From positions 1 through 64,000 of IMG/VR virus record IMGVR_UViG_3300032163_000004: DNA of 64,000 nt, one strand, 5' to 3'. The DNA is from a virus. Both the position numbers and the translations under genes were made by a program. Shown in pieces: positions 1 through 64,000 of the stretch; positions within the stretch are counted from its first letter, which is position 1; every line of letters starts with the position of its first letter. The notes below the pieces were generated by a model, which ran no database searches, had not been told where the DNA came from, and saw only the letters and a list, made by a program, of their open reading frames with translations.

Positions 1-78
1 TTCGCAGCGAACCTTTTAGTCGGATGGACATTCATAGGTTGGGTCATTTGCTTCATATGGGCACTTACAAAGGACTGA
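1..78 (+). CDS. Superinfection immunity protein (T4 Imm-like), 3' fragment
   Basis: Frame 1 reads FAANLLVGWTFIGWVICFIWALTKD*, matching the N-L-x-x-G-W-T-x-I-G-W...W-A signature; too short for the ORF track. Confidence 0.75.
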   Translation, partial: FAANLLVGWTFIGWVICFIWALTKD

Positions 79-332
79 GGGAGGTATTATGCTAAAACGT
101 ATCTGGAAAGTAGTGTCTCGAAACAGTTACATCTGGAACTATTTAAAATGGTTCTGGAACGGAAAACCAACTATAAAGTATTCCGGATACCATTGTGGGT
201 GTTGTGGAGAATACTGGAACATCCCCTTTGAAATTCCCACTTACAAAAGTGCAGGTAAATGGTGGGATACTTGGGATTTATGTCCAGAAGGAAAAGGATG
301 CAATAAACAATAAAAAAGGAGGTATAGGGTAT

Positions 333-857
333 ATGAAAAGAAGTACTCGGATCATAATTGTTATTTTGATAGGATTAGTAGCATCCTACACTATAATAAG
401 GTGTACTGAAACAGAACCAGCTCAAATTCCAACTGAATTATTTAAATGCGATCTTAAACAAATGCGAGTTGGAGATATCGGATACTGTGGGGCAACTGCA
501 ATGATTGTTGACGTTGAGGGTAGAGCTTATCTTTGGGGATTTACAGACCTAGAAAAAGGTATGAGCCTAAACGATGGTTGGTTAAGAATAGAGAGAAAAA
601 CTGATGGTTATTATGTCTCTCTTAAACTGGGTAAACAAAAATGGGCCAATGGTAAAACTTACTATTGGAAACCCTATACAGCCAAAGTAAATTCTCAACC
701 AGAAGAAATAGTCGATTTAAAAAAGATGGTTAAATCAGGGTCTATATTTCCAGTCAAAAAGGTTTTACTATATCGAGATAGATTATTTTATGGGTGGTTT
801 AGGAAAGATCAAGTTGATGAATATGAAGAACTTCCAAAGGAGGTATTACAAAAATGA
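333..857 (+). CDS. Hypothetical protein with N-terminal membrane anchor
   Basis: SD aaggagg precedes ATG 333; MKRSTRIIIVILIGLVASY is hydrophobic. Confidence 0.6.
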   Translation: MKRSTRIIIVILIGLVASYTIIRCTETEPAQIPTELFKCDLKQMRVGDIGYCGATAMIVDVEGRAYLWGFTDLEKGMSLNDGWLRIERKTDGYYVSLKLGKQKWANGKTYYWKPYTAKVNSQPEEIVDLKKMVKSGSIFPVKKVLLYRDRLFYGWFRKDQVDEYEELPKEVLQK

Positions 858-1085
858 AAGAACACGATGATCTAGATTGTGCAATTGGCATCAAAAACGG
901 TTTGTTGCTAGTCTTAACTTTGGCAGTAGGGATATTCTTGTTTGTGGCGTTTGTAACTAACTAAAACAAAATAAGATAAGGGATAAAGTAACCAGTAGTT
1001 AAATAGAATAGAGAGGAGACGAAGAACTAATTTACTGACTGGAGCTCCCTATCCCTTATCTTGTTTTAGAAAGAGGTGAAATCAA

Positions 1086-1397
1086 ATGAGACTTAATTTT
1101 ATTATCGGATATTTAATCTTTATGCTTAACCTATTCGATGGTATAGTTACTTACTTCGCGATTAATATGACAGACATTTCAATTGAATTTAATCCGCTAT
1201 TACAACATGTATATCCATCAATAGGTAACTGGTTTCTTCTACCAAAAATTGCAATTGCACTACTTGGAGGTATTCTAGTGGGTTACTACTGGAAGAAGTC
1301 TAAAATAGTTCGAATTAGTTCAATCGTTCTGGTAACTATTTATGGTTTTACAGTTGTTTATCACAGTTTGTCCTTTAAACTTATAGAGGGGTTCTAG
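1086..1397 (+). CDS. DUF5658-like small membrane protein
   Basis: LNLFDGIVTY...EFNPL motif with hydrophobic helices. Confidence 0.6.
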   Translation: MRLNFIIGYLIFMLNLFDGIVTYFAINMTDISIEFNPLLQHVYPSIGNWFLLPKIAIALLGGILVGYYWKKSKIVRISSIVLVTIYGFTVVYHSLSFKLIEGF

Positions 1398-3334
1398 TTA
1401 AAGAAAAAGGAAGTACAACGATGTAAAGGAGGAAATAAATGTACTACCACAAATGTGGAGAAAGGTTAGAAGAACTTGAAAAAGAGTGGAGAGAAGATTT
1501 TAAGTGCCCTGGATGTGGGGAGATTGTAAAACCTTACCACGTTTGGGATTCAAGTACAGTAAAATACGATTTAGGGGATGGGGTCGAATTCGCTAACTAA
1601 AGAGAGTAGTTGGAGTCTACTGGCTGATGTCAACTGATAATGGTTGATTCAAGGCGTAAGGGACGAACCTAAGCAATATGTCCTACTACTCTCTTTTTTT
1701 AATAGGAGGTTAAAATGTCTGGGCCAGAACAACCGATAACAGAAAAGCAATTCCTTAAACTCTTCAAACAACACCTTAAAATAGTTAAGAAAACTAAACT
1801 TCTTACTAAAAAAGAAATTGATAAAAATATTTTTTATGGTCTTTGTCCTTTTCGAAATATAATGTCTTTTAAAGATAGTTTAGCACAAGGTAAATTAAGA
1901 ACTCAAAGTTTTAGTGATGCAACAATGTACTATATGACTCATAAAAAAACAGGTTGGTTTTTGAGGCAAGAAATGCGAACAATTCTTGAAGAAATGAAAT
2001 GGAGATAAGGAGGTTAAAAGATGGCAACCAACGTACAAGAAGTTAAAGAAATGTCAGAAGCAGAAGTAATTTTTACAGTAGATAGATTTACAGAAGAATA
2101 TTTAATTTCAGAAGGTTGGTCTAGATGGGCAATAAAAAACTTACATAAAAGATACGATGAAATAATAGAAAAGGAAGGAGAAAAAGATGACTAAAGAAAG
2201 AATGTTCCCTATTTTATTATCCTCAGAAGAAAAGAGAAAATTTCCAGATTGCCCTAAAGAAATTCCATGGAACTTAATTGCTCCTCATGAAGACCAAGCA
2301 AGGAAAAATCATTTTCAGTCTTTAGAAGAATTAGCTAAAAGAGGAGGCTTAAGTCCAGAAGAACTTTGGTGTGTATTTAAAGACCATGATTATGTTTCTG
2401 GAATAAAAACAGAAGATGCTATTATGTGGTTGCATGGATTCATGGGAATACTCCCTTAATTACCATTTAATGATACGACCAGTAAAAAGAAAGGAGAATA
2501 ATTATGATCGTTTATAAAGTTCTACATGAAAAACAAAATGGAAATTTAGAATCTGCTATAGTGTCTAAACCTTTTTGTTTAAAATATGGAGTTAACCAAA
2601 TAATAAAGAGTAAAAAAGGATATGGTGGTATTTTATGCTTTGAAGATTCCGTTGCTGCCCAAATTTTTTATAACCAAATGTATTCACCACAACATGAACT
2701 TTTCATATTTGAATGTTTAGTTAACAAGAAAAACAGAACACCGTTACCTATTAAAACCAGCGTTAAAATGTGGAATGGTAAAGATTCTTATGGTAATGGA
2801 TACTGGCCTGAAAGAACAATTTGTTTTAAACAAATTAAAGTTATTAAAAAGCATATCTAAGAAAAGGAGGCGAAAACTAATGGGAGAAGAAGAACACGAT
2901 GCAATGTTTATTCACTCTAGATGTTGTATGGCTCACTGGGAGCTAACTTATCATGATGGAAAATATGAACTTAGGTGTGAAAAATGTGGTAAACCAGCTC
3001 CTACTATTGTAGTTAATGGACCACCTCTTGAAGAAGAATGTGCTATTTGTAAAGAAAAAAAGAAGAAGGGTCTACTAAGCTAAGGAGGACATAATTATGT
3101 TTAACTGGTTAAAACATTACTTAAAACGTAGGGTAAAAGATCCATTTACTGTTGCATGTGATCAATCTCCTTTCTGGACTCCCCTTAATGAGAGAGAATC
3201 CTTAATACGCGTAAATGGTCTTTGGAGAGCAAGGCGTGAAGCTAGAAAATGGGTACGTCGTTATTTAAGAGGACAAGCTAGAATTTTAAAAGGTTGGCAC
3301 TATTGGCCAGAAGAAAAACAAGGAGGTCACTAAA

Positions 3335-3916
3335 ATGAAATGCGTAGTCCAAGAATGGCTGTTATGTTTACCAATGATGCAACAAACTGTTGCACTTGAA
3401 ATGATTCGAGGTTGCGATGGAGCAGGAAAGAATGATCCAACTAAATCAATAATTAGAGAACTACGAAAAGTTTTACTATATAATGCTGGAGGAAATGGAA
3501 GTTCTTTCATGGATAATCCATCTCTTGAGAAAGACATTAAGTCTTTTTTTGAAGACTGTGATTCTTATCCGCTCCATTTTGCTATGCACCTTGTTCATAC
3601 CGCAGAAATAATTGGGTATAAACATCCTAATCCAGAAGTAGCTCGATTTTGGAGAGATTTCTATTTTGACTTTTGTCACACTGTTCACTTTAATCCTGAA
3701 TCAGAAGAACAGTTAGATGAGAGACTTTGTGATGGTAGAGATGAAACTAAGCATGGGAGCAAATACAGGTTGATCACTGAATGGAAAGCTCATGGAGAAA
3801 AGGTCTATACCCAAACTGAAGTAGATAAAATAGTAACTAAAAGATTAGTTGAGAAAGAAAGAGAGGTTGTACAAAGAGAACATCAGGCTTACTGGAGTGG
3901 TAGAGGTGGAAGTTAA
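3335..3916 (+). CDS. Phage hypothetical protein
   Basis: 193-aa ORF with SD; His-rich motifs PLHFAMHL/IGYKHP. Confidence 0.5.
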   Translation: MKCVVQEWLLCLPMMQQTVALEMIRGCDGAGKNDPTKSIIRELRKVLLYNAGGNGSSFMDNPSLEKDIKSFFEDCDSYPLHFAMHLVHTAEIIGYKHPNPEVARFWRDFYFDFCHTVHFNPESEEQLDERLCDGRDETKHGSKYRLITEWKAHGEKVYTQTEVDKIVTKRLVEKEREVVQREHQAYWSGRGGS

Positions 3917-3940
3917 TAAGATAAATTAGAAGAGGGGTGA

Positions 3941-4214
3941 ATGCCAATGGATAAAATTTATATCAACGGGATAGAAATTAATGTACTAACTAAACAAGAA
4001 CTTGAAGGGGAAGCTGCTGATCAAACTATAATGGTATTATGTATTCGAGTTGATGATAAATTACCATTCCTTCTTACTTCACAAAAAGATATTTGTAATA
4101 CTTGTGGAAATGAAGTATGGATTTCTCCAGCTACTAAAAATGAGTAGACCTGAAAATTCAGTAATAATATGTGTAGACTGTCTCAAAGAAAAACTTAAGG
4201 AGGTAAAATCATGA
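3941..4214 (+). pseudogene. Zn-ribbon protein split by a +1 frameshift (or a sequence error)
   Basis: CNTC lies in the first frame and CVDC in the +1 frame after the A5 run at 4136-4140; the +1 frame ends in an ATGA overlap with the next gene. Confidence 0.55.
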
Positions 4215-4759
4215 ATCTTGAGATCACTAAACAAGGAGCTATAATTCATATTACAGAACAGACTCTCAGAGAACTATACGATAATATGATTAAATTTAAA
4301 GAAGAGAAATCAGATTATGAAGCTGTTGGGATAATAAAAAGTGAATATTCGCCATTTAGTTTCGTAATTCACATTGAGACTCAACCTCGTACTCAAGAAT
4401 CTTTGGGATTTAGAATTGATAAAAATCAAATAGTAGTAAATAAAGACGAAGAAGAGGAAGAAGGACCTGAAGAAGAAAAGTTAAAGGAATTAGAAGAAAA
4501 ATTCAACACTCTGAAAAATGAAGTGAAACAGCTACAAACAAACGACAATCTATTACTAGAAATAGATAGAGTTTTCAAAGAAGCCTTATATAAAATCTCA
4601 GCAGAAATTAAAGAATCAATCAAGAACGAATTACAAATAAGCACTAACATGATAGAGATAAGTAAAATACTTGAACAGATATTAGATAGAGAAAAAGAGT
4701 TAAGACAAATAGTCGATAAATTATCTCAACAAAGTAATAAAGCAATAGCACAAGCATAA
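4211..4759 (+). CDS. Coiled-coil hypothetical protein
   Basis: Acidic linker and heptad-rich C-terminus; last gene of the island. Confidence 0.55.
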   Translation: MNLEITKQGAIIHITEQTLRELYDNMIKFKEEKSDYEAVGIIKSEYSPFSFVIHIETQPRTQESLGFRIDKNQIVVNKDEEEEEGPEEEKLKELEEKFNTLKNEVKQLQTNDNLLLEIDRVFKEALYKISAEIKESIKNELQISTNMIEISKILEQILDREKELRQIVDKLSQQSNKAIAQA

Positions 4760-4761
4760 AG

Positions 4762-4803
4762 AAAAGAACTAGTATAAGTTTTGTTTATACTAGTTTTTTT
4801 TGT
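4762..4803 (+). terminator. Intrinsic terminator ending a + island
   Basis: aactagtataa/ttatactagtt stem followed by T-tract. Confidence 0.75.
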
Positions 4804-4818
4804 TTGAATCACTTATTC

Positions 4819-5538
4819 TTAAACGAATATGGAGTTTATATCTTCTTTTAGTTGTTCTTTAGTTGGAACTTGATCTCTATATCTTAAAATTTTCCAACTT
4901 CTATTTCTTAAATCTTCATCCCTTTGTTTATCGTATTCTTCTTTGCCTTGGTGCCAATGATTTCCATCATACTCTATATCTATTTTTAAACTTGGAATTA
5001 CTACATCTAAAACATACCATTTTCTTCTAAATATCTTTACTACATAATTCATTATACATTCAGGATATAATTCTTTAACATTATTAAATGTTTTAATTTG
5101 AGGCCAAGATGTTTTTCTAACAAAAGAACTAGCGTGAGCTCCTCCACCATTTAACATCCTGATTCTACATCGTTCTTTAATTTCTAGCCTATTGTTAACT
5201 TCTTTCCCAGCTTTACGCCATTTTTCTATATTTTTCGATATAGAATCTTTATGTCTTTGTTTTACATCTGGTTTAACCATAGCTTTCTTAACTGACTCTG
5301 ATAACTTTAACCTTCTTTTTAGACTACTAGCCGCATCTTGGTATTTCTGTCTTGTTCTTGGATTATTCCATTTTTCTTTAAGACCTTTAGACCTCTTCTC
5401 TTTTACTTCCAATTTATTTTGACTTTCAGAATTTCTCTTTCTCATATTACTACAACAATTTTGACTTTTCGAGCAACACCACTTCCCATTCTTTAGTTGA
5501 TATTTTGCTTCTTGCTCACAACCATATTCACAAATCAT
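4819..5538 (-). CDS. Free-standing DUF559/Vsr-like (PD-(D/E)XK) homing endonuclease
   Basis: C-terminal LDVVIPSLKIDIEYDGNHWHQ...RD...WKILRY; basic helical repeats upstream; paralog at 17892-18647. Confidence 0.75.
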   Translation of the reverse strand: MICEYGCEQEAKYQLKNGKWCCSKSQNCCSNMRKRNSESQNKLEVKEKRSKGLKEKWNNPRTRQKYQDAASSLKRRLKLSESVKKAMVKPDVKQRHKDSISKNIEKWRKAGKEVNNRLEIKERCRIRMLNGGGAHASSFVRKTSWPQIKTFNNVKELYPECIMNYVVKIFRRKWYVLDVVIPSLKIDIEYDGNHWHQGKEEYDKQRDEDLRNRSWKILRYRDQVPTKEQLKEDINSIFV

Positions 5539-6527
5539 TACTTCTCTCCTTCATTAAAGGAATAAGGAGTAAGTCCTACTATTTTAGAATCGTTCTCTTC
5601 ATCCCACTTTTGGATTTGTTTTTTTATATCAACTTCTACTTCAAAACTCCATTTGTTTAATAAAGTATTTGTAACTTCAAAGTCCTCTGGATTTCCTGTC
5701 CCAACAGAGATAAAATTCAATGAAGAAACAGGAAGAATACAAAATGGTGTAGCAGTTGCGAAAGCTTCTTTTGCTTCATATACATCATATGGAGTAATAT
5801 TCTTTTCAATCCATTCGATTCCAAGATCATCACAAAGTTCAAATACATATTGTCTACTAATTCCCCTTAAAATATTCCTTCCCTCTGGTGTTATAACTGT
5901 ATCTCTTTTATCTACTATAAAAAAATTGTCACCTGTAAACTCAGCTATATATCCATCAGGGTCTAATAATAAAGACCAATTGTTACTTCCCTTATATCTC
6001 GAAACTTCTAAGTTAGCTCTAACAAAATGTATCCTATTCCTGTTCTTAATTCTTTGGTCTAAAAGGGAAAATGGAATTGTTCTATTAGAAGAAATACAAG
6101 CGTTTATTCCAGTATCAAACAATTTTCCCATCCCTTTCGTCGTTACTCTTAAAGGAAAATCTGCTATAATAGTATTTGACCCAATAGGAACATCTGCAAA
6201 ACCTTGGTATAACCCTAAGAGTCCTCTAGAACTTTCTATTAAAATACGATGTTCGTCGTCATTACTAAGATTTTTTTCATTTTCTTTCATTGCTTCAATA
6301 ACAGCAGATTCTAACTGTTTTTTACTATAAGGGATTTTGATTTCTAAAATTTTTAAACCCACAAGAAATCGATCTAAGTGTTCTTCAAGCTTAAAAATTT
6401 TCTTGTTAAATGATCTAAGCATATCGAAGCAAAGATCCCCAAACATACACGCAGAATCATAAATGGAAATTCTAGCTTCTGACTCTGGAATAAACTGGTT
6501 ATTCCACCACACTACACGCTGATTCAT
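5538..6527 (-). CDS. Class IV PLP aminotransferase (IlvE/PabC/D-AAT family)
   Basis: ISIYDSACMFGD, FKLEEHLDRF, GYIAEFTGDNFF, ILRGISR, EAFATAT motifs. Confidence 0.9.
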   Translation of the reverse strand: MNQRVVWWNNQFIPESEARISIYDSACMFGDLCFDMLRSFNKKIFKLEEHLDRFLVGLKILEIKIPYSKKQLESAVIEAMKENEKNLSNDDEHRILIESSRGLLGLYQGFADVPIGSNTIIADFPLRVTTKGMGKLFDTGINACISSNRTIPFSLLDQRIKNRNRIHFVRANLEVSRYKGSNNWSLLLDPDGYIAEFTGDNFFIVDKRDTVITPEGRNILRGISRQYVFELCDDLGIEWIEKNITPYDVYEAKEAFATATPFCILPVSSLNFISVGTGNPEDFEVTNTLLNKWSFEVEVDIKKQIQKWDEENDSKIVGLTPYSFNEGEK

Positions 6528-7317
6528 TTTCCTCTCCACCTTTCTTCTTCTTCAACAAAAATGGAACATCTGATTGAGCACTAAAATTAGTTAAATCAAA
6601 ATTTGAGAATAACTTCTTCAAAGATATATTATTAAATATGGTAAAATGAGCGACTTCAAAAGGGTACAAACTAAAATCTGGATTATTCATGAAAGGTACT
6701 AAACCATCAGGAGCTATTGGTGTTTCAACTAACAACACTCCATCACTTTTTAAAACTTTTCTAATTTTTTCAACACAAAAAACTGGATCAACCAAATGTT
6801 CAATAACTTCTATAGCTATAACATAATCAAAAGACTGTTCTTCAAAATCTAGTTTTTCAAAAAAGTCAATATAAAGTTTAATTCCATTTTCTAAAAATAC
6901 ATTTCTAAAATCTTTTGAAACTTCAATTGTTTCAATATCAAAACCTTTTTCTTTAAGATACAAACTTACTCTTCCTGCTCCAGCTCCAATTTCTAAAACT
7001 CTTCCTTTAGAGAGTGTATCTATTATATCTATAACTTGTTTTCTAAACTTAGAAGTTTTTCTCTTTGAATCAAACTCAAACTTATTCTTACAATTTATAT
7101 CAGTAATCTTAAATGTTTTTCTATCAGTTGAAAAATAGACGTCTTTATAATACTTCTTAGATTCATCTAAAGTAAAGTAGAATTGTTGATAGAATATCTG
7201 ACAAACACTACATTGAACCATTTTAAATTTGCTTCCATATTTTCCAGATTCACAAATCACTTTGTTATTTTTTGTGTCTCTCCCACACAATGGGCACTTC
7301 TCAGAGTATATTGGCAT
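6499..7317 (-). CDS. Class I SAM-dependent methyltransferase with N-terminal Zn ribbon
   Basis: CPLC/CSVC, VLEIGAGAG, FDYVIAIEVIEHLVDP. Confidence 0.85.
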   Translation of the reverse strand: MPIYSEKCPLCGRDTKNNKVICESGKYGSKFKMVQCSVCQIFYQQFYFTLDESKKYYKDVYFSTDRKTFKITDINCKNKFEFDSKRKTSKFRKQVIDIIDTLSKGRVLEIGAGAGRVSLYLKEKGFDIETIEVSKDFRNVFLENGIKLYIDFFEKLDFEEQSFDYVIAIEVIEHLVDPVFCVEKIRKVLKSDGVLLVETPIAPDGLVPFMNNPDFSLYPFEVAHFTIFNNISLKKLFSNFDLTNFSAQSDVPFLLKKKKGGEENESACSVVE

Positions 7318-7352
7318 TTCTACTTCTTCCTTAAATTTTCTTTATAATTTCC

Positions 7353-8168
7353 TCACTGTATCACCATAAGATCTTCAAAATTCTTTACATCCTGTATTTT
7401 CTTTTCTTCCATTTTCGAAACTGTAATTCCCTTCTTGGGTCTTTTCACAACTTTCGCATATACTATATTCGAATAATAATGAAATGGGTATATTTTATTA
7501 AGACGATAATGAGGTTTACAGTACGGTGTTTTTATATTTTCTTTTTTTTCTACTAGTGTAACAATTGGACTTGTACCACCAAAAGAAAGATTTTTCGTCA
7601 TATATAAAGTATTATCTTCCTTTGTGGCAATGGTTATTCTAAATTCAAAATCAATACAACCTATTGAATCGTCAAAATAGTTTTGGACAACTTGAACAAA
7701 ATTTGATGATAAGTAATCATCTATATCATATCGTGTACAAGCAATCATTCTATCTTTTCTTTCCAATTTTGATCTAAACTGTTCTACCCAGTTACCACCA
7801 CATGAATTTCTTTCAGAATAGAATTCTGTTGATTTCCACTCATCAAAAATTATATCGGAGCTAGAAAATTTTGACAAAGAAATCAACTGCTCTTTTATTT
7901 CTTCTGGTGTTCCTTTATCGACTAACCAAATCCATTTAAAATTCTTATTTGTTTGATACATTATTGAGGGAATCGAAAATTGTTTTAAGCACTTGATTTC
8001 TTCCATCATAAATGAATTTTTATCTTCCATTGACTTGAGAGGAAGAGGAATCTTTTTCAAACTCTTCACATAATCCGTCATAGGTTTTACTACTTCTACT
8101 GACGAATATACACCTAAATTTATCCTTGTAATAATATAATGATCAATATCCATCCATTTCAACTCCAC
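7353..8168 (-). CDS. Putative GT-A glycosyltransferase (rhamnosyltransferase-like)
   Basis: HYIITRIN, SIMYQTNKNFKWIWLVD, TRYDIDD (DxD). Confidence 0.7.
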   Translation of the reverse strand: MELKWMDIDHYIITRINLGVYSSVEVVKPMTDYVKSLKKIPLPLKSMEDKNSFMMEEIKCLKQFSIPSIMYQTNKNFKWIWLVDKGTPEEIKEQLISLSKFSSSDIIFDEWKSTEFYSERNSCGGNWVEQFRSKLERKDRMIACTRYDIDDYLSSNFVQVVQNYFDDSIGCIDFEFRITIATKEDNTLYMTKNLSFGGTSPIVTLVEKKENIKTPYCKPHYRLNKIYPFHYYSNIVYAKVVKRPKKGITVSKMEEKKIQDVKNFEDLMVIQ

Positions 8169-8701
8169 GATAATTGTTTTTTAGATTTTCTTATTAAAGT
8201 TAAACCAGCGTATGGACCTGGAATAGTAAAAACCTCAAAGTTTTTATATTTTGGGTTTGTCCTAATCTCCCATACAGCTTCATGGGCATTTGAACACATT
8301 TTTTTACTAAGTAATTCTGGAAACATCGGATGGGTATCATGCATAGCTATGATACCTGTTCCTTCTCTAACGAAAATAGAGAAGTTATTAAAATCTTTTA
8401 AGACTTGATCTTTATCATGATCAGCATCAATGAACAGAAAGTCTATAGGGTCTTTCCATAATAAAGCTAAATCATCAGTTTTCATTGTATAAATTTCAAC
8501 ATTATCTCGTAGAACTGCACCACATTTTTTAATATCTACTGCAATAGCCCATTTAACTAAGGGTGCTATTTGATTAAATGTAAATCCTCTTCTGACACCA
8601 AGTTCCATATATGTATGGATCTCAAGTAATCTAATAAGTTCTTTAAATAGACAAACATATTCCATTCTTATCCATTTTCGTCGGGTTTCTTCAAAACTCA
8701 T
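8159..8701 (-). CDS. Methyltransf_24-type SAM methyltransferase
   Basis: YMELGVRRG, IDFLFIDADH, GIIAMHDT. Confidence 0.85.
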   Translation of the reverse strand: MSFEETRRKWIRMEYVCLFKELIRLLEIHTYMELGVRRGFTFNQIAPLVKWAIAVDIKKCGAVLRDNVEIYTMKTDDLALLWKDPIDFLFIDADHDKDQVLKDFNNFSIFVREGTGIIAMHDTHPMFPELLSKKMCSNAHEAVWEIRTNPKYKNFEVFTIPGPYAGLTLIRKSKKQLSWS

Positions 8702-8757
8702 TTACCTCTCTCCAAAGAATTAACTCTCCATATCTATTGTTTTGTTTCATTTTAAAC

Positions 8758-9582
8758 TTATTTTCTTCTTAATTTTTTCTTTACAATTTCCTCACTAGGG
8801 AACACTATCCATCTTCCATCACCACCTGCTATTTCAAAACCTCTAACATAATCAACTATCTTATAAACACCCGGAGGTTCAATACTAGCAGCCTGATCAG
8901 TTCCATAAGAAGCTCTATTAAGAGTGATATGAAATTCTAACATTTCAGCTCCTAATGCAGCTGCTACACAACAAAAGTAAATCCCAGGATGATGGTTCGA
9001 AAAACCAATTCTATATTTTGGATATTCTTCCTTTAAAGTCTTTATAAAATTAAGATTCACTTCTTCATCACTAGTTGGGTAAGTTGATGTACAAGCAAGT
9101 ATATATTCAACTTGATCTCCAAGAAATTTTAAACAATTATCAACTTCTTTTTTCGTTGACATTCCAGTCGATACTATTGCAGGAATACAAGTTTCTTTAA
9201 CTGCGTACAAAATTTCAAAATCATTTATAGTTGGAGACGCCACTTTTATATAGGGTATATTATAAGAAGCTAAAAACTTTATAGAAACTGGATCCCAGCC
9301 AGACGAAAACCAAGGAATATTTTTTTGTTTACAGTATTCATTAATTATATCATACTGTTCTTTCCCAAACTCTAGACCATATTTCTGTTCTCTAGTTATA
9401 GTTCCCCAAGGAGACTCTCTATATTTATTAAGTTCTTCTTCCGTATAGACAAGATCTACAGTCCTTTTTTGAAATTTAACAAAATCACATCCAGTTAAAG
9501 CTGCTACATCTATTAATTTTTTTGCAATATTAATATCCCCATTATGATTAATTCCTAGTTCACAGACCAGTTTAGTTTTCAT
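8758..9582 (-). CDS. neuB: N-acetylneuraminate/nonulosonate synthase family (NeuB/PseI/SpsE)
   Basis: ELGINHNGD, VKFQKR, IKVAS, STGMS, CTSTYP, GFSNH, EFHITL. Confidence 0.92.
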   Translation of the reverse strand: MKTKLVCELGINHNGDINIAKKLIDVAALTGCDFVKFQKRTVDLVYTEEELNKYRESPWGTITREQKYGLEFGKEQYDIINEYCKQKNIPWFSSGWDPVSIKFLASYNIPYIKVASPTINDFEILYAVKETCIPAIVSTGMSTKKEVDNCLKFLGDQVEYILACTSTYPTSDEEVNLNFIKTLKEEYPKYRIGFSNHHPGIYFCCVAAALGAEMLEFHITLNRASYGTDQAASIEPPGVYKIVDYVRGFEIAGGDGRWIVFPSEEIVKKKLRRK

Positions 9583-9648
9583 ATGTCCTCCAAATTTTTA
9601 GCAAAATCTATATTTCGGAGAACACATCAAACTTCTTTCTTCTTAAAT

Positions 9649-10221
9649 TTATTTTATAACATTAACATATAAAGCATAGTGTTTATACTTTTCGTGATCT
9701 CTATCCATGAATATTTCTATACAGTTGTGAAATGATGATCTTTGGGTTTCAGAAAATTTAGCTTTCTTTAAAAAATATGATAACAACTCAAAATCAAAAG
9801 CCATTTTATGTCCATTTGCACTTTTGCTTATATCTGGAGAATAGAACCAACTTATTAATCTTCCAGCTTTAAATTTAGTTAAAATTTCATCTGCCTGGTA
9901 TGGACATCCTTTTGTAAAAAGTTTTTCGGGTTGATTCAAATAAAACTTAACACCAACATTTATGTCAGGAACTACAACTCTAAACATTCCTCCAGGTTTT
10001 AGCGTTCTATAGATTTCAGATAAAACGAATTCAAGGTGTACTCTATCTAAGTGCTCAAGAATCATAGAAGAATAATAGTTATCTACAGAATTATCTTTCA
10101 ATTCAAATGGTTTCATACTATTCAAATCATAAACAAATTCTGAAGATTTACGACTATCCATAACTTTCCATAATTCATTCATAATTCTATTTTTCGCTCC
10201 CCCAACATCTATATTCAGCAA
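9649..10221 (-). CDS. SAM methyltransferase (type 11-like)
   Basis: LNIDVGG, ILEHL, EIYRTLKPGGMFRVVVPD; TTG start chosen from SD position. Confidence 0.75.
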   Translation of the reverse strand: MLNIDVGGAKNRIMNELWKVMDSRKSSEFVYDLNSMKPFELKDNSVDNYYSSMILEHLDRVHLEFVLSEIYRTLKPGGMFRVVVPDINVGVKFYLNQPEKLFTKGCPYQADEILTKFKAGRLISWFYSPDISKSANGHKMAFDFELLSYFLKKAKFSETQRSSFHNCIEIFMDRDHEKYKHYALYVNVIK

Positions 10222-10222
10222 T

Positions 10223-11017
10223 TTATTTTTCCTCCAAAGTATTTTTTCTAAGATAATCACCGCTCCAGTGAGAAATATCAGAATTACAATATTCAATACT
10301 CATATAGTATTTCTGATCTTCTGTTAAATTTTTATAATCTAAATACCAATCTAGATGCCTTGCATCATATGGTTCCCCTATCCTAAAAGAAAGTCTCTTC
10401 TTAAAAAATGTGGAATATCTTCTATACATAGCGAAAGGAGTTACATTTGCTTCTCTATATTTTATGATAAACTTATCAAACTTTATTTCTTCTCCAAATT
10501 CATTAATTCGTTTACCTCTGTATTTTTTAAAAACAAGTTCTTTTAGAGGATAATGATCAGGTATATCATCCATTTTTGGCATTGGACCAACTTTATAAAG
10601 TTCACTTTCATGAAACATATCTAAAAGAGAAGCATAAAACACTAGAACATTTTTTCGAGTTTTTTCATAAAAAGCCATATCTGGATCAGTAACACAATAA
10701 AATCGACTATCATTCCCTGTTTCTAAAAAGTACCTAGATATAGATTGATTTACTAAAGCATACATATCCTGTTTAAATTTAAACTTCTTATGTTTAAATC
10801 TATAAACTCTAATTCCTTTATCTTCAAGTTGTTTCAAGTATTCTAAAGTGTCTGGAAATGATGTACCTGTATCATGAATAACTATTTCAAAAGGAGTTGC
10901 AATATATTCATAATACGATTTAATCGCTTGTTTCAAAACAGTTAACTTATTAAATGAAATAATAAAAATTGGAATTCTACTTCTAGAGAGGTTTGTTTTT
11001 TGTTTGACCGTAATCAT
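10223..11017 (-). CDS. GT2-like glycosyltransferase
   Basis: IPIFIISFN, IVIHDTGT, YCVTDPD, ARHLDWY. Confidence 0.75.
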   Translation of the reverse strand: MITVKQKTNLSRSRIPIFIISFNKLTVLKQAIKSYYEYIATPFEIVIHDTGTSFPDTLEYLKQLEDKGIRVYRFKHKKFKFKQDMYALVNQSISRYFLETGNDSRFYCVTDPDMAFYEKTRKNVLVFYASLLDMFHESELYKVGPMPKMDDIPDHYPLKELVFKKYRGKRINEFGEEIKFDKFIIKYREANVTPFAMYRRYSTFFKKRLSFRIGEPYDARHLDWYLDYKNLTEDQKYYMSIEYCNSDISHWSGDYLRKNTLEEK

Positions 11018-11782
11018 TTAAAGTTCCACCATCCTTAAACTAGGGTATAGTAATGTTTTAGTACTTATTAAAACAATCTCTTTATTATTTGGTACAAAAT
11101 ATCGGTTATTAAAATCAATTATGAAATCTTTAATATGGTAAGTATTATGAGGTTGATCTGCAGTTTTCCCAACTTCGTGTTGTTTATTAAATTGATGGTG
11201 AACAGGACCAAACTCTGGATGATCAGTCCAAAAATATCTTGAATCTCTCATATCAATTCCTACTAAAATAACTTTTTTATAATCTAACTTGTACAACATA
11301 TCAATTAGTACAGTTAATGAAGCATCATAAGACTTAGTTAAAATAGGAGAACTTACATTATAATTAGCATCCATAATTCCCCCTAACTTCTTCTCTTTCT
11401 TACCCCTTTCTTCATAACCGTAAGTGAATATTCTAGATTCATCATGATGACCAATTCCCTCTCTAACAAATTTAAACCTATTTGAACTCATTATAAAATT
11501 AGTATCTTTATAGTACTTCCATTTCTTATCAAAATGTTCTCTAACGATTTCTCTATCATACGATTTAAGTTCTATATGATAAAACTTTGGGATAACACGA
11601 AAATCACACCCTGGAGGTTTTAGTGGCATATAAACATAATTATTCATTGCCCAAAAATCATAGTTAATTATTTTCTTCCATTGTTCTGCAGTCAAATCAT
11701 TGATAGAACTTCCGGACCCCATTAACACAACTGTATCATTACTCTTCAATTTAGATAAGTCTTTAAAATCTCCAGTTCTCAT
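11018..11782 (-). CDS. Maf/DUF115-like putative nonulosonyl transferase
   Basis: VVLMGSGSSIN, WAMNN, KKVILVGIDM; lies in the NeuA/NeuB cluster. Confidence 0.55.
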   Translation of the reverse strand: MRTGDFKDLSKLKSNDTVVLMGSGSSINDLTAEQWKKIINYDFWAMNNYVYMPLKPPGCDFRVIPKFYHIELKSYDREIVREHFDKKWKYYKDTNFIMSSNRFKFVREGIGHHDESRIFTYGYEERGKKEKKLGGIMDANYNVSSPILTKSYDASLTVLIDMLYKLDYKKVILVGIDMRDSRYFWTDHPEFGPVHHQFNKQHEVGKTADQPHNTYHIKDFIIDFNNRYFVPNNKEIVLISTKTLLYPSLRMVEL

Positions 11783-11944
11783 ATTTTCTCCATCTGTTCT
11801 TTTGAAGTAACTTTCTTTATTGACTCTTTAAACTTCTTAACTAACTCTTTTTGTTCTTCTAAAGTTAAAGACTTAATCTCAATGATAAACACCTTTTTAT
11901 CATCTGTTTCTTTTGGTCTTGAACACGCAAGTATACAGCACATA

Positions 11945-12751
11945 TTAGTAACCAGTTGGGACTCCGTAGAAGTGGCACTTATTTCCACAATAAGGAATTA
12001 AATGTCTTTTTCCTTCAACGTGTAATTTTTTCATTTCTAGTCTTTTTTCACAGCTCCAAAGTTCTTGTAAAGTATAGTATTTAGAATTTCCAAGAACTAA
12101 TTCACCATCTTTATCAAATCTTACACACGTAGAAACTTGCCCAAACCTATTTATTGCTAAATGATGTAAAAAATCTTCACATATTCCATGTTCAGGAATC
12201 GTTGGACTTTTTTTATAGTTAATACTCCCATTTGGATCATGTAGAACTCTTCTAACTTTCAACAATGAAAACTCACCATATCTACTTTCGTCAACTTTTC
12301 CAACAAATCTCAAAGTAGTAAATGGTTTTTTATCTTTTTTCAACTCTAAAAATTTTTCTATTAGTATATATTGTTCTTCCCATTCCGGATCACCCTGAAT
12401 AATTGAGATTGAGATTGTATCTAAATTATCTATAATCTCATCTGATTTTTCAATAATTAATTTTCCATTTGTTACAAAATTAGTTATTCGTCCTTCTCCT
12501 TTAAAAAGTTGGATTGCTTCTTTTAATTTTGGATACAGACTACATTCTCCATTGTTATGGAATTGGACAATTATATTTGGAGGAACTTCTTTAGATATCT
12601 TTTCTAACAAGGAAAATTCTATATCTCCATAATATAATTTAATGTTTGGATTTTCTCTCTCACGTTTTCTCCGTCCACAAAAAGAGCAATTTTTATTACA
12701 CCTATCACTAAGCTCAATATTTAAATTAAACAGTCCATATAAACTATTCAA
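11945..12751 (-). CDS. Radical SAM/SPASM-domain protein
   Basis: CNKNCSFC motif; C-terminal C...GQVSTC...LGN...LQELW...C. Confidence 0.85.
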   Translation of the reverse strand: MNSLYGLFNLNIELSDRCNKNCSFCGRRKRERENPNIKLYYGDIEFSLLEKISKEVPPNIIVQFHNNGECSLYPKLKEAIQLFKGEGRITNFVTNGKLIIEKSDEIIDNLDTISISIIQGDPEWEEQYILIEKFLELKKDKKPFTTLRFVGKVDESRYGEFSLLKVRRVLHDPNGSINYKKSPTIPEHGICEDFLHHLAINRFGQVSTCVRFDKDGELVLGNSKYYTLQELWSCEKRLEMKKLHVEGKRHLIPYCGNKCHFYGVPTGY

Positions 12752-13323
12752 ATCAATTCCTTTCTAGCCTTAAGAGAAGAACTAATTTTCTTTTTTGTTT
12801 CTTCTGTAAAAGATTTAGCTTTATAATTTGGATTATACTCTCCTCTCATACTTTCTCTAGGACCTCTCATTTTTTCTCTAACATCTTCTCTTTTAGATGG
12901 ATTATTATTACCTAAAATTCTGTATCTTCTAATTTCTCTTTCCTCTTCACGTTTAGCTACATTATTTATTGATAACTTTCTTCTATGTTCCTCAGTAAAA
13001 ATTTTTCGTTTACCTGCTTCACTCATTTTCTTTCTAGACTCTTCATTAGGAAAAAATCCTAAAGTTCCATCTCCACCATCTGTTAAATTATAACCATTTG
13101 GAACTTTACAATTATAAAATCTAATCCAGTACCTTTCTTTTTCATTAAGATCTTCTTCATTTTCTGTTAAATCTATAACTTCTTTTGTAAAGTTCTCCTT
13201 ACTGTACTTTTTAATTGCCTTTTGTAGTAATATACCAGAACCAAAATAGTCAGGATTACTTTTAGAATCTTTACCAACGTAAACTTTCCTATTAATTTTA
13301 TTTGTAGTTTTATAAATTATCAT
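12748..13323 (-). CDS. GIY-YIG homing endonuclease with NUMOD3 repeats
   Basis: IIYKTTNKINRKVYVG, YFGSG, EKERYWI, GYNLTDGG, EESRKKMSE. Confidence 0.88.
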   Translation of the reverse strand: MIIYKTTNKINRKVYVGKDSKSNPDYFGSGILLQKAIKKYSKENFTKEVIDLTENEEDLNEKERYWIRFYNCKVPNGYNLTDGGDGTLGFFPNEESRKKMSEAGKRKIFTEEHRRKLSINNVAKREEEREIRRYRILGNNNPSKREDVREKMRGPRESMRGEYNPNYKAKSFTEETKKKISSSLKARKELI

Positions 13324-13416
13324 TATTCTGCTACTTCCTTGGATCAACGTAAATATAGACGTAGAAATCTCTTCTCACGCCTATATCTACATTGTTTATA
13401 CTATCCATATTTTATC

Positions 13417-13719
13417 TTATACTGCAGCTGCTGCTTTTTGTTCTTTCTTAGCTTTAGCAGTAGCAGCAATTTTCGCTTTTATAGCTTCTCTCTTCACTGG
13501 ATCCGACCAAGTCTTACGAAGACTTTCAGAAATCTTTTTCTTAACATCCGCTCTCTTAGTTGGGTTATTGTCTCCAGAAATTTTAGCTCTAACTTCTGGT
13601 TTTGCCCATGCTTTTTTCAACGCTTCAGAAATCTTTTTTCTCACTTCTTCTCTTGTTGCTGGAATTTTCTCTCCCATGATCTTCTCCCTTCCTTCTTTAG
13701 TTTCTTGTACTTCAGTCAT
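13417..13719 (-). CDS. Stand-alone basic NUMOD3-repeat DNA-binding protein
   Basis: EVRKKISEAL, EVRAKISGDNNP, DVKKKISESL; no nuclease domain. Confidence 0.6.
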   Translation of the reverse strand: MTEVQETKEGREKIMGEKIPATREEVRKKISEALKKAWAKPEVRAKISGDNNPTKRADVKKKISESLRKTWSDPVKREAIKAKIAATAKAKKEQKAAAAV

Positions 13720-13761
13720 TTTAAAATTCTCCTTTCTTTTTTATTTTTGATTTGTTCGGAG

Positions 13762-14391
13762 TTAAACAGAAGACATCTGTACCTGTTTTTCTCCTAGAAA
13801 CATGACTGTCCAGTTTTCTCTCCAACCACCTAACTCATCTATAGGAGGTACATCTAAAATTCCAATTTTTCCTCCCCTATGATCTTGTCTTCTCTTTCCA
13901 ATATCATATCCAGATAATATAGTAATAATCTTACCAGTTCTTTCAAACAAATATCTTAATCCATCTGAACTGTACCGAAACATATCTACAGGAACCGGAT
14001 GATAACGCCATGAAAAAACTGTAATATGCAATGCTAATCCACCAGGTTTTAAAATTCGACTTATCTCTTCTGCAGCTTTCCACGGCTCATTTAAATGCTC
14101 AAAAACATTATTTGAATAAACTATATCATATGAATTATCTAGAATTTCTGGACAACTACAAATATCTGCGTAGACTATTCTCTCAGATTTTATGTTCTTA
14201 TCACATTCAAGAATTACATATTCAAAACCCATAGATTCCCAACGAACTTTAGATTTTCCAGATCCTCCACCAACATCAAGAAAAACTAGCCTTTCTTTTT
14301 TGTGATTTTCTGCGTATTCTCTAATCTTCGAATACAATAAATTCTTATCAACAAATTTGTAGTGAGGAGAATATCTAAGTCCAGTCATCAA
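13762..14391 (-). CDS. SAM methyltransferase type 11
   Basis: FLDVGGGSG, YDIVYSNNVFEHL, RILKPGG, YHPVPVDMFRY. Confidence 0.85.
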   Translation of the reverse strand: MMTGLRYSPHYKFVDKNLLYSKIREYAENHKKERLVFLDVGGGSGKSKVRWESMGFEYVILECDKNIKSERIVYADICSCPEILDNSYDIVYSNNVFEHLNEPWKAAEEISRILKPGGLALHITVFSWRYHPVPVDMFRYSSDGLRYLFERTGKIITILSGYDIGKRRQDHRGGKIGILDVPPIDELGGWRENWTVMFLGEKQVQMSSV

Positions 14392-15059
14392 TCTCTCATT
14401 AACTTTTCTATATTTTTTAAATCTTCTTCTGTGTCTATTTCAAACATCATCCAAAATGGAATATCTACGGTTCCAATTCTACCACTTAATCTACATTTAC
14501 TAGATAAAATACTTTCTCTGGTTGCTACATAAAAAGAACCATTTTCAATTTTATAGTTATCTTTTCTTACTGATCTACTTCTGTTATTAAGATCATAGTT
14601 GACTGGAGACATTCCATACTTGTTACATTCCCAAAATAAAATATCAGCTTCATGCATAGGGACTGAAGAAAACACACTATCCCATTCTTTTGATTTAACC
14701 ATATTAATTCCGATATTTATATATTCTGATCTAATCATAGGAGAAGTTGGTTGTATCAAAACAATAATATCACATCCTGGAGCCTTCTCGCAAAAATGTA
14801 AAAGAACATCATCTGTAGTTGCATTATCAGTTGCTAATTCAGGTGGTCTTGTTAAAACTTTACTACCATAGTTAACAGAAACTTTTGCAATTTCCATATC
14901 TTCCGTGCTAACAAAAGTCTCATCTACATTTGATTCAAGTGAAGCTTTTATAGCATAGTAGATTAAAGGTTTTCCATTTAACATGACCAAATTTTTTCTT
15001 GGTATACGTTTCGAACCACCTCTAGCCGGTATTAACGCAACTATTTTCATTCTTTCCAA
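14388..15059 (-). CDS. neuA: Acylneuraminate cytidylyltransferase (CMP-nonulosonate synthetase)
   Basis: ALIPARGGSKRIPRKN, VSTED, IQPTSP, ENGSFY, EIDTEED. Confidence 0.92.
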   Translation of the reverse strand: MERMKIVALIPARGGSKRIPRKNLVMLNGKPLIYYAIKASLESNVDETFVSTEDMEIAKVSVNYGSKVLTRPPELATDNATTDDVLLHFCEKAPGCDIIVLIQPTSPMIRSEYINIGINMVKSKEWDSVFSSVPMHEADILFWECNKYGMSPVNYDLNNRSRSVRKDNYKIENGSFYVATRESILSSKCRLSGRIGTVDIPFWMMFEIDTEEDLKNIEKLMRD

Positions 15060-16011
15060 TTACCCCTTTCATAATTTCAATGTACTGATTAGCCATATAT
15101 CTAGCAGTTAGTTGTTCTGGCAGTAGTACTATTCTCTTGTCTTTACTAATTTCCACCATAAATTTCAGAATGTTTTCCTTAAGTTCTGGAGTTAAAATAT
15201 TGAATTCTTCTCTATAAGGATAAGATGGTTGAAAATCATTATCAAAGTCTCCATCACATACTACACAACCATCTACCATCGAACACATTTCTGTAGCTCC
15301 TCCACATTTATCGCTAGTTATAACTGGTATACCCGCCCCAATACATTCAACTACAGAATTTGGACATGAATCTCTTTTACTTAAATGAAGACTAAAATCA
15401 GATATATTCAAAACTTGTCCAACGATTGTTCTATCAACCATTCCATAATAAATTATTCTTGAATGTTTTACTTCTTTATTATCATGAAGTTTTCCAAGTA
15501 TGTGCAAAGTTGAATTCGGAACTATCTTTAAGAATTCTAAAAACAAACTAATAATCTCTTTAAGTCTCTTATGTCTTCTCCATTTTCCAGAAACTACAAT
15601 ATTTATTCCATCATGATGTTTTCTTTCTCCACACCAATTTAGATCGATTCCATTATAGATAACTCTGCATAACGAACCTTTCTTTCTTGGAGTTAAAAAC
15701 TTTTCACATAATGTTTTAGAATAGTTACTTTGATAAATAACTCCATCTGCAATAGAATTAGAAAAACTGATCTCTAAATTTCGACTTGTAAAGTCTTCAT
15801 CAAGATCGTAATATATGCCGTCTATTCGAAGAACTATTGGTAAATTTTTTCTTTCTCTTATTCTAACAAACGAAAGCTGAACATTACACCTTCCCTTATT
15901 TGTCACACTCCTTTTAATCGCATCTGAAATAGAATGATTATTAGAATTCCAATGTGGTGTCATTCTACTAATAACTATATGGTGCTTCTTCCTTTCAAGA
16001 TATATTTTCAT
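15022..16011 (-). CDS. GT4 (GT-B) glycosyltransferase
   Basis: VIYQSNYS, VIYNGID, DSCPNSVVECIGAGIPVI. Confidence 0.85.
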   Translation of the reverse strand: MKIYLERKKHHIVISRMTPHWNSNNHSISDAIKRSVTNKGRCNVQLSFVRIRERKNLPIVLRIDGIYYDLDEDFTSRNLEISFSNSIADGVIYQSNYSKTLCEKFLTPRKKGSLCRVIYNGIDLNWCGERKHHDGINIVVSGKWRRHKRLKEIISLFLEFLKIVPNSTLHILGKLHDNKEVKHSRIIYYGMVDRTIVGQVLNISDFSLHLSKRDSCPNSVVECIGAGIPVITSDKCGGATEMCSMVDGCVVCDGDFDNDFQPSYPYREEFNILTPELKENILKFMVEISKDKRIVLLPEQLTARYMANQYIEIMKGVIGKNENSCVNTG

Positions 16012-16813
16012 TTTTCTTTAACATCCTTCTATCTCTAGCATTTCTATACATTCTTAATTTATCTTCATGAACCGCTTCTTTATATTCTCTAGACTTATTA
16101 TACCACAACCTTGTAATACTATTTTCATGAAGTCTATACAAATATAGAGGTATAGGTATATGGTGTAATTTTCCAACTTCTTCTAATTTTAAAACTAAGT
16201 CTTTATCTACTGACTTTAGTAAAGTAGAATCTACTCCTTCAGTCTGATCATAAAAACTTCTTTTAAAACATTTAACATGACTTACCCTAACATTATTACC
16301 AAGATATTGATCACCATCAAATTCTCCTAAATAAGTTTGACCTTCTTTAAAAGTAGTACATCTCATTCTCTTATATAGTTTTAAATTTTCGTAACATGCC
16401 CAATAATCACTATAAACCAAAGAAGCTTCTGGATGATTATAATGCGCTTCAACTAACATTTTAAGAGCATTTCTATGACCAAAAGTATCATCACTATCAA
16501 CAATTACTACTAATTCTCCCTTTCCAAACTCTATAGCATGTTTTAATGATTGTCCATACCCACAATTAAAGGAGTGTGAAAAAATTTTTATTTTATTGAT
16601 CATACTAAATCTTCTAACTGTACTCTCTAAGAGTTTTAATGTAATATCAGTGGAACAATCATCCACTAAAATAATTTCATAATTTGTATAAGATTGAAGC
16701 CAAATACTTCGAATACAATCTACGATAAACCTACGCGAATTATATGTTGTTACAGCTATATTAACTAAGGGTCTATATATAGTTTTAAATGAGTTTTCTT
16801 CGAATTTTTGCAT
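15995..16813 (-). CDS. GT2 glycosyltransferase
   Basis: VTTYN, EIILVDDCSTD, IVDSDD. Confidence 0.88.
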   Translation of the reverse strand: MQKFEENSFKTIYRPLVNIAVTTYNSRRFIVDCIRSIWLQSYTNYEIILVDDCSTDITLKLLESTVRRFSMINKIKIFSHSFNCGYGQSLKHAIEFGKGELVVIVDSDDTFGHRNALKMLVEAHYNHPEASLVYSDYWACYENLKLYKRMRCTTFKEGQTYLGEFDGDQYLGNNVRVSHVKCFKRSFYDQTEGVDSTLLKSVDKDLVLKLEEVGKLHHIPIPLYLYRLHENSITRLWYNKSREYKEAVHEDKLRMYRNARDRRMLKKNENIS

Positions 16814-17519
16814 TTTTTATAATCTTATCCCTACTCTTCCCAATTTTTTTCTGCTCATCTTTTGGTTTTCTAAAAAAATTATTTGATAAATTATTTCTAT
16901 GTTCTCTATACATATATGATATAGCATCAACGTAAAAAAATGGGCCTACTTCTTCTAGTTTAAATATTAAATCTTTATCTACTGATTTTACTAAAGTAGG
17001 ATCTACTCCTTCAGTTTTATTATAGAAACTTTTTTTAAAACATTTAAAGTGACTAACACCCTTCATAAAGTTAAGGAATGTCTTTCCTTTAGGTATCTGA
17101 AAATTCTTTACTATTCTCATATGATGTAAATTAGAATCACATACCATATAGTTCGTATAAACTAAACAAACACCAGGATATTTTTCATGTGGAGCAACAA
17201 CTAAAGATAGAGCATTAGATTTTATAGCATCATCTGAATCTACAACAGCTACTAAATCTCCTTGACTATACTGAATAGCATCACTTAGAGTTCTTCCATA
17301 TCCAAAATTCTGTTTATGCTTAAATATTCTACATTTCTTTTTAATACCTAGTCTAGAAATAGTTTTTTCAACAACTTCAAGAGTTCCATCTGTAGACGCG
17401 TCATCTACAATCACCAATTCCCAATTCGTATATATCTGATCATAAATACTCTTTATTGCTTGTTCTATGAATTTCGAAGTATTAAAACAAGTCATTGCTA
17501 TAGAAACTTTAAGCGACAT
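16785..17519 (-). CDS. GT2 glycosyltransferase (paralog of the adjacent gene)
   Basis: ELVIVDDASTD, VVDSDD; shares SHxKCFKxSFY..TEGVD..L.KSVDKDL with 15995-16813. Confidence 0.88.
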   Translation of the reverse strand: MSLKVSIAMTCFNTSKFIEQAIKSIYDQIYTNWELVIVDDASTDGTLEVVEKTISRLGIKKKCRIFKHKQNFGYGRTLSDAIQYSQGDLVAVVDSDDAIKSNALSLVVAPHEKYPGVCLVYTNYMVCDSNLHHMRIVKNFQIPKGKTFLNFMKGVSHFKCFKKSFYNKTEGVDPTLVKSVDKDLIFKLEEVGPFFYVDAISYMYREHRNNLSNNFFRKPKDEQKKIGKSRDKIIKNAKIRRKLI

Positions 17520-17891
17520 ATTTTGTCCTTCTACTTCTTCAATATATGTAATCCTGGAATTGAAATATTAGAAGTGGCTTGTACGTAAGTTCCAAAAAGG
17601 TCTCCTAAAGCTGAAACTTTTCTAATAAACGAAACACTGTCCCAATATATAAGAAGCTCTCTAGAAAAGTTTCCATTCTCTGAAAGGTCAGCCATACTAT
17701 GCATCAAACCTTTTTCAGTTTTCTGAGTTACGATTAAGACAGCATCACGTAGGATAAGAAAATGCTTTGAATTGTCATCTTTATATGTAGAAACAAACTT
17801 ACCTATGACTTCGATACCATTAAAGTTTACTGCGATTACATCATTCTCAGTCAAAAAATTATCCATAAAGTTCTCCTTTCAAAATTCAGCT

Positions 17892-18647
17892 TTATTTTAA
17901 TAACAGTTTTACATCTTCTAATAATTGTTCTTTACTTGGAACATAGTCTCTATATCTTAAAACTTTCCAACCTTGAGATTTTATTCTTTCATCTCTTTTT
18001 CTATCTTTTTCTTGATCTTGATGCCAATATGAACCATCATGTTCTATATCTAATTTAATGCTAGGAACAGCAATATCAAGAGAATAGTTTAGAAACTGAT
18101 AATTTAGAATAGCACCAAAGAATAGTTCTTTAGTATTTTCAAATGTTTTAATTTGTGGATAAGAAGGATTTTGTATAAACGAATTAGCATAAGCAGCTCC
18201 ACCTTCCAACATATACTGTCTACGTTTCTCTTTCTCTTCATTTGAATGAATCTTCTTTCCTTCATGACTTTTACTTAAGTTCTTTTTATGACCTTCTGAA
18301 AACTTCATACCAGTACGTTTTTCACGTATTTTCTTTCTAGACTCTTCTAATTTCATATGGCTATCCACACCATATTTTCGTCTAGACGTTTTCTTAGATT
18401 TTTCTTTAACTACAATATCTGAATTACTACACTTGTAAGAACAGTGTTTAGAATAACCTGAAGTTAAGTATTGAAAACTAGTTTCGTTACTACAATTAGG
18501 GTTACTACACACGCCTTCTCCATCTTTCTTAAAGAACTTATCATAGTATTCTTTACTTCTCATACTATGTTTTTGAAAAACGTGGGATACTAAACCCAAA
18601 TAATTCTTACATTCTTTTATGCATATTTTACAAATCAAAGATATCAT
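17892..18647 (-). CDS. Free-standing DUF559/Vsr-like homing endonuclease with Zn finger and NUMOD3
   Basis: CKIC...H...H; FSEGHKKNLS; LDIAVPSIKLDIEHDGSYWHQ. Confidence 0.75.
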   Translation of the reverse strand: MISLICKICIKECKNYLGLVSHVFQKHSMRSKEYYDKFFKKDGEGVCSNPNCSNETSFQYLTSGYSKHCSYKCSNSDIVVKEKSKKTSRRKYGVDSHMKLEESRKKIREKRTGMKFSEGHKKNLSKSHEGKKIHSNEEKEKRRQYMLEGGAAYANSFIQNPSYPQIKTFENTKELFFGAILNYQFLNYSLDIAVPSIKLDIEHDGSYWHQDQEKDRKRDERIKSQGWKVLRYRDYVPSKEQLLEDVKLLLK

Positions 18648-18664
18648 TTTAATCTCTTACTAAG

Positions 18665-19000
18665 TTAAATTCCAAATTTCTTTCTGAAACCACTCACATC
18701 TTTTCCAAGTTTCTCTGCTGCAGCAGCTATTCTTCTAGCAATTCCTTTCCTTATAGAAGGACTATATTTAGTATGATTTTTTGGCATAGAAAAGTAACTT
18801 ATAGCAGCTTGAATGTGCTTCAAATCCACTGGGTATTTTTTATTAGCTGGATCTGCAAATGCTACATTTCCATATTTTTTAACAGCTGATTTTTTAGCTG
18901 CAGGTGAAGAATCTTCTTCAACTACTATATCACCTTCTTCATTAATAGTTCTATAAAGTTTCTCTAATGTATCTTGTACTAAACTTATTTTAACTGTCAT
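18665..19000 (-). CDS. DUF6582-like protein, possibly a virion component
   Basis: FADPANKKYPVDLKHIQAAISYF motif; own GAACAAA motif upstream. Confidence 0.5.
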   Translation of the reverse strand: MTVKISLVQDTLEKLYRTINEEGDIVVEEDSSPAAKKSAVKKYGNVAFADPANKKYPVDLKHIQAAISYFSMPKNHTKYSPSIRKGIARRIAAAAEKLGKDVSGFRKKFGI

Positions 19001-19032
19001 ACAACCTCCACGATAACATTTTGTATTTGTTC

Positions 19033-19485
19033 TTATTTTCTAGATTGTTTACACTTATCTCTAACTTTCATCAAGATCTTTCCTAAATTATTTTCTCCAA
19101 CTCCTTTACAAACTCCCCAAAAAGTATCACCCCACCAATTATCTTCTATTAGTTCAACACCACCTGTATCTAGCAGTTTATCTAACAAATCAGGATTTTG
19201 AGAAAACTTAGCAGTCACAACTTTCTCCATCACTAGAAGACTGACATCTCTCCAATCCTTACGAACTACTTTCTTAAACTCAGCTGCAAGTTGTTTAGCA
19301 TCTGATGGTTTCTCACACAACCTAATCCTTTCTGCTATTTTTTCGTCTGTTGTGATAAACTTCATAGCTTGAAATGCATGTTCTGAAGACGGATATTTTA
19401 CCCCTTCAACTATGACTTCACATCGATAGAAATTAGATAAAAAACTATACCACTTTTGAAATCCTCTTATTTTCTCTTCCATCAT
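19033..19485 (-). CDS. NADAR (YbiA) family protein
   Basis: FLSNFY, YPSSEHAFQAMK, KFSQN, LIED..WGDTFWG, GENNLGKILM. Confidence 0.92.
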   Translation of the reverse strand: MMEEKIRGFQKWYSFLSNFYRCEVIVEGVKYPSSEHAFQAMKFITTDEKIAERIRLCEKPSDAKQLAAEFKKVVRKDWRDVSLLVMEKVVTAKFSQNPDLLDKLLDTGGVELIEDNWWGDTFWGVCKGVGENNLGKILMKVRDKCKQSRK

Positions 19486-19754
19486 TACCCCTCTCTTTCT
19501 TTTCTAATTTTATAAACTTTCTTCAGAACTCTAGATGCTAAAATCTCATATCCTTCAGAACGCTCATGCCATATCACAAACTTCTCATCTGGATATTTTT
19601 CCGAAAACGCTATATACTTATCTTGTCCTTTCTTATTAGTCACTCCTTGATTATGAACACAAACCTTACCTATCAGATCTTTATTAATAAACGCTAGAAG
19701 ATATAACATAGTAGTCTCCGTTTTAAGATTTGTTCGTCTATTTTATATAACGAT

Positions 19755-19773
19755 CTATATATTAATTAATGAA
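19755..19773 (+). promoter_or_regulatory. Island promoter motif (putative early phage promoter)
   Basis: ctatatattaattaatga; one of ten copies at island starts. Confidence 0.65.
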
Positions 19774-19815
19774 TAAAAGAGTCTATTCTAACTACAAAAA
19801 GAGAGGTGAAAACAA

Positions 19816-20119
19816 ATGTCAGATTCTCAAGAAAGACATAACGAACAAGAGACCGAGTTACTCAGATTAGAGATTGAATTCTTAACTAACCCGGAGAAAG
19901 AAGCAGAAGAAGAGAAAGAGATTTTCATCCTCAAAGATAACCTCAAAAGCTTCCTTGACCCCAGACTGGTATGAAAAGATGAAAGAAGAACTACAGCCAG
20001 GTGAAGCAAAGTGCATTCTATGCGGTAGAGTAAAATCTATACACGATATACAAAAGAAGTTCGACAGAAGAGATGAGGAGATCTGCAAAGAATGCTATAG
20101 GTTTGAAGATGAAAATTGA
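19816..20119 (+). pseudogene. Single-cassette gene with a +1 shift at CCCC (or two tiny coupled ORFs)
   Basis: 52-codon ORF stops at 19974; the +1 frame continues DWYEKM...CILC...CKEC to TGA 20119. Confidence 0.45.
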
Positions 20120-20125
20120 TCTGTA

Positions 20126-20166
20126 AGAAAACGGTAGGTTTACTTAGTCTACCGTTTCTTTTTTGT
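20126..20166 (+). terminator. Intrinsic terminator
   Basis: aaacggtagg/tctaccgttt stem followed by T-tract. Confidence 0.7.
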
Positions 20167-20199
20167 TGTATTAGTACTTTCAAAGATAAACCATCTATC

Positions 20200-20220
20200 T
20201 TATATATATTAATGTATGAA
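20200..20220 (+). promoter_or_regulatory. Island promoter motif
   Basis: ttatatatattaatgtatga. Confidence 0.6.
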
Positions 20221-21643
20221 AGTAGAAATACTAGTTATAATTTTTTTATACAAAAATACTACAAAGGAGAATAAAATGAGAGTAGTTAAAGCGAAACTTA
20301 TAAAACGTTGTACAGATGATAGTATTGTCGAAATGAACGATAACGTTCCCCTCGGAAGAACATACAGCGTAGATCTTGACACAATCTGTAAATTTGAAAT
20401 GATAAATACAGAAAAGAAAGTACGGAAGAAAAGGCAAGTAATTCATGATATACTTGGAGGATGGTTACCCTTGGAAATGCTTGAAATACGAAAGGAGGAT
20501 ATAGAAAAAATGAAACGTGTTAAAATGGAAAAAGGTCCATTTAAAGGTAAAGTTATAGAATTCGAAACTGAAGGTTCAGAAAAGATGGTAAAATGTATAA
20601 TTTGTAAAACTCAATTCGAAGTAACATTTTTTAGAAAAGATCCAGATCCTAACGATGCAACTCTCTGTCCAAGTTGTGGATCCAGAGGAGGATTTGAATT
20701 TGTGGAGGAGAAGAATGAAAGGATTTAGAAAAATAATCGTCGATGAAAAGTTATGGTGGTGGAAGTTTATCAAAAGTAAAGTAGTAGCTTATTCAGACGA
20801 AACTAAAGAAAAAAGAGTCATTGATTTAAGTACTCTCACAGGACAAAGTTGGAATGATATTGAAAGAGGAGAATGGAAACATTATTTTTCAGTTACTCCC
20901 AAAGAAGTAGAGAAATGGTTAAAGGAGGAAGTTAAATGAAAAAACATATAGCTAAACCTGCTACTGCAGAAGAGATCTTAAAAGCGCTAAAAATCGATCC
21001 AACTGAATCAAGAATTCTTAAGGTTCTAAGTTCAATTGTAGAAGAACGAAAGAAACCAAAAGTCATTTATACAATCACTACAATGAGATTTGGAGCATAT
21101 GAGATACCTAGGGGGAAAAACAAGGGTAAAAAAGTACGGTCTATTTTAGATGATAGAGTAGTAGGATGGTTCAAAGAAAAAGAAGTAGCTATACAATGTG
21201 TTAAAGAAAACGCTGGAGATATTTATGAATGTGGTGCATATCCATACGCTGTTGTAGAAGAAGTTCCAGCAGGACTTTATCCATATTGCAGTAAATCTTG
21301 GTGGTTTCATTGGAGAAGGATAGGTCTTTCTGATGGTTGCTACACACAATCCAGAAAACCAAAGTCGCACAAAAATGTTGTTAATTTTGCCATTGGTTAA
21401 TTACAGTACAAAAAAAGGGGGTGGTCATTTATGATAAGGGCATGTATACGATGTAGACAACCGTGTATTGAAGTTTATCCTAAAGAAGATAAAACAATTA
21501 TTTTTGAAGGTCATTGCCGAGAATGTTATATTATTGTTGAAAAAGAAAGGATCTCTCTGCCAAGAGGGGAGAGCAATACTAATACTACCCAACAAAAATA
21601 TCTTCCAGCCATACCATTTATATTCCCTACTATTTCTCCAGAT

Positions 21644-21678
21644 AAAGAGGCATAATTTTTTCTTGCCTCTTTTTTTGT
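21644..21678 (+). terminator. Intrinsic terminator
   Basis: aagaggca/tgcctctt stem followed by T-tract. Confidence 0.7.
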
Positions 21679-21889
21679 TTCATAATCCTGTTAAATCTTC
21701 TTTAGTAATACATTCTTCAAAATTACAAGTCGGACATGAAAGTCCATATCCCCCACAACGACCATCTAAAATTTCTTCAATTATATCACATTCACTATCA
21801 ACAATTGTCCCACATTTTGGACATTTTATAATCCATTTACATTTAGTAACTATAACTTCTTCTCTAGTTACTTCAAAGTTTTTCACTAA

Positions 21890-22702
21890 TTATTCCTCAC
21901 TTTGTTTTCTGTTACGAAGTTCTAGATTTAAATTGATAAATTTATTTATTGCATATACTCCTGCATTAATTCTTCGTCTTAGTTGATACGTACCTGGAGT
22001 TTCTGTAACTACTATTCTTGGAACACCTAAATGGTGTAACCAGTCCTCAAATGACCCATCATGTAACTTATGATGATTAATAATTCCATCTTTAACAAAA
22101 GGTCCTACACCAGTATCAACTATTACTCTTACTCCATCAAGAGCTTTTGGAAAAAACTTCTGAAGGCTTTCTCTCATTCCAATAGTAAACTCTCCTGATT
22201 TTTTACTCTCATCAAAAGTATAAAGATAAAACTCTTTAGCACTTATATCTTCATGTAAAGACAAAAATCCATCTTCCGCTAAAGGTCTTAACAAATCAAT
22301 ATTATTTATTAAAATCTGTCCTTCACGAGATGGACTCTCTTTATTTTCAGGGTGACAAAAACCACAGTTAGTTTTTTCCCCTAATGTATTATAACGAGTA
22401 TTTCTCTTAAATCCTATTGGATTAACAATTGGTATAAAAGATAAATCTACTTTCTTTAAAATATTTTGATCACAATTCTTCATCCACTTAAGAATAGAGT
22501 ATGGACCAGCTTTTTCTTCTCCATGAAAAGCAGAAACTATTAGCATTTTAGGATCTTCATGATCTACTGAATTTCTTGTTCTCAATAACCAAATTTGATG
22601 AACATCTCCTTTAGTTTCAACTTCACCCAATACACAAAGCCAAAATCTTCTACTTGCTGATATACTAAACATTTTTTTAACATATCGTCGAATAGCTGCC
22701 AT
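21890..22702 (-). CDS. M14-family Zn carboxypeptidase / succinylglutamate desuccinylase-like protein
   Basis: SAFHGEEKAG, PIVNPIG...RYN, SLHED, ETP. Confidence 0.8.
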   Translation of the reverse strand: MAAIRRYVKKMFSISASRRFWLCVLGEVETKGDVHQIWLLRTRNSVDHEDPKMLIVSAFHGEEKAGPYSILKWMKNCDQNILKKVDLSFIPIVNPIGFKRNTRYNTLGEKTNCGFCHPENKESPSREGQILINNIDLLRPLAEDGFLSLHEDISAKEFYLYTFDESKKSGEFTIGMRESLQKFFPKALDGVRVIVDTGVGPFVKDGIINHHKLHDGSFEDWLHHLGVPRIVVTETPGTYQLRRRINAGVYAINKFINLNLELRNRKQSEE

Positions 22703-22913
22703 AATTTCTCCGATCTTACTTACGTTGGATCAAAACTTTAACATCTACAGTTACTTCATCTCCCTCTTTAAATTCTTCATCTTTCAGTAGGTCTAAAACT
22801 ACCATTGCAGCATTCCCTTTTGCGTCTCTAGTAGTAACATGTGATCTTTCTGGACTATCTGTTTTAGATATTGTAAACGTTGATCTTTTATGTAGTTTTG
22901 AAGTTTTCATTTA

Positions 22914-23327
22914 TTACCTCATCATTAACGCAACAAAAGCTAACACAACAATATGAAAAATCTGATCTATTGTAATAAACAATAACCAAAACAAACCCAT
23001 GTCTAAAGGAACTGGTTCATCTTTGATTTTATAAAAAGGACAACCTGATATAATAAAAATTCCTTTAAACTTCTTAAACAACCAAAGTTCAAATTTACGA
23101 TTATCTAAGAAAGCATGACTTATAAAAAGTAATGGAAGTATCCAAAACAAAGAAAACAATTGGGTACTAAGACCAAAAACTAAAACTGGAATAAAGAAAA
23201 TTGTATAAATAGCTGAATGTTCTAAAAGTACTCTTAAATCTTTGTCTTTTCTCATTGCATGTTTTTGAGTCTGAAAAATCCAATCAGCTATAAAATGCAC
23301 CAACACTAACATTTCGAAAAAATTCAT
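22914..23327 (-). CDS. DUF3307 membrane protein
   Basis: HFIADWIFQT, HSAIY, SHAFLD, DQIFH. Confidence 0.8.
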   Translation of the reverse strand: MNFFEMLVLVHFIADWIFQTQKHAMRKDKDLRVLLEHSAIYTIFFIPVLVFGLSTQLFSLFWILPLLFISHAFLDNRKFELWLFKKFKGIFIISGCPFYKIKDEPVPLDMGLFWLLFITIDQIFHIVVLAFVALMMR

Positions 23328-23345
23328 GCTATTCTCCTTTAATCT

Positions 23346-23639
23346 TTAATCAACTCCAACTATCTTTGATATTCTTTCTATTTTCTTATCCCAAATTTCT
23401 TTATATTTATTTTCTATACAACTCTCTCCATAAATATTGCTTAAAATAACCTTAACTTGATTGATCATAATTTGAACATCTACAACCTCTTCAACAACTA
23501 TTTCAAAATCTCCTCTTTGCCTTTTAAATTTATTAATCGCTTGAATTAACTCTGCAGATTCTTCGATCGTTTGATCTAATTGTGGTGTAACTCCCCATTT
23601 CTCAATACATTTTCTATAAATCAGATCTTCTCTATTCAT
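23346..23639 (-). CDS. MazG-like NTP pyrophosphohydrolase
   Basis: EESAELIQAINK...EEVVDVQIM. Confidence 0.75.
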   Translation of the reverse strand: MNREDLIYRKCIEKWGVTPQLDQTIEESAELIQAINKFKRQRGDFEIVVEEVVDVQIMINQVKVILSNIYGESCIENKYKEIWDKKIERISKIVGVD

Positions 23640-23681
23640 AATATTCCTCTATTTTTTGTTCAGTTCAATTTAATCTGTTTC

Positions 23682-24104
23682 TTAAAGAGATTCTAAATAT
23701 TCAGCAAATACAAAATTAACTAATGCACCTGGTCTTTTCTCTCGAATCAATTTAACTGCATCTTTTCCTTTCATCCCTGACAAAATCAATATTATACCAT
23801 TCAGTAATCCACTTCTATTCATCCCTTGAGCACAGTGAACTAGTACTCTGAGTGGTTGTGGTTTTTTCTTCCAACAAGCTAGTCCATATGAAGCAACAGC
23901 TTTTAGTTCGTCTACATCTGGCAACTCAGGTTTATCTGAAATAGGCCAATATAAATATGAAGACAGTGGAGTAACAAAAGGATCAAAACTTCCCTCCAAA
24001 TCAATCACAACATCGATTTTAAGGTCTATAACTTTTTTAGGATCATCAAAAGATCCAGACTGAAATAGACCAGGTAATATTTCGTTGTAGTTGAATTCTT
24101 TCAT
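23682..24104 (-). CDS. Dual-specificity/PTP-family phosphatase
   Basis: VLVHCAQGMNRSG (HCx5R), WPISD. Confidence 0.88.
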   Translation of the reverse strand: MKEFNYNEILPGLFQSGSFDDPKKVIDLKIDVVIDLEGSFDPFVTPLSSYLYWPISDKPELPDVDELKAVASYGLACWKKKPQPLRVLVHCAQGMNRSGLLNGIILILSGMKGKDAVKLIREKRPGALVNFVFAEYLESL

Positions 24105-24190
24105 AATTACTCTCCTCACGAAAGATGTAAAAACAGACCAAAGGTTTACTTGTATTAACCACCGAATCCAAATTTTTATATCACTCATTA

Positions 24191-24865
24191 CTACCTCCTT
24201 TTCTTTCCAAACATTGGATTCTTTTCTCCTTTTACTCCTTCACTCTGTTTCTTTCTCCATTCTTTTGCTTTTTCTTCTCCAAATAATTCTTCATATGTTT
24301 TTCCCTTTCTTTTAGAAGATCTTCCTTCTAAAGATTCACTAATCTTCTTCTTATGTTCTTCAGATTGTGGACCTTTTCTTCTTCCTTTCATTGCTTTTCT
24401 TCTTTTCTCATTACTTTCTTCTGATATAATTCTTCCTTTAAGTTTCTTACTAAGTTTTTCTCTAACTTCTAACCTTTTAGATGGATTGTTTTCTCCTCTC
24501 ATCCATTCTGAATGACTTGGATTTTTCTTTCCTTTATGAGATATGCTTATCCTTTCTCTTTGATCCTGAGTAAGGAAATAACCATTAATTCCTTCTCCAC
24601 CATCTGTTAAGTTATACCCTCTTGGAACTTTACAGTTGTAAAATTTAATCCAATATTTTTCTTTTTCATTAAGTTCTTCTATAGACTTAGCATTATCTAT
24701 AACTAAAAACTCGAAATTTTGAATTCCATATTTCTTAAGAGCTTTTGAAAAAACAGGAGATCCTCCCATCCTAACATGGTCATAAATCCTAACTTTCAGT
24801 TCATTTCTGGTTTGACCAATATAAATCTTTTCATTGATCTTATTCTGAGCCCTATAAATTATCAT
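24191..24865 (-). CDS. GIY-YIG homing endonuclease with NUMOD3 repeats
   Basis: IIYRAQNKINEKIYIGQT, GYNLTDGG, SEEHKKKISES. Confidence 0.88.
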   Translation of the reverse strand: MIIYRAQNKINEKIYIGQTRNELKVRIYDHVRMGGSPVFSKALKKYGIQNFEFLVIDNAKSIEELNEKEKYWIKFYNCKVPRGYNLTDGGEGINGYFLTQDQRERISISHKGKKNPSHSEWMRGENNPSKRLEVREKLSKKLKGRIISEESNEKRRKAMKGRRKGPQSEEHKKKISESLEGRSSKRKGKTYEELFGEEKAKEWRKKQSEGVKGEKNPMFGKKRR

Positions 24866-24928
24866 ATCTTTCTCTCTATCTACAATCTATATATTTTTGT
24901 TCAAAACTCCAAAAAAATGTCCTGTTGT

Positions 24929-24949
24929 CTACATATATTAATTACTGAT
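24929..24949 (+). promoter_or_regulatory. Island promoter motif
   Basis: ctacatatattaattactga. Confidence 0.7.
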
Positions 24950-25595
24950 AGGAAAATCAAATACTTTAAAAGGAGGTGAAACCATAATGAGTATCTTGGT
25001 TTGTTCTACAAAATATGGAGGTTGCGGTTATATTGGATATGCTGAATCTTTCATATGGGCAAACGATGACACCACGATATGTCCTTCATGTGGTGAAGAC
25101 CATACTTTTCAAATCACCAGAGAAAATATCGATTCACTAACCAGTGACAATAACCTTAAGTTAGCCAGTGCTCTTTTGGACTTAGAAATTGAAGTATCAG
25201 CGTGGGCAAAACAGTAAAAATTTACCTAAACAACTCCAAATAAAAAGAGAGGTGAAACCAATGTATACATCACAAAATTTAGTAAAACTTATAGTAAAAT
25301 TGGAAAACAGTGAAAACCCTCTATCTAGGAGAATAGCTGAAATGTTATCCTCAGATGTTGGGAAAGAACTAATAGACTCTAGTTCTTCTGAGTGGAATCG
25401 TTCTTCAATTCAAGAAAAAATCATGTTGTTAAAACAGTTAAACACAGAAGGTATCATTATCAATGAATTGTTCTACAATTTTAAAGAAGTGTTTAGGGAT
25501 AATCCACACATGATTGAAAGTGCAGAGAATGCTCTGCTCGACTATTTACAATTCTTCATCTCTTCACCTTCATAGAAAGGAGAAGCTATAAGAAC

Positions 25596-26201
25596 ATGAT
25601 CAGGAGGTACAAACAAATGAGAAAGGAGGTGAAATCTAAAATGAGAGACTACATGATTAACGGGACTTGCGTAAAGAAGAATGGTTCCAGATATCCTTTT
25701 CGAAAAAGACTTACTGCACTGAACCGCAAAGACGCTAGAGATCAAATTAACCAAGTCTTCTCCGCGATAGAAGTAAAGTTATACAACAAAGGAAAAGGTT
25801 TACATATCTCTCCAGCTAAACCATTAAAGGAGAGACCTTCTAAACGGAAAGTTCAAAGAAAAGAATGCAGAGTCTGCGCTCCGACTAGAGGTCCTCTACC
25901 TCTTAGTGCTTTTGGGAAGGATAAGAATTCCGCGGATGGGTTAATGAGAACCTGCCGAAAATGCAGATCGAAGGAACAAAAGGCATCGAGAGAAAGAATT
26001 CATAAACATGTTTCACTAAGACTTCACAGCCAACTTGAACTAACAGCAAGTGAACTTTCCAAAGTCGAAGTAGCCCGAATCGAAAGAATCAAAATTAACG
26101 ACGAAGTATATGTCCGAGAAAAGGATATATCCAAAGTCCTTTCTGAAATGTCTTCCAAGTTCTGCAGCGACCTGATGAATCAAATCAGATCTGAAAAGTA
26201 G
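25596..26201 (+). CDS. Basic Zn-finger protein, putative DNA-binding
   Basis: CRVC...F.KD.NS.DGL...CRKC. Confidence 0.5.
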   Translation: MIRRYKQMRKEVKSKMRDYMINGTCVKKNGSRYPFRKRLTALNRKDARDQINQVFSAIEVKLYNKGKGLHISPAKPLKERPSKRKVQRKECRVCAPTRGPLPLSAFGKDKNSADGLMRTCRKCRSKEQKASRERIHKHVSLRLHSQLELTASELSKVEVARIERIKINDEVYVREKDISKVLSEMSSKFCSDLMNQIRSEK

Positions 26202-26203
26202 TT

Positions 26204-26244
26204 AAAGAGGACTAAGTTCAGTTAGACTTAGTCCTCTATTTTTT
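26204..26244 (+). terminator. Intrinsic terminator
   Basis: agaggactaagt/acttagtcctct stem followed by T-tract. Confidence 0.75.
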
Positions 26245-26547
26245 ACTATCTCCAATATACTTTCCAGGAGAACATATAACATCACAAATAAATTCTAATG
26301 AATGTTTATATGCACTTCTTATAATAGAATCAATTTCTCCAAAATCTAACTTAATCTTAAGTGCAATTTCGATAGTATCTCCTTCAGATACTATTGTTGT
26401 GCTTAATTGTTCTAAAACATCTTTTGTTTTTATATCAACAGAAGAGTTTACTAGTTCCTTTAATCTATCAGAAATCTCTCTACACAAAAACTCCTTCTCC
26501 TTCTCCGATAGTTTTCCTATACATATCATCTATTCTTCAACTCCTTA

Positions 26548-27426
26548 TTATAGCTTTTGAATTTCTTCTTTTTCATAAAGTTCATCCCAGCTATCAAATG
26601 GAATATTATAATATAAACTTACGATGTTCATAGTTAATTTATCTGCTTTTTTATAATCTGGTTCTGGAGGAAGAGTGCTTCTAACATATGCTTCTTGGGC
26701 TAAAGAAAATAATTTTTCAGCTTCACTTTTTACTTTCTCTAGTTTCCATTCACCATTCTTTATTTCTATTAATTGAGGAGCATCTTCTCTTTCTACATGC
26801 AAAGTTCCTTCACTTAAAAACTCTATACCCATTCTCAATAGTCTAATTAAGTGAGCGGCATTCTTCGTATCATAACCAAACTTTTCAACAAGTTGTTTTC
26901 TCTTTTCTCCCATATAACCTTCGTAATTTGCATGCTCCATTTTATGTAATTGATCATAAGCATAACCTGTAAATGCATGGTAAACTTTTTTAGTTTTAAA
27001 AATATTTCTATATAAAACAAGAGCCCATCCAATTCTATTCACATAAATGTAGTGTCTTTCATCTAACCAAAGCATCATCAAAACATTAGGATTTCCTTGT
27101 AACAATAATTTAACAAACTTTATAACTTCATAATGAACTGCATCCCAATCTCTTATCTTTACTTCATACGCTCCTCTTGGATTGAGTTCATCTTTCTTAG
27201 AATAGTCATATTTACTAAGACCAATATAGGAGTTCAAAGGAGCTACATAGACTCCCAATACATCTTTATCATCAACCCCACAAGTTCTTGATGGGTCTAA
27301 ATACATACCATGAGCAATACTTCCTCTAAACCCTAAGAGAATAGTAGTAGAAGGAACTAGTGCTTTCTTCTCAACATAAGTCAAACCTTTAAGATTCATT
27401 TTATCATGAATATCTTTATTCTCCAT
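26548..27426 (-). CDS. YcgL/RlaP-like Pol-beta nucleotidyltransferase
   Basis: RGSIAHG...DDKDVLGV, GNPNVL, YDTKNAAHLIRLL. Confidence 0.85.
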   Translation of the reverse strand: MENKDIHDKMNLKGLTYVEKKALVPSTTILLGFRGSIAHGMYLDPSRTCGVDDKDVLGVYVAPLNSYIGLSKYDYSKKDELNPRGAYEVKIRDWDAVHYEVIKFVKLLLQGNPNVLMMLWLDERHYIYVNRIGWALVLYRNIFKTKKVYHAFTGYAYDQLHKMEHANYEGYMGEKRKQLVEKFGYDTKNAAHLIRLLRMGIEFLSEGTLHVEREDAPQLIEIKNGEWKLEKVKSEAEKLFSLAQEAYVRSTLPPEPDYKKADKLTMNIVSLYYNIPFDSWDELYEKEEIQKL

Positions 27427-27491
27427 TTTAAACTCTACTCCTCTTTTTTAATTTATTCACATCGATATTTTAGATGTCTATTTTGTTTCTA

Positions 27492-27512
27492 TTATATATA
27501 TTAATTTATGAT
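27492..27512 (+). promoter_or_regulatory. Island promoter motif
   Basis: ttatatatattaatttatga. Confidence 0.65.
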
Positions 27513-28436
27513 AAGAAAGGAGGTAATTTAAATGTTAATTATCAGGTTAGTTGTGAAAGACAAACAAAATGTAATATTAAACGTATATGAAATGAGGAAG
27601 TTTCGAAAAGATGGAAAAAGAGATCATGCAACAATAGAATTCTTTCTAACTAAAGCTGAGGAAGCTTTAGAAAAAGGGGAGCGTCCAAATTTTGAATTCT
27701 TAACTGAGGAGGTGAAATTATAAAAATGAAGACAATATATACAATATATATATCTATAGCAATATTCTTATTTGACATTTGGGGGTCATGTTATATGGCT
27801 TACCAGATTTCTTGGGGAGAATGGAAAGTTTATCCAATTATCGCAACATCTGTTGCAATAGCTATAGTAGGGCTAATTGTATTGAACAATGGAATCCGCT
27901 ACAGAAATGCTCTATGGAGAAGCACACTCAAACCTTAGTTCTCAATGTTCACAAAAATCAATTCTTATAAGGAGGAGGAACAATGAAACAAGAACTTGAG
28001 ATAATTAAAAATGTAACAGAAAACCTATACGCCAAAGATATGCAATCAATGGTGGTAAAACCTGGAAAAGATGTACAAATTGTTCCCACCGTCATCTGGG
28101 CATTCAATGGTAAAGTTAAGACAATCCATGGACAAAATGGAGATATTATACATACTCCTCATGGATATGGAACAGTCAAAGAAGCAGAACAATTCGTCAT
28201 TGGTACTTTGGGAGTAAATAACATGCTAAAACATGAACATGGCACAGTTTCGTCTATCAAAGGGGAAAAGGAAAAACAAGCACTACTTTCAGAGGTCGGT
28301 GATTAGAACCAACTGGATAGCAACCCAGTAGTAAGAACCTAGAGTAAGAGTCTCCTCTATTATGTCCGGGGCCAAATGATCAGGCGACGCCTTTAGAGAG
28401 ACTCTTGCTCTATCTTTTCTAAAAAGAGGAGGAAAA

Positions 28437-28757
28437 ATGAAATGCCTAAGATGCGGATATTGTTGTTTATACCTTTGGATCATAGTAATTAAAGATCCAA
28501 CAAAACCTATATCAGAAGATAACTGTCAAGAAGTTGACGCACGGCAAGGTAAACCATGTCCACACCTTAGAGGAAACAAACCAGGAGAATATTCTTGTGT
28601 AATTCACAACTTCCCTCGTTACAAAAAAACACCGTGCTTTAGTCATGGTCAAATTGAAAGAAGTAAAAAAGATCTCTGTAGAATGGGTGATTATATAATC
28701 AATTCAAGACCTCTAAGACTATCTTCAAAATTGGGTAGAACCAGTGGCAAAAGCTGA
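28437..28757 (+). CDS. YkgJ-type cysteine-cluster protein
   Basis: CLRCGYCC...CPHL...CVIH...PC. Confidence 0.7.
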   Translation: MKCLRCGYCCLYLWIIVIKDPTKPISEDNCQEVDARQGKPCPHLRGNKPGEYSCVIHNFPRYKKTPCFSHGQIERSKKDLCRMGDYIINSRPLRLSSKLGRTSGKS

Positions 28758-29074
28758 AGTAAAGGCTTCGAGCAGACTAAAATATGCCAAACCTGCCTGG
28801 TCCTACCATTTTTACAATTCAAAAGAAAAGAGGTTAAAAAAATGTGGTACGAAAGGTGTAGAGGGTGTGGAAAAGAAGTACCTGTAATAGAAGATCCCTA
28901 TACTAAAAACATAGTAATAATAAAAGACAATCATTATGGACTCATATTTGAAGGTTACTGCGGGGAATGTTTTAATCCTCCACTTCAAGAAGTAGAAAGA
29001 GTTGGTAAAGAACTAAAATATTTCTATTACGATTTTCTCAAAGAACACCCATTAACTCCAATAGGAGGTTAGAA

Positions 29075-29383
29075 ATGGACACTAAAAAAGAAATTCTTAA
29101 AAATGTTAGAAAAATCGTTCTCACTGAATTAAAAGAGACTGATTTCCCAAACAGATCATTTCAAGCAGTTATAGTGCTAGATCCTATAAGAACTATTGAT
29201 GTACAGGGAAATGAAAAAACTTACAACAACGCAGTAATTTTAAAAATAATTAGAACAAGAAAGTTATTTACATTATCCAGATTAAGTTTTGGATTTCTTA
29301 GAAAAATATCTAATCGAATTATTTCTGAAGTCGAAGGTGTTTCTAGAGTAGTGTTTGATATCACTAGCGAAAGGAGAATTTAA
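29075..29383 (+). CDS. Stand-alone GMP synthase C-terminal-domain-like protein
   Basis: FQAVIVL..IRTIDVQGNEKTY...LRKISNRIISEVEGVSRVVFDITS resembles the GuaA C-terminus. Confidence 0.7.
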   Translation: MDTKKEILKNVRKIVLTELKETDFPNRSFQAVIVLDPIRTIDVQGNEKTYNNAVILKIIRTRKLFTLSRLSFGFLRKISNRIISEVEGVSRVVFDITSERRI

Positions 29384-29384
29384 T

Positions 29385-30014
29385 ATGCGGATAACTCTAG
29401 GTGACAGATCAATAGAATGTATGTCACTTCTTGGTATAATAGAACATCCCTTCACATCAGAAGAACTAAAAACAGCTTTTCGCATAAAACTAAAAATGGT
29501 TCACCCAGATAAAGGAGGAACCAAAGAAGCAACTGTAAAAATCATTGATGCTTTTAATCATTTAAAGAACTTAGCATCTACTCCTATTGGAGCAGAGTTT
29601 CTTGAAGTTGAGATAGAAGAAAACGAAGATATATTCAAACTCTGGAAAATTTGTCATGATTGTCATGGAACCAAGATAAAAATTTATCACACTCCCGATA
29701 GGCCCTGTCCTTGGTGCTCATATATGTACTCTTTCTTCTATAGAGGAGGTTCAGGAAGAGGATACATAATGGGCACTTGTAAAAAATGTTTAGGGACAGG
29801 AAAATTCAAAAAAGATGGTGTTGATAAAGGAATTTGTTATAACTGTTCTGGAACTGGAGTAGTCAAAAAGAGGTGTTCGATGTGTCAAGGAACAGGTTGG
29901 TTATCAAGAGTAGAAACTAAAAAAGTAGTATGTCCAACTTGTAAAGGTAAAGGAAAAATTGAACTTAACCCTTGGAATCCAGTTATTCCAAAGGGTGCAG
30001 TTCTAAAGAAATAA
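29385..30014 (+). CDS. DnaJ-like protein (J domain plus CxxCxGxG Zn repeats)
   Basis: HPDKGG; five CxxCxGxG-type repeats. Confidence 0.85.
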   Translation: MRITLGDRSIECMSLLGIIEHPFTSEELKTAFRIKLKMVHPDKGGTKEATVKIIDAFNHLKNLASTPIGAEFLEVEIEENEDIFKLWKICHDCHGTKIKIYHTPDRPCPWCSYMYSFFYRGGSGRGYIMGTCKKCLGTGKFKKDGVDKGICYNCSGTGVVKKRCSMCQGTGWLSRVETKKVVCPTCKGKGKIELNPWNPVIPKGAVLKK

Positions 30015-31627
30015 GAAAGGAGAATAAAGAAATGAAAGTGAGGTATATCGGAGCTTCAGATGGCCAAGTGAATTATGGAGGTGGTAGTGATGATCCACGC
30101 GGTTTATTAAAAGAAGGAAAAATTTATACATTACAACGTAAAGAAGCCCACTCATGGCACACTAAATATTACCTAAAAGAGTTTCCTGGTAAAAAATTCA
30201 ATTCTGTTTGTTTTGAAGAAGTAGTTAAATTAAGATAAGAAAAGGAGGAGAAATGATTCTAAACAAACACGAAATCTTACTCATTGCGTTAGCTGATGAA
30301 GGAGGTTACTACTCTATCCAGATTGATAACAATTTAGAGATGGCTACCATGAATGAGATGTTTCAGAAGAAGTTATTCAAACTTGCAAAAAGAGCAGATC
30401 CTTTTCATAACAGATTCAAGATAACTCCAAAGGGAATGAAATTGGCTAAAGAAGCTAAAAAAGTTTTAGAGATACTTCAAGAACCAATAGAAGGAGGAGT
30501 TTAAAAATGATAAAAGGTAAATGTTATACAAACCTTGATGGTTTTAGAAATGCCAAGTGGCCAGAAGTATTTGTGGAAGTTCCAAGAATTGGAGAGTTGG
30601 TAGAAGCAGAAGGAGGAAAGAGACTAAAAGTTGTTGGAATTACTCATAAGGTTCGAAAAGTGGAATCTGCAATAGAACAAATGAAAATTGAATATGAACC
30701 CTATGTTGAGATCGAACTCTGGGCTCAAATTTTAAAAGGGTAAAGGAGGGTAATCTAGATGGGACTAATTCATCCACATTGTAAAATATCAACAGGTATA
30801 CATGAAGGATTAACTTTTGGAAAAGGTGAACTAGATGACATGGGATACTGGGAATTTCCCTGTAATGAATGTGCTAGAGAGAATGAGAGACTATTTCCGG
30901 AAGATGGAAAGTGCTGGCCATTCGAAGGGTCCACTATACAAATGTCTGAAAAGTCAACTTTCGTTCTTCAAAAGACGAAAAAGTCATTCTGTCCAATTTG
31001 TGACAAAGAAGTTTACTTACTTACTCCTTTTGAGGCTACAAACTCCAAACCATCCTTCTATATATGTTTCAATTGCAAATTCGTAGGAGAAGTTGGAGTA
31101 GGTGCTGTTATGATAGGATTACATTCTAACCAAAATATCTTAAGAAAGGCAGGAAAAATGATGGGATTCTTGAAAAGGTTTTGGGAAAAACACATTATTG
31201 CAACTTATCATGGTCCTCCAGAATGTTTTGATTGCAATAAATCTGATTGTGAAAATTGTTACGTCAATCTCAAATAAAGGCGAAGAGTTTACAAATCGGG
31301 ACCAACATTCTATATCTGCTTCAACTGTAAGTTCATAGGAGAGGTTGGAGTAGGAACTGTTAAACTAGAGGAAGGAGAAAAAGATGGTAGAAAAGTCTAG
31401 AAAAAGTAGAAAGGCTGAAGACAAGTCCCAGGAAGTGGAACCACTGTTAAATGGTTTGTGGGCTTTAGGCTATCGCGATAGGGGTCATGATCATGGTGAT
31501 TATGCAGTGATGACGAAAGATGGGAAAATGGTTGTTGAGTGCCCGAACCTCTATGTTTCTCAACACATAATTACCTTACACAATAAGAGCGTAAAACGTC
31601 AACTCCACCCACTGAGACGTATTTCAT

Positions 31628-31683
31628 AAAGGCGAAGACTATATTAATTTGGAGTCCTCATGTTCCACCCTTCGCTTTTTTTT
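31628..31683 (+). terminator. Intrinsic terminator
   Basis: aaaggcgaag/cttcgctttt stem followed by T-tract. Confidence 0.6.
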
Positions 31684-32090
31684 AAATATCTCCATTTTCT
31701 TCTTTCTTTTTCAGTTCGTATGGATCAATAAAGTCTCGTTCTATTTGCTCAGCACATTCCCGCAGCTCTCCACAATAATTTTTGAAGTTATTATAAGAAG
31801 GTGTTACATGATATTTACAAAACTTATAGAGAATGTAATTCAGATCTCCATCAGCTTTAACACCTTTAGCAACCATTAGGTTAACTATTTCATTCATATC
31901 TGGTCGTTTTTCTTGTTTTATAAATGGCATATTCAGTCCTCCTCATATTGGGGTCTACGGTGAGAATATTTATCCAAATCATACATAGCTTCACTTATTA
32001 AATCCTGATCGGACTTTCCTATGTTTGGATCCTCTTTCTTCTTAGGAACATATTCAATTCCGTCAATTATTACTGTATTCATCATTCCTC

Positions 32091-32414
32091 CTATTCTGCT
32101 GTATAATATTCAATCTTCAAATTTTTTTCATCCATTTGTCTTTCAACTTCTTTATCTACTTCGTAAATAATTTGATATGCTCTCATTTTTAACCAACTTC
32201 GAAATTTATAATTCTCTACAAGTTTCCTAAATGCTTTTCTCTTATTTTGTCCTTGAGATCTCTCTTCTCTACATTCTGAAGATATTCCAGTTTCAATATG
32301 AGTTATTCTAACACCGCTATTTACTTTATTAACATTTTGTCCACCATGACCACCACATCTAAAAGTATCAACTCTAAAGTCTTTTTTAGTTAAAGAGAAT
32401 ATTCGATCTTTCAT
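32091..32414 (-). CDS. Short RF-1-domain peptidyl-tRNA hydrolase (ArfB/PrfH-like)
   Basis: [22 protein letters not shown]....REERSQ.QNK; lacks the codon-recognition domain. Confidence 0.88.
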
Positions 32415-32427
32415 TTTTCTCCTAATT

Positions 32428-32516
32428 TGGCGGCGGGTAAAGGATTTGAACCTTTGTGGCTTTTACACCGGCAGTTTAGCAAACTGCTGCAATAAGCCTG
32501 ACTCTGCCAACCCGCC
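32428..32516 (-). tRNA. tRNA-Ser(GCT)
   Basis: Cloverleaf GCAGT-TTGCTAA-ACTGC, long variable arm, encoded CCA. Confidence 0.92.
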
Positions 32517-32519
32517 TAA

Positions 32520-32593
32520 TGGTGAGTCGAGAAGGAATCGAACCTTCGTTTGCGAGTTAAAGGCCCGCTACTTTGCCACTAAGTTATCGACTC
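32520..32593 (-). tRNA. tRNA-Lys(TTT), atypical C33
   Basis: GCGGG-CCTTTAA-CTCGC, TTCGA T-loop, CCA. Confidence 0.85.
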
Positions 32594-32597
32594 TATA

Positions 32598-32674
32598 TGG
32601 TGGGCAGGACAGGAATTGAACCTGCGACCTTCTGGACTTCAGCCAGACGCTCTACCTTCTGAGCTACCTTGCCC
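32598..32674 (-). tRNA. tRNA-Phe(GAA)
   Basis: TCTGG-CTGAAGT-CCAGA, CCA; one bulged A in the acceptor stem. Confidence 0.88.
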
Positions 32675-32682
32675 TTATATTT

Positions 32683-32761
32683 TGGTGGAGGATAAGAGAA
32701 TCGAGCTCTTCTGAATTCCTCGGTGCAAGCGAGGTGACCACCCCAAGCAGTCCCATCCCCC
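32683..32761 (-). tRNA. tRNA-Ala(TGC)
   Basis: CCTCG-CTTGCAC-CGAGG, G3:U70, CCA; degenerate T-loop. Confidence 0.85.
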
Positions 32762-32771
32762 GAAATTATAT

Positions 32772-32845
32772 TGGTAGCCAGTAGAGGATTTGAACCTCTG
32801 TTAGACGATTATCATTCGCCTGTCCTGCCATTGGACGAACCGGCC
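32772..32845 (-). tRNA. tRNA-Ile(GAT)
   Basis: GGCGA-ATGATAA-TCGTC, CCA. Confidence 0.82.
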
Positions 32846-32855
32846 TTTTATTTAT

Positions 32856-32929
32856 TGGACACACCGGTGGGATTTAAACCCACGTAGCTGATTTTGCAGA
32901 CCAGTGCCTCGTCTCTCGGCCACGGTGTG
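32856..32929 (-). tRNA. tRNA-Cys(GCA)
   Basis: CTGGT-CTGCAAA-ATCAG, U73, CCA. Confidence 0.88.
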
Positions 32930-32931
32930 AT

Positions 32932-33007
32932 TGGCGGACTGGACGAGATTTGAACTCGTAATCTTTCAGATCGACAGTCTGATATTTTACCATTAAACTA
33001 CCAGTCC
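32932..33007 (-). tRNA. tRNA-Asp(GTC)
   Basis: TCAGA-CTGTCGA-TCTGA, G73, CCA. Confidence 0.9.
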
Positions 33008-33197
33008 ACACTCTCTAAGATAACTTGCGCTGCCACGCAATTACTACGTGAAAAAATTTGAATGACAAAACTATTTCTCCCTTCATACACGGTGATCCTG
33101 CCTTAATCCATCTCCACTTGGTAGATCCCTTAATAAGCATTACCCAGGCCAATACGGCATTACCTAAACTCATTTGCGATAACCATCCCAACATATT

Positions 33198-33287
33198 TGG
33201 AGGAAGGGGAGGGATTTGAACCCCCGAGGCTTTTACACCCAGTGGTTTTCAGGACCACCTCCATAAGCCAGACTCGGACACCCTTCC
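33198..33287 (-). tRNA. tRNA-Ser(TGA), atypical C33
   Basis: GTGGT-CCTGAAA-ACCAC; long variable arm GGTGTAAAAGCC shared with Ser(GCT); CCA. Confidence 0.88.
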
Positions 33288-33739
33288 TTACAACAAACGA
33301 TCTACCTAATCGTTTTTAAAAAGTATATAATATTTATTCTATTTTTCTTTTCTTGCTTCTTCTATTTCTTCAAGTATTGTATGACATTTCAAAGCTTGAA
33401 TTATTCCTTGTTTATATGATGTTAATGCTTTAACAACTATTTTTCTTATCTCTTCTGTTGATACTTTCTTGTCCCCTTTTTTCCTACTATACTCCTTAAC
33501 CGCTTCTTCTACGCTATTCATAAAAGCTTCGTCTATCCTTTCTGCTAAGACAAATTCTTTTGTCATGCATATAGTCCTTATATAGTTTATTTTAAACTTT
33601 TTCTTTTAAAACCACAATTTTGACATGTTCCACTCAATTTCCAAATATCAATTTCAAAATAAGTATCACAAAAAGGACACTTATAAATCCAACGCATTTT
33701 TGCTCCTTTTTTACAAAAAAGGTCTTCATTAAATATGTT

Positions 33740-33760
33740 CTACATATATTAATTATTGAA
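33740..33760 (+). promoter_or_regulatory. Island promoter motif, back-to-back with a minus-strand GAACATA motif
   Basis: ctacatatattaattattga. Confidence 0.7.
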
Positions 33761-34606
33761 GAAAGGAGGATTTATTTATGATCGAACAACACTTAAAATA
33801 TAGAATAGAAGATATCATGTCAGGAGCAGAAGATCTCTTAATCGAACATGGTCATTTAGTTCCAACATTATTTATAGAAAACGAAAATGGAATAGAAGTA
33901 ATAGAAATCTTGTACAGAAATTTTGAAGAAAAAGAAGAAGCATTTTCTAATTTAAATCATATGTTAAAGTCTACAAATTTAGAAGCTTGTTTCTTCGTAT
34001 CAGAAGGGTGGACAAGTAAAATTCTCATGGGTGCTCCTTCACAAAATCCAGACAAACAAGAAGTTATAATAGTTACTGGAATTAGTTACAACATACAACT
34101 TTCTTATACTTGTTTAATTCAAAGAGATTCTCATGTTAAACCAATAGGTGTAGTAAAACCGGGTGAAATGATGCAAGCATCTTTTAAACTTTTTGATGGT
34201 CTATTTAGAAATACTATGGCAACTGCATAAAAAAGGAGGTGAAAACATTGGCTATAATAAACAGTTCTAGATTAGAATTTAAAAAGTTAGATCGACAAAA
34301 ACAGAAACTTCATGATTGTCTGGGGTGTGGAAAAGGAGATATTGTTGGATGGTTATGTGATAGTTGTAAGGCTCGAAATAGAAACTTAGAGTCTGGAGGA
34401 TTGGATGATGAAGAGAGATATGAATTTCACCCAGAAGCAATCGAAACTTTAGGAGAAAAATTTTATGAATAACAACACACCTGGTATTGTAATTATAGCA
34501 GCAATACTTTCTGCTATCTTCGTCCTCATAACAATGTCATAACAACATAGAGGACGGTAAAAGAGGCTATTCGCTTGCCTCTTTTTTACTCCATTAGTAA
34601 TCTTTT

Positions 34607-35029
34607 CTACACATCCTTTCCATCCCATCCAGGGAGTATCGAACGATGAAAATCACTTATTATTAATGACTTCTTTACTTGTTCATCATTACTCATTAAA
34701 AAAACTATAGACACCATCTGAATAATTCTTATTTTATTCTCATCTTTTGTATAACAATAACCAGTCGTAGTTACTATTCCAGCTATAACGACTTCACCTT
34801 CGGTTGTTAGTGCTCCATCAACAAACTCAAAATTAATCGTAATAAAACTCAAAGTATAACCATATTCTCTACTAACTCCATCTTTCCAATTCTGTATTGT
34901 ATCTTCACTTTTTTGCCCTTTTTCATATATTTTTTTAATAGTATTAATATAAGAAGAAAAATCATTAGCCAATAAACTAGAAGTAAGTAAAAACATAAAA
35001 ACAACTAGTAACGATATAAGTTTCTTCAT
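34607..35029 (-). CDS. Secreted/exported hypothetical protein
   Basis: MKKLISLLVVFMFLLTSSLLA signal-peptide-like N-terminus after SD ggaggt. Confidence 0.55.
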   Translation of the reverse strand: MKKLISLLVVFMFLLTSSLLANDFSSYINTIKKIYEKGQKSEDTIQNWKDGVSREYGYTLSFITINFEFVDGALTTEGEVVIAGIVTTTGYCYTKDENKIRIIQMVSIVFLMSNDEQVKKSLIISDFHRSILPGWDGKDV

Positions 35030-35113
35030 AAAAATTACCACCTCCAAAATTTTACAACTACTCTTGTTCTCCTTTGTTTTTTGTTCACGTATCATCTACT
35101 ATAAAGAAAAGAG

Positions 35114-35683
35114 GTGAAATCCTTAATGCAAGAAAATCAACTTTATCTAGACTTCTTCACTAAAGTCTTACAAAGAATTCTATCTAAAAATCCAACTTTT
35201 ACTTCTGCCCATGCTAAACCTCAACCTTACTTTAGCACAGGTATAGGTAGGGGAGGTTTTTTAGTCTTCTGTGAGTTTAAAGAAACTGACAAAAACCGCT
35301 GGCAGGATGAACTTAGAGTTGGACTTTTTTGGGATACAAAAAACAAAGAAAAGAATGATAAAATATTTTCAACTCTAGAAAAGTATGGTTCTCTAATTGA
35401 ACAAGAAATTAATCAAGGATCAGAATGGATAGAACCAAATCATACATTGATATGGTCTAAATCTGCTAAAAGAGAACGAAAAATATTTGTTTCTACTAAT
35501 GGCAATATCTATAGTAAGTCAGGAAGGATCGAAGAACTAATTAGTTTTACAGTAGTTTATTTAAAAAGGTTTAAAGAATTCTTTTCTTTCTTTTTAGATG
35601 AGATTGACAATCTTCCTCATGAAATATCTCAACTGATTAAAAACGAAGGGACCCCAATATATAAATTGGAGAGAAAAAGATAA
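35114..35683 (+). CDS. DUF4268-like protein
   Basis: YLDFF..., STGIGRGGF, ELRVGLF, IF..LE....IEQEI, LIW. Confidence 0.55.
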   Translation: MKSLMQENQLYLDFFTKVLQRILSKNPTFTSAHAKPQPYFSTGIGRGGFLVFCEFKETDKNRWQDELRVGLFWDTKNKEKNDKIFSTLEKYGSLIEQEINQGSEWIEPNHTLIWSKSAKRERKIFVSTNGNIYSKSGRIEELISFTVVYLKRFKEFFSFFLDEIDNLPHEISQLIKNEGTPIYKLERKR

Positions 35684-35686
35684 TAT

Positions 35687-35965
35687 TCATATTCCTTTTC
35701 TGTATTTCCTGATCTGAACATAATTCCAAACACAACATCCAACCATAATTATATTTAGTGGAACAAAAACTCCCCAACTAACAAAATAACCCATTAAACC
35801 AGCAGCACCAATTGCGATCACCTTTGAGGGAACTATTCCAATTTTATTGATAACAGGATTTAATTCTTTACCACCATGTTTTAAAATACGTTTAGTTAGA
35901 TAGTAATCAACTCCATTTAGAACAACAAATATACCTAGTCCAATACTTGCTAATTTATTCATTCT
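35687..35965 (-). CDS. DUF5658-like small membrane protein
   Basis: LNGVDYYLT...GGKELNPV. Confidence 0.55.
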   Translation of the reverse strand, partial: RMNKLASIGLGIFVVLNGVDYYLTKRILKHGGKELNPVINKIGIVPSKVIAIGAAGLMGYFVSWGVFVPLNIIMVGCCVWNYVQIRKYRKGI

Positions 35966-36037
35966 CATAATCTCCTTTCTTTTATTGTTCAAAAACAGAA
36001 CGTTGTCTTCTGTATGTTCATTGTTATTTAGTATAGA

Positions 36038-36058
36038 CTATATATATTAATTATTGAA
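36038..36058 (+). promoter_or_regulatory. Island promoter motif driving the Ro60-like operon
   Basis: ctatatatattaattattga. Confidence 0.7.
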
Positions 36059-36154
36059 GAAAGGAAGGAAGTTTTATTTTTACTTGGCCTAGTCATCTTA
36101 AGAAGAATAAAACTTCCTTACCTAATTTTTTTATTCACGAAAGGAGGATTGATA

Positions 36155-37633
36155 ATGAAAGCTTCAGAACAAGTTCTAACTACTCAACAACTAATTGGGA
36201 ACTTGATCAAAGTCGTCCACAAATCTTTAGACTTATATGTAGATGACTCTCTAAAAGTAGTTAAGCAAAATCCAGATCTCTTCGCTCACCTCATAGCATG
36301 GAATCACATTAATGGAGAGATAAGGGATACTAAAATTGCATTCCCAGTACTATCTCTTCGAGGAAACGCAGGAGAAGAAAAGTCCTACTATGAAAATGCT
36401 GTTGCTCATCTATTATTGTTTGATCCACGAAATTTAGTAAAAGCAGTAACTTTTGATCGAGAACTCAATAGTAAAGGTGTTATTATTTCTGGAGGAGCTG
36501 GAACTCTTTTAAAGAAAGCAGTTCAAAATTATCTTAGAATAAGAGAAGAAAATCCACCATGGTGGAATAAAGCAGTTGTTCAACACAGAACATCAATGAA
36601 AACTCTCTATGCTATGTACCATGTTAAACCAAATGCAATGGCTGATAAAATTCTCTTTAAAGAACAATATCCAAAAAATTCAGTGTTTGAAGCCATAAGA
36701 CAATTAAAAAATATGGACCCAAAAGAAGCTGGCGCTGCAATACTAAATTATAAAATTCCATTTACAATCGCTGTTGGCGCAGTTGGGGGTATAGCTAAGA
36801 ATACTGATTTAGTTTTATCTCTCATTGAAAATATGTCTGGAAATGAACTTATAACTAATTCAAACATGCTTTCTAAATTAGGAGTTATGGATAATCCTGT
36901 TCTTAAATCTGCTTTTGAAAATGCAATTTCTAAAGCTAAAAAAGATAAAAGGACAAGCACTCTTAAAGCAGGAATAGCAGCTTCAGTTGTAAATGATGAA
37001 AAGATGAAAGTCAAATTAGAAAAACTGCAAGAACACAAAATCGACAATCTAAAAGGTCTAGAAGGAGATTGGTTAATCTTAGCTGACAAATCAGGTTCTA
37101 TGAAAGAATCTATTATTAAATCAAAAGAAGTAGCTGCATTTCTTGCTCGCACTACTAAAGGAAAAGTATACCTAGTCTTCTTTAATACCCTCCCAGTTAT
37201 GTATGATGTTTCCGAAAAATCTTTACAAGAGATCAAAACAATTACGTCTGGTATTATGGCTGGAGGAGGAACATCTATTGGTTGCGGTTTACAACTAATC
37301 TCCGATAAACAAATTATCGTAAATGGAATAGTAATCTGTTCAGATGGTGGAGAAAATACTCATCCTCACTTCTTTGAAGTTTATAAACAATATGAAAAGA
37401 AATATATGATTTCCCCAACAATTTATCTTATACATTTTCCTGGAGAACTTGACGTACTAACTATTCAAGCTTCTGGTTTTTCTTATGAGAAACTAGATGG
37501 AAAAGATCTTGATTATTATGGTCTACCTAATTTATCAAACATTCTAAGATCATCAAGATATACTTTTGTTGATGAAATAATGCAAGTTCCATTACTAACA
37601 ATAAACAGTGTCTTACAAAGAAAGGAGGCTTAA
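36155..37633 (+). CDS. Ro60/TROVE-like RNA-binding protein with C-terminal vWA (MIDAS) domain
   Basis: 492 aa; helical N-terminal region (NPDLFAHLIAW...EIRD); vWA motifs LILADKSGSM (DxSxS), GGTS, ICSDGGEN; Y-RNA-like array downstream. Confidence 0.78.
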   Translation: MKASEQVLTTQQLIGNLIKVVHKSLDLYVDDSLKVVKQNPDLFAHLIAWNHINGEIRDTKIAFPVLSLRGNAGEEKSYYENAVAHLLLFDPRNLVKAVTFDRELNSKGVIISGGAGTLLKKAVQNYLRIREENPPWWNKAVVQHRTSMKTLYAMYHVKPNAMADKILFKEQYPKNSVFEAIRQLKNMDPKEAGAAILNYKIPFTIAVGAVGGIAKNTDLVLSLIENMSGNELITNSNMLSKLGVMDNPVLKSAFENAISKAKKDKRTSTLKAGIAASVVNDEKMKVKLEKLQEHKIDNLKGLEGDWLILADKSGSMKESIIKSKEVAAFLARTTKGKVYLVFFNTLPVMYDVSEKSLQEIKTITSGIMAGGGTSIGCGLQLISDKQIIVNGIVICSDGGENTHPHFFEVYKQYEKKYMISPTIYLIHFPGELDVLTIQASGFSYEKLDGKDLDYYGLPNLSNILRSSRYTFVDEIMQVPLLTINSVLQRKEA

Positions 37634-37634
37634 G

Positions 37635-37931
37635 ATGCCAATCAGAATTTCTAATTTAGAGTCATTAGATTTAGATGAATTAATAGACCTTCGTGCACGA
37701 TTAAGAAGTATTGATCAAGGATATTCAGAAGAAAAAGCAGATACTCCTGAATATATAGTTGATGCCTTAGCTCAAACCAGTACTAGAATTACAAACCAAA
37801 CCAAAGCAGAGCTTCAAAGAAAACGAAAACTAGCAATAGCAAAAAGATCTTCTCTTGCTACTAGAGATGAAAGAAAAGCTCAACTTGATCAAGAAATCGC
37901 TGCTTACGACGAGAAACTTAAACCAGCTTAG
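37635..37931 (+). CDS. Small coiled-coil partner protein of the Ro60-like gene
   Basis: SD aaggagg; ATG 1 nt after the Ro stop; all-helical, basic C-terminal half. Confidence 0.7.
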   Translation: MPIRISNLESLDLDELIDLRARLRSIDQGYSEEKADTPEYIVDALAQTSTRITNQTKAELQRKRKLAIAKRSSLATRDERKAQLDQEIAAYDEKLKPA

Positions 37932-37932
37932 A

Positions 37933-37945
37933 GAACATATACCTA
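37933..37945 (+). promoter_or_regulatory. GAACA-type (putative late) promoter immediately 5' of the RNA array
   Basis: GAACATATACCTA = AACA-N6-TA; same motif as upstream of minus-strand units. Confidence 0.5.
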
Positions 37946-37950
37946 TAAAT

Positions 37951-38071
37951 TAGCCGATACTGAATAATCTTACATGCTTTAGCTCAATGGTAGAGCAAGA
38001 ATCTATCAAATTCTCGGTATGCGGTTCAACTCCGCAAAGCAACCAAACAAAGGTTATTCGACTTTCGGCTA
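37951..38071 (+). ncRNA. Y-RNA-like unit 1; cargo is a tRNA-like domain (5-bp acceptor stem, ATC anticodon, ACCA)
   Basis: TAGCCGA-TACT-GAATAATC...GGTTATTC-GACTT-TCGGCTA stem enclosing a D/anticodon/T cloverleaf at 37975-38045. Confidence 0.8.
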
Positions 38072-38088
38072 TTTAATTTATTAAATAT

Positions 38089-38234
38089 TGGTCGATACTG
38101 AACAATCATACATGCTTAAACATAGGTTCGAATCCTATAATTCGCTCCCTAAAAGCGAACTTAGCCAAGTGGATAAGGCAAGACTCTTGAAAAGTCTCAA
38201 TATGCAAACAAATTGGTTGTTCGACTTTCGACCA
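38089..38234 (+). ncRNA. Y-RNA-like unit 2; cargo is a circularly permuted tRNA-Ser(TGA)-like domain
   Basis: TGGTCGA-TACT-GAACAATC...GGTTGTTC-GACTT-TCGACCA; inner order is T-arm, closed acceptor, D-arm, anticodon arm. Confidence 0.82.
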
Positions 38235-38258
38235 TATTTATTAAAAATGGAGAAGGAA

Positions 38259-38423
38259 ATGAGAAACCCTAAAATAGGAGATCGTTTCTATTCTGAAGTA
38301 TATGATCTTAACGGAACTATTAAAGCAGTAAAAAATAGTTGGATTAGAATCCAATATGACGATTGGTCTCATGGTGATTTTTCTACTAACGAATTCTATA
38401 AACTTCATATATCACTTGATTAG
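38259..38423 (+). CDS. Small hypothetical protein (54 aa) inside the RNA array
   Basis: ggagaagg SD; MRNPKIGDRFYSEVYDLNGTIKAV...; SH3/KOW-like pattern. Confidence 0.45.
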   Translation: MRNPKIGDRFYSEVYDLNGTIKAVKNSWIRIQYDDWSHGDFSTNEFYKLHISLD

Positions 38424-38427
38424 ATAA

Positions 38428-38496
38428 GCCAGTCACTGAATAATCATACATGCTTCTATCCTAAAGGAAACAATAATGGTTATTCGACTTACTGGC
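38428..38496 (+). ncRNA. Y-RNA-like unit 3 (minimal cargo)
   Basis: GCCAGT-CACT-GAATAATC...GGTTATTC-GACTT-ACTGGC. Confidence 0.78.
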
Positions 38497-38505
38497 ATAA
38501 AATAA

Positions 38506-38580
38506 TAGTCAGTCACTGAGTAATCTTACATGCCTTTTAGGTAGGCTCCAAAACCGAAAGGTTACTCGACTTACTGACTA
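38506..38580 (+). ncRNA. Y-RNA-like unit 4; cargo is a CCA-ending microhelix
   Basis: TAGTCAGT-CACT-GAGTAATC...GGTTACTC-GACTT-ACTGACTA; insert GCCT-TTTAGGT-AGGC-T-CCA. Confidence 0.78.
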
Positions 38581-38587
38581 AAAAAAT

Positions 38588-38717
38588 TGGGTTAGTCACT
38601 GGATAATCATACATGCTTTTTAGCTCAATTGGTTGAGCGTTAGTACTTAGAACTAAGGGTTGATGGTTCAACTCCATCAAAAGCAGCCAAAAATTGGTTA
38701 TCCGACTTACTAACTCA
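38588..38717 (+). ncRNA. Y-RNA-like unit 5; cargo is a full-length tRNA-like domain (TTA at the anticodon position, GCCA)
   Basis: TGGGTTAGT-CACT-GGATAATC...GGTTATCC-GACTT-ACTAACTCA enclosing a 76-nt cloverleaf at 38614-38689. Confidence 0.82.
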
Positions 38718-38814
38718 TTTTTATTTTAGGATTCTGCATCCGTATAAACTCACGACTCCATTTGTGACCTTCTGCCTAATCAACGCTCAACGAGCATAAG
38801 CACCTCCATGAGCT

Positions 38815-38863
38815 AATAAAGGAACTAGATAACTCATAATTATTTAGTTCCTTTATTTTTTTG
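38815..38863 (+). terminator. Intrinsic terminator closing the Ro60/Y-RNA island
   Basis: aataaaggaactagataa/ttatttagttcctttatt stem followed by T-tract. Confidence 0.78.
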
Positions 38864-38878
38864 TTGAACTAGCCCTTA

Positions 38879-38899
38879 TTACATATATTAATTAATAGA
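38879..38899 (+). promoter_or_regulatory. Island promoter motif
   Basis: ttacatatattaattaataga. Confidence 0.65.
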
Positions 38900-40717
38900 A
38901 AGGAGATGAAACTTTGATAAACAGAAAACGAATTGATTTCTTCAAAAAGAATTGGAAATTAGGAATTCACCTTATCTTGTATACTAGGAGATTTGGAGTA
39001 AATAACGAATGGTGGAACTATTTTTCATCAACAGTTTGGGGAAATCCTATCCATAAAATCTTGTGGGACATTATACGTATTTATCCTTTAGTTCGCAATT
39101 ATAAAAGTATGAGATTTCGTGCAGGAGCCCTTCATTTCATGACAGATGAACAATATGAATTAGCATTTGGAAAGACTAAAGAATCAAGATTTAAACAGAG
39201 GAGGTTAATATGAACGAAGCCGATAAGATCAGAAAGAAATATGCTGAAGTCGGAAAACTTTGTAGCGAAGACTTAGATGGGGAACTGGCAGAACTAAGGA
39301 GTAGTTGTGGCCACAACGAATCAATAAGTTATAGAGAAGCCTCGAGATACTGGGGAGGAGAGTTATATTTTACAGAAGAAGAAGTTGCAAATATTATAGA
39401 ACCAAAAGATATACATACTGGAAAAAAGTATGAAGATTTACTACCAGTAAGAATATGTAAACGATGTGACAAGTTATTGTGGCCAAGTATGAACTAAGGA
39501 AGGAGAAGAAAATATGAAAACTGAAATGAGAAACAGATTAGCAGAAGTTCTTAAAGAACACAAAGAGATGGATGATTTTGCATCTAATCACTGGAGCAAG
39601 GTAGCCAATCTAGAAACAGAAAGACGACAGCTTTTATCACAGATAATAAAGGAAGAAAAGTTACTTAGTGAAGCTACCTTTTCTTTTAGAATAGATGTCT
39701 ACATACATAATAGAACTTGTGCCTTGGATGGACCAGTGTTGAGGGAAATGAAAGGATTGCAACAACTTTTAAAGGGTACACCTGAAGACAATAGTGATTA
39801 TCTTAGTCTTGATTTAGGCGAGGGGCATTTAAGTGTTAATGACGGAGAAGTTCATATTTCTATCAATAAGCTAGAGGATTCTCAAAAGATCATTGATGAT
39901 TGGGGCTTAAAGGTTGAATATAAAAACCTTGCGAAGCATAAAGAAAAGTTAGAAGAAGATTTAAAGGTAATAAACACTTTTATTAGAAAAATCACAAAGG
40001 AAGGAGGTTTTATAAAATGAAGTGTAATATTTGTGGTGAAGAAGCAGAAGACTATATTGACTCTAATGAATGTCTCCGTATAGATATTGGAGAGTTTGTT
40101 TGTAAAAAGTGTTGTGACGACTGTCCATTTGCTTACGGAATTTGTGACCACCACCTTCGTGTAATTAAAAAGAAATGGACTGGTCCTATGTCAAACTAAT
40201 CCTTGAAAGAAAGGAGGTTAAAAATGCAACAAGGTAAAGTTATTATGTCTCTTAAAGAAGCTAACAAAATAGTATCTGAAGAATATCGGATTGGCAAGAG
40301 AAATGAGAATGATCTTTACCCAGTATATAAAAGAGATACTTCTTCTCATATGATTGCTCTTATTAGGGGGGCTCATTGTGAAGAACGAATTGCATTTGCC
40401 AAAACATTAGAACAAGCTGTAGATATTACTAAAGGGATTGTAGAACAAGATCCATCTCAAAGAAAGGAGGTATGACAAAAGTGAAGCCAAAAATAAACAG
40501 ATTAGAAAATGATTTTGGAGGAGGATATTCTATTGATTCTATCACAATTGGAAAGAAAACATTTGAAATTTGGGAGTCAGTAGTTGGATGGGAGAATAGT
40601 ATGAAAAATATAGAGAGAGCGATAACAAAAGCCTATAACGAAGGATTCAAAGATGGTCAAAAACCTGAAAGAGAAAAGCGATAAATAAAACGCCATTTGC
40701 ATTTGATGGATAATATT

Positions 40718-40743
40718 GGAGGTCTTTGGACCTCTTTTTTTGT
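40718..40743 (+). terminator. Intrinsic terminator
   Basis: ggaggtc/gacctct stem followed by T-tract. Confidence 0.7.
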
Positions 40744-40744
40744 T

Positions 40745-41023
40745 TCAATTTCTATGATTTTTAGCCCATTCTTTAACTTTCCTAGATGCTCTATATGTAT
40801 GCTTTCCTGGGTGTTTCTTTTTCCATTCAATATAAATTTTCATTTTATCAGAATTCATTAACCGTATAAAAGACATCTTAGCAAGTTCTTTATTAGTGAA
40901 TAACATATGAACTTGGTTTCCACAATCTGTACAACAATCGATTATCTCAACACCACCAAGACTTCTTGGAATTTTATGGTGTTTCATAGTTGCTTTATCA
41001 GTTAGACAAAATCTACATTTCAT
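40745..41023 (-). CDS. Small HNH endonuclease
   Basis: CRFC...HHKIPRSLGG...CTDCGNQVH...TNKELA. Confidence 0.75.
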   Translation of the reverse strand: MKCRFCLTDKATMKHHKIPRSLGGVEIIDCCTDCGNQVHMLFTNKELAKMSFIRLMNSDKMKIYIEWKKKHPGKHTYRASRKVKEWAKNHRN

Positions 41024-42219
41024 TTTTTTTGTCTCAACATCTATAAATTTATCATCACTCCAGAATCTTCTTTAGAAATATCAAGAAGAAAATTACAAAG
41101 TTCATTTGTATATAGAAATACTTTACAAGAAGATTCATTTTCCACACCTAAATGAACACATCCATTTCTACAATGGTCCGTTGGCTTATGAAGGAGTATA
41201 TGACCACACCCTTTCATTTCACATTTATCATATCTTTCACATATTACCGTCATTCGCTTTTATCCTCTTTAAATTCTTTTACTTCCACTGTTACTATAAA
41301 CGCAGGTTTAAAATCGATCATTGTAAGATTTATTGTCAACTCAGGCATTGAATCTTCTGGTCTATTCTTAAGTTTTGCTAAATCTTCCTCTTTAATTAAA
41401 GTTTGATTAATAGGTCCTTGTTCTCTACATCTCCAACAATAATAGTATTTAAAACCTTTATCAAAAGGAACACCTTTCGAATCTATAATTAGTTTTGAAA
41501 GGTCAGCTGGAAATATTGGTTTATAACACATTGGACATAAATAATCAACTTCTCCAAAACAAGATAGACATATAGTCACTGCAGTATCCTCCTCTTTTCT
41601 CTATTTGAACTACCTAAATCAAACTCAAAGCGAAATATTTTTCCTTTGGTTTCTGTTTTCTTTTTCCTGCGTTCATCTAATTTATCTTCTATAAGACATA
41701 TTAAAATAGATAATATAATAGGTGCTAGAACTATTGCACAAACAATTTCCCACTTTATTATCATCATTGATATTCTCCTATTTTATTCTATGATAAAAAT
41801 CCTTTGACTTCGCTTCCTTTAATAGTTCTCTTTCCTTTGGATTTAAAAAACGTTCAATAATCTCTCCTGGTTTTGTCCTCTGTCTATAGTTCAATATTGT
41901 TATCCACAAAAGTTTATCAATAACGTCTGAGATTCTCATATATTACTTCCTTATTTTACCACTCACTCCAAAAGTAACACATCCAAAAAACAAAGAGTAT
42001 AAAAAGGATAATTTGAGTTCCTCCTAAAAACCAAAAACCCAATCCATAAATAGCAAACTTTTGCCAGAAACCTTCTGGATTCACAAGATACTTAAACAAG
42101 AAAAATATCAAACTGGGAATAATCATAATAACAAAAGATGTCAAACTAACTAAAATCCACATTATCAAATCTTTAAAAATTCTAGGTTGTATTTCCTTCG
42201 TAGTTAATTTCATATTCTT

Positions 42220-43203
42220 CTATTCTCCATTAGCATCAAATCCTATTTTATTACTATCGTACTCTACACTAGATCTCTTTATAGTTGTTATTTCTTTTAA
42301 TCTAATTATTGATTCTTCAAAATTATTACCCAAACATTTAACTGATATAACTAGTTCACATAAAGAAGCAAAAGAGAATCCTTTTGTACGTTCCACCCAC
42401 TTATCTAAATCTTCTCCGTTCACTCCTAATTTATTCTTAAAATATACCATTCTTATCTTTTCATTAGGCATATCAATTTTTATCACTCTATCAAATCTTC
42501 TTGGTCTAGCTACAATCCTTTTATCTAGTCTCTCAGGATAATTAGTCGTAGCTATATTAATAACTTTGTCAACTTGGTTCTCTCCATCTAAAAGCATAAG
42601 AACATCAGACTCACCCCAATTAGAAACGATAGCATCTATATCTTCAAAAACACAAACAATTCCTCTATCTGGTTCTACTTCTCTAAATATCTTTAAACCA
42701 TCAGAAGCAATTCTTGGACTACCTGAGCAAATAAAAACAATACCCTTTCTATTAATAACATTCTTTATAATTCGTTGAACTAAACAACTCTTTCCAGAAC
42801 CTGCTGGACCATAAAGAAGATATCCTCTTCTATGAAGAAATCCATATTTTTTAAATGGTTCTCCCATATTCCAAAATATGTCTACTTCTTTTTCTATATT
42901 GTCAGAAACACTATCTGGAAAACTTATCAATTCATCAGTGTTTAGTGGATTTTCACAAATTAAAATCCCTATTGAACTATCTCTAAAAGTATAAACTCCA
43001 GACCTTAAAGTCTTAATTGTAAGAGAACTAGCTAAATATTTTCCAGAACTAACTATTGACCATTGATTTCTCTTTAGTTTATTCTCTTCTCTATATTCCT
43101 CTTTTGGTTGACATTCTTCAATTCTTTCTTCACGCCCAGCTTTTCCTGTAACGGGTTTACCTTCACCACCTACACAAGTTCCAAATTCTTCTAACGCGTT
43201 CAT
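42220..43203 (-). CDS. AAA+ ATPase
   Basis: GYLLYGPAGSGKS (Walker A), VFEDID (Walker B), TTNYPERLD, RPRRFDR. Confidence 0.9.
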   Translation of the reverse strand: MNALEEFGTCVGGEGKPVTGKAGREERIEECQPKEEYREENKLKRNQWSIVSSGKYLASSLTIKTLRSGVYTFRDSSIGILICENPLNTDELISFPDSVSDNIEKEVDIFWNMGEPFKKYGFLHRRGYLLYGPAGSGKSCLVQRIIKNVINRKGIVFICSGSPRIASDGLKIFREVEPDRGIVCVFEDIDAIVSNWGESDVLMLLDGENQVDKVINIATTNYPERLDKRIVARPRRFDRVIKIDMPNEKIRMVYFKNKLGVNGEDLDKWVERTKGFSFASLCELVISVKCLGNNFEESIIRLKEITTIKRSSVEYDSNKIGFDANGE

Positions 43204-45246
43204 ATTCCTCTCTCCTTTAAATTTATTCTTTATAGTGAGGATTCGGTTCTCCACACCTTGGACAAAACTTATGAGGTCTCCATACATAATAATCCCCTTT
43301 TATAGGAATCATAGGATAAAGTCGATGATGCGTATCAAACTGCTCACCCGTAGAGAATTTTCCCATAAACTTATGTCCCCATACAAAACAGATAAACCAC
43401 TTAATCATTTCTCACTTCTCCTTTCTTTCTCTCCGGAACCACTTCAATATCTTCTCAATAAAATTCATAAGACTCATAAGACCACCTATTCCTGAACCAA
43501 CTTTTAATCCTATACCAGCATAGTCAGGTTTAGATGAAACTTGAACTGCAGGAGGTTGTGTAGGTCGAATATCAGAAGGCTTTTTAGATTCTTCTTTCTT
43601 TTCTTTAAACGATTTGGGTTGTTTATCTAAATATTCATATAGATGAGGTGATATCAATGTTGGTTGTTTTACCGCTTGTTTTACAGCTACATGTTCCACT
43701 TGGTATTTTACAATCAAACCAAATAAACATAGTATAAAAACAGGTAACCAAAATTTAGTAGTTCTCCATTTCTTCATATCTTCTCCCATTCTTTACTTAA
43801 AATTTCTGCAAGATCTGGCAAGTTCCAATGGTGACAAACAATATCATCAACTCCACATCCAAATGGATTATCATCAATAATTTGCCAACTATCTATTATA
43901 TTATCTCTCTCACCAAGCCATCCTATAAGACCTCCCTTTTCTTTAGGACTTACAGAATGAATAGATGTAAAACGTTTTTGACAAGCTTCAGCATGAGACT
44001 CAAAATAAGGTATCAAATGAACTTTATATACATTAGATTTTTCATCTGCACTTACTCTTAAAATAAGAGTTTTAATATACTTACCCTTCGTGAATGTAAT
44101 TTTAGCATAAGGTTTAAACTTCTTTATTATGCTTGGAATAAGTACTTGATTAAACACTACTATTGCTCTTTCAATCAGGCAAGCAGCATAATGAAATCGA
44201 TCTGATTCTCTATGACAATTACGAGACCGAAATTTTATAACAAGTTCCGAATGTCCAAAAGTGAAAGGAACACGAAACAAAAAAAGTCGAACATCTATTC
44301 CGATAAGATTTTTCAACCTAAACCAAGTTCTAGCTTCTAAACTATCAAACATTTTAGAATTCTCCATTCTTACTTACCAATCAGGGTCAACTTCATTTCC
44401 CCAAACTATATAGTCTCCTTCTTTTCTATACCTATAAGGTATATTTAGTAACTTACAAATACTTTCAGTACTCTTTATATAATCAGGATCTTGACCTGTC
44501 ATAACCCAAATCATACCTCTTATCTGGTTCCCAATAGCTTCAATACGAAAAGAGTTAGTAGACTGACTCATTGCTTTAATTCTTTCCATTACAATAATAC
44601 ACTGTTCCCTATTCCACTTGTCCATATGATAACCTCTTCTTTTCAGCAATGATAGTTCTTCTAGTTAAATTTTTTTTGTATCATTCAACTCCTTAATTAC
44701 TTAACTATAATATGAAGTGGATTCTTACAATTAGCCTTATGAACTATAGCTTTTCCCGCCCCAGTTACTATATACTCACAATCATCAATAACTATAACAT
44801 GAGTAGAATAACAAGTCCGAGGAGTCATATCCTTTGGTCTATAGTCCATTGACTTATATCCTTCAATATCTCCTTTCGTTTCAGACTCTTTGCATCCTCC
44901 TAAACATAAAAGTAACAGTACTAAAAACAACACTACGATTAAAACTTTCGCTTTCATAAAAGTCTCCTTTCAGAATTCAAATGGAGGGGGCTGGGTTCTT
45001 CATCCCCTTAAGGCACGCCCCCAATGCCATTTATTATGACAACGCAACTGCTTTTCTTCCACATTTTCTTGTACCAGCCTTATCCAATCATTTATAAGAT
45101 GAACAGTTCGTTAACAAGTTATCTCATTCATCATCTTTAGATTTACCTTTATAGTTTATTCTATTTGACAGTGATTACTTCTAGGAAAAGATAACGGTGG
45201 GAGAAACCCCATACCAACATCTTACGATATCAGTATGGAGTCTTCC

Positions 45247-45645
45247 TTAAATTTTCTTAATTAGCTTCTCTATCTCAATTAGTCTATTAACCCATATAGC
45301 TATTTCTTGATTTATTTTCTTCTTACATTTATCATCTTTACATTTAGTTCTAGCACTTCCTAGTCTTCTCATGCACTGTTTAATACCATCTTTTTTACAG
45401 TTATAATAACAAAGATTATATTGCTTTTCTCCTCTCAATGATTCACATCGTCTCTTGCACTTTTCTCTAAACAAATTAAACAAAGAACGAACCCCTGCAA
45501 TAAGTGCAGGAATACCAGCGCCAATACCAGCAACAACGCCTCCAACCATAATTCCAGTTTTTGCTTCTGGTGGTAAACTAGACCATAAATCCCCAATTTT
45601 TGATTCTATAATCATATCAAGTTGCTTACTTAATTTATCATCCAC
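45247..45645 (-). CDS. Cys-rich basic protein with one hydrophobic segment, possibly a virion protein
   Basis: GIMVGGVVAGIGAGIP segment, 7 Cys; GAACAAA motif upstream; long hairpin downstream. Confidence 0.45.
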   Translation of the reverse strand: MDDKLSKQLDMIIESKIGDLWSSLPPEAKTGIMVGGVVAGIGAGIPALIAGVRSLFNLFREKCKRRCESLRGEKQYNLCYYNCKKDGIKQCMRRLGSARTKCKDDKCKKKINQEIAIWVNRLIEIEKLIKKI

Positions 45646-48600
45646 TTCAGCCTCCCTTAATATTTAACATACTAATCTTTTAATCTATTTTAAATTTGTT
45701 CTCTTTCAACTAAATTTTTATTATTTATCCTCCATAACCGAGAATAGCTTCCTCTTCACTAACTTCACCCCTTGCTAATTTAATAAATCCCTCTTCTGCC
45801 CATCTATAAGCCTTCCGAGCTTCTTCAGATAATTCAGGATTATCCCCAAACATTCTAGCACTAAAAGCCAAACCATAAGCTTCTCCTTTAATCATCCATA
45901 CCTTTAAAACTCTCATTTACCTTCCCTTTCAATCTAATATTAATTTCTCCATAATACCCAGACTCTTCCGAGTAACACCAATTTCCTAATTCAATAACAA
46001 CAACTTTCCTACCTAAACCTTTTAACTTAAGGAACTTCTTCTCACACACATCATAAAACTTAATCTTCATTTCCGTTACCTCCTTTCCTTCACAATAAAC
46101 ACTCATTATAAGCACTTATTACTTCATTAACTTCACAGTCACTCATCCCTATATAGTCACAAATAGATTCAATATCTATTCCAACAGAGTACATAAACAT
46201 GATAGCATTAATATATTCTGGGTCTAAACAAGTAGTTGCATTCATATTACTTTCCACAACAAAACAAATGTAACACTTTATCATAAATTCTCACAGCTCG
46301 TTCACGTACAGATTTATCCTTACTCTTCATTGCTTTCACCTTCATTGTTTTTATTGCATCAAACATTTGTAGTTTTGTCATTGGCCTTCTCCCTTCTGTA
46401 TAATAATAGTTGTTAATATCTTTAATAGTATCTTCCACCCGATGTACACATCCAGTTTCATAACCCATTGATTCACCTTTTATTCCTTTCCGACTTCTCA
46501 ATAATTAAAACTCTTTGTCAATTTGAAATTTTATTATATATTCATGGACGAATTAAAGAGGTCTATTATCTTCGAATTTTGGATACAAATTAAGATTCGG
46601 GGTAGGTTGAATATTATAACTCAACATGTTACCACCATTGACCTATTCCTATGGATATAGGTTCAGCTTCAATAATAATCCTTATTGCTTCTATGAACTC
46701 TGGAGGAGTTACTTTCTCCCACCATGTTGGTCCATCTTCATTAAATTCAAGTTTTTCTGTATATCCACAATATTTACAGAATCTTTCATTCCGTCCAACA
46801 TTTACATCATATGTATATAGAAAGCTTCCATTTTTGTCTATATGATTGCAATTAGGATTCATTATTTATACCTTTCTAGGTATTAGGTACTCCACCCACA
46901 ATTTCTACATCTGTAACATCCGAGTCTTTCATCCCAATATAGATACTTATCATCACACTCACATTTTTGCATTTCAAACTCCTTGTTCTATTGGTTCGGG
47001 TATGACTAGTAGAAATATACTCTCAACTATACTCTCAACTTGTTTTAGCTGTGCCTCGGTTATATACTCCATATCCCACTTATCTCGAAATTTCATAAAC
47101 TTCTTTCTCTTATCAGTAAAGAAACGTATTTCCTTAATAGTATATGGATAAGTTCCATTGTACACTTCTATCCTTCCTCCCACATACTTCTGGTATTGAG
47201 GATTCATTATACATTCTTCTATAAAGGAAATATAAACTTTTTTCATGCTGCCTTCCAAACCTTCGACTAGTAGAAATATAAAAAACTTTGTCAAATTACA
47301 AAAAATTATTTATGTGTGTTCCGAGGTTAGTCCAAAAACAGATCACGGTGCTAAGATGTAATATTCGTTCTGGCGGTGTAAACCAGTAAGTAAAGGTTAG
47401 AGTGAACGCCTAACAGTCAGAGAGACTATCCTCTATACAAGGTATATAGATATACGCTCCAAGCAACCGCGAAGACTGCACACAAGTAGCCCAACCAGAT
47501 AATCTTCCACTTAAGAAAGGAGAATAGCGACAATACGATGAATCCTACATCTATCAAACAGAAGACAATAACAATAATAAGAAGCAAGAGTGCTAAACCA
47601 CTCCAGTCAGAATGTCCTCTTTGGTTATTTAGAATATTCATAAGTCCTGCTTCATAACATGGATTCAACTCTCTTGTAGATTGACTTAACCCTGGAACAA
47701 CCATGTCTATTACCGTTTCATATTTAGGAATACGATGCATTTTTAAAACTTCTTCTTTAGTTTGGCCTTCTCTACGTAAAATTAGGCAACCACACTTAGG
47801 GCATAGAACTCTTTCAACAACTTTACTCAATTGATCCATGTCACTCTATCCTTCCAAACCTCTAGTAGGCAAGAATCCATGCCTTAGGCCACATCCAACA
47901 CACAGAGTCTTAAGCTGTCCATCTTTGTGAAATAACTCACCATTACCACCACATACCTCACATACATTCCTCGACTCTAACTGTGCTTCTTCTATTGCTT
48001 GTTTTATATTACCAGTCATAATATTGGCATTGAAGGAAAGTGCTCCAAACCTCTCTCTAACTTGGATTGCTCTGAGCTCAGGTTCTTTTTCACTTCTTAT
48101 TAATGCAGTGAGCTTTACCGACATCTTCCTAATGATTTCAAACCACCCGTCACCGCATGCAAACCCAAACATCGTAAGACTTTGATCTGTCATAGAATCT
48201 CTATCTAAATATAACTGAGGATTCTCTTCTAATAGAACGATTGTGTGTTCTTTATTCACTTTTGACTCCTAACTAGTTATTTTATAAAAGCTGGAACCAT
48301 ATACTTGAACCCGACTCACACAGGCATATCTGCAGATAAGGTGAAAGTTCCAGCTTTCAATGAAACCAAGGCGGAAATGGAATAGAAATTGCTCGAATTA
48401 TAAAAATGGTAACACGAAATCATTGAGGAAAAGAGGTTTCGAACAGTTCTATACATAAACTGCCTTATCTGGAATGAATTTATTTATGGTTTGTTCATCT
48501 CTATTGATTTAACATCAGAATAATCAAAATGCTTTACTAATGTCTTTAAAATCTCTTCATCAATCTCTTTTCTTATCTGTTCAGCAATTGAAGATGTTAC

Positions 48601-49540
48601 CTGATTCATAAATGATCCTGCTCGCAGCAGTGGCATAGGTATGCTAACCCAATCTTTTCCGTCCCACTCCTTATCATAGAATAGATACATTAAAACAAGC
48701 AATATGAGGATATCTTTACTAAGACCGTCCTGAGTATAATTAAGCGCAAATTCAATTTGTGCTCTACTAAACAAATTATCCTTCAAACTAAGCAAACTAT
48801 CTGCTAAAGGACCACCAAGGCAATAGAAACTCACTGGATTTTTTAATTTGGCAAACAATGGAGCGTTAAAATCAATCCTTTGGTATGCGAATGATGTACT
48901 AGCAAGATCTACTTTATCTGGGAATCCAAGCAGCTTCGACTTGTAATACATTTGAAAACATTCATGATTTCTTTTTTCTTCATTATTCATTTTAACCTAA
49001 CTTTGAGCTGGAGATTATTGACAAAGTCTGTGAACGCTTCCGAATTACACTTGCTATCGTTTCCGCTGATATTTCCAACTACAGAAGCTATTTCTATCCA
49101 CTCACATGATATCTTAGGAACGAATGAAACAACTCTCCACACTTCCACTTCAATTTCAAGCATTTAGAAACCTCTCCGAACCCGTAAAAGCTATCACTCC
49201 CACCATGAATCCTACAATCATTTCATACAACTATTCTAATTTGAAAAGTCCCAGAAAATACTGTCCATTAGTTTTTCTTATACTTACTATATATCTTTAA
49301 TACTGTCTAGTCTTTCTTCTTCCCATTCATCATACCACCTAACAAACAATACACCAAATCCAAAGAATCCTCCAAGAAATAAAACAATTCCTAATACACT
49401 TAAAAATATATCCATTACCTTTTATATCCTCCTTTTGAATGCTCTTACTTTACTATCTCATATTAATCTATTCTTCTTTCTCTTTTCTTTGGACTCAACT
49501 TTCTTTTGAATATGTTCATACTAGTATAAGACTCATCTAA

Positions 49541-49561
49541 CTACATATATTAATTCTTGAT
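49541..49561 (+). promoter_or_regulatory. Island promoter motif
   Basis: ctacatatattaattcttga. Confidence 0.7.
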
Positions 49562-50910
49562 AGGAATAAAATTCTAGTTGAAAGGAGATAATCATGAGTT
49601 GGACAACTGTTATTCTAGGCACAGTATTTGGTATCGTTTTATCTTGTCTTATACTTATGCCTATCAGAATTAATCGAGTTCATGAACATCATATACAACT
49701 TATCAATATTATATCCGAAATGAATATGGAAGAAATTAGACGAGGTGCTCCTTATAATGGGTGGAGATACAATGAATTTAAAACAGTACCATACTATAAG
49801 CAATTACTAATGTTTTGGAAATCATATGATTCTTTTTATACAGACAAAAGATTTTTTGAAGAAATACAACTAAGATTCATTGCCAAGTCAGAACCTGATA
49901 CGAAATGGGTGAGTTAAGGAGGAGAAACTATTTATGAGAGTCATTCGTAAACATTGGTATGTCTTTCATTTATGTACTTTTTGTGGACGAATAATTTGGG
50001 GTAATGGATTTTATCGGCATATTAAAGCACACGAAGATAGAAATCCTTTAATTAAGAAAAGGAGGTAACGATATGAAATTTAAACCAGGAGATAAAGTAA
50101 TTTGTGTAAAACCTACTAAAAGTGATACTAAAAGGTTTTGCTTAGAACGCGGAGAAATTTATACAGTTTCAGAATTCGAAGAGCTTCCTAATGGAAACAA
50201 TATGGTCATGCTTCTTGAGAAAGGAGCGGATTATGGTAATTCATTCTTTGCTTCAAGGTTTAAACTTTTTAAGGAGGTGAACTCAAATGAAAGTTAACAA
50301 AACAATGAAGAAGCGTAAATGGATATATGTCATGAAACCATCAAGCTATGAAATATCTTGTGATAAGTGTGGTGGTAATAATATAACATGGAGTGAATTT
50401 GAGGGGCTTATTTGGTGCCACGATTGTGAAATTGACACTAAAGGAACAGAAGGAATATTTGGAGGACCTATACCACTTGGAGTATCGAAGATATTAGGTA
50501 TTAGCTTTGATCGATTTTACTTAAAAGACTATAGCATAAGAAGAATGAATCTAGTTGGAAACAAAATGATTTGGAAGGAGGTGAAATCAAATGAACAGAG
50601 TACAAACAAATACACCAAGAAATAAGAAAGGTAAATCTCATTACTTATATACTATCAGTGATAAGGACATTGCAAAAACAGCTGGGGTTAGTGTAGGAGC
50701 AGTTGTAGCAGCGAGGTTTAGGAAACAACTTACTGACCTTCGATCTATTATCTTATGGGTCAATTTACATAAACTGGTAAGAGAAATGAAAGAGAGAGAT
50801 ATAACGTGTTTAAAATGGTAAGAATAACTAAAGAATTACTTACTCCTTAAATTGGGAACTGACTTAACTACTACGTCTCTTCCCAATTTTTTTGTATCTT
50901 TAAGATACTG

Positions 50911-51507
50911 TCAAAAACACAAAAGCCCATTTAAAACTATTCTTCTTTCTTGTTTTTCATGTTTATTAAACCCTTCTTTTTTCCATTCCCAAACTGCTCT
51001 TAAATTTTCAATAGCAATAGCATTAATTTCACACTTTGGAACTACCATATAAGCATTATCTGACTTCCTCCATTTAAGCTTATTTCTTTCTTCTAACATA
51101 ACTGCAGCTCCAAAAACATCTTGCATATTCCATATCTGAATCATTTTACATATAGGATATAAAGGATCAGGATCTCCAACAAAATAAACTAGATACTCAG
51201 GAAAAACATTCTTCTTTCCCTTAAGTTTTTCTTGTATATTCACTTTCATTTTCCAGAATTCAAGTTGTCTAATTGATACATCATCGTAATGAAATTCTCT
51301 ACCTCTAACAGCTACTGTAACAATATCTCCATCTCTTTTAATAAGATAGTCAATATCATATTTTCTATCTAACTCTGTTTCTTCTACACATCTAAATGAT
51401 TCAACTCTCCATTCATTATTTAAGATAGGAAAAACTGCTTTTTGAAATACTAATCTCCATTTCCTCATGTTTTCTTTAGCATCAACAATTATATCTTTCT
51501 CATTCAC
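50911..51507 (-). CDS. Putative PD-(D/E)XK-fold protein
   Basis: LDRKYDIDYLI...VAVRGR...DDVSIR. Confidence 0.45.
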   Translation of the reverse strand: MNEKDIIVDAKENMRKWRLVFQKAVFPILNNEWRVESFRCVEETELDRKYDIDYLIKRDGDIVTVAVRGREFHYDDVSIRQLEFWKMKVNIQEKLKGKKNVFPEYLVYFVGDPDPLYPICKMIQIWNMQDVFGAAVMLEERNKLKWRKSDNAYMVVPKCEINAIAIENLRAVWEWKKEGFNKHEKQERRIVLNGLLCF

Positions 51508-51511
51508 TACA

Positions 51512-51979
51512 TTAATCTCCTTTCGCTTTTCTTTGATTTGTTCTACTAATAATCGATACTGCTCTTTCTATATCATCCTTAGTTAAACCATTATCATAGT
51601 TGGTTTGGACAAGACGATCCATAAATGGTTTCATATCATCTTCATCATCAATGATAACAAAAGAATCAATATCCTTCTCAGTTTTCTTTAACCATTTATC
51701 AATCTCTTCTCCACGAGAGGTTACTCGAGGTTCACCTAAAAGGTCTGGAGTTGCTCCAATAATACATCTTGGATACTTTAATCCTGCATTAATAAGTATT
51801 TGTCTCAAGTCTACCATTGGATAAAGAGTTCTCCACTGACTAGTAATCACAATCTTAGATCCTGAACGTTCTACTAATGAATTCAAATTCTCTACACATT
51901 CTTTTGAAAGATATAAGAGTGATTCAGGATCAGTAAACTTGTTTAATACTCCATCGAAGTCAAGAAAAATTACCTTCAT
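51512..51979 (-). CDS. HAD phosphatase of the Swiss-Army-Knife RNA-repair type
   Basis: KVIFLDFDGVLN, IVITSQWR, RGEEIDKWL, FVIIDD. Confidence 0.85.
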   Translation of the reverse strand: MKVIFLDFDGVLNKFTDPESLLYLSKECVENLNSLVERSGSKIVITSQWRTLYPMVDLRQILINAGLKYPRCIIGATPDLLGEPRVTSRGEEIDKWLKKTEKDIDSFVIIDDEDDMKPFMDRLVQTNYDNGLTKDDIERAVSIISRTNQRKAKGD

Positions 51980-52244
51980 TTGGTTTCTCTTCTCCCTCTT
52001 TTCTTTGGTTCCTTTCTAACTACAGGTTCAGAAACCTCTTCTGTTTCCTTACTATATTTTTTTTCAATAACTTCAATTAAAACTAGTGTGGTCTTTCTAA
52101 TACGACCTAGATTATAATCTTCTTGTAATTGACTTTTTAATTCCTCCCACATTTTTTTATACTGTATCATTTTTTATTCTCCTTTTCTTTGGTTTAAACT
52201 TTGCTTTACTAGTATTTTGTTCACAACTAATATAAGACTATCTA

Positions 52245-52265
52245 CTACATATATTAATACTTGAT
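52245..52265 (+). promoter_or_regulatory. Island promoter motif upstream of the DNA ligase
   Basis: ctacatatattaatacttga. Confidence 0.7.
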
Positions 52266-52295
52266 AGGAAAGATCAATTACTTTTTTAAAGGGAG

Positions 52296-54203
52296 GTGAA
52301 TAAAGTGAAAAAGAAAATCGCTGAAATAGTAGAATTGTTGATGAAGGCTAAGGAAGCCTATTACAATGATGTACCAATTATGTCTGATGAAGAGTTTGAT
52401 AGAATGGAAGATGAGTTACGAGATCTTGATCCGGAAAATTCTTACTTCTCCATTGTTGGAACTCAAGTTACTAGTAGAGTAAAAGTTCGCCATGAAATTC
52501 CTATGTTATCTTGTGACAAAGCCAAAAATATTGAGGGCGCTTTGCAATGGCTCCAGAAGCTAGGTTTGGAAGACGAATCTATAGTAATAGAACCAAAGAT
52601 AGATGGTCTATCCTGTTCTCTCCTTTATGAGAAGGGGAAGTTAGTTAGGATAGCCACAAGGGGAGATGGATACATAGGTCAGAACATTACTCACATAGTC
52701 AATTTTGTTAAAAGTATTCCCAAAAAAATAACCTATCAGGAACTTGGCACTAAGGAAGTTCGTGGAGAACTTTATCTTCCAAAGAAAACTAATCTATCGA
52801 ATCCTGATGAAAAACCTTTGAGGAGTTTGGCTGTCGGTCTTATTAATCGAAAAGACTCTAACTTAGAAGATTTAGGATTTCTTCATTTTGTAAGCTATCA
52901 GCTTTTGGGGACCGATTTCCAATATGAAGATGAAAAGCTGGATGTTCTTTATTCTAACAAATTTGAAGTTATTGATTTTGTAGTTATACCTACTAAAAAT
53001 ACTTTGGAAGAATATTATAATAAGTATCTTAATGAACTTCGGGAAAAATGGAGTTATGAAACTGATGGGTTAGTCCTTGTTGTTAGAGATACCAAAAAGT
53101 GGAGTGATCTTGATTCAAAGTATGTAGTTCGTCATCATCATTTCTATAATATAGCTTTTAAAGCTCCTTCTCTAAGTAAAGAAACCATTCTTGAAAATAT
53201 AGAATGGAATGTAAGTAGATTTGGAAATGTCATCCCGGTTGCTATTGTGAAAGCCGTTATTATTGGAGGAACTTCTATCACCAGAAGCTCTTTAAATAAT
53301 GTGGAATATGTAGAAGAATTAGGTTTGAGGGTTGGGGACAGAGTAGTAATTGAAAGAGCTAATGATGTGATTCCATATTTTAAAGAGAATCTAAGTAAGA
53401 CTGAAAGAAGTAGAAGTAAAGGTTCTTTAAAATGGGAAAATGAAGAAGAGCTGTTGTCTTTCTTAGGTCCAGATAATTTTTTAATTCCGGAAAAATGTCC
53501 TTCATGTAAGGGGGTTTTAGAAAAAGTAGGTGTTCATTTAGTTTGCCTATCTAAAGAATGTCCGGAGAAGTTGATAAGACAAATTCTTCATTGGGTTCAA
53601 AAGTGTGAGATGGATGGATTATCAGAATCCTTTGTAAGAAAGCTGGTTGAATCAAAAAGGATTTCTTCTATCAAAGACCTCTATCTATTGAGAGAAAAGG
53701 ATTTTGAAGGGATAGATGGGTTTGGCCTAAAGAAGACAAAGAATGCCCTTGAGCAGATAGAGACATCTACTAAAATGTCTTTACGTCAGTTTGTTGTTAG
53801 ACTTGGCATTCCAATGGTAGGTGAGAGGGCAATGGAGAAATTGGGCATAAATAACATCTATGAACTTTTCTCCTATAAGAGTAATGACTATGTAATAAGT
53901 CATGCCTTGGAAGACTTTATAAGATGTAATAAAGTCATGATCGAAGACCTTTTGGAGGTAATTGACGTATCGCCTGAAACTCCTAAGAAGCAAGGGGTGT
54001 TAAGAATTTGTATGACCGGTACGGGACCTAAGTCAAGGAAAGAACTGATAGCTAAAATTGAAAGGGCGGGTAATACTTTCGTAGATCATGTCAGTAAAGA
54101 AACAGACATCTTGGTGTGTGAAGATGTAAACGGATCTTCAAGCAAGTTATCAAAGGCTGCGAAACTCGGTGTGAAACTTGTAAACTATCAAGACTTCTTT
54201 TAG
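52296..54203 (+). CDS. ligA: NAD-dependent DNA ligase
   Basis: YYN..PIMSDEEFD, H..PMLS, EPKIDG, TRGDG..G, EVRGE, DGLV, Zn finger CPSC, HhH, C-terminal BRCT. Confidence 0.95.
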   Translation: MNKVKKKIAEIVELLMKAKEAYYNDVPIMSDEEFDRMEDELRDLDPENSYFSIVGTQVTSRVKVRHEIPMLSCDKAKNIEGALQWLQKLGLEDESIVIEPKIDGLSCSLLYEKGKLVRIATRGDGYIGQNITHIVNFVKSIPKKITYQELGTKEVRGELYLPKKTNLSNPDEKPLRSLAVGLINRKDSNLEDLGFLHFVSYQLLGTDFQYEDEKLDVLYSNKFEVIDFVVIPTKNTLEEYYNKYLNELREKWSYETDGLVLVVRDTKKWSDLDSKYVVRHHHFYNIAFKAPSLSKETILENIEWNVSRFGNVIPVAIVKAVIIGGTSITRSSLNNVEYVEELGLRVGDRVVIERANDVIPYFKENLSKTERSRSKGSLKWENEEELLSFLGPDNFLIPEKCPSCKGVLEKVGVHLVCLSKECPEKLIRQILHWVQKCEMDGLSESFVRKLVESKRISSIKDLYLLREKDFEGIDGFGLKKTKNALEQIETSTKMSLRQFVVRLGIPMVGERAMEKLGINNIYELFSYKSNDYVISHALEDFIRCNKVMIEDLLEVIDVSPETPKKQGVLRICMTGTGPKSRKELIAKIERAGNTFVDHVSKETDILVCEDVNGSSSKLSKAAKLGVKLVNYQDFF

Positions 54204-56564
54204 AAAGGAGAAGGAGGTAAAATCAAAATGTCAAAGTTAAAATACTTACGGATATCTAGAACAATGAGTGAAATAAATGAAGAAGTAGAAAAGATTAATC
54301 TTCAAGTTGAGGGTATTAATGTTGCTGATATGATAGCAGCTACTACTGTAATGACATTTTGTGACTGGCTTTGTGGATTATCAGACATGACTATGTCAAG
54401 TCTTTTAGCCTTAGCAAAGTGTGGTGAAAATGCGTTAAAGAAAGGAGTTCCACCTCAGGATGTTAATTCATTTGTTCTCGATAAAATAAATAAAATGTAT
54501 TTAAAGAGTGAAATCAAAGAGTAGTTATATTTTAGTATCAAATAGTAAATAATCCAAAATCCAACTCTGCGAAAGGAGAGAAAAAATGTTCACAAAAATA
54601 ATTGAATTGTTTACAAATTTGACAATGCTTGCTCTGATTGTACTATCCCTACTATTAGTTTGGAAGGTAGGACTTCAGTTCGGCACTTGGTAAGAATGGA
54701 GGAGACAAGATGGAGAAACTATACTATGCTGAAACTGGTTTAGGATGTTGTATTCGTGAAGCAGAAACACTTAATCTTGCCAGATCACTTGTGTTGAGGG
54801 AGGCTGGAACTTGTTCTGGCATTTCTCTTATTCGTAAGGCTACTGAAAAGGATGTTGAATGGGTACGTGCAATGGGAGGTTATGTACCTGAAGTCAAGAA
54901 AAAGGAGATGAAACTATGAACTGTAAAAAGTGTGGTGAAGATATTACTTTTTATGTATTTGGTATGCCAGATGATATATGCTACGGTTGTTTAACTTCAA
55001 AAGAAAAGGGTGAAGTAGTAGGAATAAATGTTGGAATTACAAGAGAACGAATACAAGAAGATGAACTTGAAGGAGGAGAACTCAAATGTTAAAGATTAAA
55101 GAGATGTTTGCATTTGTAGCAAAAGAGAGAAAAGGTGAAGGAGTTATGGCGTCCGAAATGGTTATTGATGGAAGACTTATGTTTGTTCCGCTAGTCGGAG
55201 CAGATATTGCAAGAGTTGATTCTCTTCGACGGAAAGCAGATGAAATTTCTAGGATAACAGGAAAGCCATATAAGATTCTCCATTTTAAACTTGTAGGAGA
55301 AATTCCAAGGAGGTGAAATTATGGACGAAAGAGTTATAGTTACAAAACCTATTGTTGGAATATGTCATATGCAAGTATGTGTTGTTGAAGATGCTTCTGA
55401 TGAAGAAATCATTGATACATGTAATAAAGAAAATCCAAGTGGAACAACTGGAGGTTGGAAGCAAGTTGAAAGATATGATGTAGTTTCTTGTGATAAGTAT
55501 CCAGGAAGAAATCATATGTGTGTTGTTTGTTGATATTTTAAAAGGAAGGAGTGATTATGTATTACTTTGATACAAAAGCATATCAGTTAAAACTGCCAGA
55601 TATTTCCCAGTATATGCCTATTATAAGTATACTTTGTGTTGTTTTAGCACTTGTTTGTCTGGTACTTTTAATTGTTTCATCAATGATCTATCGTAGAAAC
55701 GATAAAGTATATTCCTTTAGACTTTCTCTTGTGAATACTATCTTTGAGAAATCTAAAGTAGATGAATTCAAAGATTATGAGTGGAGATTAAAAGAATTTG
55801 ATAGTATCTCCTACAGAAAAATGCTCTATATGTTTTGGAGGCGTTTAAAACCAGAAAACTTTTATAAGAACCTTGACTTTTTAGCTTAGGGAATAAGGTT
55901 TGCTAATATTTCAGTTGTAAGAAAGGAGAGGGTTGATTGTGTCTCTAAAAGATTTAAAAGATTTTTGGTGGGAATCACCTCTAAAAGAAGAACCACCTCT
56001 AGTTAATAACGAGGAAGGTAATAAAGCGTTCTGTATTGCATTTATCATTGCTTTAATTCTTGTAGTCATCTTCATTGTAATAGAAAAAATCTTTCTAAAA
56101 TAAGGAGGGGTAACTTAATGGAAAAAGTCAAAGAAAAGAACAATATGTTTTGGAACCAAACCTTCGTTTTCATCATCACTGAAATATTTGGAGAGCAGGT
56201 ATTAAAAGACTATCTCAAAGATGCTAAATTAGATTCTATTAAAAATGGAGAAACAGTAATTGATAATGTTTCTTTAGATGAGTATGAAAAGAACCTCTAT
56301 AAATATATAGATGCAGTATATTCGTATCTGGAGAAGAATAAGAGGAGAATTCCCTCTGGTGAGTTAGAAGCAAAGGGAAGGGCTGTTAGTGGTCTAAGTG
56401 ATATTTGGTGGGCTCTCGTGAAACTAAGTCATTCAGACCTGCAAGATTATGAATCTATTGGTGTACGAGAAGACTTTAAAGTGATATATAGAGATAGACG
56501 TCCAGGACCTTTGGACATGTTAAATTCAATTCTTAGAGGAAATACTGATTAAATAGTCTTCTCT

Positions 56565-56598
56565 TAGGGGATATCAATTTGTCCCCTATTTTTTTTGT
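56565..56598 (+). terminator. Intrinsic terminator
   Basis: taggggata/tgtccccta stem followed by T-tract. Confidence 0.7.
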
Positions 56599-56619
56599 CT
56601 GCTTAGGTACACTTCTTCT

Positions 56620-56961
56620 TTATAAACTTGTTACCTTTCCATGTTTTATAGGTCTTTTTTTATTCTTATTTACTTTCTTTGAGACTTCTCTATCAATATC
56701 TATTCCACATGATCTAGCTATATCAAGTAACCTAATGATAGTATCTGCTAGTTCTTCTTTAAAGTTACCAAAATCGTTATGTCTAACTGCTTCTGCTGCT
56801 TCACTTAGTTCTGTTACAACTAACATAAGCTTTCCTAACATTAAATCTCCCTTACTTGCAGATCTATTAGAATCAGCTTCAACATCTGGACTTATTCCAT
56901 CTGGAGTATAAAATCCTTTCTTAATTCTCCATTCTTTAATTCTATCACCGATGTCATTCAT
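56620..56961 (-). CDS. MazG-like NTP pyrophosphohydrolase
   Basis: KLMLVVTELSEAAEAVR...EELADTIIRLLD...NKKRP.KHGK. Confidence 0.85.
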   Translation of the reverse strand: MNDIGDRIKEWRIKKGFYTPDGISPDVEADSNRSASKGDLMLGKLMLVVTELSEAAEAVRHNDFGNFKEELADTIIRLLDIARSCGIDIDREVSKKVNKNKKRPIKHGKVTSL

Positions 56962-57020
56962 CTTATCCTCCTTTCTCTTTTTCTTTTAAAGTATGTTCAC
57001 ATTAGTATATAACTATTCCA

Positions 57021-57041
57021 TTACATATATTAATTACTGAA
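57021..57041 (+). promoter_or_regulatory. Island promoter motif
   Basis: ttacatatattaattactga. Confidence 0.7.
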
Positions 57042-58045
57042 GGGATAAAATTTTGGTTGAAAGGAGACAATTAAATGATTCCATACAATTGGTCAAGTGA
57101 AGAAGAGATTTGTGTGAATAAAATTCTTCAATTAATTAGTGCTCTTAATATCAAATTATATGTAACTCCCACTACTCCAAATGAAAAAGACACGGTAACA
57201 TTGAAATCTGCTTTCTCGAAAATGACGTCATCAGTAATTGAAAGAAAAATAAAGGAATTGGTAATTTCCATAGGGATCAAGGAATAAAATATTTCTTTAA
57301 AGATCTATATCTAACTTTTAGAAACAATCATCCGTGGTCTTATAGAAGGCTTATGAAACGAAAGGAGATAATAAATCATGATAAGAGACATCATTGTAAC
57401 TACACCTAAAACTCAAATGAAAATTGCTGAACAGGAAGCCCTTGAATGTCTTGAAGCAATTCAAAATGGTGAAGGGGCAGCATATTTTAGAACATTCTCA
57501 AGGAAACCGAAAGATTTAGATATCGGTAGTCGTATCTTTTATGTTGAAGATGGTTTCATTCGAGGTTTTAATACAGTCGAAAAAATTGGTAAAGGAAATA
57601 TGCAATGTAGTACAACAGGTAAAAATTGGAAAGGTGAGTGTTACGTTATAATGCCAGCTCAAAATTGGAAATGGATCAAACCAATTGTAATGAAAGGTTT
57701 TCAAGGATATCATTATTTTCAAGCAACAAAAGATATGAAAATCGTAGGAGACTGGTTAGATCCTAAACCTAAAACTTTCTAGAAGCAAATGAAAAAGTTA
57801 GTCCAACTAGAACTAGACGAGGAGGGGAAGAAGATGAGAAGACTAACGTTGATTCAAGCCAACGAAATCGAAGATGAAATACGAAGGCTGGAAGCAGATC
57901 CGACAGTAGACAAACATGAGATACGTTTGTTTATGCAAACACCAATGCCTTGCGGTCATGCAGCGGGAAATCTTCTAACCTGCGATGATCCACCTTACGG
58001 ATGCGTAATCTGTGGAGAACCTAAAGAAGAAAAGAGGGAAGACTA

Positions 58046-58252
58046 ATGACATCATCTACAGAACTTCAAAGACTATTTAAGAAGTACGATATCACATCTA
58101 GAAAACATGAGGGGATAAGAGGAGATGAAATATATAACTGGGGAGTCTTTCATAAAGGACAACCAGTAGTATCATGTTTAACTAAACAACAAGTTGTTTA
58201 CTACAAAAAACATGTTCTAGAGAAACTTATGAGAAAGGAGAAATTAAAATGA
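58046..58252 (+). CDS. Hypothetical protein, paralog of 60763-60960
   Basis: MTSxTELQ.LFKKY.IT..KHEG...W..FHKGQPVVS in both. Confidence 0.6.
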   Translation: MTSSTELQRLFKKYDITSRKHEGIRGDEIYNWGVFHKGQPVVSCLTKQQVVYYKKHVLEKLMRKEKLK

Positions 58253-60762
58253 TAACAAAATCTCAACGAGATGAAGATGCGAATTTTGAACTATTAAAAC
58301 ATTTCTTCTGGCGCTATCTCAGGTGGGATCAGCGTATCATTATTCTTGTTCGAGCTGCAGTAATAGGAGCTACGAAAAATCGACTTCCACAAACGATTGA
58401 ACACAATGCTTTATTGCGAGCGAAAGAAGCTGGGAAGCTTGTGTCAGTTTGGGATGATATTATGTTTTTTATCCCTCAGGAAAAGAGGATGCCAAATCCA
58501 TTTGAAAAGGAGGTAACTAAAAATGGCCTTAAGTAATTGGGATACACTAACAATAGATCTTGATGGTAATGCAATTGATGGTGTTTTTACTAGTCCAAAG
58601 AGTAGGGTCCAAGTAGAGATTTATAAGAACTGGATTCACATTCAAGATCCGAAAGGGTGGCATGGTGGTGGAAGTTTTGCATCATATGTAGTTGCTCAAA
58701 TTCAACACGGCAGTTTAGTATATCACGATGTGAACATTGAAGCAATTCGAGGTCCTCAAAATGGTATTTATATCGTTTGTTGGACAGTAGAATGGATAAA
58801 AATACCACCCTCAGTGCAGACTAGAATGAACTTTCCTAAAGAAGAAGGGAAAACAGAACCGAACTACCATGGAATGATTGGTTGTGGTGTCTATGGATTC
58901 GAAGGAGGAGAATGGGTTGGAGTAAAAAAAGAGAGCCTTGAGTTTTTAAAGAACTGGGTTTCCAAGAAAGAACCAATATGGGATGAAGAAGATCTTGAAT
59001 GGACAGTAGAAAGTTTTAAAGAAGCTATCCAAGATAGAAGTAAAATGCCAGAGAGTGATATTCGAGATATGACTCCAGAACAGTACAAAGAATACTTAAA
59101 GTCGAAAACTCAATATGTTTTTGAAGAAAGAATTGCAACAGTAGATTTTTCTAAAGCTGTTCGCTTCTGTCAAGGTGATGAATATTTTGAAGGTAAATTA
59201 GGAGTAGATAAAAACGCTACTGCAGTAGGGCAAGCTGAAGAACCAATCTTTTTAAAGATGTTAGGAAAGGAGGAGGAGAAATGAATAAAGATATGGATAT
59301 TTATTTTGGGACAGATGAGCATTATGAATATAAAGATGTCCCTGAAGTGGTAAGAGATAGAGTTGACGATCTTTTAGAGCCATATAGAATTAAAATAGAA
59401 GAGGAGAAAGGAGATTAGAATCGTGGGTCTTATAAAGGATGAGAATGATGCAGAATGGACTACTTTAACACACAGTGATCGACATCACGTTTGGGATTAC
59501 TGTAAGCCAGGTAGGATGGCTGAGACTTGCAGGTATCTACTTATGGGACCTAAAGGATGGGAGTGTGGTAAGACTGATCCTTCTATGAAAATACTTATTG
59601 ATAGCAGGGTCGAAAGTATGAATGCTCAAGGAGATAACTGCGAGGGTAAGTAGTTTGTCAAAAAAAGGAGGATGAACTAAATGACAATACAACATAAAAA
59701 AGAATTTGGTATTTACCATTGGGATACTTTCGACAATGAAACGATCCTTATAGATGAAGCAGACACAATAAAACAAGCAGTCAAAAAAGTAGAAAAGCGC
59801 TACGGAGACAGAATCAGAAGTGATGGAGCAGATCAAGTTGATATAGTTGATTCTAAAGGAAACATTAAAAAGAAATTTAACGTTGGGTAAGAGAGAAAGA
59901 AAGGTAGGTCGGGACTTATTAGAGGAGTCTAAGGACAGCTAAACCCCCACAGCTAAACCTAACCGACCTACTCCAATTTAAGGAGGCAATAAAAATGAAA
60001 AAGATACCCGTTCTACTTCAACTTTTATCTTTACTTCTCAATGGTACGTTTTGGATATTTTTATCTGGGATTTCTTGTCTAATCGCTTTTGGAACTGTTA
60101 GTATAACATATTGTTATGGTAAACCATACACTATTGGAATGGCGTTTTACTACACACCTTATTGGGCTTGGATTCTTTTCGCAATAGGATTTATCTTATC
60201 TATTTATATTTTCTTTACTGAATGAAGAATGAGAAGAAAGGAGAACAGATGAAATGCCCAGATTGTGGAGGAGAACTAAAGACTGATCAAAAATTTGGTC
60301 AAGGTGTTTGGAGATGTACTAAATGTGGTTGGTCTTGGTTCATCTTAAAATTGAGAAAGAAAGGAGAAATTCAACCATGGAAAAAGCACTAGATGTCCTT
60401 ACTTTAAAGAATTTACTAAATGAAGCTGTATATTATTTAAAAGTTCGTTGTGATGTTCCAGAAGACCTAATAAGGAGAATAGATAAAGAAATTAAAAAGG
60501 AAGTTCAAGAACTATATCTTTGGACAAAAGAGTGGCCAAACGAACCAGGAGAATATTGGTTTTATGGTCGTAGGTTCAAACCTCTAGACGAATCAGATAG
60601 GAAATTAGAGTTAAGCTTTGTGGAAGTAAGAAATACTGCTGTTAAAGGTGTCTTAATGTATGTAGCTCGAGGACACTTTCTTTATAAGGAAGAGGGTGCA
60701 GATGGTTGGTGGTTAAAAGCTAATATTCCAGTTCTCCCATCAGAATAGGAAAGGAGAAGTTA

Positions 60763-60960
60763 ATGACGTCACTTACAGAACTTCAAAAATTATTTAAGAA
60801 GTATAGTATTACTGCGAAGAAGCATGAGGGAGACGATTCATATAGTTGGGCTATCTTTCATAAAGGACAACCAGTAGTATCAGGTTTAAGTAGGCCAGAA
60901 GTTGCTTATTACAAAAATCAAGTTCTACAATCTTTAAAAAGAAAGGAGGAAAGAAAATGA
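60763..60960 (+). CDS. Hypothetical protein, paralog of 58046-58252
   Basis: Shared protein motifs and an identical DNA stretch tctttcataaaggacaaccagtagtatca. Confidence 0.6.
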   Translation: MTSLTELQKLFKKYSITAKKHEGDDSYSWAIFHKGQPVVSGLSRPEVAYYKNQVLQSLKRKEERK

Positions 60961-61214
60961 AGAAGATTGTATTGTTAGTTACTTTATTGTTTATGCTCTT
61001 AACAACATCTACCTGTTGCGATTATGAAAGAAAAGAAGTTCTTGGAGACCCAAGATTCACTAAAGTTGAAGAATTTCTTTTCTGCCAACCAGGAAAGTAT
61101 GACAAGATATACGGGACAATATATGAAGACAAAACAACGGGAGTTAAGTATCTCTATATCTGGGCAGGAAGCGGTAGTGGAGGTCCTGCACTAACTAGGT
61201 ATTGGGATAAGTAA
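60957..61214 (+). CDS. Putative lipoprotein
   Basis: Signal peptide plus Cys; D..TGVKYLY...SGGPALT. Confidence 0.5.
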   Translation: MKKIVLLVTLLFMLLTTSTCCDYERKEVLGDPRFTKVEEFLFCQPGKYDKIYGTIYEDKTTGVKYLYIWAGSGSGGPALTRYWDK

Positions 61215-61229
61215 CGTCGAAAAAACATT

Positions 61230-61274
61230 ATTGGGAAAGAACTTTAGTATATAGCTCCTTCCCAATTTTTTTTG
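61230..61274 (+). terminator. Intrinsic terminator
   Basis: attgggaa/ttcccaat stem followed by T-tract; a similar one lies at 50849-50894. Confidence 0.65.
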
Positions 61275-62733
61275 TCTTTTTAGATTATTTTTATCCGCAC
61301 TATTTCTGCATTATAATATGACACAAATCTAAAGAAGTTTTGACCAATCCATTTCTTAACTATTGGAGCACCATCAATAATCTTAGTTCCATTTTTGCCT
61401 GCAGTTTTAACCCAAACTGTAAATATAGGACATGATATCCACCATTCTCTAAACTCACTTTCGTTTTCCATTTTTGCTTTCTTTATTAACCTGTTTGCTA
61501 AGGATATCTATAAATGCCCAGTTAATCAATAGCTCTTCTTTTTCTTTTCTAGTCATATTCTTATTAGCATATTCTACAAAAAAGCGGACGGCAAGGTTAC
61601 TCATTTCTATATCTAACTTAGCATATTTTTCTACAGATTCCTTTAGTATCTTTATGTTAAAATCTTCTTTCTTATTTGTCATTTTCTTTCTCCTTAAACT
61701 ATAGTTGCTTAACACCTAGACTTTTCATACATTCAATAAATACTTTGTTATCCTCTTCATGAGTATATAAATCTTTCTTCTTTATTTCTATTGGTGTACT
61801 ACTAATTAAAATATCAAACGCGATCGGAGTCGCTTTTTCTTTTTCAACTTTTAATTCTTTCTTCCAATCTCTATAAAATTCTTTCGACTTCATACTATTA
61901 TTCACTTCTAAACTTTTAACTCTTTTCACCTTCAACCTCTATTTTTTGTTCTTTAGCTAGTCGTTCTAGAAAACTTATAGAAGATTTCAGAAGATTAATT
62001 GTCCATGTGAGCTCATTACTTCCAGGTAAACCAGTTGGACCTCTACCTGGAGAGAATTGTTTATTAAATAGTTGCAAACATTCACTCTCTACTCCTACAA
62101 TTTTAGGATAAATACTATCTCTAACTGCTATCACAAATTCATGGTTCGACAACATTAGTCTCTCCTCCTTTAAACTGTAGTTTTCCTTCTTTATACTCGT
62201 TATTTAATACTGTTGTTAACCAAGTTCTACTATTGAATATTTCTCTATGAGGTTCACATCTTGGTGAACAGCCAGTAAAATTAGTAGGATCCTTCTCATC
62301 TATGTCTACCACGCAACCACAACTAAGTTCTTTTTGCACTTGCTCAACCATCTTTTTTTCCTCCAATCTCTTTATACATTACAATTCTCCTCTTCACTAA
62401 ACCATGTAATAAATTTAGCTAAGTACTTATCTTTTAGTTTAGTAACTTGTTTTATCTTTTTATGAAATTTTAAATGATCTAACTGTTCTTTTTGAATTAG
62501 TATTTCGCAAATCTTTAGTGTAGTATCTATTGCATTAACAGTTGAACTTTCTGGATCTTCTAAAGTATGCTTTAAACAATCTAAATGGAAAAAATAAGTA
62601 GATTCAGTATTTCGATAGTGATCATATTGAACTGCATATAAAATGTGTATATCATTGCCTCTTTGCTCCCCACATAACATACAGTTTGGATATGGTGGAT
62701 TCGAAGCTTTTCTTAAAGAAATATCATCTAATC

Positions 62734-63450
62734 TCACGTTCGTTCTACCTCCTGCTTTATATCTTCAGAACACGTTGGAGTTTTTCCTAACCTGACGTCA
62801 GCTAATTTCCAAGAGTAATCATATAAGTGCAATCCTTTTGAAGCAACAACCATTTCTCCATCTTCTACTCCTATAGATTGCGACATATATTCTTTCATAA
62901 GTTGAATAGCAGCTAAATTAGAAGGGAATCCAGCCCAAAGATCCCAGCTACGAAAATAAACGAAGAAATGTAGTCCGCCATCTTGAATTCTAGTATCGAT
63001 ACTTCGCAAACATGGAGGATCTTTCATAAATAAATGGTCTCTATAATCACCTACAATTATATGCTCTTGATTAGTTCTATAACCACCAGTATTTTGATAT
63101 ACATCTTTATATCTTTCTATTATCTTTTCCATTTGAGGTTTAATATAAATTCCATACGTATAATCTTCATTCGGTTTCTTAATATCTTCCATTAAATAAG
63201 GGAGATATTCTCTTTCTACGTAGTTCATATCTGTAGGGTTTGGGATTCCATAATGAGGAGGTATATCAGGAATTAGTGGTCTATCCCCCGGATAACTAAT
63301 ATGAATAGTAACATAATCTAGTTCTTTTCGTCTTTGCCCAGCGTAACTTCCATAGTTTATCTTAAATTCTTCACCATATTCAACTACTGAGTAAACAGCC
63401 TGAAACCAAGCATCACTTAAACTAGTAGCTTCTATAGTAACGATTTTCAT
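62734..63450 (-). CDS. thyA: Thymidylate synthase (short, divergent ThyA type)
   Basis: YTYG, DPPCL (catalytic Cys), FRSWDL, GFPSN (dUMP-specifying Asn), LHLY. Confidence 0.85.
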   Translation of the reverse strand: MKIVTIEATSLSDAWFQAVYSVVEYGEEFKINYGSYAGQRRKELDYVTIHISYPGDRPLIPDIPPHYGIPNPTDMNYVEREYLPYLMEDIKKPNEDYTYGIYIKPQMEKIIERYKDVYQNTGGYRTNQEHIIVGDYRDHLFMKDPPCLRSIDTRIQDGGLHFFVYFRSWDLWAGFPSNLAAIQLMKEYMSQSIGVEDGEMVVASKGLHLYDYSWKLADVRLGKTPTCSEDIKQEVERT

Positions 63451-64000
63451 TACTTGTCCTTTCCTTTCACTATTCTAAAAATCTAAGAACGCTTAAACTT
63501 AACTCACTTGACATAACAATTACTTTTGAATCACTTTCCAAAGCTCTTTTAAATTTTTCTATCAATTGTGAAGCTTCTCCACCTTTAAGAAAACCTCTAG
63601 GAACATGTATAACTAAAATATCTTTATCATGTATTTCTAAATTTAGTTCTTTTGTTTCTTGTTCTTGTCCGTTTTCAATTCTTAGTGTTACTTGCATTTC
63701 ATTTCTCCTCTATTCTAACTACTCGTACTTTTCTTTATACTTAGCTCACCCTACTAAGTCTTTCTTATGAGTTCTCATCAGTTTGTGCCATACTCTTGTA
63801 CCTGCTTGACTAACTTCTCTTAAAGCATCGGTTAGTTTATCTTGTTGATTAAACATCGCCCACTCATCAACATTATCAACTAGTGTCTTACATTTTAGTT
63901 TTAAATCTTTAACAAGTTCTTCCATTAATCTCCTCCTCCACAACTACCAGAATCAGAACTATCTGAACTACTTAAATCAGGGCTGCTATCTTCAGTTGGA

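What the first reader, a model, noticed from the sequence alone, without database searches (positions are those of the whole stretch)
36038..38863. Phage Ro60-like protein plus a tandem array of five modular Y-RNA-like RNAs with interchangeable cargo
Seen: a self-contained island of promoter, 492-aa helical+vWA gene, 98-aa partner, five RNA units and terminator. Every unit has the same frame: outer stem, invariant internal loop (5'-YACT / GACTT-3'), 8-bp inner stem, WTACATGC, variable cargo and an A-rich linker. The stems covary: inner GAATAATC/GGTTATTC, GAACAATC/GGTTGTTC, GAGTAATC/GGTTACTC, GGATAATC/GGTTATCC; outer TAGCCGA/TCGGCTA, TGGTCGA/TCGACCA, GCCAGT/ACTGGC, TAGTCAGT/ACTGACTA, TGGGTTAGT/ACTAACTCA. 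Selection therefore appears to act on RNA structure. Established: Ro60 (TROVE+vWA) binds a bulged helix formed by Y RNA ends; bacterial YrlA RNAs carry a tRNA-like effector domain and lie next to the Ro gene, typically in one or two copies. Inference: one protein-binding handle has been duplicated and loaded with four or five different tRNA-derived modules. This gives a programmable RNP set that could bait host tRNA nucleases or tether different RNA-processing or translation factors. I do not know a description of such a mixed-cargo array.
Basis: partly seen in the sequence, partly recalled or inferred. Interest (0 to 1): 0.95.

Follow-up and report, generated by a model that had tools for sequence, protein, structure and literature searches.

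The report
Phage Ro60-like protein, handle-RNA array
An uncultured large phage encodes a strongly diverged relative of the RNA-binding ring protein Ro60, a small helical partner protein and five small RNAs that share one conserved two-helix "handle" but carry different tRNA look-alikes; this extends the known Ro60/Y-RNA particle in a way I could not find published.

Summary
Window 36155-37633 encodes a 492-aa protein. Its predicted structure matches Ro60 over its whole length (Z 21, 438 residues), although no Pfam TROVE signal is detectable. A 98-aa three-helix partner follows it and is conserved in 76 of 79 loci.

Five RNA units then lie between 37951 and 38717. Each has an outer stem, an internal loop (YAC / ACUU) closed by a U-G pair, an 8-9 bp inner stem, NUACAUG, a variable cargo and an A-rich linker. 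The whole lies between a promoter-like site and a terminator.

The handle is not a local curiosity. A covariance model finds 137 distinct units, all on the gene's strand, in 52 of 67 sources and up to six per locus, with strong covariation. An RNA-only pattern scanned across all IMG/VR hit nine contigs, and eight of them carry the gene.

Cargos are tRNA mimics: whole, circularly permuted (YrlA-like core) or mini-hairpins, with aberrant anticodons. Rfam's YrlA and Y_RNA models do not cover the units.

My best reading is a Ro60/Y-RNA-type particle with modular tRNA-mimic RNAs, a new variant of a known kind. Binding and function are inferred, not shown. The bait idea is untested.

This scan has already noted the same kind of system on other phage DNA many times.

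The parts
36021..36048 (+). promoter-like site (TTGTTA, 16 nt, TATATT) in the divergent intergenic region before the operon
   Evidence: Consensus scan. It is a consensus match only; promoter-like sites are not enriched over shuffles in this AT-rich region.
36062..36123 (+). long hairpin in the 5' untranslated region of the Ro60-like gene, role unknown
   Evidence: Fold, (z -2.9); sequence.
36155..37633 (+). 492-aa diverged Ro60-like protein: helical TROVE-type ring (about residues 1-300) plus a vWA domain with a MIDAS motif (about 303-470)
   Evidence: AlphaFold model, pLDDT 85.6. Foldseek's top 12 hits are all Ro60/TROVE. VIA-align gives Z 21.2, 438 residues aligned, rmsd 4.1, against vWA-only chains at Z 15 or less. 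D311, S313, S315, T373 and D397 are invariant in 41 homologues. ESM Atlas neighbours are TROVE clusters. There is no Pfam TROVE hit.
37635..37931 (+). 98-aa partner protein with three helices and a basic C-terminal half, probably translationally coupled
   Evidence: Homologues lie directly downstream of, or overlap, the Ro60-like gene in 76 of 79 loci. Model pLDDT 86. No significant fold or family match.
37951..38071 (+). RNA unit 1: handle plus a tRNA-like cargo in normal topology (5-bp acceptor stem, anticodon AUC, ACCA encoded)
   Evidence: Rfam tRNA 48.3 bits; z -5.4; R2 39.4 bits.
38089..38234 (+). RNA unit 2: handle plus a circularly permuted tRNA-like cargo (T arm, closed acceptor hairpin, D arm, anticodon arm); the handle leaves from the variable-loop position
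   Evidence: partial tRNA hit, 26.3 bits; z -4.0; aligns with the recurrent ~94-nt cargo class; R2 30.8 bits.
38259..38423 (+). 54-aa ORF with a ribosome-binding site between units 2 and 3; coding status uncertain
   Evidence: No family hit. No relative in 78 loci.
38428..38496 (+). RNA unit 3: handle with a 25-nt hairpin cargo (minimal unit)
   Evidence: R1 55 bits; z -5.1; R2 31.1 bits.
38506..38580 (+). RNA unit 4: handle with a 27-nt cargo (4-bp hairpin followed by UCCA)
   Evidence: R1 48.1 bits; z -4.1; R2 32.6 bits.
38588..38717 (+). RNA unit 5: handle plus a complete tRNA-like cargo (7-bp acceptor stem, GCCA encoded, anticodon UUA with C33)
   Evidence: Rfam tRNA 57.8 bits; R1 32.4 bits; z -4.5.
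38815..38864 (+). intrinsic terminator-like hairpin (18 bp) with a T-run, the probable end of the operon
   Evidence: fold.

Best explanation
The island is an operon for a phage version of the Ro60/Y-RNA ribonucleoprotein.

The 492-aa protein is a strongly diverged Ro60: a helical ring plus a vWA/MIDAS domain. The five RNAs are Y-RNA-like. Their paired 5' and 3' ends form a conserved handle, which I infer to be the docking site for the ring protein, possibly together with the conserved 98-aa helical partner. The handle consists of an outer helix, a 3-by-4-nt internal loop (5'-YAC / ACUU-3') closed by a conserved U-G and G-C pair, an inner helix of 8-9 bp, and then NUACAUG.

The variable interior displays a tRNA-shaped body, a piece of one, or only a short hairpin (unit 3). 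By analogy with Yrn1/YrlA and phiLo Yrl RNAs, I expect the tRNA-like bodies to recruit or occupy proteins that recognise the tRNA elbow or acceptor end (RNases, RNase P, CCA-adding, modification or repair enzymes). This would steer the ring's activity on structured RNAs during infection, most probably within phage tRNA maintenance or RNA-damage conflicts.

Shown here: the fold, the RNA family, covariation, and genomic coupling of the protein, the partner and the RNAs.

Inferred: binding, processing into separate RNAs, and every step of function.
For: Protein:
- It matches Ro60 over its whole length: Foldseek's top 12 hits are all Ro60/TROVE, and VIA-align gives Z 21 over 438 residues, clearly above vWA-only chains.
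- The MIDAS residues are invariant.
- TROVE clusters are the nearest named neighbours in the ESM Atlas.

RNA:
- All five units fold into the handle.
- On 13 homogeneous units, 94.9% of cells pair, 13 of 15 pairs show changes on both sides, and the covariation score is 0.915 against 0.227 in shuffles and at most 0.19 in the slid controls.
- On 137 model hits, 93.9% of cells pair and the covariation score is 0.89 against 0.19.
- The U-G pair is present in 117 of 137 units.

Coupling:
- All 137 hits are on the gene's strand, in 52 of 67 sources, next to the gene.
- A scan of 2.9 million viral contigs with an RNA-only pattern gave 9 contigs, and 8 of them are among the 78 that carry the gene.
- Adjacency survives a change of order: the RNAs lie upstream of the gene in relatives and downstream here.
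- The partner is present in 76 of 79 loci.

Cargo as mimic rather than decoding tRNA:
- Among in-handle tRNA-like cargos, 5 of 21 have a non-ACG A34 and 3 of 21 have stop anticodons, against 5 of 285 for each among free tRNAs in the same loci.
- A recurrent ~94-nt cargo class is a permuted tRNA. It scores 27.9 bits on the tRNA-like core of Rfam YrlA.

Precedent:
- Ro60 proteins bind Y RNAs encoded next to the gene in bacteria and phages (PMC4201824, PMC12135203).

Context:
- The window holds an RlaP RNA-repair nucleotidyltransferase, a GGQ mini release-factor protein and a tRNA cluster.
- Relatives sit inside tRNA islands.
Against: - No experiment or transcript data were available. Binding of the handle by the protein is inferred from co-location only.
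- The handle lacks the published Ro-binding signature (GNCGAAN0-1G / CGAA on the 5' strand) as a conserved feature. The protein has no detectable sequence similarity to TROVE. The analogy therefore rests on fold and architecture.
- The two-helix handle with an internal loop would also suit an RNase III-type processing site.
- Protein and RNAs could be co-inherited within one phage lineage without touching each other.
- No RtcB or RNA ligase was found in the 102-kb fragment, which is only about 40% of the genome.
Confidence: 0.78

Rival explanations
1. The handle is an RNA-processing cassette, for example a site for host RNase III or another double-strand nuclease, that excises tRNA-like RNAs from a polycistronic transcript. 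The Ro60-like protein lies nearby only because both belong to the same conserved tRNA island.
For: The units are packed 8-17 nt apart between one promoter-like site and one terminator, so they need processing. Two helices separated by an internal loop is the classic shape of phage RNase III sites (general knowledge). Relatives sit inside tRNA operons.
Against: Free tRNAs in the same operons (285 of them) have no handle, so tRNA release does not need it. Units with hardly any cargo keep the full handle (units 3 and 4; 37 units of 50-80 nt). The sequence-specific loop, the U-G pair and UACAUG are conserved across proteins only 27-50% identical. The RNA-only search recovers almost only contigs that carry the gene.
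Confidence: 0.1
2. The tRNA-sized cargos are working tRNAs, including an ochre suppressor, kept caged by leader-trailer pairing. The Ro60-like protein controls their release or quality.
For: Units 1 and 5 pass Rfam's tRNA threshold and encode NCCA. Some relatives score as high as real tRNAs, for example 67 bits in L060. M. smegmatis YrlA is cut by RNase P and receives CCA (PMC4201824).
Against: Anticodons are aberrant far more often than in free tRNAs. Unit 5 has C33 and unit 1 has a 5-bp acceptor stem. Permuted and hairpin cargos cannot decode. Encoded CCA is not a family-wide feature (20 of 122 units against 17 expected). The window's ORFs are open under the standard code.
Confidence: 0.07
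3. The repeats act at the DNA level, for example as recombination or homing sites or miniature mobile elements, rather than as RNAs.
For: HNH (33 related loci) and GIY-YIG homing-type nucleases occur nearby.
Against: G-U pairs fit only the gene's strand: the conserved U-G pair is present in 117 of 137 units. Stems covary while their sequence is free. All units are on one strand. There are no target-site duplications or terminal repeats.
Confidence: 0.02

Closest known systems
Bacterial and phage Rsr (Ro60) with YrlA/YrlB Y RNAs (Chen et al. 2014, PMC4201824; Rfam RF02553)
   Same: A ring protein with a vWA domain has small RNAs encoded next to its gene. The RNA ends pair into a stem. The interior mimics tRNA, with a T arm, a closed acceptor-like hairpin and a D arm in permuted order, as in unit 2 and the ~94-nt cargo class. 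More than one Y RNA per locus is known.
   Different: - The protein is not recognised by Pfam TROVE.
- The handle has its own conserved loop (YAC/ACUU, U-G) and UACAUG instead of a conserved GNCGAAN0-1G.
- RF02553 gives no hit in the window at E up to 10, and 27.9 bits against a cut-off of 69 in a relative.
- There are up to six units per locus.
- Cargos also include unpermuted whole tRNA shapes and bare hairpins, and the handle can leave from the acceptor end or the variable-loop position.
- A conserved 98-aa partner gene is present.
Thermus phage phiLo Ro60 with Yrl1 and Yrl2 (PMC12135203; PDB 9KOP, 9L5Y)
   Same: This is a phage-encoded Ro60 of similar size with Y-like RNAs next to the gene. 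It is among the best structural matches (Foldseek rank 1; Z 19).
   Different: Sequence identity is 16-17%. The phiLo RNAs were defined by a CGAA motif in a stem-bulge and are two simple hairpin RNAs without tRNA-like cargo. No partner protein was described. phiLo is a cultured Thermus phage, whereas this family is known only from uncultured phage contigs.
Deinococcus radiodurans Rsr-Yrn1-PNPase (RYPER) and metazoan Ro60-Y RNA particles
   Same: The working model is the same: the stem docks on the ring and the loop module tethers another protein. The fold matches 2NVO and 1YVP.
   Different: There is no evidence here for PNPase or any other effector. No Y_RNA (RF00019) signal was found.

Membership tests
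Ro60 / TROVE proteins | Helical-repeat ring followed by a C-terminal vWA domain, matching solved Ro60 structures over the full length | tested here: met
   Predicted model only. Foldseek's top 12 hits are all Ro60 (TM 0.52-0.68, probability 1.0). VIA-align gives Z 21.2, 438 of 492 residues aligned, rmsd 4.1.
Ro60 / TROVE proteins | MIDAS motif (DxSxS ... T ... D) in the vWA domain | tested here: met
   D311, S313, S315, T373 and D397 are invariant in 41 homologues.
Ro60 / TROVE proteins | Sequence match to Pfam TROVE (PF05731) or to solved Ro60 sequences | tested here: not met
   None of 41 members matches at E up to 1. A family profile against PDB sequences finds no Ro60. PF05731 finds nothing in the record although the control genomes respond. 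The relationship is therefore visible by fold and language-model features only.
Ro60 / TROVE proteins | Binds Y RNA stems on the outer face of the ring and RNA ends in the central hole | not testable with these tools
   This needs gel-shift assays, pull-downs or a structure of the complex.
YrlA-type Y RNA (Rfam RF02553) | Score at or above the family's gathering threshold (69 bits) | tested here: not met
   No RF02553 match in 37900-38900 at E up to 10. The own-record search gives only sub-threshold hits at tandem tRNAs elsewhere. The best hit in a relative is 27.9 bits, covering the tRNA-like core only.
YrlA-type Y RNA (Rfam RF02553) | Conserved GNCGAAN0-1G / CGAA motif on the 5' strand of the terminal stem | tested here: not met
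   Units 1 and 2 read GCCGAU and GUCGAU there. Units 3-5 and most of the 137 related units do not. The conserved elements are YAC, a U-G pair, UACAUG and CGACUU on the 3' strand.
YrlA-type Y RNA (Rfam RF02553) | tRNA-like domain in the order T arm, acceptor-like hairpin, D arm | tested here: met
   Met for unit 2 and the recurrent ~94-nt cargo class. Not met for units 1 and 5 (normal tRNA order) or units 3 and 4 (hairpins).
YrlA-type Y RNA (Rfam RF02553) | Encoded within a few kb of the Ro60 gene on the same strand | tested here: met
tRNA (Rfam RF00005), for the cargos of units 1 and 5 | Cloverleaf above the gathering score with a canonical 7-nt anticodon loop (U33) and a usable anticodon | tested here: inconclusive
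   The scores pass the threshold (48.3 and 57.8 bits against 29). However, unit 5 has C33 and a UUA anticodon, and unit 1 has a 5-bp acceptor stem and an AUC anticodon. Family-wide the anticodons are aberrant.

The most novel reading that the evidence does not exclude
One Ro60-like ring, with its small helical partner, uses a common handle to load a changeable set of tRNA-shaped RNAs. In this way the phage tethers, titrates or redirects several different host or phage tRNA-recognising enzymes at once, for example as a counter-measure to host nucleases that attack tRNAs, or as a platform for tRNA repair. This would be a modular RNA-guided adaptor system, not merely another Y RNA.
Probability: 0.2. 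Interest if true: 0.85.

Novelty: new variant of a known kind. Interest (0 to 1): 0.62.

Why it matters
Ro60 and Y RNAs are conserved from bacteria to humans, yet their functions are known for only a few cases.

This family offers a natural series of RNAs with one docking module and many bodies. At least 793 proteins matched in the capped protein search, and at least 137 RNAs were found in the viral contigs fetched. The minimal units of about 70 nt would define the docking element. The series would make it directly testable what the variable part of a Y RNA recruits.

It also shows that sequence-based surveys (Pfam TROVE, Rfam YrlA) miss a large phage branch of the system. That branch is tied to phage tRNA islands and RNA-repair genes.

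Tried and rejected
None of the 80 fetched loci had the gene, and the 'units' lay in coding sequence. I replaced it with a stricter pattern.
- The first covariance model, R1, was built on a MAFFT alignment that mixed 8-bp and 9-bp inner stems and was out of register (56-67% of cells paired). I rebuilt it as R2 from a homogeneous set.
- The idea that small cargos are acceptor microhelices ending in NCCA is not supported family-wide: CCA lies before the 3' arm in 20 of 122 units against 17 expected.
- The partner protein has no significant family or fold match; only generic coiled-coil resemblances appear.
- A nucleotide search of the island against 50,697 phage records found nothing. A protein search found two distant uncultured hits only.
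- The Listeria phage CKA15 Rsr-like gene (PMC12282133) is not a detectable relative of this protein, because no Listeria phage record appeared.
- I searched the record for RtcB and RNA ligase and found none.
- The stretch 38718-38814 before the terminator shows no convincing structure of its own.
Full report
**What is there.**
- The window comes from a 102,210-nt IMG/VR virus record that CheckV rates as about 40% complete. It is AT-rich and carries phage-type genes.
- Between a promoter-like site (36021-36048) and an 18-bp terminator hairpin with a T-run (38815-38857) lie, all on the plus strand:
  - a 492-aa ORF (36155-37633);
  - a 98-aa ORF whose ATG follows the first stop by one base (37635-37931);
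  - two RNA units;
  - a 54-aa ORF of doubtful status (38259-38423);
  - three more RNA units.
- The five units are 37951-38071, 38089-38234, 38428-38496, 38506-38580 and 38588-38717. The direct-repeat search recovers the 5' and 3' halves of the handle five times each.
- Each unit folds on its own into the same frame, with z-scores of -4.0 to -5.4 against shuffles. The frame is:
  - an outer helix of 6-9 bp;
  - an internal loop, 5'-YAC / ACUU-3';
  - an inner helix of 9 bp that begins with a U-G pair;
  - one free base, then UACAUG;
  - the cargo;
  - an A-rich linker.

**The protein.**
- Pfam sees only a weak vWA signal. PHROGs gives phrog_850, 'RNA-binding protein', over the vWA part.
- More than 793 homologues of about 490 aa exist in metagenomes, and almost all are unannotated.
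- An AlphaFold model built on 41 homologues is confident (pLDDT 85.6, pTM 0.77).
- Foldseek's twelve best PDB hits are all Ro60/TROVE: Xenopus and human Ro60, Deinococcus Rsr and Thermus phage phiLo Ro60. They align over about 500 columns.
- VIA-align gives Z 21.2 with 438 residues aligned at 4.1 A. This stands well above the vWA-only chains, which score Z 15 or less.
- The MIDAS residues D311, S313, S315, T373 and D397 are invariant in the family.
- The ESM Atlas independently places TROVE clusters among the nearest named neighbours by features (0.94-0.95) and by structure (TM 0.64-0.76).
- At sequence level the relationship is invisible. None of 41 members matches Pfam TROVE at E up to 1. 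A family profile finds no Ro60 among PDB sequences. PF05731 finds nothing in the record.
- I therefore file the protein as Ro60-like by architecture, and as a branch that standard annotation misses.

**The RNA family.**
- I fetched 78 viral contigs that encode a homologue.
- A script anchored only on TACATG and on pairing found 117 distinct strict units on the gene's strand and 1 on the other strand. 115 of the 117 were upstream of the gene. The loop motifs YAC and ACUU, which the script did not require, dominated.
- A clean alignment of 13 units of one length class gave:
  - 94.9% of cells paired;
  - changes on both sides at 13 of 15 pairs;
  - a covariation score of 0.915, against 0.227 in shuffles and at most 0.19 in slid controls.
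- A covariance model built from that alignment (R2) found 137 distinct units at E up to 0.01. All were on the gene's strand. They lay in 52 of 67 sources, with up to six per locus.
- On that alignment 93.9% of cells pair and the covariation score is 0.89 against 0.19. The U-G pair is present in 117 of 137 units and the adjacent G-C pair in 116.
- That alignment is fitted to the model's structure and so leans towards it. The strand asymmetry and the raw sequences do not depend on the fit.
- From the RNA side, I scanned all 2.9 million IMG/VR contigs with the pattern ACTGNNNNGCTTACATGN{70,100}CGACTT. It hit nine contigs, and eight of them are among the 78 that carry the gene. The ninth is a 6.7-kb fragment.
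- In every relative with a model hit the units lie upstream of the gene; here they lie downstream. Adjacency has therefore survived a rearrangement.

**The cargo.**
- Unit lengths fall mainly into two groups: 50-80 nt (37 units) and 110-140 nt (70 units).
- Units 1 and 5 carry tRNA cloverleaves in normal order that pass Rfam's tRNA threshold (48.3 and 57.8 bits). The defects are clear, though. Unit 1 has a 5-bp acceptor stem and an AUC anticodon. Unit 5 has C33 and a UUA anticodon.
- Family-wide, in-handle tRNA-like cargos have non-ACG A34 in 5 of 21 cases, stop anticodons in 3 of 21 and malformed loops in 2. Among 285 free tRNAs of the same loci the figures are 5 for non-ACG A34 and 5 for stop anticodons.
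- Unit 2 belongs to a recurrent class with a cargo of about 94 nt. This is a circularly permuted tRNA: T arm, acceptor hairpin (often closed over an ACCA), D arm, and with or without an anticodon arm.
- One such unit in L029 scores 27.9 bits on positions 22-89 of Rfam YrlA. That region is the tRNA-like core and excludes the stem.
- Units 3 and 4 are near-empty handles.
- Encoded CCA before the 3' arm is not enriched overall (20 of 122 units against 17 expected). The linker is 48% A.
- The cargos therefore look like tRNA mimics under selection for shape, not for decoding.

**The partner and the neighbourhood.**
- A homologue of the 98-aa protein lies directly after the Ro60-like gene, or overlaps its end, in 76 of 79 loci.
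- Its model is a confident three-helix protein with no significant fold or family match. To my knowledge it is not part of described Ro60 systems.
- Relatives sit inside large phage tRNA operons: 114 tRNA hits in 15 loci, all on the gene's strand. An HNH nuclease gene occurs in 33 loci and a GGQ/RF-1 mini-protein in 10.
- The window holds:
  - the same mini-protein (32091-32411, minus strand) beside an eight-tRNA cluster;
  - an RlaP RNA-repair nucleotidyltransferase (26548-27423, minus strand);
  - a dual-specificity phosphatase-like gene and a GIY-YIG nuclease gene.
- No RtcB or RNA ligase was found in the fragment.

**Comparison with what is known.**
- Chen et al. 2014 (PMC4201824) described YrlA RNAs next to Ro60 in 254 bacteria and 22 phages. 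These have a GNCGAAN0-1G motif in the stem and a permuted tRNA-like domain. Some loci have several RNAs.
- The phiLo study (PMC12135203) showed a phage Ro60 binding two upstream Y-like RNAs through a CGAA motif and engaging host PNPase.
- The present system has the same logic but differs in several ways:
  - the protein branch is hidden from Pfam TROVE;
  - the handle signature is different;
  - Rfam's YrlA and Y_RNA models fail on the units;
  - there are up to six RNAs per locus;
  - the cargo is attached in different topologies, including whole tRNA shapes;
  - there is a conserved partner gene.
- The family is absent from 50,697 deposited phage genomes apart from two distant uncultured records. 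It is nearly absent from 185,579 species genomes: three short contigs in metagenome-assembled genomes.
- Four literature searches found no description of it.
- Earlier notes of this same scan report the same kind of Ro60-like gene with handle-RNA arrays in many other phage genomes. Two of those loci have proteins that share short words with this one. I treated these notes as leads only. The pointer to RF02553 was tested here.

**Verdict.**
- It is a new variant of a known kind.
- Binding, processing and the biological role remain inferred.
- The 'programmable bait' idea is possible but untested. Drifting anticodon loops argue against simple anticodon-nuclease decoys.

Noticed in passing
window 26548-27423 (-): A 291-aa protein matches Pfam RlaP, the RNA-ligase-associated Pol-beta nucleotidyltransferase of RNA repair systems (57 bits, cut-off 23). 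No RNA ligase or RtcB was found in the 102-kb record.
   Followed up: partly
window 32091-32411 (-): A 106-aa protein consists of little more than the GGQ (RF-1) peptidyl-tRNA hydrolase domain and lies directly beside the eight-tRNA cluster at 32428-33287. Homologues lie near the Ro60-like gene in about 10 related phage loci.
   Followed up: partly
window 36062-36123 (+): A long hairpin (about 20 bp) lies in the 5' untranslated region of the Ro60-like gene and is followed by a T-rich stretch. It could be a regulatory or attenuator element. It shows no resemblance to the handle.
   Followed up: partly
window 38259-38423 (+): A 54-aa ORF with a strong ribosome-binding site is inserted between RNA units 2 and 3. 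It has no family match and no relative in 78 related loci.
   Followed up: partly
L001-L078, upstream of the Ro60-like gene (for example L039:3391-3957): An HNH endonuclease gene of about 188 aa sits between the RNA units and the Ro60-like gene in 33 related loci, on the same strand. It may be a homing element or a functional partner.
   Followed up: partly
window 23682-24865 (-): A dual-specificity phosphatase-like gene (DSPc) lies next to a GIY-YIG/NUMOD3 homing-type nuclease gene.
   Followed up: no
G000:C1:66449-68103 (beyond the window): Sub-threshold YrlA-model hits here look like tandem tRNA genes, so the record has a second tRNA cluster outside the window.
   Followed up: no
L029:7514-8656 (-): An IS605 OrfB/TnpB-type (Cas12f-like) gene lies about 2 kb downstream of the Ro60-like operon in several related loci.
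   Followed up: no
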